Origin: an uncultured Clostridia bacterium
GTDB taxonomy: Bacteria > Bacillota > Clostridia > Christensenellales > Borkfalkiaceae
Direction of reading: 5' to 3'
NCBI GenBank assembly: GCA_934271065.1
Contig: CAKQQQ010000004.1
Location: 90,308 to 154,307 of the forward strand
Length of the DNA: 64,000 bases
The notes beneath the pieces are model-generated. The model worked only from the letters and a program-made list of their open reading frames with translations. It had not been told where the DNA came from and searched no databases. Positions 1 to 64,000 of this stretch are shown piece after piece (positions within the stretch are counted from its first letter, which is position 1; the number at the start of each line of letters is the position of its first letter). The translations under genes were made by a program, and so were the position numbers.

Positions 1-19
1 AAAACGTAAAAGAGCAACG

Positions 20-60
20 CGCGGCGGATTTTCGGACGGCGAAAATCCGCCGCGTTTATT
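20..60 (+). terminator. Rho-independent terminator for an upstream gene lying off the window
   Basis: Perfect 15-bp stem (20-34 pairs with 40-54), 5-nt loop, followed by TTTATT. Confidence 0.7.
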
Positions 61-339
61 ATGCCGTACAAAAATAATACGAACCTTGCAAAAACGTCGC
101 TATTTACGCGCTTTTTTGCAAATTCTCGTACGATGTACGTTCAGTACTACCGTTCTCGCCTTTGCAACAAATCATCGAAAATATCGGCGTTTTTGTTGCC
201 GGCAAGTCTGACGGCGTGTTTTTAGGCTAAGACAAGGCGCGTAAGCGGGTTAATACTGCCCGTATAACCCGTGAGCGCAACGCGGTATTAGTCAAAAACA
301 CACCGACAGACCACGGTTCGTATTATTCTTGTACGGCAT
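61..339. mobile_element. MITE-like non-coding element bounded by a 25-bp terminal inverted repeat
   Basis: 61-85 ATGCCGTACAAAAATAATACGAACC is the reverse complement of 315-339 with one mismatch. The interior has no ORF and carries a nested TTGCAAAAAA...TTTTTTGCAA hairpin at 86-121. Confidence 0.4.
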
Positions 340-362
340 ATCGTAATATACTACGCAATCGT

Positions 363-391
363 TTGCGTTTTTCGCGGCCGTTTGTTATAAT
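363..391 (+). promoter_or_regulatory. sigmaA-type promoter of prmA: TTGCGT, 17-nt spacer, TATAAT. The ATG lies 9 nt after the -10 box, so the transcript would be leaderless.
   Basis: Hexamers at 363-368 and 386-391, ATG at 401, no SD. Confidence 0.5.
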
Positions 392-400
392 GAATCCGCT

Positions 401-1348
401 ATGAAATTTATCGAAGTTACCGTGTCGACGACGAACGAAGCGCAGGAACTCGTCGCCGACGTAATGTGGAATTACACCAACTACGGCGTTGCGATAAGCG
501 ACGCGCTCGACGTGAAAGAACTCGTCGAAAACCGCCGCGAGACGTGGGATTATATCGACGAGAAAGTGCTTGAAGAGATGAACGCGTCCGTCACGCTCGT
601 AAAGGCGTACGTCGCGACGGATATAGCCGATAAAACCGTTCCGCTTATAGAAAAGGATCTGGCGGAACTCAGAACCCGCGCGGCGGGTTTCGTCTCCATG
701 GGCAGTCTCGAACTCGTCAAAAGAGAAGTGGACGGCGACGACTGGATAGAAATATGGCGCAAGCACTATAAGCCGATGAAATTCGGGAATATAGTCGTTT
801 GCCCCGCGTGGATAGACTACGCGCCGAAGACGGGCGAAATCAAGATTTTAATCGACAGCAATATGGCGTTCGGCACGGGCGAACACGAAACAACGTCGAC
901 GGTACTCGAACTTATGCAGGAATACGTACGCGGCGCGGAGACGGTTATAGACGTAGGCACGGGTAGCGGAATACTCGGCATCGCGGCGGCAAAACTCGGC
1001 GCGAAGCGCGTGTTTATGACGGATATAGACTACGTTGCCGTTAAAACGGCGGCGCATAACGCGGAGATGAACGGCGTTAAATCCGTCTGTGAAGTCTGTC
1101 TTAACGATCTGCTGAAAGGTAAAGACGTAAAAGGCGAAATCGTACTCGCCAACATTACCGCCGACGTGCTGCTCGCGCTGTCGCGCGACGTAGAACCGCG
1201 CGTGGCGGCAGGCGGGGTTATTATAATGAGCGGAATAATTAAGAGCAGAGCCGACGAAGTTATCGAAAGGTACTCTTCGCTCGGTTTCGCGCTCGAAAAA
1301 AGAAAGGACAAGGGCGAATGGGTTGCCGTCGCTATGAGAAAATTATGA
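401..1348 (+). CDS. prmA: Ribosomal protein L11 methyltransferase
   Basis: Full-length PrmA-like ORF. It has the SAM-binding motif VGTGSGILGIAAAKLGA and the PrmA N-terminal domain. Confidence 0.85.
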   Translation: MKFIEVTVSTTNEAQELVADVMWNYTNYGVAISDALDVKELVENRRETWDYIDEKVLEEMNASVTLVKAYVATDIADKTVPLIEKDLAELRTRAAGFVSMGSLELVKREVDGDDWIEIWRKHYKPMKFGNIVVCPAWIDYAPKTGEIKILIDSNMAFGTGEHETTSTVLELMQEYVRGAETVIDVGTGSGILGIAAAKLGAKRVFMTDIDYVAVKTAAHNAEMNGVKSVCEVCLNDLLKGKDVKGEIVLANITADVLLALSRDVEPRVAAGGVIIMSGIIKSRADEVIERYSSLGFALEKRKDKGEWVAVAMRKL

Positions 1349-2598
1349 AAGCGGTAGTATTTACGCTCGGCTGTAAGGTCAATTCGTGCGAAAGCGCGTC
1401 GCTTATAAACGGGCTTGAAAGTTTAGGGTACGAGACGAGCGACGAACTCTCTTACGCCGATCTGTACGTCATAAACACCTGCGCAGTCACCGCCGAAGCC
1501 GAAAAAAAATCGCGGCAGGCGATAGCGCGCGCAAGGAAGTATAACCCCGACTGCGAAGTGATAGTTACGGGTTGCGCTTCCGAAAAATCCCCCGACGCGT
1601 TCCTTAAAAAGAACAACGTAACGCTCGTTACCGGCGCGAAATCCAAAGACAAAATTCTGTCTATGCTCAAAGAGCGCGGCGCGCGGCTTACCGAAGAAGA
1701 CGAGTATTACGAAGAATATCTGCCCGCCAAAACCGAGCGCGAACGCGCGTTCGTAAAGGTGCAGGACGGGTGCGATAATTTTTGCAGTTACTGTATCATT
1801 CCGTACCTGCGCGGCAGGTCGCGTTCGCGTAAAAGAGAGAACGTGCTGAAAGAGATAGAGTATCTTGCTCCGAGCGAAGCGGTGCTTACGGGCATAAACC
1901 TTTCCGATTACGATAAAAACGGCGACGGACTCGAAGGTCTTATCGAAATGCTCAGGGCGGTCGATTGCAGAATACGGCTCGGCTCGCTCGAAGTGAACGT
2001 CATCACGACGAGTTTTATGCAGAACCTTAAAAACCTTAAAGACTTCGCGCCGCATTTTCATCTGTCGTTGCAGTCGGGCAGCAACGCCGTGTTAAAGAGT
2101 ATGAACAGGCATTACGACCGCGACGAGTATAAGCGCAAGTGCGAACTCATCAGGGCGTATTTTCCGACGGCGGCGATCACTACCGATATAGTCGTCGGGT
2201 ATTCCACCGAGACCGAAGAAGACTTTGCCGACAGCGTTTCTCTCGCCGAAGCAATCGGGTTTGCCGACGTGCATTGCTTCCCGTATTCCCGCCGCGAAGG
2301 CACGGTCGGCGCGAGACTGAAAGAACTTTCGCCGCAGGTCAAAAACGAGCGAATGCGGGTAATGACGGAAGTAAAAAACAAACTCAAAAAAGCCTTTATA
2401 GAGCGGAATATAGGTAGTATAGCCGAATTTATACCCGAAGAGAAAATCGACGGATATTCGGTCGGTTACAGCGGTAACTATATACGCTGTTACGTCAAAG
2501 GCGACGTCGGAAAGGGTAAACGCGCGGTAAAACTCGTCGAGCCTTACGCCGACGGCGCGCTCGCCGTCTTAATCGGAAACGGCGGCAACGAAAAATAA
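1345..2598 (+). CDS. mtaB: Radical-SAM methylthiotransferase (MiaB/RimO/MtaB family), most likely tRNA t6A37 methylthiotransferase MtaB
   Basis: Has the MTTase N-terminal domain (KAVVFTLGCKVN), a CxxxCxxC radical-SAM cluster (CDNFCSYCIIP) and a TRAM-like C-terminus. There is an ATGA overlap with prmA, and the gene sits next to prmA as in the B. subtilis yqeT-yqeV region. Confidence 0.7.
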   Translation: MKAVVFTLGCKVNSCESASLINGLESLGYETSDELSYADLYVINTCAVTAEAEKKSRQAIARARKYNPDCEVIVTGCASEKSPDAFLKKNNVTLVTGAKSKDKILSMLKERGARLTEEDEYYEEYLPAKTERERAFVKVQDGCDNFCSYCIIPYLRGRSRSRKRENVLKEIEYLAPSEAVLTGINLSDYDKNGDGLEGLIEMLRAVDCRIRLGSLEVNVITTSFMQNLKNLKDFAPHFHLSLQSGSNAVLKSMNRHYDRDEYKRKCELIRAYFPTAAITTDIVVGYSTETEEDFADSVSLAEAIGFADVHCFPYSRREGTVGARLKELSPQVKNERMRVMTEVKNKLKKAFIERNIGSIAEFIPEEKIDGYSVGYSGNYIRCYVKGDVGKGKRAVKLVEPYADGALAVLIGNGGNEK

Positions 2599-2618
2599 CG
2601 CCGCCGAAGAGAAATAAA

Positions 2619-2695
2619 GGGCGACTTTCGTCGCCCGTTCGAGATAAAACGCGTAACTCTCCCCGCCCGAAACTACAGGTTTCGGGCGGGGAGAG
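2619..2695. terminator. Pair of GC-rich hairpins between the convergent mtaB and asd genes (bidirectional terminators)
   Basis: GGGCGAC-tttc-GTCGCCC at 2619-2636 and CTCTCCCCGCCCGAAAC...GTTTCGGGCGGGGAGAG at 2657-2695. Confidence 0.6.
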
Positions 2696-2719
2696 CGTGT
2701 TTATCAGAAAGTAAAAGGT

Positions 2720-3700
2720 TTATTTATATTCCGCCGCTATTTTTTCCGCTATGACTACGGCGTTGTAAGCCGCGCCGCGCAAAAGGTTGTCGGCGTAGGT
2801 TATAAACGCTATTCCGTTTTCCGCCGCCGCGCTTTTTCTCAACCGCCCGACGAAAACCTTGCCCGTTCCGTTCGCCTGCGCGGCGTACGGAACGTCCGTC
2901 GTAACCACACTTTCCGTTGCGGATAATTCTTTTCGGACGGAGTTTAAGTCGAAAGGCGTTTTCAGTACGGCTTCCACCGACACGGCGTGGCAGTTTTCGA
3001 TGGGAACTCTCACGCAGGTTGCCGAAATCGCGGCGTCGGTTTTCAGGATTTTGCGCGTCTCCGCGCTCATCTTGCGTTCTTCTTCCGTGTACCCGTCGGG
3101 CAGAAATTCGCCTATCTGCGGTATGCAGGTTTCAGCCGTCGGCGCGGGGTAATATCTCGGCGAAAACCCGTTCCGCGTCAGTCGAAGGTCGGCTATTCCC
3201 TTTCGTCCGCTGCCGCTCACGGCTTGATAGGTAGTGTATATTATTCGCTCTATACCGTAGTTTCTTTCAAGTACGGACAGCGGAATAACCGCCTGAATCG
3301 TGGAGCAGTTGGGGTTTGCGATTATCCGACGCGCGTCAAGGTTTATATCCGAAAAGTTAATTTCGGGTACGACGAGCGGAATATCGTCGCCATATCTGAA
3401 CGCCGACGAGTTGTCTATAACCGTCGCGCCTGCTCTTTCCGCCTTTTCGGCAAGCGAAAGGGATACGTCTTTGCCTGCGGCGAAGAAGACGAAATCGAGC
3501 CCGTCGAAACACCCGTCCGTCGGCGTCGAAACGGGCAGATAACCGCCGTACGCGTACAGCCGTTTTCCTTGGCTTTTCGGCGAAGCGAACGCGCGCAATT
3601 CGCTTACGGGGAAGCCCCTTTTTTCCATAAGCGCGATAAAAGAGCCGCCTACCAGCCCCGTCGCGCCGACTACGCCTACGGCGTATTTTGATTTTTTCAT
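2720..3700 (-). CDS. asd: Aspartate-semialdehyde dehydrogenase
   Basis: N-terminal Rossmann motif VGVVGATGLVGG and Asd-like length and domain order. Confidence 0.85.
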   Translation of the reverse strand: MKKSKYAVGVVGATGLVGGSFIALMEKRGFPVSELRAFASPKSQGKRLYAYGGYLPVSTPTDGCFDGLDFVFFAAGKDVSLSLAEKAERAGATVIDNSSAFRYGDDIPLVVPEINFSDINLDARRIIANPNCSTIQAVIPLSVLERNYGIERIIYTTYQAVSGSGRKGIADLRLTRNGFSPRYYPAPTAETCIPQIGEFLPDGYTEEERKMSAETRKILKTDAAISATCVRVPIENCHAVSVEAVLKTPFDLNSVRKELSATESVVTTDVPYAAQANGTGKVFVGRLRKSAAAENGIAFITYADNLLRGAAYNAVVIAEKIAAEYK

Positions 3701-3811
3701 ACCGTATTTATATGCCGCGAAAACGTTTTTCGTGAAAAATTACTTAAAAAAGCGAGTATAAAAATATATTTGCTTGAAAAATTTCGCGGGTTGTGTTAGT
3801 ATAATGGCGAT

Positions 3812-5062
3812 ATGTCTAAATATTACGCCGTCAAGGGCGAACAAAATTCAATATTCGATTCGTGGGACGAGTGTAAGGAATTTCTCAAAGACAAAAAGGG
3901 CTATAAGCAAAAAAGTTTCGCGAGCAGGGCGGAAGCCGAAGCGTATCTTCGCGGAGAAGACTTTTACGAAGAGTGCGTGCGGCTAGGCCGCGAAGCGGGG
4001 TACGTCTCGGCGTATACCGACGGCAGTTTCGAGCAGTCCCGAAACGCCTACTCTTACGGCGTGCTTACCTTCGATTTAAGCGGCGAAGTACGCGAGTTCA
4101 GCGGTCGGGGCGACAGGGCGGACTTTCTTTCGTCGCGGAACGTGGCGGGGGAAGCCGAAGGCGCGCTTGCCGCGATAAGATGGGCGTTCGTGAACGGCTA
4201 CGGGAAACTCAGGCTGTATCACGACTATTCCGGGCTTGGCGCGTGGGCGCGCGGCGAATGGGGCGCGAAAAGTCCCGTCGCGGCGTATTATAAAAAGCAG
4301 TACGACCGTTACGTCGGCGCGGTAAAGGTGGAGTTCGTACAGGTAAAGGGGCATAGCAACGACGCGTATAACGAGCGCGTCGATAAACTTGCCAAAGCCG
4401 CCCTGTTCGACGGCAAGATTCTGCCCGTGGAAGGGCTCGGCGCGAAGTTGGCGGGTACGGGCGAAGCGAGGCCGCTCGTACAGAAAATACACGCGCTGTA
4501 CAAAAAAGCCGATTACGTCTACGTCCGCGACGGAGTTATTTTCAAACTGAAATGCGAGAAACTCGGCATATACGACCGTAACGGCATAACTTTGGTGTCG
4601 GGCGACGGAGACGAGATGTTTTTCGTGGCTATATCCGAACTCGTCAGAACGCGCGCGCCGATAGAGAGAATACGGCTTATCGAATCGACTTTCGACGTGA
4701 CCGTTACCGACGGTGCGAAGGGTACGGACCTTTCGCGCGCGCTGCTTAAAAGCCGTAAATATTACCCGTCGCTGTGCGTGGTGTTCGCGCTCGATTTCGT
4801 TGCCGATTCCATACTCGAACGGCTGCGGTATTTCGGGCAGAGAATAAGCAAAATATCGGCGGCGTTCGACAAGGACGAAAACGGCGAATACGTTATGACT
4901 ATACGCGTGCCGGGCAAAGACGAACTGATAAAGGCGTACGACTTTTTATATAAACACAGACTCGGTTTCGCGGGGCTGGATCTCGATTACGAGAAAGCCG
5001 AAAAACTCGTGGACGAGTGCGAAGAAGTAACGCGATTCAAGTGCAGAGGGTTTTATGGATAA
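3812..5062 (+). CDS. RNase HI with an N-terminal hybrid-binding domain (Cauli_VI/HBD), fused to a C-terminal extension of about 200 aa of unknown function
   Basis: The N-terminus YAVKGEQNSIFDSWDECKEFLKDKKGYKQKSFASRAEAEAYL is a classic HBD. It is followed by RNase H motifs (YTDGS, an acidic residue in AGEAEGA, HDYSG, KGHSNDAYNERVDKLAK). The residues after about 200 have no recognised similarity. A -10 TATAAT at 3800-3805 lies 6 nt before the ATG and there is no SD. Confidence 0.75.
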   Translation: MSKYYAVKGEQNSIFDSWDECKEFLKDKKGYKQKSFASRAEAEAYLRGEDFYEECVRLGREAGYVSAYTDGSFEQSRNAYSYGVLTFDLSGEVREFSGRGDRADFLSSRNVAGEAEGALAAIRWAFVNGYGKLRLYHDYSGLGAWARGEWGAKSPVAAYYKKQYDRYVGAVKVEFVQVKGHSNDAYNERVDKLAKAALFDGKILPVEGLGAKLAGTGEARPLVQKIHALYKKADYVYVRDGVIFKLKCEKLGIYDRNGITLVSGDGDEMFFVAISELVRTRAPIERIRLIESTFDVTVTDGAKGTDLSRALLKSRKYYPSLCVVFALDFVADSILERLRYFGQRISKISAAFDKDENGEYVMTIRVPGKDELIKAYDFLYKHRLGFAGLDLDYEKAEKLVDECEEVTRFKCRGFYG

Positions 5063-6029
5063 CGAAATTACCAAAATCGTCGGGCTCGTCAAAGACAAGA
5101 CGGGCAAAGACGTAACCGTGATTGCCGCCGAAAAAGGCAGGGAAAAACCCGACGGGTTTATACCCTTCCGCCGCGGCGGCGCGGAGTATTATTGCAAAAT
5201 ATCCGGCGACGGGAACGACGGGCTAAGCGGACTCGTTGTCGCCGTTTTGGAAAACGCGTCGCTCGGCAACGCACCCGTCGGCAAAGACGACGCGTTGAAG
5301 AGTATTCTGACGGGCGACGCCAACGAAATGACCGTACAGAAATACGTCCGTAAATACTGCGCGCGCAATCTGCCATGCGCCGTGTTCGTCGTTCAGTCGG
5401 CGTCGGGCGACGTGGCGGACGTTCTCGACGTGCTTGAAAATTTCAAGACCGGCGCGTACGACTGCGCCGTCGCGACCGACGAGACGACCTGCGCTTACGT
5501 TCGGTTTCAGGACGAAGTCAACACCGACGGCGAATACAAATCGCTTTCCGACTACGCAAATATGATAGCGCAATCGGTAAGGGAAGAACTCGGCGTGTCG
5601 GTAAAGATAGGCGTGGGCAGCGTCGTCGCGGGGATTTCCGACTGTTCGGTATCGTACAGGCAGGCTCTCACGGCGTTGCGTATGGGCGGAATTTTCGAGC
5701 GGAACGCGGTCGTGTCAACTTACAAGGAATACTTGCTCGTAAAAATGCTCGAAGATATGCCGAAGTATAAATTACAGGAGTTTCTCGACGTGCTTTTAGA
5801 GCCGGAAGCGAAAGGCGTGTTGTCCGATCCCGAAATGCTCGCCACGGCGGAAGAGTTTTTGCATACCAGCCTGAACGTGTCGGAAACGTCGCGGAATCTG
5901 TATATGCACCGTAACACGCTTATGTACAGGCTTGATAAAATCGAACGCGCGACGGGGCTTGACGTGCGCAAGTTTCAGGACGCTATGACTTTCAGGCTCG
6001 TTACCATACTTTATAAATTATTAGTCTGA
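5055..6029 (+). CDS. PucR/CdaR-family transcriptional regulator (C-terminal HTH), with an N-terminal domain of unknown function
   Basis: The C-terminus NVSETSRNLYMHRNTLMYRLDKIERATGLDVRKFQDAMTFRL matches the PucR C-terminal HTH. It overlaps the preceding gene by 8 nt. Confidence 0.7.
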   Translation: MDNEITKIVGLVKDKTGKDVTVIAAEKGREKPDGFIPFRRGGAEYYCKISGDGNDGLSGLVVAVLENASLGNAPVGKDDALKSILTGDANEMTVQKYVRKYCARNLPCAVFVVQSASGDVADVLDVLENFKTGAYDCAVATDETTCAYVRFQDEVNTDGEYKSLSDYANMIAQSVREELGVSVKIGVGSVVAGISDCSVSYRQALTALRMGGIFERNAVVSTYKEYLLVKMLEDMPKYKLQEFLDVLLEPEAKGVLSDPEMLATAEEFLHTSLNVSETSRNLYMHRNTLMYRLDKIERATGLDVRKFQDAMTFRLVTILYKLLV

Positions 6030-6051
6030 TTTTTTCGGTTAAGGAGACGTT

Positions 6052-7401
6052 ATGCGACAAAAGACCAAATCGGCGGTAACCGTAGCGGTAGCCGTCGTTA
6101 CGGCGATAGGAATGTTTTTCGCCGGATTTTTCACGGGCAGAATAAAAGATCCCGATTCCGCCGCGCTCGATTTCATTTATAAGACCTATAAAAAATACTA
6201 CCTTGAAACGAGCGACGACGCGGTAAAGATAATGGCGGAAAGCATACTCGACGAGTATTCCGAATATTACACGCGCGAAGAGTACGAAGAGATGAAGAAA
6301 ATATCTTCGGGCGTGCGCGGCGGCGTGGGTATGTCCTTTTACGACAACGCCGACGGCAACGTCGAAATATACTCCGTACTCGGCAACTCTCCCGCGGAAC
6401 GCAGCGGCGTAAAGCGCGGCGGGCTGGTAAAGTCGATAAAACGCGCTTCCGACGCGGATTTCGTCGCGATTAAAAACCGTACCGCGCTCGGCGACGCAAT
6501 CGCCGCGCTCGCTCTCGAAGAAGAATTCGCGCTCCGTATCGAATACGACGGCGCGATTGCCGAATACGTTCTCGCGCGCGAAGAGTACAGAGAATCTTAC
6601 GTCTACTACGCCGACGCGAGCGGTACTTACCGTTATAGCGGCAAGGGCGACGACCTTAAACTCGTGAAATACGATGATAGCGAATTATCGACTTATACGG
6701 CTACTTTCCCTGCGGATACGGCGTATTTGCGTTACACGGCGTTTTCGGGTACGGCGAAGGGCGTTGCAGGCTCTAAGGGGCAGATAGACGGCGCGCTTAA
6801 AAAGTTTGCGGAAGATAAAAAGACCAAACTCGTACTCGATCTGCGCGGCAACGGCGGCGGGTTTATGTCGGTGTGTTCGGACGTTGCTGCGTATTTCGTG
6901 AACGCGGCGACTAAATCCGAGCCGATTATAGCGACGGCGGAATATAAAAAGGATAAAAACGGCAAAGGCAAGGTCGATATTTTCGAAGCCTCGCCGATAC
7001 TCTATCATAATTACGGATTTGAAAGCGTGGTCGCGCTTGCGGACGAGAACACGGCTTCCGCTTCGGAAGTGCTGCTCGGCGCGATGCTCTCTTACGACAA
7101 GGACGCGAAAGTTAAAATAGTGCTTGCCGAAAGCAAGGAAAAGGGCTCGGACGGAACGTTGCGTTCCGTGTACAGAACGTACGGCAAGGGGATAATGCAG
7201 ACCACCTATCCGAGCGCGTTCGGCGGCGGGGCGTTAAAACTCACCACCGCCAAACTCTACTGGCCCGACGAACTCAAATCGTGCATACACGGCGTGGGCA
7301 TCAGGAAAACTTCCGTGCCTTACGGCGACAGGATAGAAACGCCCGAAGTTATAGACGGCAAAGACTACGTTCTGCTTCGCGCGCTCGAACTCTGCGCGTA
7401 A
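6052..7401 (+). CDS. S41-family C-terminal processing peptidase with a membrane anchor and PDZ domain
   Basis: N-terminal TM helix, a PDZ-like segment, and the S41 catalytic-region motif DLRGNGGG. Confidence 0.75.
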   Translation: MRQKTKSAVTVAVAVVTAIGMFFAGFFTGRIKDPDSAALDFIYKTYKKYYLETSDDAVKIMAESILDEYSEYYTREEYEEMKKISSGVRGGVGMSFYDNADGNVEIYSVLGNSPAERSGVKRGGLVKSIKRASDADFVAIKNRTALGDAIAALALEEEFALRIEYDGAIAEYVLAREEYRESYVYYADASGTYRYSGKGDDLKLVKYDDSELSTYTATFPADTAYLRYTAFSGTAKGVAGSKGQIDGALKKFAEDKKTKLVLDLRGNGGGFMSVCSDVAAYFVNAATKSEPIIATAEYKKDKNGKGKVDIFEASPILYHNYGFESVVALADENTASASEVLLGAMLSYDKDAKVKIVLAESKEKGSDGTLRSVYRTYGKGIMQTTYPSAFGGGALKLTTAKLYWPDELKSCIHGVGIRKTSVPYGDRIETPEVIDGKDYVLLRALELCA

Positions 7402-7460
7402 CTTTTTGCCCCGAACGGGTTGCGGAAAACGGCGAAGAAGATTTCGATAATTGCCTGCGG

Positions 7461-7835
7461 TTATGAAAAGAAGCCCGATAACGAGCGTTCGATTTCTTCG
7501 GGCGCGACGCTTTCTATGGGCGACAGTTTATTTTCGGTTTCTGCCGACGACGGAGATTCTCCGTCGTCGGTTTTTTCGTTTTTTTCCGCTTTGCGGTCGG
7601 CGGAAAAGGACGACAGCAGTTTTATTAGCGCGGACGGTGTGAAGTTTTCGCTAGATATTGCGGCGGAAAACTCGTCCGAGCAGAGAAAATCGACGGTTTT
7701 CTCGTTTACGCCGAGCAGGTTGAACACCGGTCTGAACGACGCGAAGTCTATTCTGCGTATAAATTCGGCGACGTTTGCCGTTCTTTCGCCGCCGAAAAGC
7801 ACCAAAATCAAAAATACCGATAAAAGGGCGTTCAT
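7461..7835 (-). CDS. Hypothetical small membrane-anchored protein
   Basis: Has an N-terminal hydrophobic helix and an AAAGGA RBS 8 nt upstream. It competes with a Ser-rich low-complexity ORF on the + strand (7420-7881). Confidence 0.35.
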   Translation of the reverse strand: MNALLSVFLILVLFGGERTANVAEFIRRIDFASFRPVFNLLGVNEKTVDFLCSDEFSAAISSENFTPSALIKLLSSFSADRKAEKNEKTDDGESPSSAETENKLSPIESVAPEEIERSLSGFFS

Positions 7836-7901
7836 AATTTTTTCCTTTGTAACATTTATACGCTCGCGGCGCGTAAAATAGTATATCGGAGAACGCCCGA
7901 A

Positions 7902-8180
7902 ATGAAAGATTTTTCAAGTTACGAGCCGAAAGAAAAAACCGTTGCCGACGGCAACGGGGATATGACCGAAATTTTCGCGAAGTTCGCAAGCGCGTACGAA
8001 GGTAAGAGCGGCGACGAAGTTATGTCGGCTATTCTCGCCGAAGCCGAAAAGGGCAGAAAGAGCGGCGCGCTCACGGACGAAAAAATCGACGAGTTCGCGT
8101 CCGCCGTCGCGCCGTTTTTAAGCGGCAAGCAGAGAAAAATGCTCGAAACCATCGTCAAAAGGTTAAAGGCGAAAGCGTAA
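7902..8180 (+). CDS. Hypothetical small protein
   Basis: ORF of 92 aa with balanced composition and no recognised domain. Confidence 0.4.
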   Translation: MKDFSSYEPKEKTVADGNGDMTEIFAKFASAYEGKSGDEVMSAILAEAEKGRKSGALTDEKIDEFASAVAPFLSGKQRKMLETIVKRLKAKA

Positions 8181-8192
8181 AATCCGCCGCGG

Positions 8193-9326
8193 TCAGAAAT
8201 CGCGGCAAAAGGACATATCGTCGAGCGCGTAAAGCAGGGCTTTTAACTCTTTGCGGGTGTTGAACGGCGACGCGCTCGCCCGCACCAACCCGAATTTTTC
8301 CGTGCCTAAAAACCTGTGCATTTCGGGTGCGCAATGATACCCGCCGCGAACGGCTATTCCGTACTCGTCCGAAAGTCTGGCGGCGACTTCCTGCGAAGGC
8401 AGTTCCGCGTGCGCGAACGAGACTATGCCGTAGGGGTTGGGCAGGGAATACGTTCTGACGAACGGGCGGCGGTCGAGTTCGGATACGAGATATTCGGTAA
8501 GCGACGTCAACTGTTCGCCGAAATACGTCAGGTTTGTTTTGACGTACGGCGCGGCGGCGGAAAGAGAGCATATAGCCGGCAGGTTGAGCGTACCCGCTTC
8601 CATACGTTCGGGCAGGTCGGCGGGCATATCGCGATTGAACGTATCGCTGCCCGTTCCGCCGCGCGCGAAAGGTCGGATAACCGTCTTATCGCCCAATAGA
8701 AGCAAACCTACGCCCTGAATCGCGCAAAGCCCCTTGTGTCCGGCGAGACATAGCGCGTCGGCGCGTAGATTACGGACGCTCAACTCGACGTGTCCGCCCG
8801 CCTGCGCCCCGTCTACGATATAACGGATATTCTTCGCGGCAAGCAGTTCTCCGACGGCGTAAACGTCGTTCGCCGTGCCCGTCACGTTCGACGCGGCGGA
8901 TAAAACCACGAGTCTGGTGTTCGGCGTCAGGGCTTTTTCGACGTCTTGCGCGCTCACGCCGCCCAAGGTCGGTTTTATCGCGGTCAGGGTTATTTCGGCT
9001 CGGTCTTCGAGATCGTATAAGGGGCGCAGAACGGCGTTGTGTTCGGTTACGCTCGTTATAACTTCGCCGCCCTTTTCGTACAAACCGTAAACGGCGGCGT
9101 TCAACGCCGCCGTACAGTTATGCGTAAAAACGACGCGTTCGGGCGAGCAGTCGAAGAGTTCCGACACGGCTTTTCTGCAATCGAATACGGCTTTTCGGCA
9201 TTTGAGCGCGGACTCGTGTCCGCTTCTGCCGGCGTTGGCGTTCATAAATTTAATCGCGTAAAGCGCGGCGTCGGTAACGGCGGACGGCTTGAAGCCGCAG
9301 GTGGCGGCGTTGTCGAGATATATCAT
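8193..9326 (-). CDS. Cysteine desulfurase / class V aminotransferase (NifS/CsdA-like)
   Basis: N-terminus MIYLDNAATCGFKP, a PLP-lysine region (LAGHKGL), and length of 377 aa. The -10 TACAAT lies 9 nt before the ATG and there is no SD. Confidence 0.8.
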   Translation of the reverse strand: MIYLDNAATCGFKPSAVTDAALYAIKFMNANAGRSGHESALKCRKAVFDCRKAVSELFDCSPERVVFTHNCTAALNAAVYGLYEKGGEVITSVTEHNAVLRPLYDLEDRAEITLTAIKPTLGGVSAQDVEKALTPNTRLVVLSAASNVTGTANDVYAVGELLAAKNIRYIVDGAQAGGHVELSVRNLRADALCLAGHKGLCAIQGVGLLLLGDKTVIRPFARGGTGSDTFNRDMPADLPERMEAGTLNLPAICSLSAAAPYVKTNLTYFGEQLTSLTEYLVSELDRRPFVRTYSLPNPYGIVSFAHAELPSQEVAARLSDEYGIAVRGGYHCAPEMHRFLGTEKFGLVRASASPFNTRKELKALLYALDDMSFCRDF

Positions 9327-9379
9327 AGTAATAATATTGTATGCGCAAGGCGCAAGTAAATGCAGGGGGAAAAACTAAA

Positions 9380-9607
9380 ATGACGAAATATTGTCTTGCG
9401 GTTTTCGCGTCGGGAACGCAGGCGTACGAATTTTGCGATATACTGCTCCGCGCGGGGATCGATTGCCGCGTAACGAACGCCCCGACGCAATCGGGCGCGG
9501 GTTGCGGCGTGTCGGTAAAATTTCCTTACGCAAATCTGCCTTATGCCCGAAGAGTTGCGGACGGAAGATTTCCGTCCTTTCGCGGATTTTATTTTTTAAG
9601 CAGATAA
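9380..9607 (+). CDS. DUF3343-family small protein (putative S/Se-carrier-like protein commonly paired with cysteine desulfurases)
   Basis: About 75 aa. The pattern MTKYCLAVFASGTQAYEFCDILLRAGIDCRVTNAPTQSGAGCGVSVKF is typical of DUF3343. It is divergent from the desulfurase gene. Confidence 0.55.
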   Translation: MTKYCLAVFASGTQAYEFCDILLRAGIDCRVTNAPTQSGAGCGVSVKFPYANLPYARRVADGRFPSFRGFYFLSR

Positions 9608-9651
9608 CCGCGAATTTCGTTTAAGGCGGTCGAACCGTAATAAAAAATCTG

Positions 9652-9692
9652 AAAAACGCCCCGTTTTGGTTGTGAAACGGGGCGTTTTGTGC
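9652..9692 (+). terminator. Rho-independent terminator after the DUF3343 gene, overlapping the -35 box of the nth promoter
   Basis: AAAACGCCCCGTTTT...GAAACGGGGCGTTTT hairpin followed by a T-tract. Confidence 0.65.
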
Positions 9693-9698
9693 TAAAAT
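9670..9698 (+). promoter_or_regulatory. sigmaA-type promoter of nth: TTGTGA, 17-nt spacer, TAAAAT. The ATG lies 9 nt downstream, so the transcript would be leaderless.
   Basis: Hexamers at 9670-9675 and 9693-9698; ATG at 9708; no SD. Confidence 0.5.
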
Positions 9699-9707
9699 AT
9701 CGATGAT

Positions 9708-10343
9708 ATGACCAAAGACGAAGCCTTGCGGCTCGTCGACGGGCTGGAAGCCCTGTACCCCGACGCGCGCCCCGCGCTGAATTTCGGCACTCCGTACGAA
9801 CTGCTCGTGGCGGTAGTGCTTTCGGCGCAATGCACCGACGCGCGCGTGAACAAGGTAACCGAAAAACTCTTCGCCGTGGCGAACACGCCCGAGAAGATGC
9901 TCCGTCTTAAACGAACCGAACTCGAAAAGTATATATATTCCTGCGGGTTTTATCACGCCAAAGCCGAGCATATTCTGTCGGCGAGCAGAGATATAATCGA
10001 AAAATTCGGCGGCGAAGTCCCGTCCGACCGCGCCGATCTGCAAACTCTCGCGGGGGTGGGGCGGAAGACCGCAAACGTCGTCTACGCCGTGGCGTTCGGC
10101 GGCGACGCGATAGCGGTGGACACGCACGTTTTCCGCGTGGCTAACCGCACGGGGCTGGGCAAGGGCAAGACTCCGACGGAAGTCGAAAAACGATTGAATA
10201 AGTCCGTACCCGAAAGCGAGTGGTCGAAGATGCACCATTGCCTTATACGGCACGGCAGAACGGTATGCACGGCGCGTTCGCCCAAGTGCGCGGAATGTGC
10301 GATAAACGCTCTATGCGAGTATTATAAGAAGAATAACGGGTAG
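9708..10343 (+). CDS. nth: Endonuclease III
   Basis: HhH-GPD fold (LAGVGRKTANVV) and the C-terminal 4Fe-4S loop C-x6-C-x2-C-x5-C. Confidence 0.88.
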   Translation: MTKDEALRLVDGLEALYPDARPALNFGTPYELLVAVVLSAQCTDARVNKVTEKLFAVANTPEKMLRLKRTELEKYIYSCGFYHAKAEHILSASRDIIEKFGGEVPSDRADLQTLAGVGRKTANVVYAVAFGGDAIAVDTHVFRVANRTGLGKGKTPTEVEKRLNKSVPESEWSKMHHCLIRHGRTVCTARSPKCAECAINALCEYYKKNNG

Positions 10344-10351
10344 TAAAAAAT

Positions 10352-11629
10352 ATGTTGGTAGATAAATTTCTTGACAGAGAGACCATAACTATAAAGTCGG
10401 GCGACGGCGGCGACGGCGCGGTTTCGTTTATGCGCTATAAAGGCGTGGCGAACGGCGGTCCGGACGGCGGCGACGGCGGCAAGGGCGGCGACGTGTATTT
10501 CGTCGCGGACAGGCATCGTTCCAGCCTTATCGACTTTATGTATAAACGCAAATACGTCGCCGAGAACGGCGGCAGGGGCGGCACTAACAAGTGTCACGGC
10601 AAGGACGGGGAAGACGTATATATCCGCGTTCCGTTAGGCACGGTCGTAAAAGACGCCGAAAGCGGAAAGATCATATGCGATATGTACGAAAACGGTCAGA
10701 CCGAACTCGTACTCGAAGGCGGCAACGGCGGCAAGGGCAATCTGCACTTCTGCACGTCGCGCAGACACGCGCCGCATTTTTCGCAGGCGGGCGAGAAGAC
10801 CGAACCGAGAAAGATAATACTCGAACTTAAAATCATCGCGGACGTAGGGCTGATAGGCTTCCCGAACGTAGGAAAGTCCACGTTGCTTTCGGGCATATCG
10901 GCGGCGCGGCCGAAGATAGCCAACTACCACTTTACGACGTTGTCGCCCAATCTCGGCGTAGTCAGGTATTACGACGAGTCGTTCGTCTGCGCCGACATAC
11001 CCGGTCTTATCGAAGGCGCGGCGCAGGGCGCGGGGCTGGGCATAGAGTTTTTGCGGCATATCGAGCGCACGCGCGTACTCGTGCACGTCGTGGACGCGTC
11101 GGGTTGCGAAGGCAGAGATCCTTACGAAGACTATAAAAAGATAAACGCCGAACTCAAAGCCTACGACGCGGAACTGAGCAAGCGTCCGCAGGTAATCGCG
11201 CTCAACAAGTGCGACGTGGCGAGCGAAGAGAATATACGGGCGTTCAAAAAGAAGATAAACGGGCGGCGTAAGGTGTTTACGATAAGCGCGACGGAAGGTA
11301 CGGGTACGGATAAACTCGTGGCGTATCTCGTCGGGTTGCTTGCCGAGTTGCCCGCGCCCGCGCCCATCGAACACGAAGAATTCCGTTACGAAAAGGAAGA
11401 CGTCAGAAAATTCACGGCGCGTTACGACGAAGAAGACGGAGTTTACGTCGTGGACGGACCTATCGTAAGGCTGCTCGAACGCAACGTCATACTCGACAAT
11501 ATGGATTCCATAGCGTATATGCACAAAACGCTCAAAGACTACGGCGTACTCGACGCGCTTAAAAAACTCGGCGTAAAGGACGGCGACACCGTCTGCATCG
11601 GCACGACCGAATTTGAATATATCGATTAA
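10352..11629 (+). CDS. obg: GTPase Obg
   Basis: Glycine-rich Obg fold (GGDGGDGG), G1-G5 motifs (GFPNVGKST, DIPGLIEGA, NKCD) and a C-terminal OCT/TGS domain. Confidence 0.9.
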   Translation: MLVDKFLDRETITIKSGDGGDGAVSFMRYKGVANGGPDGGDGGKGGDVYFVADRHRSSLIDFMYKRKYVAENGGRGGTNKCHGKDGEDVYIRVPLGTVVKDAESGKIICDMYENGQTELVLEGGNGGKGNLHFCTSRRHAPHFSQAGEKTEPRKIILELKIIADVGLIGFPNVGKSTLLSGISAARPKIANYHFTTLSPNLGVVRYYDESFVCADIPGLIEGAAQGAGLGIEFLRHIERTRVLVHVVDASGCEGRDPYEDYKKINAELKAYDAELSKRPQVIALNKCDVASEENIRAFKKKINGRRKVFTISATEGTGTDKLVAYLVGLLAELPAPAPIEHEEFRYEKEDVRKFTARYDEEDGVYVVDGPIVRLLERNVILDNMDSIAYMHKTLKDYGVLDALKKLGVKDGDTVCIGTTEFEYID

Positions 11630-11655
11630 ACTTAACCGTAAAGAAGGAGACGAAT

Positions 11656-11937
11656 ATGACTACTAAACAACGAAGCAAACTGCGTTCTATGGCGCAGACC
11701 GTCGAACCGATAGGTCAGATAGGCAAAGGCGGAATAAGCGATAATATGGTAGAAGGGCTTTCGGCGGCTCTTGAAGCGCGCGAACTCGTAAAGATAACCG
11801 TGCTTAAAAATTCCGACGACGGCGCGGGCGATCTTGCGCGCGAACTCGCCGAACGGCTTAACGCCGAAGTGGTATGCACGATAGGCAGAAAAATCGTGCT
11901 GTACCGCCGCAGCGAGAAAAACCTTATAGAATTATAA
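11656..11937 (+). CDS. yhbY: Ribosome-assembly RNA-binding protein YhbY (CRS1 domain)
   Basis: Contains KQRSKLRSMAQTVEPIGQIGKGGI, the canonical YhbY signature, and has a strong AAGGAG RBS. Confidence 0.85.
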   Translation: MTTKQRSKLRSMAQTVEPIGQIGKGGISDNMVEGLSAALEARELVKITVLKNSDDGAGDLARELAERLNAEVVCTIGRKIVLYRRSEKNLIEL

Positions 11938-11954
11938 AATTATAAAAGTCCGAA

Positions 11955-11992
11955 AGGCGGACGGGGCGCGTAAGCCCCGTCCGCCTTTTTTC
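11955..11992 (+). terminator. Rho-independent terminator after yhbY
   Basis: AGGCGGACGGGGC-gcgtaa-GCCCCGTCCGCCT followed by TTTTTT. Confidence 0.75.
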
Positions 11993-12000
11993 GATAAAGA

Positions 12001-12046
12001 AACTCCGTCGCCCGTTTGCAAACGAACGCAAACGGGCGACGGAGTT
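12001..12046. other. Perfect 19-bp stem-loop without a T-tract on the + strand
   Basis: AACTCCGTCGCCCGTTTGC-aaacgaac-GCAAACGGGCGACGGAGTT. Confidence 0.5.
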
Positions 12047-12377
12047 ACCGTTACAATCCCTTAACGGCGAAAACGGCGCGTTCGTCCGCACCGTAAAAAA
12101 CGGAAACCGCCGAAAAAAAATTTTATAAAATCAGCAAAAAAAGAAATAAGATAAGCAAAATAAGTATTGAAATCGGTCGGGCGGCGTGATATAATTAGAC
12201 GGCAGAACGGGGGTTTTTCCGCTCCGACCGTTCGGCAGACGCCGTTTATAATCATTATAAATGCGAATATAAGGCGGCGGGCGGCTCGGCTAAAAAGCCA
12301 CAGGTTAAAAACGAAAATTTTTGCATAGGGGCAAACCCTTTCCCGTCGGACGACGGGACACTTTAAGGAGAACGATT

Positions 12378-14072
12378 ATGAAGAATAAAATTGTTAAAAG
12401 ACTTCTCTGCGCCGCGCTCGTAGCGGCAACCGCTTTTTCGGCGATAGGCTGTAAAAAGAAAACGAACGAAGTCATCGACAAGACCAAAACTCAGATTTAC
12501 GTCCGCTCTTACACCAAGGGCTACGGCAGAAACTGGCTCGACGCGTGGAAGAGAGATTTCGAAGCGAAGTACGCCGAGACCGAATTCGAGCCGGGTTCGG
12601 GCAAAAAAGGCGCGCAGGTAGTCGTTCAGGCCGACAGTTTCGACGATCTTACTCAGGCGCAGATGAACGTTTCGGGCATAGATATATACTTTATGCAGAA
12701 CCAGTCTTACTATACGACGGTTGCCGACACGAGCGGCGACGGGCTCGAAGACCTTACTTCGCTCGTAAAGGGCGTAAGTTCGGTAGACGGCAAGACTATC
12801 GAAAGCAAACTCAACGCCCAGCAGAAAGAATTTTTCGGTATTAAGGGCGACGACGGTAACGCGCATTATTACGGCTTGCCGCACTATTACGGCACGAGCG
12901 GTATCATCTATAACGTAGACCTTTTCGAAGACAGGGGATTTTACTTTGCCGAAGACGGAGAGTTTATAAGCGACGATAACCCCGTCAGAAGCGCGGGGCC
13001 CGACGGCATACCCGGTAACGAAGACGACGGGCTGCCGAGAACTTACGCCGAATTTTTCAAGTTGCTCGACGAAATGTGCGCGCAGAAGATAATTCCGTTC
13101 GTATGGTCGGGTGCGAACTACACCTACTATCTCGGTCAACTTCTCGATTCGCTCGTCGCGGATTACGAAGGCGTTGACGATATGAAACTCAACTACACCT
13201 TCTCCGGCACGGAAAAACTCGTCAAATTCAACGCGGACGGAACGGTCGCGAAAGACGCCGCAGGCAACCTTATACTCGAAGAAACCGAAGTAAAGAGAAC
13301 CAACGGTTACGACGTGGCGCGTCAGCCGGGTAAGTATTACGCGATGGAATTTTTGAACAAACTGATGACCACCGACAAGTACCACACCGACGACGCGTAT
13401 AAACAGACTTCGCAGACGATGGCGGAACAGGCATTTCTCGAAAACGGCTGGACGGTTACGGGCAAAAAGAAAATAGCGATGCTCGTAGACGGACCGTGGT
13501 GGGAAAACGAAGCGTCCGAAATTATGAAGAGTATGGCGTTGATGGATAAGAAGTGGGCGAAAGAAAACCGTAACTTCGGTTGGATGCCGCTTCCCGCCGC
13601 CACGCAGGAAAAGTACGAGAGAAGAGTTGCCGGCGAGAAGAGCGTTTTCTACGACAGTCTTAACACGATGGTTATAATGACCAAAAACTCCGGATCGAGA
13701 AAAGAAGCGTGCTTCAAATTCCTTGAATATATAAGTTCCGACGAAGCGTTAAAGACGTTCGCCAAAGAGACGGGCGCGCTTCGCGGCTACTCGCTCGAAC
13801 TCACCGACGCCGAAATCAAAGAGATGAATCTGTCGTCCTTCTCGGCAAGTCTGTTGAGAAAGGTAAACGCGTCCGACACGCTTTACAGATACACTTCCGA
13901 CTCCTTCTTCAATAACAATCAGGCGATATTCAAATACGACGTCGCTTACGCCTGCGAAGGATATTCCAACGTGCCGCAGGGTTTCAGAGAAGGTAAGATG
14001 TCGGCGGAAGCGTACTTTACCGCGTACTACGACTTCCTTAAAAACAAACACGGATCGCTCTGGCAGAAATAA
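12378..14072 (+). CDS. Large lipoprotein solute-binding protein of a carbohydrate ABC transporter (family 1 SBP, LplA/YtcQ-like)
   Basis: Lipobox AFSAIGC, about 565 aa, AAGGAG RBS, and followed by two LplB/LplC-type permease genes. Confidence 0.8.
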   Translation: MKNKIVKRLLCAALVAATAFSAIGCKKKTNEVIDKTKTQIYVRSYTKGYGRNWLDAWKRDFEAKYAETEFEPGSGKKGAQVVVQADSFDDLTQAQMNVSGIDIYFMQNQSYYTTVADTSGDGLEDLTSLVKGVSSVDGKTIESKLNAQQKEFFGIKGDDGNAHYYGLPHYYGTSGIIYNVDLFEDRGFYFAEDGEFISDDNPVRSAGPDGIPGNEDDGLPRTYAEFFKLLDEMCAQKIIPFVWSGANYTYYLGQLLDSLVADYEGVDDMKLNYTFSGTEKLVKFNADGTVAKDAAGNLILEETEVKRTNGYDVARQPGKYYAMEFLNKLMTTDKYHTDDAYKQTSQTMAEQAFLENGWTVTGKKKIAMLVDGPWWENEASEIMKSMALMDKKWAKENRNFGWMPLPAATQEKYERRVAGEKSVFYDSLNTMVIMTKNSGSRKEACFKFLEYISSDEALKTFAKETGALRGYSLELTDAEIKEMNLSSFSASLLRKVNASDTLYRYTSDSFFNNNQAIFKYDVAYACEGYSNVPQGFREGKMSAEAYFTAYYDFLKNKHGSLWQK

Positions 14073-14140
14073 CCGAGCGACATAAACACGGAAAAACGAC
14101 GTGAACGCGTCGTTTTTCCGCCCGAAAAGGGAGAAATAAA

Positions 14141-15076
14141 ATGACCGATACCAAACGAAGACACAGGGCATTCCGCAGCAGGCGCAGCCTTATATTCTAT
14201 ATCTGTTTTCTGATATGGCCGATAGCGCAATTCTGCGTGTTCTATATCGGCGTGAACTTCAACTCGTTCGCGCTGGCGTTCAAGAACATACCCGACCTGC
14301 TCAAACCCAACGAATACACCCTTACTTTCGACAACTTCAAAAACTGGTTCGTTTCCGGCTCTGCCGACGCGGACAGACTTGCGCGGGCGTTGAAAGTGTC
14401 GGTAAAAACCTATTTCATCACGCTGTTTATAAGCGTACCGCTCGGGCTGTTCTTCTCGTATTATATATTCAAGAAGTTACCGGGCGCGATGACGTTCAGA
14501 GTAATGCTGTTTATGCCGTCGATAATTCCGAGCATCGTACTCGTAACGGTATTTATTTACTTTACCGATTTCGTGTTGCCCGATCTCTCGCTTAAATGGT
14601 TTAACGTAACCGTCAACGAAACGCTTTTGTCGTCTACGAAAACCCGTTACGGAACGGTTATGTTCTATAACATTTTCGTCGGGTTCGGAACGACCGTGTT
14701 ACTGTATTCCAACAAAATGGCGAGCATATCGCCCGAAGTGATAGAAGCGGCGGAACTCGACGGCGCGAACACCGCGCAGGAATTTTTTCGCATAGTGTTG
14801 CCGCAGACGTTCTCTACGGTTTCGATCTTTCTCGTAACGGGCGTAACGAGTATTTTCACTAACGAAATCAATAACTTCTCGTTCTTCCACTACTCGATGA
14901 ACCCCGACACGACCACGATAGGCTTCCTTATGTACTATAAGATGCAGCACGCCAAAAAAGACGTTACGCAATATCCGCCTATCGCCGCGCTCGGTCTTAT
15001 GTGTACCGCGATAGCGATACCCGTCACGTTCTTCGTGAGATGGCTGCTCGATAAATTCGGGCCGAGCGAAGACTAA
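14141..15076 (+). CDS. Carbohydrate ABC transporter permease (LplB/YtcP-like)
   Basis: Six TM segments and the EAA-loop motif EAAELDGANTAQEFFRIVLPQ. Confidence 0.85.
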   Translation: MTDTKRRHRAFRSRRSLIFYICFLIWPIAQFCVFYIGVNFNSFALAFKNIPDLLKPNEYTLTFDNFKNWFVSGSADADRLARALKVSVKTYFITLFISVPLGLFFSYYIFKKLPGAMTFRVMLFMPSIIPSIVLVTVFIYFTDFVLPDLSLKWFNVTVNETLLSSTKTRYGTVMFYNIFVGFGTTVLLYSNKMASISPEVIEAAELDGANTAQEFFRIVLPQTFSTVSIFLVTGVTSIFTNEINNFSFFHYSMNPDTTTIGFLMYYKMQHAKKDVTQYPPIAALGLMCTAIAIPVTFFVRWLLDKFGPSED

Positions 15077-15088
15077 GGGGGCGGAAAG

Positions 15089-15973
15089 ATGAAAGTTAAA
15101 ATGAAAGTAAAAGACACGCGAAGCCGTCTGTCGGTATTGACGGGCGTAATGCTCGTACTGCTCGTCGTATACTGCGCCGCGCTTCTCACGCTTATTATCT
15201 GGACCGCGCTTACCGCGCTCAAAGAGCCGATGGCGTTCAACAGGAATATGTCGGGGCTTCCGCACCCGTTTTATTTCAAGAACTTCGGTTACGTTCTGCA
15301 AAACGCCAAGATGATCAAGGCGCAGGGCGAAATCGCGTTTTCCGAAATAGTATGGAACTCGCTTCTGTACTCCGTCGGTTGCGCGCTTGCGAATACCGTC
15401 GTAACGTGCATAACCGCGTACCTTTGCGCGAGATACGTCTGCGGATTTTCCAAATTCTTATACTCGCTCGTACTCGTCGTAATGGTAATACCCATCATCG
15501 GCAGTCAGACTTCCGAACTCGAAATGTCGATTAAACTCGGCTTGTACGACAAGATGCTGGGTATGGTAGTTATGAGAGCGAACTTTTTGGGTTTGTATTT
15601 TCTCGTTTTCTACGACATATTCAAATCCACGCCGATGGCGTTCAGCGAAGCGGCGGAAATCGACGGCGCGGGGGATATGCAGATTATGGTAAAGATATTC
15701 TTCCCCATAGCGTCCAACACTTTCTTAACCGTACTATTGATAAACTTTATAGGCTATTGGAACAACTACCAAGTGCCTATGGTATTCGTACCCAACCACC
15801 CGACGCTTGCGGAATTTTTGTTCTATATCACGCAGAACACGGACGCGTTGTTTACGTTCGTACCCGTGCAGATGTCGGCGTCGCTGTTGTTGCTTGCGCC
15901 CGTAGTTATACTGTTCGTGGCGTTCAACAAAAAACTGCTCGGAAATCTGTCGGTAGGCGGGGTAAAGGGCTGA
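15089..15973 (+). CDS. Carbohydrate ABC transporter permease (LplC-like)
   Basis: TM-rich protein with the EAA-loop motif EAAEIDGAGDMQIMVKIFFPIA. Confidence 0.85.
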   Translation: MKVKMKVKDTRSRLSVLTGVMLVLLVVYCAALLTLIIWTALTALKEPMAFNRNMSGLPHPFYFKNFGYVLQNAKMIKAQGEIAFSEIVWNSLLYSVGCALANTVVTCITAYLCARYVCGFSKFLYSLVLVVMVIPIIGSQTSELEMSIKLGLYDKMLGMVVMRANFLGLYFLVFYDIFKSTPMAFSEAAEIDGAGDMQIMVKIFFPIASNTFLTVLLINFIGYWNNYQVPMVFVPNHPTLAEFLFYITQNTDALFTFVPVQMSASLLLLAPVVILFVAFNKKLLGNLSVGGVKG

Positions 15974-16000
15974 TACGACTCTCAAATTTTGAAAGGATAA

Positions 16001-19000
16001 ATGATGAAGAAAAAAGCATTGATTGCAACTTTCGCGTTGGCGTTCGCGCTGACCGCGACCGTCTTCGGGGTAACGGGTTTTTCGCGTTCCGCCGCGGACG
16101 ACGAACTCTGGTCCGAAGTTACTTTTGAAGAATATTACGCGCTGGGCGACGAACTGACCGTTCCGTCGCGCACGGTCGTCGCGGGCGGCAAAACGCTGTC
16201 GGCGTACTCCGCCGTGACGTATCCGAGCGGTAAGACGACCGCCCGCGCCGAGATACTTCTCGACGAAACGGGCGAATACGTCGTAGATTACTACGCCGCG
16301 GCAGACGGCAGGTATTACGGCGCGAGCGAGACCTTTTCGGTAAAAGGCGTAGCGTATAAATTCGGCGGTAAAACGAGTACGGCTTCTTTTGCGAGATACG
16401 TCGGTTACGGCTCGGATTCCACGGGCTTGCTCGTAAGGCTCGCCAACAAAGACTCGCTTAAATTCACTACCATTATCGATATGCGCGAAAAGACTTCCGC
16501 CGACAGCCTTATCAAAGGCTTCGTTACGCCCGACGCGCGCGGCAACGCGGACTTTTCGCGACTCGTGCTTAAATTTACCGACGTGACCGACGAGAATAAT
16601 TATCTTACCGTTCAGGTAAATAAATGGAGCACCAACGTCGCCGGCTTGTCGCTTTCGTTCGTTGCGGCGGGCGGAAACGGTCAGGATATGGTCGGCTGGG
16701 AAGTAAGTGGCGACGGCTCGGTTAAAAAGCACGTCAACGACGGCGTAGGCACGCCGATTCCGCACTCGTTCGTCGCGCAGACGAACCTTCCCCCGAACAC
16801 CTGGTCGGGTACGGCGGGCGATTTCATACCCGACAGCGCGCCGTTCTGGATTTCTTACGACGCGGCTACCAACTCCGTGTTCGCTTCGGGCAAACTCGTT
16901 GCGGATCTCGATAACCCCGAGTATTTTCCGAACGGAACGTGGAGCGGTTTCAAGAGCGGTAAGGTACAACTCAGCGTATCTGCCGACGGCTATAACGCGC
17001 CTACGGCTAATTTCTGCATACTTTCCGTGGCGGGCGTTCCCGCAGACGATTTGAAAAACAACGCCTTTACCGACGCCGAGCCGCCCGTAATCACTATCGA
17101 AAAAGATTACGAGATTATGCCCGACGCGAGAATTAACCGTCCGTATCCCGTTCCGCGCGCCACCGCGTTCGACGAATATTCGGGCGAGAGAAAGGTTACC
17201 GCAAGGGTATACACCGCTTACGGCACGCCTGCGCAGGCGGAAGTCGGAATATCCGACGGCAAATTCACGCCCAAGAAGTTGGGGTATTATTCCATAGTAT
17301 ATACCGCCGCCGACGCGGACGGTAACGTCGCGGAGTCCGTACTGCACGTTTACAGCGCGGAAAACACGCCCGACGTCGCGCTCGGCTTGCCCGCCGAAAG
17401 GCAAACGACCGCCGTTCTCGGCGAACTAGTGGAATTCGGCGCGGCTACGGTTTCGGGCGGAAGCGGAGCGATAAAAGTAACCGTTACGGCAACGCTCGGC
17501 GATAAAACCGAAACGATAAACGGCAGTTACAGATTCGAAACGGCGGGCGAATACGAGATAAAATACGTCGCCGAAGACTATATAGGCGTTACCGCGGAAG
17601 AGAGTTACGTTCTGACCGCGACGGCGGGCGAAAAACCGTCGTTCATCAACGAAATACGCCTTCCTTCGCCGCTTATATCCGGCGGGGAATATCTGATACC
17701 CGAATATTACGCCAACGACTATACGTCGGGCAAACTCGAAACGCGGCTCTGCGACGTTAAAATAACGGATAAGAGCGGCGAAAGGACGATTAAGAGCGGT
17801 AACACGTTCGTTCCGCAGGTCGAAAACAACGGCGACGAAGTAACGCTCGAATACGTCTGCGGCTCGGCGAGCAAGACGGTAAAAATTCCGACGGTCATAG
17901 CCAAAAAGGGCAAGAACGGCATTTACGCCGCCAACTACCTTTACGGTAACGCCAAGATCACCGCTTTGCGTTCGGGCGTGGACGCGGAAGTCGAAACCGC
18001 CGCCGATTCCGTCGGCTGGACGTTCGCCAACGCGCTTATTCCCGACGCGGTAGCGACGGAAATAGTGACCTACGCCGAAAATACGGCGTTCGACGCGTTC
18101 GAGTTTATAATCCGCGACTATTACGACGCGGACTGCCGCGTAAGGATAACGCTTACCGCCAAAGGCAAAATAGTTCTTTCGGTCGGCGCGGAGAGCGTAT
18201 CGAAAGACCTGTCGCTTGCCGAAGGCGTCGAATTCGGTCTGAAATACTCGGGCGGAAAAGTCATTTTCTCGCTAGGCGAAACCACGATGGCGGTAACGAT
18301 AAAGACCTATGCCGACGGAAGACCGTTCGACGGCTTCCCGAGCGGAAAGGTGTTCTTCGGCTGTAACGTTCTGTCGGCAGAGAGCGGCGCGAAATACAAC
18401 GTCCGTTCGGTCGGCGGCGATCCGCTTTCTTCGCGTGACAAAGACTACTCGTCGGCGACGCTCGAAATAATCGGCTCTCGCGGGGGCGTGGCGGAACTCA
18501 ACGACTCATACACGGTAAGGGCGGCGACTTCTTACGACACGTTCGCGCCGAACACTTCTTCGCGCGTGACGGTTTACGCGCCCGACGGCAGCGTTATGAG
18601 CGATATAAACGGCTTGAAACTCGAAAACGCGCCCACCGATAAAGAATACGTTATAAGACTTGCCTATTACGGCAGATATAAGATAGAATACTCCGCCGTC
18701 GAAGAGAACTGGGTAGGCAACGACGCGGGCGTGGAATACGACACGGTATTCGTACCCGACGAAATCGCGCCGACGGTCAGATTTACGGGTGGCGGCGATA
18801 AGAAAGCCAAACTCGGCGACGTGATCGTTATGCCGTCGTATACGGCAGGCGACAACGTCACGGCGAAAGAAGATCTCGTCGTAACGGCGTTCGTCGTCAA
18901 CCCCAACGGCAGACACATACTGCTCGGCGAAGCGAACTCGATAAAGACCGAATACAAAGGCAGATACACGTTCGTCGTTTACGTTACGGACGAAGCGGGT

Positions 19001-19039
19001 AACGCCGCTTACGCGGAATACGTCGTGGACGTAAAGTAA
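16001..19039 (+). CDS. Large secreted protein of 1012 aa (type I signal peptide) with Ig/HYR-like beta-rich domains and unknown function
   Basis: Signal peptide MMKKKALIATFALAFALTATVFG, beta-rich composition, and no catalytic motif recognised. Confidence 0.6.
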   Translation: MMKKKALIATFALAFALTATVFGVTGFSRSAADDELWSEVTFEEYYALGDELTVPSRTVVAGGKTLSAYSAVTYPSGKTTARAEILLDETGEYVVDYYAAADGRYYGASETFSVKGVAYKFGGKTSTASFARYVGYGSDSTGLLVRLANKDSLKFTTIIDMREKTSADSLIKGFVTPDARGNADFSRLVLKFTDVTDENNYLTVQVNKWSTNVAGLSLSFVAAGGNGQDMVGWEVSGDGSVKKHVNDGVGTPIPHSFVAQTNLPPNTWSGTAGDFIPDSAPFWISYDAATNSVFASGKLVADLDNPEYFPNGTWSGFKSGKVQLSVSADGYNAPTANFCILSVAGVPADDLKNNAFTDAEPPVITIEKDYEIMPDARINRPYPVPRATAFDEYSGERKVTARVYTAYGTPAQAEVGISDGKFTPKKLGYYSIVYTAADADGNVAESVLHVYSAENTPDVALGLPAERQTTAVLGELVEFGAATVSGGSGAIKVTVTATLGDKTETINGSYRFETAGEYEIKYVAEDYIGVTAEESYVLTATAGEKPSFINEIRLPSPLISGGEYLIPEYYANDYTSGKLETRLCDVKITDKSGERTIKSGNTFVPQVENNGDEVTLEYVCGSASKTVKIPTVIAKKGKNGIYAANYLYGNAKITALRSGVDAEVETAADSVGWTFANALIPDAVATEIVTYAENTAFDAFEFIIRDYYDADCRVRITLTAKGKIVLSVGAESVSKDLSLAEGVEFGLKYSGGKVIFSLGETTMAVTIKTYADGRPFDGFPSGKVFFGCNVLSAESGAKYNVRSVGGDPLSSRDKDYSSATLEIIGSRGGVAELNDSYTVRAATSYDTFAPNTSSRVTVYAPDGSVMSDINGLKLENAPTDKEYVIRLAYYGRYKIEYSAVEENWVGNDAGVEYDTVFVPDEIAPTVRFTGGGDKKAKLGDVIVMPSYTAGDNVTAKEDLVVTAFVVNPNGRHILLGEANSIKTEYKGRYTFVVYVTDEAGNAAYAEYVVDVK

Positions 19040-19051
19040 GGAGCGGAAACT

Positions 19052-21109
19052 ATGAGAAAGATAAATAAGATTTTAATACCTTTGCTCGCGCTCACGATGG
19101 GGCTTACGTCTTTCGCGGGCTGCAAAGGCGGCAAAAACGAAGCGAAAGGCACGGTCAACGACGTTGCCGACCATAAAGTTACGCAAGGCACGCTTCACGA
19201 AGTGAAAGTCGACTATTCCGCGCCCGTCGCCGATTTCGTAAAGGGCGGCAAAAGCGATTACAAGATAGTCGTTGCGGATAAATACGCCAAAGCGGGCGCG
19301 TTTCTCGCGAAACACGTCGCGGCGGCGACCGGCGCGCAACTCGCGGTGGACTATTCGGGCAGTTGCGTTCCGTCGTCGGGCAAGTATATAATTCTCGGCG
19401 ACAATCACGATATGGAAACCTACTCGTTCACGATGCCGTCGAGAGCCGAACTCGGCTCGGCGGGGTACTATATCGAGACGGTCAAAGACGACGCGTTCAT
19501 TTCGTTTTATACCGCACACGGCGCGCAGATGGGCGTTCTGGCGTTTATGCGCGAAGTCATCGGCTACGATATGCTTTCGGAAGATTTGGTTATATACGAA
19601 AGAGACGGCGAAAAGTTACCGTCGATGAAAATCAAAGAACGCCCCGATTACGAGTTCAGAGTCGTCAACAACAAACTCGGCGAAGAAGCGACTTACGGAA
19701 TGGGTTTTACCACCGCAAGCACTATGCTTTCGACTTCTCCCAACGGCTCGGTGCATAATATGTACGACTTCTTCACCGAAGAAGATTTCAAAAAACACCC
19801 CGAATGGTTTTCGGCGGGCGCGTTAAAGACGGTGGAAGGCGATCCCGGTTATATAGGTCAGCCCTGCTTTACCGCAGGCGGCAACGCCGAGTCTTACGCG
19901 CTTATGACCAAGACCGTCGCAAACAAGATATTCGAACTTATCAAGGATCGCCCCAACGACAACAACGTGCGTATATCGCCCAACGACGTTACGGGCGGCA
20001 ATATGGTCGCGAGATGTACCTGCAAGGCTTGCGAAGCGTCGTTCAAGCACTACGGCACGGTTTCGGGATCTATGCTTGCGTTTACCAACGACGTGGCGAA
20101 AATTCTCAACGCGAGAGTTGCGGAGCAACTTCCCGACAGAAAGATAAACCTTATCGCGCTGGTATACGGCAAGGGCATCAACGCGCCCGTGCAGTTGGAT
20201 AACGGCAAGTACGTTTTCGACGAGAACGGCAAGGGCGTGCCGACAACCCGTTACGACTTCGACGAAGAAGGTAACGGAACGCCCGCGAAAGACGAGAACG
20301 GCAAAGAAATAAAACTCGTCTGCGAAGAAGGCGTCGGCTGGGAATACGCTCCTTCGGGCGCGAACTGGATACACTCGTTCTACGATAAAGAAAACGCGTC
20401 TTACGCGCAGACCGTGAACGCGTGGTCGGGCCTTGGCGGCGACCTGTACGTCTGGGCGTACGAAATAAACTATCACGCGTACTTCTATCCGTATAACAAC
20501 TACGACGTGATAATCGAGAATTTCAGATATTATAAAGAACACGGCGGCAACTACATTTACCCCGAAGGCACGTTTGAAAACTTAAACGCGCCCGCGTTCG
20601 CCAAATTCAGAGACTATCTCGACGCGAAAGCGATGTTCGACGTCAACTCGGACTACGCCGCGCTCAAAGACAAATATTTCAAGCACTATTTCGGACCTGC
20701 CGAACGGAATATGCGTACATTCCTTGAACTCGTACAGAAAAACCTGTACGCGAAAGAAGGCGTAACGGGCGGACTCGTTCAGGACGAAGCCCTGCTTAAA
20801 GAAGAAGTATGGCCGTTCGGTTTCGTACTTCAATTAAACGGACTTATCGAAGATTCTTACGCGATTATCGAGAATTATAAAACCAAACTCGACGAAAGCA
20901 GATACGAAGCGTATAAAAAGCACCTGCTTATAGAATCGCTCTTCCCGAGACTTGTATTCTGCACGACTTACGCCAACGAATTCAACGCGGAAACGCTTAC
21001 CGCTATGCGCAGGTCGTTCAAAGACGACTTCGTCGCGCTCGGCAACGTAACGCATAAAGAACACTTCACGGCGGCGGAAATTCTCTTCCCCGAATGGAAT
21101 CTCGATTAA
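19052..21109 (+). CDS. Lipoprotein of 685 aa, possibly glycoside-hydrolase-related (DUF4838-like); function unknown
   Basis: Lipobox LTSFAGC and a CTCKACE cysteine motif. The family assignment is tentative. Confidence 0.5.
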   Translation: MRKINKILIPLLALTMGLTSFAGCKGGKNEAKGTVNDVADHKVTQGTLHEVKVDYSAPVADFVKGGKSDYKIVVADKYAKAGAFLAKHVAAATGAQLAVDYSGSCVPSSGKYIILGDNHDMETYSFTMPSRAELGSAGYYIETVKDDAFISFYTAHGAQMGVLAFMREVIGYDMLSEDLVIYERDGEKLPSMKIKERPDYEFRVVNNKLGEEATYGMGFTTASTMLSTSPNGSVHNMYDFFTEEDFKKHPEWFSAGALKTVEGDPGYIGQPCFTAGGNAESYALMTKTVANKIFELIKDRPNDNNVRISPNDVTGGNMVARCTCKACEASFKHYGTVSGSMLAFTNDVAKILNARVAEQLPDRKINLIALVYGKGINAPVQLDNGKYVFDENGKGVPTTRYDFDEEGNGTPAKDENGKEIKLVCEEGVGWEYAPSGANWIHSFYDKENASYAQTVNAWSGLGGDLYVWAYEINYHAYFYPYNNYDVIIENFRYYKEHGGNYIYPEGTFENLNAPAFAKFRDYLDAKAMFDVNSDYAALKDKYFKHYFGPAERNMRTFLELVQKNLYAKEGVTGGLVQDEALLKEEVWPFGFVLQLNGLIEDSYAIIENYKTKLDESRYEAYKKHLLIESLFPRLVFCTTYANEFNAETLTAMRRSFKDDFVALGNVTHKEHFTAAEILFPEWNLD

Positions 21110-21122
21110 GGGGGTAAAACTG

Positions 21123-24100
21123 ATGAAAAAGAAATTACTCGTAATTCTTTTATCGTGTATAGCGGCGGTTTCGCTCCTTTTCGCGGTGGGTTGTAACGGC
21201 TGCGAGAAAAAGAAATCGGACGGCGGCGCGGTTATAGAAATAGCCGACCTTGTCACGATCGAAGAGTTTGAAAGCAAAACGCTTTCGGCGTTCGTAGAAG
21301 GCGGCGCGGGCAAAATCTACTGGTCGTCTTCCGACGAAAGCGTCGTAACCGTAGACGAAACGGGTACGGTATACGGCGTCAAGGTCGGCGAAGCGACGGT
21401 TACGGCGGCGATAGGCAAAGCGAAAGGCGTATGCAAAGTCGTGGTCGAAAAGACGAGCAACGCGCCGAGAATAGAAGTCAACCGCGATATAACCGTAGAA
21501 ATCGGCGACGAATACGTCGGCGAAGCGAAGACGGTATGGAACGGCGAAGAAGTCGCCGACGCGGAATACGAATTTATCGCCGAAGACGCCGCGCAGACGG
21601 TGTGTTCGATAACTAAAGGCGAGCGCGGCAAGTTTACGCTCGACGCGAAGAAAGAAGGCTCGGCTACGTTCGTGGCGGTAACTTCTCTTCACGGGTACAC
21701 GGTCAGCCGCAAAATAACCGTAACCGTAATAGGCAAAAAGGCGAGCGTCGTTCCTTCGGGCGAAAATCTCGTCGCGACGGATAAAGGCTATAAGACCGAA
21801 GTCTGGACGGGCGAAGAAAGCGGACCTACCGAAACCGTGATAAAGATAGACGTATACGACGGCGGAACTCGCGTCGAAAACGCGGATATTGCGTGGGATT
21901 ATAACTCCGAATACTGCGATTACGATCCGTTCGTCGCCAAGTTCGAGAAAGTCGGCAACGGCGAGTACAGAGTGAGAAAAGTCGCGCCGGGCTATACCGA
22001 CATAACGGGCAGATACACGTCCGAAAGCGGCGAAATCACCGAAATAAGAATAGAAATGGTCGTCAACAAGGCGCAGGTAATCGTCGAAGACTATCATCCC
22101 GTAATCGAGACGCAAAAACCCGTCGCGCTGACCTTCCCCGCGTCCGTCAAAGAGACGATCGAAGACGTTTCTTACGACGGAATAAGCGTGCTTAAATCGG
22201 CAAGCGGAAAGAGCGTGGAACTCGACGGCGAAGCGTTCCCCAAGACCGCCGCCAAACTCGGCGAAGACAAACGCTTCCGCGTAACCACCGAAAATTACGA
22301 CTATTATTTCGACGCGGACGTATACACTTATATAATAAAGACGAAAGCCGATCTCGATAAATTCGGCGCGACGGCGAAGAGTTGCGGCGACTTTACCAAG
22401 ACGGGCGCGCTCGACGGATACTTCGTTCTCGGCGCGGATATAGACTACGACGGAATTTTCACGTCGATCACCGATACCGACGAAATCTATACGGTCGTCA
22501 ACCCCAAGGGCGGGCTTTGGACGGATTCTTCCAAATACGGTTTCAAGGGAGTGTTCGACGGTAAAGGTCACGTCGTTAAAGGAATGACTATAAAGGCGAT
22601 ATTCACTAACGGCTCGGGCGGTTTCGTCGGTTGCCTGAACACCGTCGGAATAATTAAAAACGTCTCGTTCACGGACGCGGGCGTTTACGAGAACAACGGC
22701 TTTATCTGTTCTTACGGCGGCGGACTTATCGAAAACGTAGAAATCGTTTTCTCGAAGGTGGGTTACGGATTCCCGACGCGCGATCTCGACAAGACCAGCG
22801 CAAGGAAAATGGGTGCGTTCTTCTCGTTCAACGCGAGCGCGACCGCTACGGTCAGGAACTGCGTGGTAGACGCGGCTCGTGCGGAAATCGCGTATAAGAA
22901 AGGCGCGGTGGGCAATATCGCGCTCGGTACGTCTGGCGGTAAGGTAGAAAACCTTATCGTAGTGGGCGGCGCGGAAGAATACGCCGACTGTTTCGGTACT
23001 AATGCGTATGCGTTTACTTACGCCGAACTCGTCAAAAGCGGCGCGTGCCGCGCGGCGGTGTCCGCGCTCGGCGACGAATGGGCGAGCGTAAACGGAATAC
23101 CCTTCCTTAAAGCGCGTCTCGATACCGTCGGCAAAGACGATCCGATAGCGTTCGTGTCCGACGCGGACGAAGTTTACGCCGGCAACAGAATAACCCTTAA
23201 ACTCAACAACAGATACGCGTACGCCGAATCTACGGAACTTCCCGACGGCGCGACGCTTGCGGGCGATATGCTCGTACTTTCAGAATCGGTCAAAAGCGGA
23301 ACGGCGACGTTCAAAGCGACTTCGCTTCTCAACGGCACTACCGTCACGAGAACCGTTACCATAAACGCGGCTAAACCCGCCGACGTAACGCAGACTTCGC
23401 GGATAATCTTACCCGCGCAGGACGGGGCTGAAATCGATCTCTCGTTCGCGTCGAGCGTTCTCGGCGACTCGGCAACGCTGTATATCTCCGACGAAGACGG
23501 CGACGTATATCTCGGCAACGCGCCCGTGCTTGCGGGCAAGGTCAGCGTGAACGCGAGCGCGCTTAAAGACAAACTCGGCGACAGAACGCTCGTTGCGTAC
23601 ACTAGAAAAACGGGCGAATGTAAACGCATAACGGCGACCGTTAAGACGGTTACCAAAGTATTGACTACCGCAGACGACGTTCTCGACGCGTTCAGAAACG
23701 ACGTTACGGGCGGATATTATCTGCTCGGCGGAGACGTGGATATGTCGGTAAAAGGCAATATCGCTTCGAGAGACAAAACCACCGAATTTAACGGCACGTT
23801 CGACGGCGACGGATATAAGATTAAGAATATGCTTATAACGGACAACGCATCCGCTGCGCTCGTCTACACTCTCGGCGCGAAAGGCGTGGTAAAGAACGTC
23901 TCGTTCGACGGGCTTAAACTCGGCGGACTCGGCGGACTTTTCCAAAGCACGCGCGGCAGAATGGAAAACGTCGAAATCCGCGTGGCGGACTTCGGTATAA
24001 GACCAAACGGCTCGTTCGAGTGGTTGTGGAGCGGCTCGTATATAATCTATCATATAAGCGAAGATGCGGTTATTAAAAATCTCAAAGTAGACGTTTCGGC

Positions 24101-24419
24101 GATAGCGGGGCGGCTTAAAACCAAAGAAGTTACCGACAACGCGGACTATTACGCGCTGATGGAATTTGACGGAATGTGCGATATAGACGGATTCGTGATG
24201 AACGGGCTTGCGAAGGAGTGGAAGAACCACGCGATAAGGATAAGGACGTACGGCGGCAATAAGTACAATAACGGTTGCGACGGTAAGGTTGCGGGCGTGT
24301 TCGTAACTTACGACGACGGCGGCGACAACGGCGCAGCGTTCCCCGTGGCCGGTTGGAGCGGCGATTACTGGACGGTAGATTCCGCCGCGAAGACCGTGGT
24401 ATGGAAGAATAAAGCCTGA
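21123..24419 (+). CDS. Large lipoprotein of 1098 aa with an N-terminal Big_2 Ig-like domain and GLUG-motif beta-helix-like repeats
   Basis: Lipobox LFAVGC; Big_2-like segment VTVDETGTVYGVKVGEATVTAA; repeats FKGVFDGKGHVVKGM...GGFVGC..G.IKNVSF and FNGTFDGDGYKIKNM...GGLGGLF. Confidence 0.65.
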   Translation: MKKKLLVILLSCIAAVSLLFAVGCNGCEKKKSDGGAVIEIADLVTIEEFESKTLSAFVEGGAGKIYWSSSDESVVTVDETGTVYGVKVGEATVTAAIGKAKGVCKVVVEKTSNAPRIEVNRDITVEIGDEYVGEAKTVWNGEEVADAEYEFIAEDAAQTVCSITKGERGKFTLDAKKEGSATFVAVTSLHGYTVSRKITVTVIGKKASVVPSGENLVATDKGYKTEVWTGEESGPTETVIKIDVYDGGTRVENADIAWDYNSEYCDYDPFVAKFEKVGNGEYRVRKVAPGYTDITGRYTSESGEITEIRIEMVVNKAQVIVEDYHPVIETQKPVALTFPASVKETIEDVSYDGISVLKSASGKSVELDGEAFPKTAAKLGEDKRFRVTTENYDYYFDADVYTYIIKTKADLDKFGATAKSCGDFTKTGALDGYFVLGADIDYDGIFTSITDTDEIYTVVNPKGGLWTDSSKYGFKGVFDGKGHVVKGMTIKAIFTNGSGGFVGCLNTVGIIKNVSFTDAGVYENNGFICSYGGGLIENVEIVFSKVGYGFPTRDLDKTSARKMGAFFSFNASATATVRNCVVDAARAEIAYKKGAVGNIALGTSGGKVENLIVVGGAEEYADCFGTNAYAFTYAELVKSGACRAAVSALGDEWASVNGIPFLKARLDTVGKDDPIAFVSDADEVYAGNRITLKLNNRYAYAESTELPDGATLAGDMLVLSESVKSGTATFKATSLLNGTTVTRTVTINAAKPADVTQTSRIILPAQDGAEIDLSFASSVLGDSATLYISDEDGDVYLGNAPVLAGKVSVNASALKDKLGDRTLVAYTRKTGECKRITATVKTVTKVLTTADDVLDAFRNDVTGGYYLLGGDVDMSVKGNIASRDKTTEFNGTFDGDGYKIKNMLITDNASAALVYTLGAKGVVKNVSFDGLKLGGLGGLFQSTRGRMENVEIRVADFGIRPNGSFEWLWSGSYIIYHISEDAVIKNLKVDVSAIAGRLKTKEVTDNADYYALMEFDGMCDIDGFVMNGLAKEWKNHAIRIRTYGGNKYNNGCDGKVAGVFVTYDDGGDNGAAFPVAGWSGDYWTVDSAAKTVVWKNKA

Positions 24420-24502
24420 TTTATCGCGTAGGGGCGTTTCTTAACCGCGATAAGCGGAATTTAAGAAAAACTCTTCACGCTTTGGCGTTCAAGGAGAAAA
24501 AG

Positions 24503-26830
24503 ATGACTAATAAACCCTTAAAAACAACGATATGCGTAATACTCGCGACGATAGGCGTACTTTCTCTCGCGCTGTTTACGTCGTGCGGCGGTAAAGGAAA
24601 CGGCAAGAAACCGTCCGGCGGCGGAGAAACGCCCGTTCCGCCGACGGAAACGTTCGAGTTTACCGATCACGTTTACGATATATACACCGCCGACGCAACG
24701 GCGCGCGGATTCGTGAGCCTTGCTACCGAGCAGGAACAATTCGAGTATATGCAGGCTTACGGCAACACCAACCACGACGCGCAGGCGAAAGTAACTCTTA
24801 GCGTCGACAGGGGCGTCGCGCCGTATACGGTAAAGATAGCGGATAACACCGATCTTAAAAACGCGTACGAACTGCAATTCCCCGACAAAAATATATCCGT
24901 CGGCGGAGCGTTTGCGCCGTCCGCGACCTATTATTACGAAGTAACCGACGCTACGGGCGCGAGAGCGCAACTCGGCACGATTAAGACCGCCGCCGATCCG
25001 CTGCGCGTTATAACCGTAGGCGGGGCGAGAAACGTGCGCGATCTCGGCGGCTGGAAAACCGTCGACGGGTATACCGTAAGATACGGAATGCTCTATCGCG
25101 GCGCGAAACTCAACGATATAAACGACGGCGGAAAGCAAACCCTTGCGCGCGAACTCAAAGTGAAAACCGAACTCGACCTGCGCCAGAGCAGCGAGACGGA
25201 AGGTCAGACGGGTTGCGCTTTCGACGGCGAATATAAACTTATCAATATAACTCAGTACGACCTTGCGCTTAACGACGCGAACTCCAAGTCGGGCTTCAAG
25301 AAGATAATCGAACTGCTTGCCGACGAGAGCAATTACCCCGTTTACTTCCATTGCAGGGCGGGCGCGGACAGAACGGGTACGCTCGCGTACCTTATCAACG
25401 GGCTTCTCGGCGTAAGTTACGAAGACCTTACCAAAGACTTCGAACTCACTTCGTTCGGCGGGCAGGGGCTGAGACTGCGCAGCGATATCGTTACCGACGA
25501 AAACGGCAAACCCACGGGCTACGGCGAAACGGGCGTTTACTATTCGGTAACGGGCAAGAACCATATAGCGTGGGGCAAAATGCACGCCGATATGCTTGCC
25601 AAGTACCCCGAAGAAAAAACTCTTTCGGCGGTAATAGAAAAATATCTCGTGAACGAGTGCGGTGTGGCGGCGGAAACGCTCGACAAGTTAAGAGTTTTAC
25701 TGCTCGGCTTGCAACCCGACTCTTCTCTGCCGCAGGCGAAAGAAGCGACTTGCGACGAAGACGGCGCGCTTGCGTATAAATACGGCGACAGAGTGATAAC
25801 CGTTCCCGTTGCGTCAAAAGGTCATAAGATAGTAATCGAAGGCGAAGGCGAAAACGCCGCGGCGCGTTGCGAAAATTGCGACAAACTCAACTCCGCCGAA
25901 TATAAATATTACGCGGACAAGGCGGACGTTGCGTCGGGCTTTAACTTCCCCGCCATAGACGGAACGCCCGAACCCGTAAAAGACGTATACGGCAAACCCG
26001 CCGATATGGTAGGCAAAACCGTAAAACTCGATAAGAGCGACGTCGGCGACGAGCCTAAATATCTCATCGTCGAGTACAAAGACGGTACGCTTGCGGTCGT
26101 AGGCTTCAAGGTATGGACGAAGATAGTTAAAAAGGAAGCCGATCTTAAAGAGATCAACGCTAACGCGACCGTCGATTCCGTTAAAAACACGGTAAAGGCG
26201 CACGTTCTTATCGCTAACGACGTAACCCTTACTTACGCCTGGACGAAAGGCTTCACGATCGGCTCGGGTATGTCGGGCTACGCGTTCGAAGGCGTTATAG
26301 ACGGAAACGGGCATACTATATCGGGCTTTAAGACTGAATCGGGCGGCGCGCTCGTGAACAGGCTCGGCAAAGACGGGGTTATCAGAAACCTTACGCTCGC
26401 AGGCGAAGCGGTAAAGAGCGGCGCGCAATTTCTCGTCGCCAACACGGACGGCGGATTGATTGAAAACGTAACCGTCAGATGCAAACTCGGCGAACAAAAG
26501 CAGACGGAAGCGAACTCCGCGCTTTTAGGCAATATAGGCGGAGACAAGTCGGACGTAATCACGCTTAAAAACGTAGTCGTGATAGAACCGTCCGCTAAGA
26601 TAATCTCCGTAAGGCGCGACCGTTCGAGCGCGCTCGGCAGAGCGGTTACGGATATAAGCGGCAAAATCGTGACGGACGGACTTATAGTCGTCGGCGTTAA
26701 GCCCTTACTCGTCGGCGCGGACGGACACGCGTACCAGAATTTCGCGACGCTTTCGGCGTATCTCGGCGAGAAAAATCTCGTCGGCGCGGAATATTACGAC
26801 ACCGTAGACGCTTACGAAGCCATAAATTAA
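24503..26830 (+). CDS. Lipoprotein with a protein-tyrosine/dual-specificity phosphatase-like domain (CX5R P-loop, Y_phosphatase3/PTP-like phytase type) and C-terminal GLUG-type repeats
   Basis: Lipobox LFTSCGG; the P-loop YFHCRAGADRTGT is the C-x5-R PTP signature; the C-terminal segment YAFEGVIDGNGHTISGF...GGLIENVTV matches the neighbouring gene's repeats; AAGGAG RBS 6 nt upstream. Confidence 0.65.
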   Translation: MTNKPLKTTICVILATIGVLSLALFTSCGGKGNGKKPSGGGETPVPPTETFEFTDHVYDIYTADATARGFVSLATEQEQFEYMQAYGNTNHDAQAKVTLSVDRGVAPYTVKIADNTDLKNAYELQFPDKNISVGGAFAPSATYYYEVTDATGARAQLGTIKTAADPLRVITVGGARNVRDLGGWKTVDGYTVRYGMLYRGAKLNDINDGGKQTLARELKVKTELDLRQSSETEGQTGCAFDGEYKLINITQYDLALNDANSKSGFKKIIELLADESNYPVYFHCRAGADRTGTLAYLINGLLGVSYEDLTKDFELTSFGGQGLRLRSDIVTDENGKPTGYGETGVYYSVTGKNHIAWGKMHADMLAKYPEEKTLSAVIEKYLVNECGVAAETLDKLRVLLLGLQPDSSLPQAKEATCDEDGALAYKYGDRVITVPVASKGHKIVIEGEGENAAARCENCDKLNSAEYKYYADKADVASGFNFPAIDGTPEPVKDVYGKPADMVGKTVKLDKSDVGDEPKYLIVEYKDGTLAVVGFKVWTKIVKKEADLKEINANATVDSVKNTVKAHVLIANDVTLTYAWTKGFTIGSGMSGYAFEGVIDGNGHTISGFKTESGGALVNRLGKDGVIRNLTLAGEAVKSGAQFLVANTDGGLIENVTVRCKLGEQKQTEANSALLGNIGGDKSDVITLKNVVVIEPSAKIISVRRDRSSALGRAVTDISGKIVTDGLIVVGVKPLLVGADGHAYQNFATLSAYLGEKNLVGAEYYDTVDAYEAIN

Positions 26831-26867
26831 CGAATAACGCAAAAATTTGCGATATCGGGAGGTAAAT

Positions 26868-28826
26868 ATGAGAAAAATTATCAGAATTTTAACCATCGCG
26901 CTCGGTCTTTCGCTCGCGCTCGGCTTATTCGCCGCGTGTAAGAAAGCCGAACCGAAGAAGACCACGCTCGAAGCGCCCGCAATCGTCGAAAAGACTTACA
27001 CGGGCGGGCTGCTTACCGCCGACGTACCCGAAAACGAAGGTTACGTCGTAGAAGCGAACGCGGGCGGAACGAACGCAGGCGAATACTCCGTCGTGCTTAA
27101 ACTTTCGGACGCGAAAAAGTACGAATGGGCTACGCCCGACGCCGACGACGCCGAAAAACTGACGCTCGTCTTCAAAATCAACAAAGCCGCAGACGCGATC
27201 AACGGTCTCGCCGACTTCAAAACGACGTGCAAAACTCTTCCGTCGAGCGTGAAAGGCGTATCCGCCGTTTCGGGTTTACCCGTTTCGTATAAGTTTTCCA
27301 AAGACGGCGAAAACTGGACGGACGGCATAGAAGAAAACGAACTCGTAGCGGGCGCGGAGTTTTTCGTTAAAGCGTACACCGCGGGCAACGAAAACTATAT
27401 CGCCGCCGAAAGCGGAAAGGTAAAGATGACCGTCAACCATAAATACGGCTCGGTTACGAAAATCTCGCGCGGCGTTTACGAAATCAAGTGCGCGTGCGGA
27501 ACTAAGAAAGACCTTCCGACCGTAACCGCGGCGTTTACGCTCGACGGCGCGGAACTCAAGAGTTTCGAAGTGCCTTACGGCTCGGTCCTTACCCGCGAAC
27601 AAATCAACGAAGTTATCGCTCTTGCCGAAAAAGACACCGATCGTAAAGTAACCGACGTAGGTTACGACGTCGACGCCGAAAACGACGAAGACGTGGAATT
27701 GTTCGACAACGTCACGATAGAAGTCAAACTCGATTACGGCGCGCTCGTAGACGGCTCCGTATTCAAATTGTTCTATTTGTCGACCAGCATAAACCCGTAT
27801 ACGGTCGTAGATACCGAAGTCGCCGCGCCTGCGGGCTTCACGCGCGTAAACAAAACGGCTCTTAAAAACACGACGAACTACGCGTATTCTTCGGTTGACA
27901 TTACGGGTTATAAGACCGTATTTTTCGCCGTTAAGACCAACGGTACTTTCAAACTTGAAACGACTGACGATAATGGCGAGCCTATTTCCAAGGACTATAC
28001 CGACGGCGGATGGTTGTACTTTACCGTCGCGCGTAACGCCGACGGAAAGTTGTGGGACGTAACCGTAACCGACGAAAGCGGTATGGTTATAGCCGAAAGA
28101 AAGGGTATGAGCGGCGAAAAGAACGCTCCGGGCGCCTACGTCAACGATTCTCTGGGCGCGATTTTATGGGGCAAAGCGGCGAAAGGTTTTTGCTGGAATC
28201 TCGCCGAAGGACAATATATGTGGGGAACGGAAGTCCGTGCGGACAGAACCGCCGAAGCAAGGGCGGCGAATCGCGGCGATATAATAGCCGACGCCACTTT
28301 ATTCGATAAAGACAAACTCGACGTAGACGACGTTACCGCTACAGTCGCCGATATAACGGTTGCAAGCGGATTTAACAAGATCTATAAAAACAAAGATTCC
28401 GTTACGACGTTTAACGGGAGAGCGTTATCCGACTACGCGCTTACCGCGTATTCCGAAGTCAACTTCGCCGTTATGAGCAACTGGATAATTACCGCCAGTA
28501 AATTCAATGCGGCAAGGGGCGAAGGCTATATGAGCTGGATGTACTTCAAACTTAAAAACAACGGCGAAACGGACGGTAAGCCGAGTTGGACGGTTACCAT
28601 AACCGACGAAGGCGGCAACGAATACTATACCGCCACCGTAAACGGTCATAACGCCAACTACGTCGCAGACAGTATCGACGATATTCTTTGGGGTATGGGA
28701 GACGTTTTCCAGATTAAAAACGGCGTAAGCAGCGACCCCGTAATGACCGTTGCCGGCAGAAATATAGGCGCGATGGAAGTATACTGCACGGAAATCCGCG
28801 GTACGCTTAAAACCGTCGCCGCTTAA
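26868..28826 (+). CDS. Lipoprotein of 653 aa, function unknown
   Basis: Lipobox LFAACKK, GGGAGG RBS and beta-rich composition. Confidence 0.6.
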   Translation: MRKIIRILTIALGLSLALGLFAACKKAEPKKTTLEAPAIVEKTYTGGLLTADVPENEGYVVEANAGGTNAGEYSVVLKLSDAKKYEWATPDADDAEKLTLVFKINKAADAINGLADFKTTCKTLPSSVKGVSAVSGLPVSYKFSKDGENWTDGIEENELVAGAEFFVKAYTAGNENYIAAESGKVKMTVNHKYGSVTKISRGVYEIKCACGTKKDLPTVTAAFTLDGAELKSFEVPYGSVLTREQINEVIALAEKDTDRKVTDVGYDVDAENDEDVELFDNVTIEVKLDYGALVDGSVFKLFYLSTSINPYTVVDTEVAAPAGFTRVNKTALKNTTNYAYSSVDITGYKTVFFAVKTNGTFKLETTDDNGEPISKDYTDGGWLYFTVARNADGKLWDVTVTDESGMVIAERKGMSGEKNAPGAYVNDSLGAILWGKAAKGFCWNLAEGQYMWGTEVRADRTAEARAANRGDIIADATLFDKDKLDVDDVTATVADITVASGFNKIYKNKDSVTTFNGRALSDYALTAYSEVNFAVMSNWIITASKFNAARGEGYMSWMYFKLKNNGETDGKPSWTVTITDEGGNEYYTATVNGHNANYVADSIDDILWGMGDVFQIKNGVSSDPVMTVAGRNIGAMEVYCTEIRGTLKTVAA

Positions 28827-28861
28827 TCGCCCTACTTTAAGAAAAAACACGAAGGTAAACT

Positions 28862-30610
28862 ATGTTATATCCCCAGTCTAACGAACGCAGAAGCGTTCTC
28901 AACCTAAACGGAATATGGAATTACGCGTTCGTTTCTGACGACTACGTTCCCCTGCGCAAAGCCGAAAACGCGTCGCCTATGGCGGTGCCGGCAAGTATGA
29001 ACGATATAGTCGTATCTAAAAACTCGGCTAAATACGTCGGCAAAGTGCTGTACGAGCGGGAATTTTCTATGCCCGTCGAAAGCCGTTTGAGTTACAGGTT
29101 AAGAATCGGGGCGGTAAGTCACCGTTGCGAAGTGTATCTTAACGGCGAAAAGATAGGTTGCGGAGTAAACGGGTTTATACCCGTAGACCTGCCGCTTGAA
29201 AATCTTAAAGCCAAAAATCGCCTGTCGGTAATTATCGATAACCGACTTACCGGCAGGACTTTGCCTATGGGCGAGATAGAAAAGGCGGGGATATATCACC
29301 TTGTTTCGGTGCTTGGCGGCGAACACGTCGTAGACCGTTCCGCCGAAGTCGCGGGGCAGAAACAGATAATCAAATTCGACTTCTACAACTTTACGGGCAT
29401 ACACCGCGACGTTCTCGTTTACGGCTTGCCCGAAAACGCCGTGGAAGACGTTACGATTAAGACCGTTGTCGGCGGGGATTACGAAAAAATCAGGGTGGAC
29501 GTGAAGACCGACGGAAAGGTCGTCAGATATACCGTGTTCGACGGCGAAGTTCCCGTCGCGACGAGTACCGACGGAGATATAACGCTTAAAAACCCGAGTC
29601 TGTGGTCGCCGAAAAATCCGCATTTGTACACTTTACGGGTGGAGACCGAAAACGACTGTTACGAGCAGACTTTCGGCGTGCGCAAGGTAGCGGTCGACGA
29701 AAAGGGGCTTACGCTCAACGGCGAACGCGTGTACCTTAAAGGGTTCGGCAAACACGAAGATTTCTTCATATCCGGCAAGGGCAACAACCCGGCGGTAAAC
29801 GTCAGAGATTTCGAGTTGCTTAAATGGATAAACGCCAACTCTATCCGCACCAGCCATTACCCGTACGCCGAAGAGATTATGGATCTTGCCGACCGCTACG
29901 GAATAATGGTCATAGACGAAGTTCCCGCGGCGGGCGTGGGGTTCTGGAACGGTTATACGTTCGGCAAAGGCAGGGCGGACGAAGAAACGCTCGCGTTGCA
30001 TAAGCAGGTAATATCCGCGCTCGTAGACAGGGATAAAAACCGTCCGTGCGTGATAATGCTGTCGGTCGCCAACGAAACGGCGACTTACGAAGACGCTTCG
30101 CGCCCGTATTATAAAGAAGTCATCGACCACGCCAGAAGTCTTACCGATTTGCCGATTACGCTTGCGGAATCCACCAAGTCGTTCGAAGGCTCGCGCGTGG
30201 CGGATATGCTCGATATAATCTGCGTCAACCGCTATTACGGCTGGTACGACGAACCTGCCGAACTCGACGCGATAGAAACGCTTTGCCGCGACGATCTGGA
30301 TAAGTATTACGCTAAATTCCGTAAACCGATGATCTTAACCGAATTCGGCGCGGACACGATAGAAGGGTTTCACTCGTTACAGGGCGAAATGTTCTCGGAA
30401 GAATTCCAGACCGAACTGCTTGCGGAAACGTGCAGGGTACTCGACACTCTGCCGTACATAGTCGGCGAGCAGGTATGGAATTTTGCGGACTTCAAAACCA
30501 GGGAAGGCACGATGCGCGTGCGCGGTAACCGCAAAGGCGTGTTTACCAAAGAACGGCAACCCAAAAGCGCGGCGTTCTACCTGAAAGAACGATGGAAAAA
30601 TAAAGAATAA
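28862..30610 (+). CDS. uidA: Beta-glucuronidase (GH2)
   Basis: Collinear with E. coli GUS. It has the N-terminus LNGIWNYAF, the GH2 acid/base region VANET, the nucleophile region LTEFGAD, and the C-terminus KGVFTKERQPKSAAF. Confidence 0.85.
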   Translation: MLYPQSNERRSVLNLNGIWNYAFVSDDYVPLRKAENASPMAVPASMNDIVVSKNSAKYVGKVLYEREFSMPVESRLSYRLRIGAVSHRCEVYLNGEKIGCGVNGFIPVDLPLENLKAKNRLSVIIDNRLTGRTLPMGEIEKAGIYHLVSVLGGEHVVDRSAEVAGQKQIIKFDFYNFTGIHRDVLVYGLPENAVEDVTIKTVVGGDYEKIRVDVKTDGKVVRYTVFDGEVPVATSTDGDITLKNPSLWSPKNPHLYTLRVETENDCYEQTFGVRKVAVDEKGLTLNGERVYLKGFGKHEDFFISGKGNNPAVNVRDFELLKWINANSIRTSHYPYAEEIMDLADRYGIMVIDEVPAAGVGFWNGYTFGKGRADEETLALHKQVISALVDRDKNRPCVIMLSVANETATYEDASRPYYKEVIDHARSLTDLPITLAESTKSFEGSRVADMLDIICVNRYYGWYDEPAELDAIETLCRDDLDKYYAKFRKPMILTEFGADTIEGFHSLQGEMFSEEFQTELLAETCRVLDTLPYIVGEQVWNFADFKTREGTMRVRGNRKGVFTKERQPKSAAFYLKERWKNKE

Positions 30611-30612
30611 AT

Positions 30613-30660
30613 AAAATACCGCGGGCGGCGCATTTATGCGCCGCCCGCGGTATTTTATCT
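30613..30660. terminator. Bidirectional rho-independent terminator shared by convergent uidA and radA
   Basis: 20-bp stem AAAATACCGCGGGCGGCGCA / TGCGCCGCCCGCGGTATTTT flanked by A- and T-tracts. Confidence 0.8.
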
Positions 30661-30667
30661 TAATCGT

Positions 30668-32041
30668 TTAATCGTCCGACTTTGAAAATAACAGTTTAAT
30701 CGCCTGATAGACGTGTTTGACGTATACGAGTTTTATCTGCGACGCGAATTTCTGCGTCGATTCGCGGTTCTTTTCGGGCAGAAAAACGGTTTTCGCGCCT
30801 AATCGGGCGCATTCCGCAACGCGTTTGTCCGCCTGCGTTACTCCGCGTACTTCGCCCGTAAGACCTATTTCGCCGAACGCGCATACTTCCTTGCCGACGG
30901 GTATTCCGTTCTGTCCGCTTACGAGCGCGAGCGCGACCGCAAGGTCGGCAGACGGCTCTGAAAGTTTTATTCCGCCCATTACGTTGACGTACACGTCAAG
31001 CGCGTAAAACGGCGTATAGGCGCGTTTTTCGAGAACGGCGAGCATTAAAAGCAGTCTGTTTACGTCGATACCTATCGGCATTCGTCTCGGTATTCCGAAC
31101 GCCGTTTTGGCAAGCAGAGTCTGTATTTCGACCGCCATACAGCGGTTGCCCGAAATCGTCGGCGTCACAATCGTACCCGCTTCGTTGCCGCGTTCGTCGG
31201 AGACGAAAATTCCGTCGTAGTCCTTAACGCCGCGTATACCGTCTTCGCGCATTTCGAAAACCCCGACTTCCTGTGCCGAACCGAATCTGTTTTTGACCGC
31301 GCGCAGCAGTTTGTAATTGTCGCGCGGCTGACCTTCGAAGTAAAGCACGGTGTCGGTAACGTGTTCGAGAACTTTCGGCCCGGCGATCGCTCCGTCTTTC
31401 GTGACGTGCCCGACCACGAAAACCGTGGTCTTGCCCGATTTCGCAAACCGCATCAGCCGCGAAGCGCATTCCTTTACCTGACTTACGCTCCCCGCGGAAG
31501 AGTTTAATTCTTCGAGATAGACCGCCTGTACGGAGTCGACTATAAGAAAGTCGTACCCTTCGGCGCAGTCGAGAATATTGTCGAGCGAAGTCTCGTTTAT
31601 TACCATCAGATCGGAATAATCGCCTTTAAGCCGTTCGCAACGCATTTTTACCTGCGCGCGGCTCTCTTCCGCCGACGCGTAAAGCACTTTGTAATTCTTT
31701 GAAAGGGTACACGCGACCTGCGTCATAAGCGTGGATTTGCCTATGCCGGGATCTCCGCCGAGCAGTACGAAAGACGACGGAACTATTCCGCCGCCCAGAA
31801 CGTCGTCGAGTTCGCTTATTCCCGATTTTATCCTTACCGTTTTTTCGGCGGCTACTTCCGACAGTTTAGACGGGCGTTCGTAACTTCTCGCCGCCTTCTG
31901 CGGTTTCTCGGCAGCGGTTTCGAGTATTTCTTCGGTTATAGTGCCGAACGTTCCGCAAGACGGGCATCTGCCCAGCCAGCCGGGCGTTACCGCGCCGCAT
32001 TCCGTACAGACGTAACGGCTCGTCGTTTTACTTTTGCTCAT
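30668..32041 (-). CDS. radA: DNA repair protein RadA/Sms
   Basis: N-terminal C4 zinc finger (CTECG...CPSCG), RecA-like Walker A (GDPGIGKST) and a Lon-like C-terminus; AAGGAG RBS. Confidence 0.9.
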   Translation of the reverse strand: MSKSKTTSRYVCTECGAVTPGWLGRCPSCGTFGTITEEILETAAEKPQKAARSYERPSKLSEVAAEKTVRIKSGISELDDVLGGGIVPSSFVLLGGDPGIGKSTLMTQVACTLSKNYKVLYASAEESRAQVKMRCERLKGDYSDLMVINETSLDNILDCAEGYDFLIVDSVQAVYLEELNSSAGSVSQVKECASRLMRFAKSGKTTVFVVGHVTKDGAIAGPKVLEHVTDTVLYFEGQPRDNYKLLRAVKNRFGSAQEVGVFEMREDGIRGVKDYDGIFVSDERGNEAGTIVTPTISGNRCMAVEIQTLLAKTAFGIPRRMPIGIDVNRLLLMLAVLEKRAYTPFYALDVYVNVMGGIKLSEPSADLAVALALVSGQNGIPVGKEVCAFGEIGLTGEVRGVTQADKRVAECARLGAKTVFLPEKNRESTQKFASQIKLVYVKHVYQAIKLLFSKSDD

Positions 32042-32051
32042 AATTTCTCCT

Positions 32052-32115
32052 TTCGTCGCGGCGGCTATTTACCGTCTCGCGTTTTCGTCGCGGCGGCTAT
32101 TTTCCGTCGCGCGTT
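32052..32115. repeat. Two tandem copies of a 32-bp unit with 2 mismatches. Copy B encodes the last codons and stop of ispDF; copy A fills the spacer up to the radA RBS.
   Basis: 32052-32083 TTCGTCGCGGCGGCTATTTACCGTCTCGCGTT versus 32084-32115 TTCGTCGCGGCGGCTATTTTCCGTCGCGCGTT. Confidence 0.7.
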
Positions 32116-33236
32116 TTAGCCGTAAGGCAGTACGCCTGAACGGCAACGCCTTCTTCGCGCCCGACTAAGCCTATCCCTTCGAGAGTGGTGCAGGTTATCC
32201 CCACGCGGTCGGGCGACAAGCCCGAAAGCCGAGCCACGTTTTCGGTAACGGCGGCGACGTAAGGCGCAAGTTTGGGCTTTTGCGCCATTATAACCGCGCT
32301 TATATTCAGCGGTTCGTATCCGCGCTCTTTAAGCATTTTCAAAACTTCCGCGTATAATATCGCGCTCGAAATCCCCGCGTACTTTTCGTCGGTGTCGGGG
32401 AAGTGTCTGCCTATGTCGCCGAGCGCGACGGAAGACAAAAGCGCGTCCGCAATCGCGTGCAGCAATACGTCCGCGTCGCTATGCCCGAGCAGACCTTTGT
32501 CGTGCGGAATTTCCACTCCGCCCAGAACGAACTTTCTTCCGCTTACCAGCCTGTGCAGGTCGAAACCCGTGCCTGCGCGCAGATTTTCGGACGGGGCGAA
32601 GTCTTCGGGCAGGGTAAGTTTTTTATTCGTCGTTTCCCCAGCGACGGCTCTGCATTTGCCGATATATTTCGCGTACAGCCCCGACTCGTCCGTAAAGGTT
32701 TCCGTTTCGCCCGCAAGCGCGAACGCTTTAAGCAGCGTCGCCTTGTCGAACGCCTGCGGAGTCTGTACGTTACGCACGCCCGCGCGCGACGCGCGTACTA
32801 TATAATCGCCGTCCGCGCCGCGTTCGGTTATGGCAACGGTGTCCACCGCAGGTACGCACGCCACCCCCGAACCGTATTCGGCGGCGGAGCGGACGCATTC
32901 GGAAATCAGGCGTTGCGAAACGAAGGGGCGCGCGCCGTCGTGAACGACCACTATATCGCCCGCGGCGGCTTTTACGCCGCATAAAACCGATTGAGCGCGG
33001 GTATCGCCGCCGCGTACGAAGGTCGGTTTTACGCCGAGTTTTTCCGCTAAGGCGTTAAACGCCGCTTCGTCGCGTTCGGCGCAGACGACCACTATTTCGT
33101 CAACGTCGGGGTTTATCGAAAACGCGTACAGCGTTTTTTGAAAAACGGGCGTTCCGCCCGTCTCTTTAAGCAGTTTATTGAACCCGAAATCGGCGCGTTC
33201 GCCTTTCCCGGCGCATACGAGTACGGCTGTAGTCAT
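32097..33236 (-). CDS. ispDF: Bifunctional IspD/IspF (MEP cytidylyltransferase / MEcPP synthase)
   Basis: The N-terminus AVLVCAGKGER is IspD-like. The C-terminus FDLHRL...GHSDADVLLHAIADALL is IspF-like. Confidence 0.85.
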   Translation of the reverse strand: MTTAVLVCAGKGERADFGFNKLLKETGGTPVFQKTLYAFSINPDVDEIVVVCAERDEAAFNALAEKLGVKPTFVRGGDTRAQSVLCGVKAAAGDIVVVHDGARPFVSQRLISECVRSAAEYGSGVACVPAVDTVAITERGADGDYIVRASRAGVRNVQTPQAFDKATLLKAFALAGETETFTDESGLYAKYIGKCRAVAGETTNKKLTLPEDFAPSENLRAGTGFDLHRLVSGRKFVLGGVEIPHDKGLLGHSDADVLLHAIADALLSSVALGDIGRHFPDTDEKYAGISSAILYAEVLKMLKERGYEPLNISAVIMAQKPKLAPYVAAVTENVARLSGLSPDRVGITCTTLEGIGLVGREEGVAVQAYCLTAKTRDGK

Positions 33237-33475
33237 GATATTATCTCGTAAAGGGAAGTCGCTTCGTCTTTTCTGACGACGGGGTTAAGCGACAGAACTC
33301 TGAATTTAACGGTCTCGTCGCCGAACCGCACTTCCGCCACGTCGCCTATTTTAAGTTGGTACGACGGCTTTACGTCTCTGCCGTTTACCGAAACTCTGCC
33401 GCCTTTGACCGCTTCGTTGGCTACCGTTCTGCGTTTTAACAGTCTCGCGACCTTCAAAAATTTGTCTATTCTCAT
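33233..33475 (-). CDS. S4-domain RNA-binding protein (Hsp15/YabO-like)
   Basis: 80-aa protein in which MRIDKFLKVARLLKRRTVANEAVKGGRVSVNG is a typical S4 motif; ATGA overlap with ispDF. Confidence 0.7.
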   Translation of the reverse strand: MRIDKFLKVARLLKRRTVANEAVKGGRVSVNGRDVKPSYQLKIGDVAEVRFGDETVKFRVLSLNPVVRKDEATSLYEIIS

Positions 33476-33523
33476 AAAAAACCTAAAAAAATTACGCTAT
33501 TTTTATATTTTGCGTAAAAACCC

Positions 33524-33552
33524 TTGACAGATTGTGGATTTTATTCTATAAT
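33524..33552 (+). promoter_or_regulatory. Consensus sigmaA promoter upstream of rpoB: TTGACA, 17-nt spacer, TATAAT, with a leader of about 180 nt
   Basis: TTGACA at 33524-33529 and TATAAT at 33547-33552, followed by iterated TCTATAAT-like motifs up to 33580. Confidence 0.55.
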
Positions 33553-33669
33553 TCTATAATGCTATAAAATCTATAATAGCGTCTTTTTGCGCATTTTTGC
33601 CGTTTCGGGGTATTTTTTGCGTAAAAAACGCACGATTTGCTTTCCGTTTAAGCGGCTTTTCATATACGG

Positions 33670-33698
33670 ATTATACACCTAAACGAAAATTAAATCAA
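33670..33698 (-). promoter_or_regulatory. Candidate divergent promoter for the S4-ispDF-radA operon: TTGATT, 17-nt spacer, TATAAT on the minus strand
   Basis: Reverse complement of 33670-33698. Confidence 0.3.
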
Positions 33699-33733
33699 GA
33701 TAATTTGCAATAAAAATCAAAGGAGAGATTTTA

Positions 33734-36700
33734 ATGACGCGCAATTTACCTATCAGGAAGTTCGGCAACGTCGAAAGAAGAACGTTCGCGAAGATCGAAG
33801 AAGTGCAGCCGATGCCCTATCTCATCGAGATTCAGCGTGATTCTTACGAGAGTTTTATCGAAGAAGGTATAAGCGAAGTTTTTGAGGATTATTCGCCTAT
33901 TACCGACTATTCCGACCGCTTTGAATTATACTTCCTTGACCACTCTCTTGCGGAAAAACCCAAGTACGACGAAAAGGAATGTCGCGACCGCGACGCTACC
34001 TACGCCGTTCAGTTAAAGGTAAAAGTCAGGCTTGTCAATAAGGTAACGGACGAGATAATCGATCAGGACGTTTTTATGGGCGAATTGCCCAAGATGACCG
34101 AAAACGGCTCGTTCATCATCAACGGTGCGGAGCGCGTAGTCGTTTCCCAACTCGTTCGTTCTCCGGGCGTGTACAACGGCTTCGAGTATTCCAAGTCGGG
34201 TAAAAAACTCTATCAGACCACCGTTATCCCCAACAGGGGCGCGTGGCTCGAATTCGAGCAGGACGCGGATAACGTTCTCTGGGTAAAAGTAGACAGAACG
34301 CGTAAACTTACGGCGTCGTTGCTTTTACGCGCGCTCGGTTTCGGTACTAACGAGCAGATAACCGCCTTATTCGGCGACGACGCTATGATCAAGGCGACTA
34401 TGGCTAAGGATACCGACTGCACGGAAGCGGGCGGTCTTTACGAACTTTACAGACGTATTCGCCCGGGCGAAGTCCCCACCGAAGACGCGGTAAGGCTTCA
34501 ACTTAAAAATCTCTTCTACGATCCCCGTCGTTACGACTGCGCCAAAGTCGGCAGATATAAATTCAACAAGCGTCTCAATATGGGCGTTAGGGCGGTCGGC
34601 TGCGTAGCGTACGAAGATATTATAAACGAAGACGGCGAACTGCTCGTCAAAAAGGGCGACGTCATTTCCGCCGAAGCGGCAAAACTCATACAAAACAGCG
34701 GCATCAACGAAATTCTCATCGCGACGAGCGAAGGTCCGCATAAGATAATCGCGAATAACGTAGTGGAATTCAGAGCCGTAACGGGGCTGGATCACCACGT
34801 TTTCGGGCTTACCGAAAATATCCACTATCCCAACTTCAAATTCGAGAAGGCTCTCGCGGAAGAAGTAAAGGGCAGCAGCGTGGAAGAAGTCGCCGACAGA
34901 CATATAGACGAAATCAACGACGTTTTCTATATGCAGGAGACTGTCGCCGCCGACGGCGCGGAACTTAAACCCGAAGAAAAGAAGAACGCCGAAAAGAGAA
35001 GAGAACTCCGCAGAAAATTCGTATATTCCTGCTCGGCTCTGTTCGATATTCTCGGCGGAGACGTTCCCGAAAAACTTTCGGCGGAACAAAAGAAGAACGT
35101 CAAACTCGCGCTTGACAAATTAAACCATAAACATATCACGGTAGACGACATCGTCGCCGCCGTCTCGCTTAACCTTGACCTTAACTACGGCGTAGGCTCG
35201 GTAGACAATATCGACCACCTTGGCAACAGAAGGGTACGTTCGGTAGGCGAACTTTTACAAAACCAGTTCAGAATAGGCATTTCGAGACTTGAAAGAGTCA
35301 TCAAAGAGAGAATGTCCACGCAAGATCCCAAAGACGTATCGCCCACGGGGCTTATCAACGTCCGCCCCGTTTCGAGCGCGATCAAGGAATTTTTCGGATC
35401 TTCGCAACTCTCCCAGTTTATGGACCAGACCAACCCCATTGCCGAACTTACGCACAAGCGTAAACTTTCCGCGTTAGGTCCGGGCGGTCTTAACAGAGAA
35501 CGCGCCACGTTCGAAGTCCGCGACGTTCACTACACCCACTACGGGCGCATGTGTCCGATAGAGACTCCCGAAGGTCAGAACATCGGTCTTATCACTTCGC
35601 TTTCGACTTACGCCAAGGTCAACGAATACGGCTTTATCGAGTCCGCTTACAGAAGAGTGGACAAGGCGACGGGCAAGGTTACGGACGTAGTCGATTACCT
35701 TACCGCCGACGAAGAAGACGCGTTCGTCATCGCGCAAGCCAACGAACCGCTCGACGAAGAAGGCAGATTTGTCAACGAGCGTGTCGCGTGCAGAAGAAGA
35801 GACGAAATAACCGAACTTCCCAAAGAAGAGATAGATTACGTCGACGTATCGCCCAAACAACTCGTTTCGGTCGCTACCGCGCTTATTCCCTTCCTTGAAA
35901 ACTGCGATACGAACCGCGCGCTGATGGGTTCTAACATGCAACGTCAGGCAGTACCCCTTCTCAAACCCGAAAACCCCATCGTAGGTACGGGTATAGAAGC
36001 CAAAATCGCGTACGATTCGGGCGTACTTGCCATCGCTAAAGAAGCGGGCACGGTCAAGTACGTTTCGGGCGGCGAGATAATCGTTACCGAAGACGACGGC
36101 ACTACGGGCGGTCGCGACAGAACGTATACGCTTAAAAAATTCACGCGTTCCAACCAAGGAACGTGTCTCAACCAGCACCCCATCGTAAAAACCGGCGATA
36201 AGGTAAACAAGGGCGATATTCTTGCGGACGGACCTGCGACCTGCAACGGCGAACTCGCGCTCGGCAGGAACATTCTTATCGGGTTTATGACGTGGGAAGG
36301 TTATAACTACGAAGACGCTATTCTTCTTTCCGAAAAACTCGTTCAGAACGACCTTTTCACTTCTATCCACATAGAAGAACACGAAATAGAGTGCCGCGAG
36401 ACGAGACTCGGCGAAGAAGAGATTACGAGAGATATACCCAACGTCGGCGACGACGCGCTTAAAGACCTTGACGAAGAAGGTATCGTAAGAATAGGCGCGG
36501 AAGTCACGAGCGGCGACATTCTCGTAGGTAAGGTCACGCCCAAGGGCGAAACCGAACTTACCCCCGAAGAGAGATTGCTCCGCGCGATTTTCGGCGAGAA
36601 GGCGAGAGAAGTAAGAGACTCTTCGCTTCGCGTTCCGCACGGCGAAGGCGGTATAGTAGTAGACGTAAAGAGATTTACGAGAGCGAACAAAGACGAACTT

Positions 36701-37729
36701 TCGCCCGGCGTAAACAAACTTATAAGAGTATACATCGCGCAAAAGAGAAAGATTTCCGTCGGCGATAAGATGGCGGGACGTTACGGTAACAAAGGCGTCG
36801 TTTCGAGAATACTGCCCGAAGCGGATATGCCGTTCCTTGCGGACGGAACGCCCTTGCAGATCGTTCTTAACCCGCTCGGCGTTCCTTCGCGTATGAACAT
36901 AGGTCAGGTACTCGAAGTACACCTTTCGCTCGTATGCAAGCAACTCGGCTGGAAGATCGCAACCCCCGTCTTCGACGGCGCAAGCGAGACCGACATCAGG
37001 GAATTACTGCGCGAAAACCACTTCGTCAATCCTTACGGCGAAGTAGACGGCAAGATTCAACTTTACGACGGCAGAACGGGCGAACCTTTCGAGCATCGCG
37101 TAACGGTGGGCTATATGTATATGATCAAGTTGCACCACCTTGTAGACGATAAGATTCACGCGCGTTCGGTAGGTCCGTACTCGGTGGTAACGCAACAGCC
37201 GCTCGGCGGTAAAGCCCAGTTCGGCGGTCAGCGTTTCGGCGAAATGGAAGTCTGGGCGCTCGAAGCCTACGGCGCGTCGCACATTCTTCAGGAAATTCTT
37301 ACCGTCAAGTCCGACGACGTAGTCGGCAGGGTAAAGACCTACGAATCGATAGTAAAAGGCAACGATATATCCGAGCCGGGTATTCCCGAATCGTTTAAGG
37401 TACTTCTCAAAGAGTTGCAGTCGCTTGCGCTCGATATGAAAGTGCTTACCGAAAATCACGAAGAAATCAACCTTAAAGACCTTACCGAAGACGCGGACGA
37501 CGTCAACCTTAACGAGAGAGCGAAAGAGCGTGTGGATTACGTCGATCTCGATCTCGGCGGAGACGCGGGCGAAGAAACCGACGACGGAGCGGACGACGAA
37601 ACGTCGCTTCTCTTCGACGAATTCGACGATACGACCGTTGCCGAAGACGAAGACTTTAAGTCGGGCGATTTATTCGACGATTTCGACGATCTCGACGACA
37701 TCGACGCGGACGACGAAGACGATAACTAA
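33734..37729 (+). CDS. rpoB: DNA-directed RNA polymerase subunit beta, carrying a strongly acidic C-terminal tail of about 80 aa
   Basis: Collinear with bacterial RpoB along its whole length. The tail DDVNLNER...[17 protein letters not shown] is D/E-rich. AAAGGAG RBS. Confidence 0.95.
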
Positions 37730-37743
37730 GCGGAGGTAAGAGA

Positions 37744-41541
<3,798 letters not shown>

Positions 41542-41561
41542 TTGCAAATATAACCCGAATT

Positions 41562-41594
41562 GCGGAACGGCGTGATTGCCGTTCCGCTTTTTTA
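41562..41594 (+). terminator. Rho-independent terminator after rpoC
   Basis: GCGGAACGGC-gtgatt-GCCGTTCCGC followed by TTTTTT. Confidence 0.75.
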
Positions 41595-41748
41595 TGCTCT
41601 TTGCCGCGCGCAAAACCGCCGCCGAACGTGAATAACGCGCGTTAGCCACAGGTGATTGCGTTTGAACCCGCCAAAACCCCGATATTTACGCGTTTTTTGC
41701 CAAATTCGACTTTCGCTCGGCTAAAATGCGTAGCGGCTGTAAAAATCT

Positions 41749-41777
41749 TTGACAAAAGTAAAATAATAGTATATTAT
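41749..41777 (+). promoter_or_regulatory. sigmaA-type promoter: TTGACA, 17-nt spacer, TATTAT, upstream of the DUF5685-like operon
   Basis: Hexamers at 41749-41754 and 41772-41777. Confidence 0.45.
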
Positions 41778-41830
41778 TATATTTGAAATAGTTTAGTAAA
41801 TTGCGGAATTTTACGCAAAATCGGCGGGTT

Positions 41831-42685
41831 ATGTTCGGTTACGTTAAGCCAGAAATACCATATCTGTATATAAAAGACGATACGCTGTATAAGGCGTTGT
41901 ATTGCGGAGTCTGCAAAAGCATAGGCAAGCGTTGCGGGCAAAGGTCAAGGCTCGCCCTGACGTACGACGTGGCGTTCTTTTCCGCGCTCGTCCATAATAT
42001 GTCGGGCGAAGACGTTACCGTAAAGCGCGCGCGTTGCGTCGCGCATTGGTTCAGACGCCGTCCGATAGCGGTAAGCGATCGCCTTACCGACTTTTCGGCT
42101 TGCCTGAACGCCGTACTCGTTTACTATAAACTGTTAGACGACGTTGCGGACGAGAACAAGGGCAACCTGAAAGCCGCATTTTTCAAAAAAGGCAAAAAAC
42201 GCGCCGACAAAAAATACCCCGAACTTTCAAAAATAGTCTCCGACGGGTACGCCAAACTCGCCACGCTCGAAAAAAACGAATGTGACAGCGTGGATATGGC
42301 GGCAGAGCCGTTCTCGGCGATGATGGCGAGTATATCCGATCTCGCGCTCGGCGATAAAGCGACCGAAAGCGGCAGACGGCTTTTTTACAATCTCGGTAAG
42401 TGGATATATCTCGTAGACGCGCTCGACGATTACGATTCCGACGTGAAAAACGGCAACTATAACCCGTTTTATTACGCGTTCGGCAAACCGACGGACGTAA
42501 AAACGCTTAAAGCGGAACGCGGCGAAGATCTTAACTTTGCGTTTTCAAGCGTGTTCGCGGGGCTGAGAGAAAGCCTTAAATCCACAACTTTTTACTTTAA
42601 TCACGACCTGATAGACAACGTGTTACTGCGCGGTATTCCGTCGGTAACGCTTCAAATTCTTAAAAAAGGAACAGAAAAAAAATGA
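41831..42685 (+). CDS. Conserved hypothetical protein (DUF5685-like) with an N-terminal CxxC motif
   Basis: MFGYVKPE...LYCGVCKSIGKRCG is typical of a clostridial DUF5685 family (tentative). First gene of a tightly overlapped trio. Confidence 0.5.
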   Translation: MFGYVKPEIPYLYIKDDTLYKALYCGVCKSIGKRCGQRSRLALTYDVAFFSALVHNMSGEDVTVKRARCVAHWFRRRPIAVSDRLTDFSACLNAVLVYYKLLDDVADENKGNLKAAFFKKGKKRADKKYPELSKIVSDGYAKLATLEKNECDSVDMAAEPFSAMMASISDLALGDKATESGRRLFYNLGKWIYLVDALDDYDSDVKNGNYNPFYYAFGKPTDVKTLKAERGEDLNFAFSSVFAGLRESLKSTTFYFNHDLIDNVLLRGIPSVTLQILKKGTEKK

Positions 42686-43296
42686 ACGACCTTTACAAAC
42701 CGTTCGGCTTGGACTCGTCGGCTACCGACGAAGAGTTGGACGCAAAGTACAACGAACTCAAAGCGAAATACTCCGAAGACAGATTTCTGGAAGGCGAAAA
42801 GGGCAACGCGGCGGCTGAAAAACTTACCGAACTCGAAGCGGCTTATTCCGAACTGAAATCTCTGCGTCGCGAACAGGAATCTTCCCAGCAGACCGACGGC
42901 GGTGTTTTCAAGGATATAGAAGCCCTGATAAGAGACGGCAAACTCGGCGACGCGCAGGACAAACTCGACGCCTTAAACGAGCGCGGCGCGGAATGGCACT
43001 ATCTGCAATCGGTGTTGTTTTATAAGAAAAACTGGCTTAACGACAGTAAAAAACAACTCGAAATAGCGATGGAAGCAGATCCGAACAACGCGAAGTATAA
43101 AACGTCTTACGAAAAACTCGTTAAAAAAATCGAACACGATTCCGATAAGAATTTTACGAGTTATTCTACCGGTCGCGACGCGAAACCCGATTACGATTCC
43201 GAACCGTCGCAGATGGGCGGCAACGCCTGTCTCGAATGGTGTTGCGAAATGGCGATTTGTAATATGGCGCTTAACTGCTGCTGTAATTGCAGATAA
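42682..43296 (+). CDS. Protein with a degenerate J-domain (HPD replaced by SED), a TPR-like middle region and a Cys-rich hydrophobic C-terminal tail
   Basis: LYKPFGLDSSATDEELDAKYNELKAKYSEDRF matches J-domain helices II-III without the HPD motif. The C-terminus NACLEWCCEMAICNMALNCCCNCR has 9 Cys in 24 residues. ATGA overlap with the upstream gene. Confidence 0.55.
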   Translation: MNDLYKPFGLDSSATDEELDAKYNELKAKYSEDRFLEGEKGNAAAEKLTELEAAYSELKSLRREQESSQQTDGGVFKDIEALIRDGKLGDAQDKLDALNERGAEWHYLQSVLFYKKNWLNDSKKQLEIAMEADPNNAKYKTSYEKLVKKIEHDSDKNFTSYSTGRDAKPDYDSEPSQMGGNACLEWCCEMAICNMALNCCCNCR

Positions 43297-43829
43297 TGAA
43301 AGACTCTAAAATAATCGCGTTGTCGGCGGTGGCGACGGCTCTCGCGGTCGTCTCGCTGATAGTCGGCGCGTACGTTCCGGTATTCGAATATTCCGCGCTG
43401 TTCATCGCGAGTTTATGCACGATGATACCCTTGGCGAAAAACAGCGTCAGGGGCGCAGTATTGTCGTTTATCGCGACGTGTATTTTATCGGCGTTCACGG
43501 CGGTCGTTTCCACGCCCGCGTCCATAATATTCTACGCCGTGTTTTTCGGCTTGCACCCGACGGTCAACTACGTTATGCGCGAGAAACGCTTTAATAAATT
43601 TTTCGGCGTGCTGATAAAAGCGGCGTGGTTCGTAGGCGCGATTTTGCTGATATATTTTACCTTCGGCGAGTTCTTTACCGAAGGCACGATTTTTGAAAGA
43701 AAAGAAATCAAAAAGTATACGTTGCTTATACTTACGGTCGGCGGAGCGTTGCTTTTCGTCGTGTACGACCTGCTTATGAACAGATTTCAGAAGTTCGTCG
43801 ACTATACCGTGCAAAGATTGAAATTATAA
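43296..43829 (+). CDS. Polytopic membrane protein with 5-6 TM helices, function unknown
   Basis: Hydrophobic segments throughout and a TAATG overlap with the upstream gene. Confidence 0.55.
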   Translation: MKDSKIIALSAVATALAVVSLIVGAYVPVFEYSALFIASLCTMIPLAKNSVRGAVLSFIATCILSAFTAVVSTPASIIFYAVFFGLHPTVNYVMREKRFNKFFGVLIKAAWFVGAILLIYFTFGEFFTEGTIFERKEIKKYTLLILTVGGALLFVVYDLLMNRFQKFVDYTVQRLKL

Positions 43830-43897
43830 ACCCGAACGTAGCCGCTACATCGGGGTTTTAAGGGGAAGCCGACGCGTCGGCGACTAGTTATTACACA

Positions 43898-45301
43898 ATG
43901 GTAAAAAACAAGGATTACGTCGGGGTGGTATCCCGACTCGGCTCGAACGGAGAAGGAATAGTAAGAACGGAAGACTGTACTATATTCGTTCCGTACGCGT
44001 TGCCGCAAGAAAAAATCAGGTATAAGGTACTTAAAGTCAAAAAGAACGTGGCGTTCGGCAAGGTTATAGAAGTCTGTACGCCCGCGGAGGAGCGTATACG
44101 CCCCAAATGCCCCGTTTACGAAAAATGCGGCGGTTGTCAATTACAGCACTTAAAGTACAAACTTCAACTCAAACTCAAAAGCCAGATAGTAAAAGACTGC
44201 TTTTCCAAAATCGCGTTTATTGACGCAGACGTTCCGCTTGCCGTCAGAAGCGAACTCGAATACGGGTACAGAAACAAACTTCAATTACCCGTCAGAGACA
44301 GCGAATTCGGGTGCGTTATCGGCTTTTTTGCGCAGAACAGCCACAGAGTAGTGCCTATAAACGGCTGCCCGATTCAGCCCGAATGGTGCAACCGCATAAT
44401 CGCCACGATAAAGGAGTACGTTCAGAAATATTCCGTACCCGTTTATAGCGACGAAACCCGCGCGGGGCTTATAAAACACGTCGTCGTGCGAGACGTGGAC
44501 GGAAGACTGCTCGTTACGATAGTCGTCAACGGAAAAGAACTTCCGCACTCGGACGCGCTCATCGAATTGCTTAAAGCCAACTTCAAACAATTCAGCCTGT
44601 TTCTCAACGTCAACGAGCGTAACGATAACGTCATACTTACCGACGAATACGTTTGCCTGTACGGGCGTAAAAACGTCGCGAGCAGCGATCTCGGCATTAA
44701 ATTCGAGATAGGTCCGGGTTCGTTTATGCAGGTCAACGACGGCGTACGCCGAAAGATTTATCAGGACGCCGTAAAAGCCGCCGAAATAACGCCCGATACG
44801 ACGGTTATCGACGCTTACAGCGGCGCGGGAATGCTTACCGCGATATTCGCTTCCAAAGCAAAAAAAGCGATAGGCATAGAGATAGTTAAAGAAGCCGTAG
44901 AGTGCGCGGACGACCTTAAAAGGCGTAACGGGCTCGACGGAAAAATGGAAAACGTCAACGCCGCCTGCGAAAACGCGTTGCCCGAAATATTAAAAAAGGC
45001 GAGAGCCGACGGCGGAGACTGCGTTCTTGTACTCGATCCGCCGCGACAGGGTGTGGACGAAAAACTTATCGCCGCCGTCAACGAGACGCTTCCCGACAGA
45101 ATATTATACGTATCGTGTTCGCCGCAAACGCTTGCGCGCGACGTCGGGCTGCTTACGGGTACGCTCGTCCGCGACGGAGAAAAACTCGTCAAAGGCGACG
45201 GCAAGGGTAATTACGAATTGGTTTCGTTACAGCCCTACGATATGTTTCCGCAGACCAAGCACATCGAAACGTTGGTGGTATTATCCCACAAAAAAACCTG
45301 A
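43898..45301 (+). CDS. rlmD: 23S rRNA (uracil-C5)-methyltransferase RlmD/RumA
   Basis: N-terminal TRAM domain, a 4-Cys cluster (C..C..C..C, with CPVYEKCGGCQLQH), and a SAM-dependent MTase domain with the VLDPPRQG motif. Confidence 0.85.
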   Translation: MVKNKDYVGVVSRLGSNGEGIVRTEDCTIFVPYALPQEKIRYKVLKVKKNVAFGKVIEVCTPAEERIRPKCPVYEKCGGCQLQHLKYKLQLKLKSQIVKDCFSKIAFIDADVPLAVRSELEYGYRNKLQLPVRDSEFGCVIGFFAQNSHRVVPINGCPIQPEWCNRIIATIKEYVQKYSVPVYSDETRAGLIKHVVVRDVDGRLLVTIVVNGKELPHSDALIELLKANFKQFSLFLNVNERNDNVILTDEYVCLYGRKNVASSDLGIKFEIGPGSFMQVNDGVRRKIYQDAVKAAEITPDTTVIDAYSGAGMLTAIFASKAKKAIGIEIVKEAVECADDLKRRNGLDGKMENVNAACENALPEILKKARADGGDCVLVLDPPRQGVDEKLIAAVNETLPDRILYVSCSPQTLARDVGLLTGTLVRDGEKLVKGDGKGNYELVSLQPYDMFPQTKHIETLVVLSHKKT

Positions 45302-45314
45302 TTCTCATCTTGAA

Positions 45315-45605
45315 GTGAAAATCGATTTTGATAATACTGCGCTTGATAAAACGGCGATTGCGGAACGAGCGGAAAAAAGAAAACCGCAGGAAAAGACGAC
45401 ATATAAAAAGATTCAGGAATGGATTGAAGAGAATTACGGTTTCAAGGTGCATACAGCATATGTTGCTGAAGTAAAGCGCGAACTCGGCTTGCCGATGTAC
45501 GATGCACCGAACGCTGTGGACGAACTGAAACGTCCGCGTTCACATCCAACAGCCGAAATGATAGAAGCGATAAAAGACTCCCTTAAACATTTCGAGATAA
45601 TTTAA
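45315..45605 (+). pseudogene. Short foreign-looking ORF, or the C-terminal remnant of a gene, at the left edge of an AT-rich island. The only candidate start is a GTG without an RBS.
   Basis: Codon usage and AT content differ from the flanks, the reading frame continues from inside rlmD, and no ATG start with an SD is present. Confidence 0.3.
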
Positions 45606-45665
45606 TAAGAATTAAGGAACTTGGAACTTGTGTCTGAGTTCTTTTTCTTTGCGTATCGGTTTCGA

Positions 45666-45694
45666 TTGAAAAAATCCGTTAAATATCGTATAAT
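45666..45694 (+). promoter_or_regulatory. Consensus promoter TTGAAA, 17-nt spacer, TATAAT inside the AT-rich island. It is followed by a strong RBS (AAGGAGAG, 45701-45708) and an ATG at 45715.
   Basis: Hexamers at 45666-45671 and 45689-45694. Confidence 0.55.
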
Positions 45695-45803
45695 AGTGGC
45701 AAGGAGAGATTCAAATGGAAATCAAGGGCTACCATATTATTTCGTTAGAAGCGAAAGATATATACGAACAAGAATTGAAAAACGGCGTGGAGAAAGGGTA
45801 TGT

Positions 45804-46979
45804 ATGTATTGTTTTTTTGACATAGAGTGCGCAAATTGCTTTAATGACAACAATGGCGTTTCTCGTGGTAAGATTTGTGAGTTTGGGTATTTAATTACGG
45901 ATGAGAACTTTAATAAAATTGAATCTGCTGAATATATAATTAATCCCAAAGCACCTTTTGATGAATACGTGTTGAACAACATGTTGGCGTATCCTAAACA
46001 AGTATATTTATCAGCGCAAGATTATAACACTTTCTATGATAAGATAAAACGACTTTTTGAACTCGACGATGTTATATTTATTGGACATACGATAGATACT
46101 GACGCTAAATATTTAAATGACGAGGCGTTACGATATAAAAAAACTTATTTTAATTATAAGTTTTATGATGCAAAGTATATGTATTCCGATTATTCAAACA
46201 TCAAAAAAAGTGTCGGTTTGGAAAAAATAAGCCAGACATTTGGAAATAAAACACGTCATCATGAACATCGTGCAGAAGATGATGCTTTTACAACAATGCT
46301 TATAGTAAAAGAGATGTGCGAAAAATTAGATATGGATTTAATGTCGCTTATAGAGCTTTCTGAAGATTGTGCAGGACAAACGAAAGATGGTAAAATTACA
46401 ACCATAGCGCGAGAAAAAGCACAAGCTAAAAGGGAAGAACGTGAAAGAAACGGAACAGACCATTCTAATAGTTTATATAGCGATAATTACATTAAATTTA
46501 TGCAGTTCTTAGATGGTGTAAAAAGACAAGGAGAAATTATCCCTAGTGTGTTAAATGGAAAAAGTTTGACAATTACACTTAATTATCAAAACGTGCATTA
46601 TAAAGAAATGCTTGCGCTTATTCAATTGCTGAAAAATCACGATTGCATATACAAATTAAAAGCTTCGGAATGCGATTATATGGTAACGAAAGTTGTTCTA
46701 AATGACGACGGAAGTGAAAGAGTGTGTTCAAAATTGAAATATGTAAATCAAGCAATAGAAAACGGTAAGAAAATTAATATAATATCTTTTGATGAATTGT
46801 TAGGAATATTAAAAGTGACAGAATATCAATTATCTCAAATGCCGTTCCCGGACGAAAGCTCTTTTCTTAAAAAAGAGAAAGAACGGAAGTTAAAAAAAGA
46901 TAAAATAAGATATTCAAGTGAAGAAGATATTACTACAACAATAGGAGATATCTTAAAGGCAAAGGGTATAACAATTTAA
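45804..46979 (+). CDS. DnaQ-like DEDDh 3'-5' exonuclease domain protein with a C-terminal BRCT-like domain. The true start may be 45715 via a frameshift in a T7 tract.
   Basis: Exo I FFDIE, Exo II IGHTIDTD, Exo III HEHRAEDDA. The C-terminal segment LNGKSLTITLNY...IYKLKASECDYMVT has a BRCT-like pattern. It sits in a low-GC island. Confidence 0.65.
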   Translation: MYCFFDIECANCFNDNNGVSRGKICEFGYLITDENFNKIESAEYIINPKAPFDEYVLNNMLAYPKQVYLSAQDYNTFYDKIKRLFELDDVIFIGHTIDTDAKYLNDEALRYKKTYFNYKFYDAKYMYSDYSNIKKSVGLEKISQTFGNKTRHHEHRAEDDAFTTMLIVKEMCEKLDMDLMSLIELSEDCAGQTKDGKITTIAREKAQAKREERERNGTDHSNSLYSDNYIKFMQFLDGVKRQGEIIPSVLNGKSLTITLNYQNVHYKEMLALIQLLKNHDCIYKLKASECDYMVTKVVLNDDGSERVCSKLKYVNQAIENGKKINIISFDELLGILKVTEYQLSQMPFPDESSFLKKEKERKLKKDKIRYSSEEDITTTIGDILKAKGITI

Positions 46980-47211
46980 TAAAATTCAACAATTAAGACT
47001 ATGAGCAAGAGCAAAAGAATTTACTTATGTATTTTATAAAGGAAATCAATCTCAATTCGCATTGGGAAAAGAAATCACCATTAAAATCAATCGAATTTAA
47101 CTTTCCAATATATGAAGATAGTGATGAGACTGTTTTTATGTGTAAAGAAAAAGCAGCGTTGAGACGCTTGCGACGCTTAAAAAACGCCTGCGGTAATAAA
47201 AACGGTTTAAC

Positions 47212-47240
47212 GCCGAAGGCGAACGCCTTCGGCTTTTTGC
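47212..47240 (+). terminator. Rho-independent terminator at the right edge of the AT-rich island
   Basis: GCCGAAGGCG-aac-GCCTTCGGC followed by TTTTT. Confidence 0.6.
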
Positions 47241-47385
47241 TACGCAAAAAGAAAACCCGCCGCTAATATTATCGGCGGCGCGGAGATACGATATTACGAC
47301 AATTTATTAAACGGTGTTGATTTTTAGACAATGATTATTATTGTGTATTGCAACCGTTTTTAAGGCGTGCTAAAATAAAGTCGCT

Positions 47386-48069
47386 ATGGGAAACGCGGAA
47401 TTAGTCAAAAGAGTCGACGCGCCCGTCGTTGAAGAGACCGTCGACAAGAACAACAAAATAGGGTTTGCGGAGTACGTATTTATATATCTGCTCGGCGGAA
47501 TAGTGGGCAGCGTTCACGAAACGCTTCTGAATCTGGTTAAAGGCAAGGGCTTCGTATTTTGCAACGGAAGCATTATCACGCCATTTAATTTCGTTTACGG
47601 TGCGGGCGCGGTGTTTATAATAATGCTGTTGCACAATAAGAAAAAGTTTTACGAAGTGTACGTTATAGGCGCGCTCGGCGGCGGAATAATGGAGTACGTT
47701 CTGTCGTTTTTAGGCGAAAAGATACTCGGCGCGGTGTTCTGGGATTATTCTTCGTTGCCGCTGAATATCAACGGCAGAACGACTATACCGATAATGCTGT
47801 TCTGGGGGCTGTTGTGCGCCGCCGTCATCTTCGGGATATATCGTCCGCTCGATAAAACGCTTAAAAAAATCCCGCCTAAAATCGCGCTTACGGTAGCAAT
47901 CGTCGCTACGGTTATAGTGGTTTTCGATTTGTCGCTGGTAATGCTGGCGGTGTTCCGTTACGGTCGGCGCGCCGCAGGCGCGGAAGCGATAACTTTCCTG
48001 GGCAGGTTTGCCGATAAGTTTTTCAACGACGCGTTTATGTCGGTAAGGTTTCCGACGATAAAATTTTAA
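47386..48069 (+). CDS. Polytopic membrane protein (possibly the ABC_trans_CmpB/'ABC-transporter type IV' family)
   Basis: About 6 TM helices. Promoter TTGCAA, 17-nt spacer, TAAAAT (47348-47376) lies 9 nt before the ATG and there is no SD. Confidence 0.5.
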   Translation: MGNAELVKRVDAPVVEETVDKNNKIGFAEYVFIYLLGGIVGSVHETLLNLVKGKGFVFCNGSIITPFNFVYGAGAVFIIMLLHNKKKFYEVYVIGALGGGIMEYVLSFLGEKILGAVFWDYSSLPLNINGRTTIPIMLFWGLLCAAVIFGIYRPLDKTLKKIPPKIALTVAIVATVIVVFDLSLVMLAVFRYGRRAAGAEAITFLGRFADKFFNDAFMSVRFPTIKF

Positions 48070-48103
48070 CTTAAAGCGTAAATATATATAGCCACAGGTG
48101 GAT

Positions 48104-48143
48104 AGCCGCGGCTAAGAGAAAACTCTTAGCCGCGGCAATTTTT
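48104..48143. terminator. Bidirectional terminator between the membrane-protein gene and malQ
   Basis: AGCCGCGGCTAAGAG-aaaa-CTCTTAGCCGCGGC followed by AATTTTTT. It is preceded by an AGCCACAGGTG motif. Confidence 0.7.
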
Positions 48144-49591
48144 TAACCGTTATTTTTTTCTGTATATTCGCCGTAATCCTTTGCGAATAACTCTTTTTTA
48201 TATCTGACCACCCAGTTGCCGAGCGTCGACGGTTCGTTTATTCTGTACGCCGAGCCGAGCAGGGCGCAGTCGGCGAACGACAGCACCACTATATCCGATT
48301 TGACCGTTTCGGTAAGGCGTATCATCGCGCGCGCGATCTTTTTATTGCTCGTAAGCGACGACGGGCGGATATTCAGTCGCTTGCCTATTTCGCGTTTCAG
48401 TCGGGCTTTGGCGGATTCGTCAAGCGACGATATATACCCGACGGCGGTGTCGTTGTCGTGCGTACCGACGTAACATACGCTGCGCCGCCCGATATTTTCC
48501 GGCAGGTACGGATTGTTTTCGTTGCCGTCGAACGCGAACGCGAGAACTTTCATTCCGCGTAGCCCCGTCTCTTTCAGCAACTCTCTCACTCCGTCGTCGA
48601 TAACGCCTAAATCTTCGGCTATAAGACGGTTTTTCGGCATTCCTTTCAGAATTTCTCTGCCGTACGCCTTTTCCCATTCCCCGTCTATGGGTTTTTTGCC
48701 GTAAGGAATAGCCCAGTAGCGGTCAAGCCCGCGGAAGTGGTCGACGCGCAGATAGTCGTAACGCGACAGCGCGAATCGCAGTCTGCGTTTCCACCACTTG
48801 AAACCGTCATTTTTCATACGCTCGTAGTCGTAGAGCGGGTTGCCCCAAAGTTGCCCGTCCGCGCTGAAATAATCGGGCGGAACGCCCGCGACCTTTTCGG
48901 GGTTAAGGTTTTCGTCAAGCAGGAATTGCGACGGGTTTTGCCAGACTTCCACGCTGTCCGCCGCGACGTAAAGCGGCAGGTCGCCGAGCAGTTTAATACC
49001 GTTTTTTGCGGCGTAAGCGCGCAGTTTCGAAAACTGATTACCGAGCGTGAATTGTATAAATTCGTAGAACAGAATATCGTCGGCGTAAATTTCGGAATAC
49101 TTTTTCATCGCCGATTTTTTCCGCCGTCTTACGTCTTCGGGGAAGTTTTTAAGTTCGCCGTATTCGTTTTTAAGACAGGTAAACAGGGCGTAATCGAAAA
49201 ACTCGCCGTCGTTGACGAACGACAGAAACTCGTCGGTAAAGTTAAAGCGCGCGTACGCCTTTTTAAGCAGCGCGTAACGCCTGCGGTAGAGTTCGCCGTA
49301 GTTGATTTTAGTCACTTTGCGTTTTTCCGCGTCGAGTTCCGCGTCGGTTATAAGCCCTTTGTCGCGCAGGTCTTCGAGATCGCAAAAATAAGGGTTAAAA
49401 GACTTGTCCGACGTGGTCTGATACGGGCTGTCGCCGAACGAAGTCTGTCCGAGCGGCAGAGTTTGCCATATGGTAAAGCCGGTTTTTACCAGAAAATCGA
49501 TAAAATCGTAACTTTCTTTGCCGAAAGTGCCTATTCCGTAATCCCCCGGCAGAGAGAAGACGGGCATTAAAATTCCGTAATTCTTTTTCAT
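48143..49591 (-). CDS. malQ: 4-alpha-glucanotransferase (amylomaltase, GH77)
   Basis: N-terminus GILMPVFSLPGDYGIGTFG, with GH77 collinearity and length. Confidence 0.85.
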   Translation of the reverse strand: MKKNYGILMPVFSLPGDYGIGTFGKESYDFIDFLVKTGFTIWQTLPLGQTSFGDSPYQTTSDKSFNPYFCDLEDLRDKGLITDAELDAEKRKVTKINYGELYRRRYALLKKAYARFNFTDEFLSFVNDGEFFDYALFTCLKNEYGELKNFPEDVRRRKKSAMKKYSEIYADDILFYEFIQFTLGNQFSKLRAYAAKNGIKLLGDLPLYVAADSVEVWQNPSQFLLDENLNPEKVAGVPPDYFSADGQLWGNPLYDYERMKNDGFKWWKRRLRFALSRYDYLRVDHFRGLDRYWAIPYGKKPIDGEWEKAYGREILKGMPKNRLIAEDLGVIDDGVRELLKETGLRGMKVLAFAFDGNENNPYLPENIGRRSVCYVGTHDNDTAVGYISSLDESAKARLKREIGKRLNIRPSSLTSNKKIARAMIRLTETVKSDIVVLSFADCALLGSAYRINEPSTLGNWVVRYKKELFAKDYGEYTEKNNG

Positions 49592-49599
49592 AAGCAAAA

Positions 49600-49834
49600 C
49601 CTTGCGCAAAGCGGCGTAACGCCGCCTTGCGAATTTGTCGTAAACCGTTCGCGTAGCGCGCCGCTACCTTGCGAATCTGTCGTAAACCGTCGGCGTAGCG
49701 TAACGCCGCCTTGCGAATTTGTCGTAAACCATTCGCGTAGTGCGCCGCTACCTTGCGAATCTGTCGTAAACCGTTCGCGTAGCGCGCCGCTACCTTGCGA
49801 ATCTGTCGTAAAACGTCAGCGCGTCGGTACGCGT
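49600..49834. repeat. Tandem array of a 42-bp unit: four full copies, a diverged fifth copy that encodes the dapL C-terminus, and a partial copy abutting the malQ start
   Basis: Units begin at 49625, 49667, 49709, 49751 and 49793 and all start with CCTTGCGAAT(T/C)TGTCGTAAA. A partial unit at 49600-49624 also starts with CCTTGCG. Units are 90-100% identical to one another. Confidence 0.8.
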
Positions 49835-50938
49835 GCAGAACGCCGAAAATCTGACGAAACCTTCTCCGCCCGATAAAAAGCCGTTGCCGGGCGTGGCGAC
49901 CACGCCGTATTTTTCAAGTAGTTCGTCGCAGAACGCTTCCGAGCCTTGCCCGTCGGGGCAGGACGAAAAGACGTACGGCGAAGACCTGCCGTTATTATAC
50001 CACAAATTCGCCGTTTTCAAAGCGTTTTTAATAACGTCGGCGTTAGTTTTATAAAAATCTATGCGAATTTTCAGCCGCGCCTGCACGTCTTCGTCGAAAA
50101 AGGTCTCCGCGCCGCGTTGCGAAACGTATGATACACCGTTGGTGTTCACGCCCGAAACGCGCTTTGCCGCGTCGTATAATCTCCCCGTTTTTTTCGGCAC
50201 GACGGTGTAACCGCACCTTACGCCCGTAAAACCGAGCGATTTTGAAAACGAGTTGATTTCTATCGCGCATTCGTCGGCGCGCGGAATTTCGTATACGCTT
50301 TTCGGCTCGTCGGCGGCGGCGAACGCCGAGTACGCCGCGTCGAAAATTATAACCGCACCGATTTTAATCGCGTAGTCCACCCATTCGGCAATCAACTCGC
50401 GGCTCATCACGCTTCCGCAGGGGTTCGACGGCGAGCATAAATATATAAGGTCAAAGGTCTTATCGCGCGGCGGAAAGGGTAGAAAACCGCTCTGTAAGTC
50501 GGTTTTCAGGTAATAGACGGAATTGCCGAGCAATACGTTCGCTTCCGCGCCCGCAGGGTACGACGGGGTGGGAAAGCACACTTTCGCGCCGCGCGCGAAA
50601 AGCCGCGCCGCGCCGCCGAGTTCGCCTTTCGCGCCGTCGGTTACGAATATTTCGTCGGGAGCGATTTTTCCGCCGTAGACGAATCGCGATATTTTTTCGC
50701 GTAGAAATGCGTAACCTTCGCTCGGCGGATACCCCCTGAAAGTTCTGCCGTCGCCCAACTCGTCGCAGGCGGTTTTCATCGCCGCTATAGTTTTTTCAAA
50801 CAAGGGAAGTCTGACGTCGCCCACGCCGAGATCCACGGGGCGAATCCCCGTTTTTTCGTAAAACGCCGCGACCTTTTTTTTCAGCGCGGTAAAAACGTAG
50901 TTTTCGGGCAGGGCGGTCACGTTTTCGTTGATATTCAT
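49790..50938 (-). CDS. dapL: LL-diaminopimelate aminotransferase
   Basis: Has the PLP-lysine motif SFSKSLGFTGVRCGYTVVP and a DapL-type N-terminus. Confidence 0.75.
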   Translation of the reverse strand: MNINENVTALPENYVFTALKKKVAAFYEKTGIRPVDLGVGDVRLPLFEKTIAAMKTACDELGDGRTFRGYPPSEGYAFLREKISRFVYGGKIAPDEIFVTDGAKGELGGAARLFARGAKVCFPTPSYPAGAEANVLLGNSVYYLKTDLQSGFLPFPPRDKTFDLIYLCSPSNPCGSVMSRELIAEWVDYAIKIGAVIIFDAAYSAFAAADEPKSVYEIPRADECAIEINSFSKSLGFTGVRCGYTVVPKKTGRLYDAAKRVSGVNTNGVSYVSQRGAETFFDEDVQARLKIRIDFYKTNADVIKNALKTANLWYNNGRSSPYVFSSCPDGQGSEAFCDELLEKYGVVATPGNGFLSGGEGFVRFSAFCTRTDALTFYDRFAR

Positions 50939-51741
50939 ACGCCGCTCTCTCCGCTTAGGGCGTTTTCGTAAAATTCCCCGTCGAAAACTTCCGCTATTTC
51001 GCTTTTAAGCGTCGCCTTGTCGGCGGAAAAGGTTACCGTAGACGTTCCGCCCGCCGTATTTACCCGTATTACGTCGCCCGCGCCGAGTTGCCGCGCGACG
51101 AACGCTATCGCCACCGCGCCGCTTCCGCAAGCCGAAGTATATCCGCTGCCGCGCTCGTATATTACGGCGTTTGCCGAGTTCCCGTCTGCGGTTACGGTTT
51201 CAACGTTTACCCCGTCCTTGAACAAGCCGATGCTTTCAACCGAAAGCGCGTAGTCGCGCGCGGAACGCGCCGCGTCCACCACGACGAGATGTTCGTTGCC
51301 CGCGTTTACGGCGAAAATCCGCTCGCGTTCCGCCGCCAACGCACGTTGCAGTTTGTCGCGGCTTAAAAATTCTTTCGGAACGGGGAAGTCCGCTTCGGCG
51401 AAAATTTTTCCGCCCTGCTCAAACAATCTTACCTTATAATCCGCCGCTTTCGCGGAGACGGTAATTTCGTCCGCGGTAACGCCGAGATATTTTTTTGCAA
51501 AGTACGCCGCGCAACGCATACCGTTGCCGCAGGTCGCGCCTTCCGAGCCGTCCGCGTTGAAAATCCGCATCTTTATCGTATAATCGTCGATTTTTTCGAC
51601 GATAATCAAACCGTCGCCGCCTATTCCTTTGCGGCGGTCGGAAAGTTTAACCGCCGCGTTTTTAAGCGCGGCGTCGGTGCAGTCGTAGTCTTTGATAAAA
51701 ACGTAATCGTTGCCGTTGGCGTGCATTTTCGAGAAAAACAT
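50935..51741 (-). CDS. dapF: Diaminopimelate epimerase
   Basis: N-terminus FSKMHANGNDYVFI, and ATGA overlap with dapL. Confidence 0.8.
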   Translation of the reverse strand: MFFSKMHANGNDYVFIKDYDCTDAALKNAAVKLSDRRKGIGGDGLIIVEKIDDYTIKMRIFNADGSEGATCGNGMRCAAYFAKKYLGVTADEITVSAKAADYKVRLFEQGGKIFAEADFPVPKEFLSRDKLQRALAAERERIFAVNAGNEHLVVVDAARSARDYALSVESIGLFKDGVNVETVTADGNSANAVIYERGSGYTSACGSGAVAIAFVARQLGAGDVIRVNTAGGTSTVTFSADKATLKSEIAEVFDGEFYENALSGESGV

Positions 51742-51827
51742 ATAACAGTATATGCCGATTTGTCGCGCCTGTTGCAAACTTTGTAAAAAAAATTATTAAA
51801 AATTTTTACTTTTTTCGTTAAAAGTAC

Positions 51828-51856
51828 TTGACAAACCGCTAAACGCGGTATATAAT
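51828..51856 (+). promoter_or_regulatory. Consensus sigmaA promoter TTGACA, 17-nt spacer, TATAAT for hsp20
   Basis: Hexamers at 51828-51833 and 51851-51856. Confidence 0.6.
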
Positions 51857-51857
51857 A

Positions 51858-51884
51858 TTGGCAGTCAAACGGTTAGAGTGCTAA
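51858..51884 (+). promoter_or_regulatory. CIRCE-like HrcA operator: TTGGCAGTC, 9-nt spacer, GAGTGCTAA
   Basis: The right half-site is an exact CIRCE half. The left half matches 7 of 9 positions. The spacing is the consensus 9 nt, and the element sits immediately after the -10 box. Confidence 0.55.
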
Positions 51885-51940
51885 CACTTGATACCGCAGA
51901 CTGCTAAAAATAAAAAATATAAAAAGGAAGGTAGATATTT

Positions 51941-52387
51941 ATGAAGAATTATATTGTAAACGCGAATCGTAACGGTAACGAGCTTGACTTTTTCGACGAC
52001 GCCTTCGGCGGATTTTTGAAACCGCTTTTTTACGAAGAAAAACATCACGCTATGAAGACGGATATTAAGGAGACCGAGACTTCTTACGTTCTCGACGTGG
52101 AAGTTCCGGGCTTTGACAAGAAAGACATCGGGGTAACGCTCGAAAACGGCTACCTGACGATCTCGGCGCAGAAGAAGACCTGCGATAAGCCCGAAGAAGA
52201 AGGCAAAGAGAAGAAGAAAGAGAATTATATAAGAAGAGAGAGAAGTTGCTCGCTTTCGCGTAGTTATTACGTCGGCGAAGTAGATAAAAACGCCGTCAAA
52301 GCGAAATACGAAAACGGCGTGTTGACGGTAGAAATACCCAAAGAAAAGCCTGCGCTTCCCGAAACCCACAGCATCGCGATTGACTGA
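51941..52387 (+). CDS. Hsp20/alpha-crystallin family small heat-shock protein
   Basis: Alpha-crystallin-domain protein of 148 aa, with an AAGGAAGG RBS. Confidence 0.85.
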   Translation: MKNYIVNANRNGNELDFFDDAFGGFLKPLFYEEKHHAMKTDIKETETSYVLDVEVPGFDKKDIGVTLENGYLTISAQKKTCDKPEEEGKEKKKENYIRRERSCSLSRSYYVGEVDKNAVKAKYENGVLTVEIPKEKPALPETHSIAID

Positions 52388-52473
52388 TCGCGGCGTAAAC
52401 AGGCGTTAAAATCAACGCCCGACGCGGGTTTGTCCATAAAAATCAACCCCGACGCCAAACAGTCGGGGGTATA

Positions 52474-52518
52474 AAAACTGCGGCGTCCGCAATATGCGGA
52501 CGCCGCAGTTTTTTATTT
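52474..52518. terminator. Bidirectional terminator between hsp20 and the araC-family gene
   Basis: AAAACTGCGGCGTCCGC-aatat-GCGGACGCCGCAGTTTT followed by TTTTAT. Confidence 0.8.
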
Positions 52519-52566
52519 AACAATTTACTTAGCCGCAACTCCCGTTACGGTTTTTGCAAAGGCAAG

Positions 52567-53361
52567 TTATCGTTTTTTTCTGTAATTGAGCGGGGATATA
52601 CCTATTTGCTTTTTGAAAATTATACCGAGATAATTAGCGGACGGAAATCCGCACAATTCCGCGATTTCGCTTACGCTTTTATCCGTAGACGACAGGTACA
52701 TTTTCGCCTTGTTGAGCCGTATATGGGTAACGTATTGAATGGGCGAACAGTTCATCTGTTCCTGAAAGCGGCGGCATAGAGTGTTTTTCGATATATAGAA
52801 TTGTTTTTGCAGAGTTTCGAGAGTGAGTTTTTGCCGATATTCTTTGTTTATAAACGCGACGACGTGCATTATGAGCGTGTCGGAGTGTTTGGAGTTATAC
52901 GTCGCGCCCGTCGGCGGAAGGGGTTGCAGAGTCTGCATTTGCAGATAAGAGATTACAGTTCGCGTAACCGACATTAAAAAATTATATTTTTGCGAAGCGT
53001 CTGCGGCTTTCGTCGCGGACGCTTCTTTAACGAGCGGAAAAATAAATTGCATCTGCTCGCGCGAAAGCGAGAACGCGCCCGTCTCGCTGATTTTCATCAG
53101 GAACGCGTTTTCGTTATCGTCAAGCAGTTTCTTGCTGACGTAAACGTTTACGCGCTCGTACGCAGAGCCTTCCGTTTTGTGCATAGAAAAGGGCGGAATA
53201 ACGCCTATCGAGCCGCTGTGCAGCAGGTACAACCTGTTTTCTATGAACAACTCTCTTTCGCCCGACAATAGAAAATAAATTTCATAATAATCGTGAAATT
53301 GCGTATACGACATATTGAACGCCTGCGTTTCGTTACGACGTTCTATTTCTAAAAATTCCAT
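52567..53361 (-). CDS. AraC-family transcriptional regulator (cupin sensor domain plus HTH_AraC)
   Basis: Two HTH motifs at the C-terminus, AAAGGAGA RBS. It is the first 264 codons of an artefactually long minus-strand ORF. Confidence 0.8.
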   Translation of the reverse strand: MEFLEIERRNETQAFNMSYTQFHDYYEIYFLLSGERELFIENRLYLLHSGSIGVIPPFSMHKTEGSAYERVNVYVSKKLLDDNENAFLMKISETGAFSLSREQMQFIFPLVKEASATKAADASQKYNFLMSVTRTVISYLQMQTLQPLPPTGATYNSKHSDTLIMHVVAFINKEYRQKLTLETLQKQFYISKNTLCRRFQEQMNCSPIQYVTHIRLNKAKMYLSSTDKSVSEIAELCGFPSANYLGIIFKKQIGISPLNYRKKR

Positions 53362-53529
53362 AATCCGAATCTCCTTTTCGCGTTTGCCCGCGTCGGCGCG
53401 GATTGCTATAAGATTATAAACGGTCGGAAAGCCCAAGTCAAGAGAAATGGTACGATTTATGTAATTTTTACTTTTTAAGTGCGTTTTGATATTGAAAAGG
53501 CGCAATAATTTTGATAAAATGTGTACGCT

Positions 53530-54699
53530 ATGATAAAACAGATAGTATGCGTTAAAGCGGTGTTGCCGAGCGGAGTATCCGATCGGACGACGGTCGCTTA
53601 CGAAAACGGTAAAATCGTGTACGTCGGCGACGAGATATTGCGCGACGCCGAGATAATCGACGGGCGCGGAGAGTATCTGCTGGCGGGGTTTATCGACCTG
53701 CATTGCCACGGCGGCGCGGGGTTTGACTTTATGGACGCCACCGCCGAAGAGATAGGTAAAATCGCGGCGTTTCACGAGTCCTGCGGAACGACTACGCTCG
53801 TTCCCACGACGATGACCGACACGGCGGAGCATATCGCCGCCGCTCTCGACGGGCTTGCCGCTTACTATTCGGCGGTCAAGGACACGCCGCTTACGGGCGC
53901 GCATCTCGAAGGGCCGTGGCTTTCGCCCGCGCAATGCGGAGCGCAGTCGCCCGAAAAAATGGATTTGCCCGCCGAAGAAAAACTGCGCGCGATTATCGGG
54001 AAATATCCGTTTGTAAGCAGAATCAGCCTTGCGCCCGAACTCGAAAACGGAATCGAAACGGGCAGAGCGGGCGCGGCGGCGGGGCTTGTGGTTTCGGCGG
54101 CGCACACCGACGCGGATTTCGATAAAATCGAAGAAGCGGCGGATAACGGTTACACGCTTATGACGCACCTGTATTCGGGTATGGCGGGCGTAACGCGTAA
54201 AAACGCTTACAGAACCGCGGGCGCGGTCGAAGCGGGGCTGTACGACGACAGACTTGCGGTAGAGATAATAGCCGACGGCAAGCATCTTCCGTCGGGGCTG
54301 CTTAAACTCGTATATAAATGTAAAGGCGCGGACGGGGTTTGTCTTATAACGGACGCCATGCGCGCGGCGGGGCTTGGCGACGGCGCGCGTTCCGTGCTCG
54401 GAAGAAAGGACGACGGTCTGCCGGTAACGGTCGAAGACGGAGTCGCCAAAACGCTCGACAGGCAAAGTTTTGCAGGGAGCGTTGCAACGACGGACAGGCT
54501 GGTAAGGACTATGGCGGGTATAGGCGTAAGTCTGACGGATATAAGCAAAATGGCGTCGGCAACGCCCGCAAGGGTAATGGGCTTTACCGATCGCGGCGCG
54601 ATAGAAGTAGGTAAACGGGCGGATTTCGTGTTTATGAACGACGCGCTCGAAGTAACGAAGGTAATACGCGGCGGAGAGATTGTCCGCGCGAAGGAGTAA
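53530..54699 (+). CDS. nagA: N-acetylglucosamine-6-phosphate deacetylase
   Basis: Amidohydrolase fold with the HxH motif (DLHCHGG) and NagA-like collinearity. The start is uncertain: either ATG 53530 or GTG 53521. Confidence 0.8.
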   Translation: MIKQIVCVKAVLPSGVSDRTTVAYENGKIVYVGDEILRDAEIIDGRGEYLLAGFIDLHCHGGAGFDFMDATAEEIGKIAAFHESCGTTTLVPTTMTDTAEHIAAALDGLAAYYSAVKDTPLTGAHLEGPWLSPAQCGAQSPEKMDLPAEEKLRAIIGKYPFVSRISLAPELENGIETGRAGAAAGLVVSAAHTDADFDKIEEAADNGYTLMTHLYSGMAGVTRKNAYRTAGAVEAGLYDDRLAVEIIADGKHLPSGLLKLVYKCKGADGVCLITDAMRAAGLGDGARSVLGRKDDGLPVTVEDGVAKTLDRQSFAGSVATTDRLVRTMAGIGVSLTDISKMASATPARVMGFTDRGAIEVGKRADFVFMNDALEVTKVIRGGEIVRAKE

Positions 54700-54702
54700 G
54701 CA

Positions 54703-55920
54703 ATGAAAAGATACGTCATCGTCGGCGCGAGCGCGCGCTGCTATATGATGTTCGTTACGCGGCTGGTCGAAAATTACGCCGGGCAGGCGAAGATAACGGG
54801 CGTATACGATATAAATAAAACGCGTTGTAAGGTTTTCAGGGACAAAATCGGCGACGATTGCGTTATTTACGACGATTTTGACAAGATGCTCGACGAGCAA
54901 CGCCCCGACGCGGTTATAGTAACCACCACGGACAACGTTCATCACGAATATATAGTCCGTTCGCTCGATAAAGGCTACGACGTCATTTCCGAAAAACCGC
55001 TGACGAACACTTACGAGCGTTGCAAGGAGATCAGAGACGCCGAAAAGCGTAGCGGGCATAGCGTTACGGTTACGTTTAACTGTCGGTTTATGCCGTACTT
55101 TTACGAACTTAAAAAGACGATCGCGTCCGGCAGGATAGGTAAGGTTCTCGCCATAAATTACGAGTATTGCCTTACCCGCTGGCACGGCGGAGATTATTTC
55201 AAGCGCTGGCACAGGCTTATGAGCAACTCGCAGGGAATGTTGCTGCATAAAAGCACGCATCATTTCGATATAGTCAACTGGCTGTTGAACGACGAGCCGC
55301 AGAAAGTTACCGCGCTTGCGAACAGAGTGTATTATAGCGACGAGACCAAACGTTTCGGCACTCGGTGCAGGGATTGTTCGCATAAGAGCGTGTGCGAGTC
55401 GGCGTTGTCGCAGACGGACGCGCTCGACAAAACGCTGTATTTCGACGCCGAAAAAGAAGACGGATATATCCGCGACCGTTGTTGTTTCGACGGCAGCGGC
55501 GATATTTACGATAATATGTCCGTTTCGGTCGCGTATAACGGCGGAACGCTGCTTACCTACACGCTGAATCTGTTTTCCGAACACGAAGGGTACAGAATGG
55601 CGATTACCGGCGAAAAAGGCGTTATAATCGCCGAGTGCTGGGAACACGGTTACGGCGTTGCGGATAAGTATAATATAGTGGTTCTGGACAGAGATTATAA
55701 AACGGAAACGATAACTTTCGATAAGGCGAACGGCACTCACGCCGGCGGCGACGATAAACTGATCGCGATGATTTTCGGCAACGAGACGAGCGATCCGCTC
55801 GGGCAGAAAGCCGACAGTTACGCCGGTATGGTTTCGGCGATGATCGGCATAGCCGCCAACGAAAGCATAAAAACGGGCAGAACCGTAGACGTGACCGAAT
55901 ATCTGGCAAGTCTTAAATAA
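54703..55920 (+). CDS. Gfo/Idh/MocA-family NAD(P)-dependent oxidoreductase
   Basis: N-terminal Rossmann fold plus the C-terminal alpha/beta domain of the family. Confidence 0.75.
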   Translation: MKRYVIVGASARCYMMFVTRLVENYAGQAKITGVYDINKTRCKVFRDKIGDDCVIYDDFDKMLDEQRPDAVIVTTTDNVHHEYIVRSLDKGYDVISEKPLTNTYERCKEIRDAEKRSGHSVTVTFNCRFMPYFYELKKTIASGRIGKVLAINYEYCLTRWHGGDYFKRWHRLMSNSQGMLLHKSTHHFDIVNWLLNDEPQKVTALANRVYYSDETKRFGTRCRDCSHKSVCESALSQTDALDKTLYFDAEKEDGYIRDRCCFDGSGDIYDNMSVSVAYNGGTLLTYTLNLFSEHEGYRMAITGEKGVIIAECWEHGYGVADKYNIVVLDRDYKTETITFDKANGTHAGGDDKLIAMIFGNETSDPLGQKADSYAGMVSAMIGIAANESIKTGRTVDVTEYLASLK

Positions 55921-55997
55921 AAACCGAAAAACGGATTGAAGGGGTACCCCTTTTCTCGTCTGACGACGAGAAAATCCCCTTAATAGGAGAAAATCAT

Positions 55998-58577
55998 ATG
56001 AGAAGAGCAGATTTCGAGCCGATTCCGTTTTATTTTCTTAACGACACGTTTAACGAGAACGAGATAAGAATCCAACTCGACGTGATGAAAGAAAAGGGCG
56101 TGAACGCGTTTTTTCTGCACGTCAGAGACGGTATTACGGACGAAACTTACGGCACGGCGGCGTTTTTCGGGCGGATAAAATTCATCGTAGAAGAAAGCGT
56201 TAAACGCGGACTTAAAGTCTGGCTTTACGACGAAGATTCCTTTCCGAGCGGCAACGCGGGCGGGCAGATAGCGATAGAACGCCCCGAATTACAGGCGTAC
56301 AGCCTTAAAGTCGTAAAACTCAAACCCGAAGAAATAGTAAACGGCGTGGCTAAAAAAGTTCTCGGCAAAGTCAGGGGCTTGTTCGGTTACGCATTGACGC
56401 GCGACGGCGATAAGGAAGTAAGCAAAAAAATTACCGATTGTTTCGGCGTGGTACGCAGATACTGGTATCGCAGGGATATGGACAAGACGTATTATTGCGA
56501 TATGCAGGGCAAATTGTTTTTCCCGCACGTCAGGGCGGGTACGTCGTATTCGGAAATAATGTTCGAAGCCGCCGTCGGCGACGCGACGGAAGTGTACGCG
56601 GCGTATCTCGAACCCGTGCGCACGGACGGGCATTACGGCTTGCAGGCGGACTGCCTTAACAGGCGCACGACCGAAGAGTTTATAGCCCGTACTCACGAAA
56701 AATACGCCGAATACGTCGGCAAGTATTTCGGCACGGCTATACCGGGCGTGTTTATGGACGAGCCTTCCGCGGGCGGGTTGCTGCCGTATACCGACGAAGT
56801 GGCGGAAAAGTTTTCCGCGGCGTTCGGCTACGACGCGACCGAGCATTATTATAAATTATCGCCCGAGTATACCGGCGACGGCAAAAAATTCCGCCGCGAG
56901 TATATAGAGACCATAACTCGGTTGTTTATAGACAATTTTATCACGCCGATAACCGAATGGTGCGAAAGTCACGGGCTTATCGCGACGGGGCATTTTTACG
57001 GCGAAGAAGATCCGCTGTCCGGCTCGCTTTGCGCGCAGAGCGTGTACCGTCAGACCAAACTTATGGGTATGCCGGGCTTTGACGTAATCGGCAGATACGT
57101 CGGCGACAGAGAGCATTGCGCGCTTATAATCGGCGCGAAGATAGTAGTTTCGTCTGCCGTGCAAAACGGCAAGGATAGGGCGATTGCCGAGTGTTTCGCG
57201 CTTAATCCGTTTAACTTCGGTTACGACGGATTGAGAAAGACGGGCGACTGGTTGTTCGCCTGTGGAATTAACGCGCTTGCGCCGCACGCTTTCCATTACG
57301 GATACGGCGCGTATCAGCGCACGGACGCGGGCAAATCGTTTTTCTTTCAGGACGCGCTTTTCGACGAATATCTCGAATTTGCCCGATATAGCGGCAGAGT
57401 GTGCGGGTTGCTTTCGGAATTTAAGCAGAAGAACGATACGCTCGTCGTACTGCCGAGTTGCGGCTTTGCGGAAGAAGTACCTTTCCCGATGCGTAACGAC
57501 GGAGTGTTCCCGAGCGAGCGCGCGAAGGCGATGCAGAGCAGGCTTTACGCGGCGGCGAGATATTTAACCGAAAATCAGATCGGCTGGGACGTTACCGACG
57601 TCAAAGGTATAAACGAAGCGTCGATCGTCGGCGGAAAAGTGGCGATAGGCGATTGTAAGTACGGCAAGGTTATATTTATACGCGGCGGCGAAGAAGAAGC
57701 CGCGGCAAGTCGCAGAATTGCCGAAACCTGCGTCGACTGCGTGACGTTTGACGGCGAGTCGTTCGACGGCTTCCCCGCGCGCAGCGGATTCGTCGGCGGC
57801 GAAAACGTGCTTGCGTTGACCAAATATCGCGGCGAAGAGCGGTTGAGATTTTTATATCAGAACGATAAGTCGTTTGCGGAAGTTACCGTTCCCGTAAAGG
57901 GAAAGACGGTTATATACGACGCGGAGCGCGACGAATACCTGAACGCCCGCCCCGTGAACGGCGAGTTGAAAGTCGGTATGCGGGGTTATCGCTCCGTAAT
58001 CGTAATAGACTGCGCTTCCGAAAGCAGAGCGGCGGATAAAGAATACGTTTACGAGCGGACGGGCGACGCGTTACTCGAATGCGAAGAGCGTCCGCAATGG
58101 GTGTATATGCCGCGCGGCGCGACGGGCGCGATAACCAGGTACGACGTGGTAATCGGCGACGGAGAAAATTCCGCGACGTTTGAAAACGTCAAGTATTCGC
58201 GTGTACGCGAACTGATCGGCACGGCGGACGAAATTTATTCCTGCGAATACGTCGTTCCTTACTTCGACGTTGCGCCGAGAGCCAAATCGAAATACCCGAT
58301 AAAAGCGGTGTATAAGGCGATTGTCGATAAAGCGGACGGAGACGAACTCGTATTGTTCGACGGCGGCACGCTTTCGGGCGATTATAAGATTTTCTGGAAC
58401 GGCAAAGAGATAACCAAAGACGAAATCAAACCTTTCAGGGTGTACGACGCCAAGAACGAAGCGTTCGCGCCCGTATGGAAGGAAGGAAAGAACGAGTTAA
58501 AAATTACGTTCGACGCAGCCGAAGAATTCGACGGCGTGAACGGAGAAATATATTTGTATAAAAAGGAGAAGGTATGA
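55998..58577 (+). CDS. Putative cytoplasmic glycoside hydrolase-like protein of 859 aa; the family was not recognised
   Basis: TIM-barrel-like N-terminus and no signal peptide. It is embedded between nagA and nagB and overlaps the nagB start (ATGA). Confidence 0.45.
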   Translation: MRRADFEPIPFYFLNDTFNENEIRIQLDVMKEKGVNAFFLHVRDGITDETYGTAAFFGRIKFIVEESVKRGLKVWLYDEDSFPSGNAGGQIAIERPELQAYSLKVVKLKPEEIVNGVAKKVLGKVRGLFGYALTRDGDKEVSKKITDCFGVVRRYWYRRDMDKTYYCDMQGKLFFPHVRAGTSYSEIMFEAAVGDATEVYAAYLEPVRTDGHYGLQADCLNRRTTEEFIARTHEKYAEYVGKYFGTAIPGVFMDEPSAGGLLPYTDEVAEKFSAAFGYDATEHYYKLSPEYTGDGKKFRREYIETITRLFIDNFITPITEWCESHGLIATGHFYGEEDPLSGSLCAQSVYRQTKLMGMPGFDVIGRYVGDREHCALIIGAKIVVSSAVQNGKDRAIAECFALNPFNFGYDGLRKTGDWLFACGINALAPHAFHYGYGAYQRTDAGKSFFFQDALFDEYLEFARYSGRVCGLLSEFKQKNDTLVVLPSCGFAEEVPFPMRNDGVFPSERAKAMQSRLYAAARYLTENQIGWDVTDVKGINEASIVGGKVAIGDCKYGKVIFIRGGEEEAAASRRIAETCVDCVTFDGESFDGFPARSGFVGGENVLALTKYRGEERLRFLYQNDKSFAEVTVPVKGKTVIYDAERDEYLNARPVNGELKVGMRGYRSVIVIDCASESRAADKEYVYERTGDALLECEERPQWVYMPRGATGAITRYDVVIGDGENSATFENVKYSRVRELIGTADEIYSCEYVVPYFDVAPRAKSKYPIKAVYKAIVDKADGDELVLFDGGTLSGDYKIFWNGKEITKDEIKPFRVYDAKNEAFAPVWKEGKNELKITFDAAEEFDGVNGEIYLYKKEKV

Positions 58578-59329
58578 AACTCATAGTAGCGCACAGTACC
58601 GAAGAAATGGCAAAACTTTCAGCAAAACAGGCGGCGGACGTCCTTAACGCGGCGATCGCCGAAAAGGGATCGGCAAGATTACTGCTTTCCACGGGCGCGT
58701 CCCAACTCGAATTTTTCAAAGAATTCGTAAAGCAGGACGTGGCGTGGCATAAAGTCGTTATGTTCCACCTTGACGAATACGTCGGAATATCCCCCGATCA
58801 CCCCGCGAGTTTCAATAACTATCTCACGAAGCGATTCGTCGAACAGGTTTTACCCGGCGAAGTGCATCTTATCTGCGGTTTAGACGATCCGTTCAAGACG
58901 ATAGCGAAACTTACCGAACTCGTGAACGAACGCGAAATCGATCTCGGTATGATAGGCATCGGCGAGAACGCGCATATAGCGTTCAACGATCCGCCTGCGG
59001 ATTTTAACGATCCGAGATCTTATAAGATAGTCACGCTTGCGCCGAGATGTCTGCAACAGCAGGTCGGCGAAGGTTGGTTCAAGTCGGTAGACGATACCTA
59101 TAAACAGGCTATATCGATGACTTGTCCGCAGATTATGAAGTGCAAACACATCTTATGCGTCGTACCGTATAAAGTAAAAGCCGAAGCGATATATAAGACT
59201 TTTACGAACGACGTTACCGAAGAAATCCCCGCGACGCTGCTTAAAAAGCACGACGACGTAACCGTATGGTGCGATCCCGATTCTGCGTCGGAATTGCCGA
59301 AAGAAGTCGTTGCGGAATATTCTAAATAA
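58574..59329 (+). CDS. nagB: Glucosamine-6-phosphate deaminase
   Basis: Collinear with E. coli NagB (LLSTGASQLEFF; MFHLDEYVGI). Confidence 0.8.
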   Translation: MKLIVAHSTEEMAKLSAKQAADVLNAAIAEKGSARLLLSTGASQLEFFKEFVKQDVAWHKVVMFHLDEYVGISPDHPASFNNYLTKRFVEQVLPGEVHLICGLDDPFKTIAKLTELVNEREIDLGMIGIGENAHIAFNDPPADFNDPRSYKIVTLAPRCLQQQVGEGWFKSVDDTYKQAISMTCPQIMKCKHILCVVPYKVKAEAIYKTFTNDVTEEIPATLLKKHDDVTVWCDPDSASELPKEVVAEYSK

Positions 59330-59356
59330 TCCGTCTTGCGGATACAGGAGGAAAAA

Positions 59357-61084
59357 ATGAAAAAAATCAAAAAAGCAATTGCCGGAATAATCGTTTCCGC
59401 GCTCGCGTTTACCGCGACGTTCTCGTTTACGGGTTGTTTCCGCAAAGAAAAACTCGTCCGCGACGAAAAGACGATAAATATCCGCGCGTGTATAGGCGGT
59501 TACGGCGATTCGTGGTTGAGAGCGCTTGCGGACAAGTTCAACGAAGTTTACGCAGATAAGGGTTATAAAGCCAACGTTCTTGCAAGTTCGACCGATCTCG
59601 AAGAAAAAGTCGCGATGAAAGAGTTGTATACCAAGGACGACTGGGCGGATTTGTATTTCGTCAACGTAAACAACACTATGTCCAAATTTACCGCCGAAGG
59701 CGGCGAATACGGTCAACTCGTAGCGGATCTTACCGATACCGTATGGAATCGCCCCGCGATCAATTTCAAAGGCGAAGAAGAGAGCGGAAAACTCATTTCC
59801 GAAAAGATGCGCGTATCCCTTCCCGACGACGTGCTTAAAGTAAACGGCAGAGTTTACGGGTTCAACACGAGCAACGATATCGGCGGAATGATAGTAAATA
59901 CCGCCAAACTCGCGAAATACGGCGTGAACAGAATCCCCAAGACCACCAACGAACTTTTCAAAACGTTCGAACTCATCTATACGGGCGACGCTTCTCGTGG
60001 CATCAAAGGCTCGCTCGAATCACAGATCTATCCCGTAACCTTTCTCGGCGGAGACAACGGTTATCCGATACACTTCGTAACGGCGTGGCAGGCGCAGTAT
60101 GCGGGCATTGCCGATTACGAGCGTTTTTACGGCTACACCGACGAGAACGGCAAAGAGATGATAGACGACGGCTATAAGGTTTACGGCAAAGAGAACGTAT
60201 CGCTCGAAAAAATGCTCGAAGCGATGTTCAATATGTACGACAAGTCGTTCGTCGCGCTCGGTTCTAACAACAATACGATCGATACCGCGCATACGAAACT
60301 TATGAGCGATAAGGGCGGAGCGGTGTTTATGTCCGACGGTAACTGGGCGTATAACGAAATAATTACCAACTATCAGGAAAGAATAGAAAACCTTGCCTTT
60401 GCTAACGTTCCCGTACTTTCCGCCGTCGGCGTTAAACTGTTCGGCAAACAGACCGCTTACGGCTTTGACGACGATTTGTGCGAAGAGATTTTGTCGCTGG
60501 TTATCGACAAGACCGACGAAGGCAAAACCGCCGAAACGATAGTAGACGAAGTTAAGACCGAAAAGGGACTTATTCTTAATGAAGCCGAAGTAACCGAAGT
60601 TATGAAGGCGCGCGGAATATACTGTTCGCGTTCGTCTCTGGCGGCGGGCGCGTTCGTAGCCGAAAAGTCGAAAGTAAAAGAGATCTGTTATCTGTTTTTA
60701 AGAATGTTCGCCAGCGACGACAACGCCACGCTTTACAACAGAGAATGTAACGGTTTCACGGCGTATATGTCCGATTTTTCGCAGGCGAAGGATACGGCGT
60801 ATAACAAACAATGCAAGGCTATCGTCGAAAGCGAATACGCCACGCCCGTGTGGATGAACGCAACCGATTTAAGACTTAAAGTAGGGCATAACAACCTTAT
60901 ATTCCCGAACTCCGACCTGTCTTTCGTCAGTAAGATCATAGGTAAGGGCTCGACGATTTATAAGGACGGCAAAAAGACGGGCGATAAATCTCTGTATACC
61001 AAAAACGCCGACGAAATGCTCGCGGAAGTCCGTAAATATGCCGAAGAGCATTGGGCGGAATGGATAAAAGACGTCAAGAAATAA
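59357..61084 (+). CDS. Large lipoprotein SBP of a carbohydrate ABC transporter, paralogous to 12378-14072
   Basis: Lipobox FTGCF, AGGAGG RBS, and the same family pattern as the first SBP. Confidence 0.8.
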   Translation: MKKIKKAIAGIIVSALAFTATFSFTGCFRKEKLVRDEKTINIRACIGGYGDSWLRALADKFNEVYADKGYKANVLASSTDLEEKVAMKELYTKDDWADLYFVNVNNTMSKFTAEGGEYGQLVADLTDTVWNRPAINFKGEEESGKLISEKMRVSLPDDVLKVNGRVYGFNTSNDIGGMIVNTAKLAKYGVNRIPKTTNELFKTFELIYTGDASRGIKGSLESQIYPVTFLGGDNGYPIHFVTAWQAQYAGIADYERFYGYTDENGKEMIDDGYKVYGKENVSLEKMLEAMFNMYDKSFVALGSNNNTIDTAHTKLMSDKGGAVFMSDGNWAYNEIITNYQERIENLAFANVPVLSAVGVKLFGKQTAYGFDDDLCEEILSLVIDKTDEGKTAETIVDEVKTEKGLILNEAEVTEVMKARGIYCSRSSLAAGAFVAEKSKVKEICYLFLRMFASDDNATLYNRECNGFTAYMSDFSQAKDTAYNKQCKAIVESEYATPVWMNATDLRLKVGHNNLIFPNSDLSFVSKIIGKGSTIYKDGKKTGDKSLYTKNADEMLAEVRKYAEEHWAEWIKDVKK

Positions 61085-61114
61085 ACGCCGCGCGGCGGCT
61101 GGGAGGCTTATGCG

Positions 61115-62065
61115 ATGACGACTAAAAGAGCAACGTATACGAAGTTCGAGAGAAAGGACTTTCTCTTCGTATACCTATTGATTGCGTTGCCGGTATTGCA
61201 ATTCGCGATTTTCTGGTTTTACGTCAATCTGAGTTCGTTTACGCTGGCGTTCAAAAGTCCGGCGGGCAAATGGACGTTAGACAATTTCAGACAGGTGTGG
61301 CACGGGCTTACGCACGCGGACAGGTACGGAACGAACATTCTTACGATGATACTCCGCTCGTTTACGCTGTGGTTTATCTCTAACTGCGTGGTGTTCCCCA
61401 TCGCGCTTTGTACCACCTACGTTTTGTTCAGACGTGTGTTCGGGCATTACGTTTTCCGCGTGATATATATGTTGCCGAGCCTTATCGGCGGCGTGGTATG
61501 GATCGCCACGATGAAGCAGATGCTCAGCAACTACGGCGCGGTGGTATACCTTATGAAAAAAGCGGGCGCGGGGCTTTCGGACGCGGTTATAAGCGACGGG
61601 CTTATGTACGATCTGAAAACCGCGTTTCCGACCTTGTGCGCGTCCGTGTTCATATACGGCATAGCGGGCGGAAACGCCGTCGTAACGGGCGCGTATTCGA
61701 GAATACCCGAAGAACTTTTCGACGTAGGCAAACTCGACGGAATAGGTTTCTGGCGCGAATTTTTCAACGTGTGCCTGCCGTGCATATGGCCGACGGTCTC
61801 CACGCTGCTTACTTTCTCGCTGTGTACCATTTTCGTCGGCGAAGGCAACGTCTTTCTGTACACTAACGGCGAAGGCGGTTACGGGTTGGATACTATGGGC
61901 TTCTATATTCAGTATCTCGTATACAGACTGTCTCTGACGAGTTCGGAAAAGATGCCGTACGGTTATCCCGCCGCGATAGGTTTGTTTATAACGCTTATCA
62001 CGTTACCGATAGTTCTCGTCGGCAGAAGAATACTCGAAAGTTTAGTCGAAGCGGTAGAGACGTAA
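61115..62065 (+). CDS. Carbohydrate ABC permease (LplB-like), paralogous to 14141-15076
   Basis: N-terminal pattern FLFVYLLIALPVLQFAIFWFYVNLSSFTLAFK parallels the first permease. Confidence 0.85.
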   Translation: MTTKRATYTKFERKDFLFVYLLIALPVLQFAIFWFYVNLSSFTLAFKSPAGKWTLDNFRQVWHGLTHADRYGTNILTMILRSFTLWFISNCVVFPIALCTTYVLFRRVFGHYVFRVIYMLPSLIGGVVWIATMKQMLSNYGAVVYLMKKAGAGLSDAVISDGLMYDLKTAFPTLCASVFIYGIAGGNAVVTGAYSRIPEELFDVGKLDGIGFWREFFNVCLPCIWPTVSTLLTFSLCTIFVGEGNVFLYTNGEGGYGLDTMGFYIQYLVYRLSLTSSEKMPYGYPAAIGLFITLITLPIVLVGRRILESLVEAVET

Positions 62066-62077
62066 CGGGGGCGGAAT

Positions 62078-62989
62078 ATGAAAGTTAAAAATATCTTAAA
62101 ACGTCGCGAAAACGGGTTCGGAATGAAATCCACTTCCGAAAAAGTTTCGCTGTGCGTGTTTTTCGCGTTCTTCCTGATGATGACGGTCATCTATATATAC
62201 CCCATTCTTTCGATTTTGCTCAACTCGTTCAGAAGACTGTCGGAATTTGAAGAATTGCTCGTAAACCCGAACGCCAGCCCGTTTACCTGGCCCAAGTGGC
62301 AGACGGAGAGTTGGCGGCAGGTTTTCACTACGTTCAAATACAAAAACTTTACCTACTTCGATATGTTGTTCAACTCGCTCTGGATAACGGGCGTAAAGGT
62401 GACGGTCAATATTATGGCGAGCGTGTTTCTCGCTTACGCCGTCGCGCGTTTCCGTTTCCCCGGTAGGAACTTCCTGTACGCGGTAGTAATATTTTCGCAG
62501 ACCATTCCCATCGTAGGCACGGGCGCGGCGAGTTATAAGTTGTTTACCAAACTCAACTTCATCAACAACCCGTCGCTTATGTGGATTGCGTGGTTCAGCG
62601 CGTTCGACTTTGCGTTTATCGTTCTGTACGGCACTTTCCGCGGTATCAGTCCGACGTATTCGGAGTCGGCGAAACTCGACGGAGCGAATAATCTTACGGT
62701 ACTTTTCAAAATAGTACTGCCGCAGGCGTTTCCGTGCATAGCCGCGCTTGCGATACAGGAGTCTATAACCGTCTGGAACGATTATACGACGTCGCTCATC
62801 TATTTAAGGGATTATCCGAATATCGCGTACGGATTGTTCGTTACCGAAAAGAGCATTTCCTACGTCAGGAACGCCCGCGCGCTTTACAGCGCGGTGGTGT
62901 GCATATCGATGATACCCGTTCTGATTCTCTACGCCTGTTCGCAAAAACTCATTCTCACGAATATGAACGCAGGCGGACTGAAAGGATAA
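62078..62989 (+). CDS. Carbohydrate ABC permease (LplC-like)
   Basis: EAA-loop motif SESAKLDGANNLTVLFKIVLPQA. Confidence 0.85.
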   Translation: MKVKNILKRRENGFGMKSTSEKVSLCVFFAFFLMMTVIYIYPILSILLNSFRRLSEFEELLVNPNASPFTWPKWQTESWRQVFTTFKYKNFTYFDMLFNSLWITGVKVTVNIMASVFLAYAVARFRFPGRNFLYAVVIFSQTIPIVGTGAASYKLFTKLNFINNPSLMWIAWFSAFDFAFIVLYGTFRGISPTYSESAKLDGANNLTVLFKIVLPQAFPCIAALAIQESITVWNDYTTSLIYLRDYPNIAYGLFVTEKSISYVRNARALYSAVVCISMIPVLILYACSQKLILTNMNAGGLKG

Positions 62990-63007
62990 CACTCAAAGGA
63001 GTATTTT

Positions 63008-64000
63008 ATGAAGAAAAAATTATGGCTTACCGTGCTTGCTTCGCTTGCCGTAATCTCGGCGTGCTTATTTACGGTAAGTTGCGGTAACGGTGGGAATACT
63101 AACGAAGTGGAATTACGGCAACCGCAATTCAAAGAAACGGCGCAGACGACCGTGTTTTTAAGCAGCGACGTGGATTTCGACGATTATATCGTCAGACAGG
63201 ACGGTGCGGAAACGCTTATAGACGTCGTGTATTATAATCCCGTATCGGCAAAGAACGTCACCGAATCTTTTTCGGGGTACGATATGGTGTTCTACCCCAA
63301 AATCACGGGCGAGCATAAAATCGTGTACACGGTCAAAAGCGGTAAAAACAGCAAGAAAGCGGAGATGACCGTATCCGTAATCGCAGATCCGCCGACGATA
63401 AGCATATCGCACACGGCTCAGACTCTCGACATGCCCGAATCGGGCGAGATAACGCGCGCGTTCGAGTGGCTTACGTCAAACGCGTCGATGAACCTTAAAC
63501 CCGTAACCGCCACGACCAAAGTCGTCGCGGCGTCGTTCAGGGGCGTAAACGTCGGTATAGACTCCGTCAATTCCGAATGGCAGGAACTCGAAATAGACGA
63601 AACCGACGAAGTATTTACCTTCACGGCGATCGGCGAGTATAAGTTTACCGTCCGCGCCGAATCCGAAGGCAACTTCTCGGAAGACTATTTCCTTGTAAAC
63701 GTAATCAAAGATCCGTCTAAAGGCACTCGTGCGGACGACGGCAGTAGCGTTATAGAAAAGGGCAAAGGCGTGGTATACGCCGAAAACGATCCGTATACGT
63801 TCAAGATAATGTCGAGTTCGTTATCGGATATAAACTACGCCGTAGTAGCCGACAAACTCGGCGACGGCAAGAAATTAAATCTTATATTCAAGGGCAAAAA
63901 CGTACCGCAACTCGGATTTTACGTTATGCCCGACGAAGGCAGTAACGACGAATACAATATAAAAACGACCAAGGGCGGTTTTTTCAGTTTCGTAGCGAAG
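63008..64000 (+). CDS. Lipoprotein; the 5' part of a large secreted protein that runs off the window
   Basis: AAAGGAG RBS and signal peptide with lipobox FTVSCGN. The reading frame is still open at the window end. Confidence 0.65.
   Translation, partial: MKKKLWLTVLASLAVISACLFTVSCGNGGNTNEVELRQPQFKETAQTTVFLSSDVDFDDYIVRQDGAETLIDVVYYNPVSAKNVTESFSGYDMVFYPKITGEHKIVYTVKSGKNSKKAEMTVSVIADPPTISISHTAQTLDMPESGEITRAFEWLTSNASMNLKPVTATTKVVAASFRGVNVGIDSVNSEWQELEIDETDEVFTFTAIGEYKFTVRAESEGNFSEDYFLVNVIKDPSKGTRADDGSSVIEKGKGVVYAENDPYTFKIMSSSLSDINYAVVADKLGDGKKLNLIFKGKNVPQLGFYVMPDEGSNDEYNIKTTKGGFFSFVAK

Follow-up and report, generated by a model that had tools for sequence, protein, structure and literature searches.

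A 42-nt variable-number tandem repeat between dapL and malQ in an uncultured human-gut Clostridia species

REPs constitute a dispersed, genome-wide family, and in the malE–malF region of E. coli, REP hairpins protect the upstream message from 3′ exonucleases. RTS hairpins, which are positioned right after stop codons, are reported to control re-initiation (PMC7518266). MIRUs are dispersed and apparently mobile and harbor an ORF that is coupled to the downstream start through a −4-nt overlap (PMC12548453). In M. tuberculosis, VNTR copy-number variants arise without accompanying SNPs, and VNTR changes are reported to affect the expression of neighboring genes in some cases (PMC5403423).

The array of 42-nt units described here is a VNTR, or minisatellite, by the definition tested for bacterial loci of this kind, with copy number read from short-read assemblies and concordance across assemblers as indirect support. 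As in other bacterial VNTR/MLVA loci, units of tens of bp are arranged head to tail, copy number is polymorphic in register among near-identical strains, and the flanks are conserved; an origin in slippage or unequal recombination is proposed for both. Like the VNTRs of M. tuberculosis, this array changes without SNPs (compare L022 with L019, below). Unlike VNTR/MLVA loci, the unit is recognizable as the 3′ end and stop codon of the upstream gene, the two flanking genes stay in a single reading frame across the array, and two anchored unit types, A with a stop codon and B′ with a ribosome-binding site, enclose mosaic internal units. In what follows, “the window” is the whole 64-kb stretch of DNA that was analyzed, and the coding strand at this locus is the minus strand. 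The window belongs to a longer ENA contig, ERZ28615052 scaffold_19 (358,640 bp).

Anatomy of the array and its origin in dapL

The array lies in a minus-strand gene cluster composed of dapF (diaminopimelate epimerase; 50935–51777), which overlaps the start of dapL (LL-diaminopimelate aminotransferase, 382 aa; 49790–50938), and malQ (4-alpha-glucanotransferase, 482 aa, starting at the ATG of MKKNYGIL; 48143–49591). DapF scores clearly above its NCBIfam cutoff, as does MalQ in TIGR00217 and NF011080; DapL reaches 363.7 bits in TIGR03542 against a cutoff of 364.7, and its nearest named homologues are LL-diaminopimelate aminotransferases of Clostridia MAGs. The only convincing terminator downstream of dapF–dapL–malQ is a strong palindrome found by terminator scan 3′ of malQ (48105–48136), with a 14-bp stem and a T-run. 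A consensus scan of the minus strand of 49600–49812 returned no terminator-like site, and no promoter-like site was found within the array on the coding strand or next to it; a terminator or attenuator within the array and an internal malQ promoter were rejected on these grounds. With a single convincing terminator after malQ and no such signals in the array, the three genes are probably cotranscribed, with the array inside their mRNA and dapF as the first gene of the presumed unit. Upstream, a perfect σ70 consensus promoter on the plus strand (51828–51856; TTGACA, 17 nt, TATAAT; 12/12) precedes the divergent HSP20 gene (51941–52387), and a weaker minus-strand candidate at 51821–51792 could serve dapF–dapL–malQ.

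Tandem Repeats Finder reports a period-42 array at 49625–49816 (4.6 copies, 85% matches) with the highest score in the window (300), and five head-to-tail 42-nt units span 49600–49812 on the minus strand. The 20-mer CCTTGCGAATYTGTCGTAAA occurs exactly five times, at 49625, 49667, 49709, 49751, and 49793, spaced by 42 nt; these exact matches confirm the copy starts proposed in an initial annotation of this DNA. Its expected count in dinucleotide shuffles is 0, and no further copies were found in the 64 kb at up to three mismatches. Head-to-tail units in the ~10 to 100 bp range characteristic of VNTRs and minisatellites are thus present well above chance (score 300; five copies against 0 expected). 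Two unit types alternate along the array, and the repeat search picks up this A/B alternation as a higher-order period of 84 nt.

The 42-nt unit corresponds to the last 20 nt of dapL, its stop codon, and a GC-rich, hairpin-prone spacer of ~19 nt. Unit 1 (type A; 49771–49812, minus strand) harbors the 20-mer TTTACGACAGATTCGCAAGG (49793–49812), which is the final 20 nt of dapL, followed by the spacer TAGCGGCGCGCTACGCGAACGG (49771–49792), which comprises the TAG stop and 19 nt; the TAG at 49790–49792 is the dapL stop codon. Unit 2 (type A′; 49729–49770, minus strand) is as type A with two spacer substitutions and contains both a TAG and an ATG (CGAATGG), each in frame. Unit 3 (type B; 49687–49728, minus strand) has the spacer CGGCGTTACGCTACGCCGACGG and lacks the TAG, and unit 4 (type A; 49645–49686, minus strand) has the same sequence as unit 1 and is missing from an otherwise matching 4-unit allele (L008–L011). 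The terminal unit 5 (type B′; 49600–49644, minus strand) consists of the 20-mer followed by CGGCGTTACGCCGCTTTGCGCAAGG and ends in AAGG (49600–49603), the malQ ribosome-binding site, located 8 nt before the malQ ATG (49589–49591) at a spacing that is the same as in relatives. The 25 nt at 49600–49624, recognized at the outset as a partial copy containing the malQ ribosome-binding site, do hold this AAGG. The same reading placed a TAG stop in every copy, which is wrong for the B-type units: a coding-strand TAG is found in units 1, 2, and 4 only, whereas units 3 and 5 have CGG in its place and no TAG in any frame. The TAG that is common to every copy lies on the plus strand, antisense to the genes. 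Finally, the spacer of the terminal unit can pair with the end of its own 20-mer to give a terminal hairpin (49605–49631, minus strand) with a 12–13-bp stem, CGCAAGGCGGCG UUA CGCCGCUUUGCG. This hairpin is followed by CAAGG before UUUUGCUU, with no directly adjoining U-tract of the kind that defines an intrinsic terminator.

The copy at 49793 is the true 3′ end of dapL and encodes FYDRFAR before the TAG. The C terminus reads ALTFYDRFAR here, versus ALEFLDRITASR, ALAFSDRMRYF, or EFSRRMRYFCR at the same position in relatives with 62 to 67% DapL identity. Because the DapL proteins of these relatives end at the homologous position, unit 1 is original coding sequence, and the remaining units were copied from it and from the sequence just downstream; the derivation of the array from the dapL 3′ end, postulated early on, is thereby borne out. 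The relatives in question (L012–L016) retain the HSP20/dapF–dapL–malQ synteny, and their called dapL–malQ spacers (63–114 nt) harbor no tandem repeat and have an A-rich ribosome-binding-site region, which makes the array a recent invention specific to this lineage. A search of 185,579 species-representative genomes with the 20-mer returned only three single chance matches, in Alphaproteobacteria, and a scan of JGI metagenomes returned one true strain (L017) and one unrelated, AT-rich chance match (L018). Both halves of the unit, scanned across the 64-kb window, gave no other locus. With no further loci in the window, the species genomes, or the JGI metagenomes, membership in a dispersed repeat family was rejected.

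Copy-number variation and reading frames among strains

To sample this junction, we combined the DapL variants of one 90% cluster (45 member proteins) with one metagenome scan and recovered 16 complete dapL–malQ junctions from human-gut and other metagenomes, all from the same species (DapL at least 98% identical) and all in short-read assemblies. These 16 junctions represent eight alleles with two, three (three kinds), four (two kinds), five, or six units, so that whole-unit differences of two to six copies occur on conserved flanks. Allele lengths are 87, 129, 171, 213, and 255 nt (45 + 42n) and always differ by exact multiples of 42 nt; the untranslated spacer from the dapL stop to the malQ start ranges correspondingly from 72 to 240 nt. 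Two of these alleles are particularly informative: L022 (three units) and L019–L021 (six units) are identical both throughout dapL (1149 nt) and in the first 250 nt of malQ, so that the array changes faster than point mutations accumulate. Comparison of strains, one of the checks that had been suggested, thus lends strong support to the earlier conjecture of a slippage hotspot with variable copy number.

Across the alleles, we find ten distinct 42-nt units and four terminal variants. Every allele begins with an A-type unit and ends with a B′-type unit, and the internal units are A-type, B-type, or A/B mosaics, as in CGGCGTTACGCTACGCGAACGT, with a 5′ half of type B and a 3′ half of type A. Internal units carry substitutions inside the 20-mer (ACAAC, ACGG, AAAG, and AAGA), and variable sites across units number five in the 20-mer half versus 11 in the spacer half. 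The terminal variants of the window and of L002 and L008 (49605–49631) are distinguished by a group of adjoining substitutions (ACGCCG versus GCTTTG or GCTTTT) that, together with the preceding GCAAGG, turns a 6–7-bp stem into a near-perfect 12-bp palindrome. This is more reminiscent of templated quasi-palindrome correction than of independent point mutations.

The 42-nt unit is equivalent to 14 codons, and, as first proposed, the array stays in frame: in all alleles, a single frame runs from dapL through the array to the malQ ATG, broken only by the TAG codons of the A units, of which four alleles have a single one. Without the A unit, DapL and MalQ would then be joined in frame by a short Arg-rich linker. 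No 1-unit allele occurs among the 16 junctions from the 45-member protein cluster, a small sample; we offer as an explanation that the only stop would disappear with the A unit, yielding this DapL–MalQ fusion. Another frame terminates at a TGA overlapping the malQ ATG (ATGA); a start codon (ATG, GTG, or TTG) is missing from this frame throughout the array in all alleles.

These open frames, together with the A/B composition of the array, shift the first available start codon and thereby account for inconsistencies in public malQ gene calls, which give 515 aa in L008–L011, 488 in L024 and L001, 474 in L019/L026, and 472 in L002. The calls differ by up to 43 residues between strains, and the start supported by homology is that of MKKNYGIL (482 aa). 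The N-terminally extended 515-aa MalQ of the 4-unit allele was rejected; its ATG lies in unit A′ without an upstream Shine–Dalgarno sequence, and the extension is absent from the other alleles and from relatives. We regard it as a gene-calling artifact. Recoding or readthrough of TAG was likewise rejected: the window contains no tRNA, the C terminus of DapL coincides with that of its homologues, and the duplicated ispDF end (see below) has TAA in a 98% strain.

Origin of the variation and alternative explanations

We consider it likely that the array is a lineage-specific, hypervariable minisatellite, driven by slippage or recombination, in the transcribed, untranslated dapL–malQ spacer of an uncultured human-gut Clostridia species, with its end units under selection. 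The array would have originated in one tandem duplication of the dapL 3′ end and adjoining spacer, and would expand and contract by slipped-strand mispairing during replication, by unequal recombination between perfect direct repeats of 20–24 nt, or by both; the hairpin-forming spacers would help either process. Selection would fix just the two end units, the first because it supplies the dapL TAG and the last because it supplies the context of the malQ ribosome-binding site, and internal units would have no sequence-specific role. Anchoring of the ends in this manner can explain why two unit types persist. The lower variability of the 20-mer relative to the spacer half speaks against this reading, as uniform neutral decay does not predict it, although it may reflect the selected end units acting as templates. 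A change in copy number would alter only the length of the dapL–malQ spacer (72 to 240 nt) and the number of stem–loops, and its effect is probably near neutral, amounting at most to a modest change in malQ translation or in the stability of the dapL mRNA 3′ end.

Among the alternatives, the one that survives best is that the units are functional RNA modules, that is, stem–loops that protect the dap mRNA or post-stop RTS elements that insulate malQ, with copy number tuning the dapL:malQ ratio. Like the REP/BIME hairpins of E. coli malE–malF, the units are capable of forming GC-rich stem–loops between cistrons of one transcript, here inside an apparent operon without a terminator; as in RTS hairpins, the stop codon of the A units falls within the stem, close to where it is described in RTS (PMC7518266). 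All units have the capacity to fold into a hairpin. Type A folds into a 5+6-bp stem that contains the UAG (−12 kcal/mol, z −1.2 versus shuffles), type B into a 6-bp stem (−10.9 kcal/mol, z −0.7), and the terminal hairpin of the window allele reaches −21.6 kcal/mol (z −2.6). When the ten unit variants are threaded onto the A-type structure, 89% of cells are paired, and the A-to-B changes at pairs 13–38 and 22–32 become G·U wobbles that are workable only on coding-strand RNA. This G·U pattern and the occurrence of a hairpin in both unit types would be compatible with some RNA-level constraint.

Against this stand the controls. Folding energies of the units fall within the shuffled background (z −0.7 to −1.8), and the whole-array fold is weaker on the coding strand (z −1.6) than on the antisense strand (z −2.9). 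The pairing count of the A-type structure does not exceed that of column shuffles, and the ten unit variants contain no compensatory double change in it. In the B-type helix, one pair is changed on both sides (C-G / U-A), and the changes merely separate the unit types; 18 of 500 and 37 of 500 column shuffles reach the observed pairing and covariation values, a control that does not amount to a probability. The terminal hairpin is strong in only one of the three terminal variants tested (z −0.8 and −0.55 in the other two), its stem being weaker or different in other variants; the best match of the array to an Rfam 15 family scores 18.6 bits against a gathering score of 229, and relatives have the same junction without the repeat. 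Compared with REP/BIME and RTS elements, the predicted hairpins here are no more stable than shuffles and show no conservation by covariation. The initial annotation had raised the possibility of repetitive RNA structures and recommended folding the RNA; of this, the capacity of each unit to form a hairpin holds up, whereas energies and covariation do not stand out, and a conserved RNA structure was rejected on fold z-scores and pair counts that are not above controls. Hairpin potential is retained, possibly without selection for it. On balance, we view functional RNA modules as unlikely.

A related proposal, which we judge slightly less likely still, is that the array acts as a copy-number rheostat, in which each unit adds a stop-proximal stem–loop and slippage reversibly tunes MalQ output or the stability of the dap message. 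If this were true, strains of a gut species would differ in heritable yet quickly reversible settings of starch/maltodextrin metabolism, and, taken with ispDF–radA (below), the lineage would exhibit recurrent, lineage-specific duplication of gene 3′ ends at operon junctions.

An iteron or operator array, suggested at first from the repeats themselves, is very improbable. In its operator form, this explanation holds that the units are binding sites for a dimeric regulator on one face of the DNA. The 20-mer is indeed the better-conserved half of the unit, an imperfect dyad (TTACGA-N5-TCGCAA) is present in the 20-mer of all five copies, and, as a matter of geometry alone, a 42-bp spacing corresponds to roughly four B-DNA turns. 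In the 64 kb, however, both dyad and 20-mer are confined to the array, apart from one chance-level 1-mismatch site, and an operator regulon was rejected on this basis. There is no promoter in or adjoining the array to regulate, and the neighbors are dapF, dapL, and malQ, a chromosomal housekeeping and biosynthetic context, with no replication or partition genes nearby. Copy 1 is conserved because it encodes the DapL C terminus; internal copies tolerate substitutions inside the dyad. Furthermore, the number of sites varies from two to six between near-identical strains, and relatives have none. The initial view that the array is not CRISPR-like is upheld, since what separates the 20-mers is a set of related 22-nt sequences (15/22 or better) rather than unique spacers, and half of the would-be repeat is coding.

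Hardly credible is an origin in the insertion, at the malQ start, of a mobile intergenic repeat of the MIRU type that brought along a coupled small ORF. The array resembles MIRUs in having tandem units within the 40–100-bp range, situated between co-directional operon genes, gene-oriented, and polymorphic in copy number, and one of its frames ends in a TGA that overlaps the malQ ATG. Unlike MIRUs, the dapL unit is found at a single locus and is locally derived: the window yielded no other copy, and the genome and metagenome collections only chance matches elsewhere; half of the unit is native dapL coding sequence with homologues in relatives, so that the unit arose in place. The frame ending in ATGA has no start codon in the array of any allele and cannot provide the −4 coupling, and a coupled mini-ORF of the MIRU type was rejected for this reason.

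Equally remote is the explanation that the array or its copy number is an artifact of short-read metagenome assembly, since, although all data are short-read assemblies and three contigs (L023, L027, and L028) end inside the array, identical 2-, 4-, and 6-unit alleles were each recovered from several independent samples, across different studies, by different assemblers and pipelines (metaSPAdes, MEGAHIT k141, Logan, and the MERR22 pipeline), and the exact repeats are ~55 nt or shorter, below the k of 127–141 used. The junction k-mers of L022 (dapL + A...ACGG + A(AAAG)) are absent from the 6-unit allele, which argues that L022 is not a collapsed copy of it. Recurrence of the same alleles across assemblers, together with contigs that stop inside the array, is what would be expected of a genuine repeat that assemblers handle poorly. 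As to the broken contigs, L027 and L028 have the units of the L026-type allele as far as their contigs extend.

As a lineage-specific minisatellite, the array is an ordinary kind of element that calls for no new mechanism, and nothing found indicates a dedicated function. With eight alleles among seven closely related lineages, the locus offers a high-resolution marker for telling strains of this uncultured human-gut Clostridia species apart. It also troubles both assembly and annotation, in that contigs break inside it and malQ is called with anywhere from 472 to 515 residues. Finally, it provides a clean example of a minisatellite born from the 3′ end of a gene, in which selection would hold just the stop codon and ribosome-binding-site ends.

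A second duplication at ispDF–radA and other strain differences

The second-best Tandem Repeats Finder score in the window (120) belongs to a 32-nt tandem duplication at the ispDF–radA junction (32051–32117, minus strand). Here, a block made up of the last 15 nt of ispDF (32097–33236, minus strand; stop at 32097–32099), the TAG, and a 14-nt spacer is found in two copies, immediately ahead of GGAG, the ribosome-binding site of radA (radA start, 32041). The same two copies occur in three strains whose IspDF is identical, and a 98% strain also has two, which are more diverged and of which the first has TAA as its stop; copy number therefore does not vary among these four strains (two copies each). 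The 70% relative (L033) has no repeat in its 161-nt ispDF–radA spacer.

Like the dapL–malQ array, this duplication is lineage-specific and combines the last codons of a gene, its stop, and a short spacer in one unit, which is copied as far as the ribosome-binding site of the co-directional gene that follows. It differs from that array in having only two copies, fixed in number and diverged, and a unit length that is not a multiple of three. The best local alignment of the dapL and ispDF units matches at 11 of 12 nt (p about 0.04), and a common origin was rejected because this similarity is marginal. We conclude that the two duplications arose independently by events of one kind, that the lineage has a tendency to duplicate the 3′ ends of genes at junctions within operons, and that only the 42-nt duplication has become hypervariable.

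Stop codon usage in the 34 nonoverlapping ORFs of at least 200 codons in the window is 25 TAA, seven TGA, and two TAG, and both TAG-terminated genes, dapL and ispDF, end in tandem duplications. Given the TAA at ispDF in the sister strain and the lack of a suppressor tRNA in the window, we judge this link between TAG and duplication to be coincidental in the 64 kb examined.

One further strain difference lies downstream of malQ. Past a CmpB-like membrane gene, the window harbors an RNase_T/DEDDh-type exonuclease gene in an AT-rich stretch (45621–46979, plus strand), and the corresponding position in the 2-unit strains L002/L003 (6648–7149) is occupied by a TRAM/tRNA-U5-methyltransferase gene. 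The difference suggests strain-specific gene content and perhaps an inserted island.
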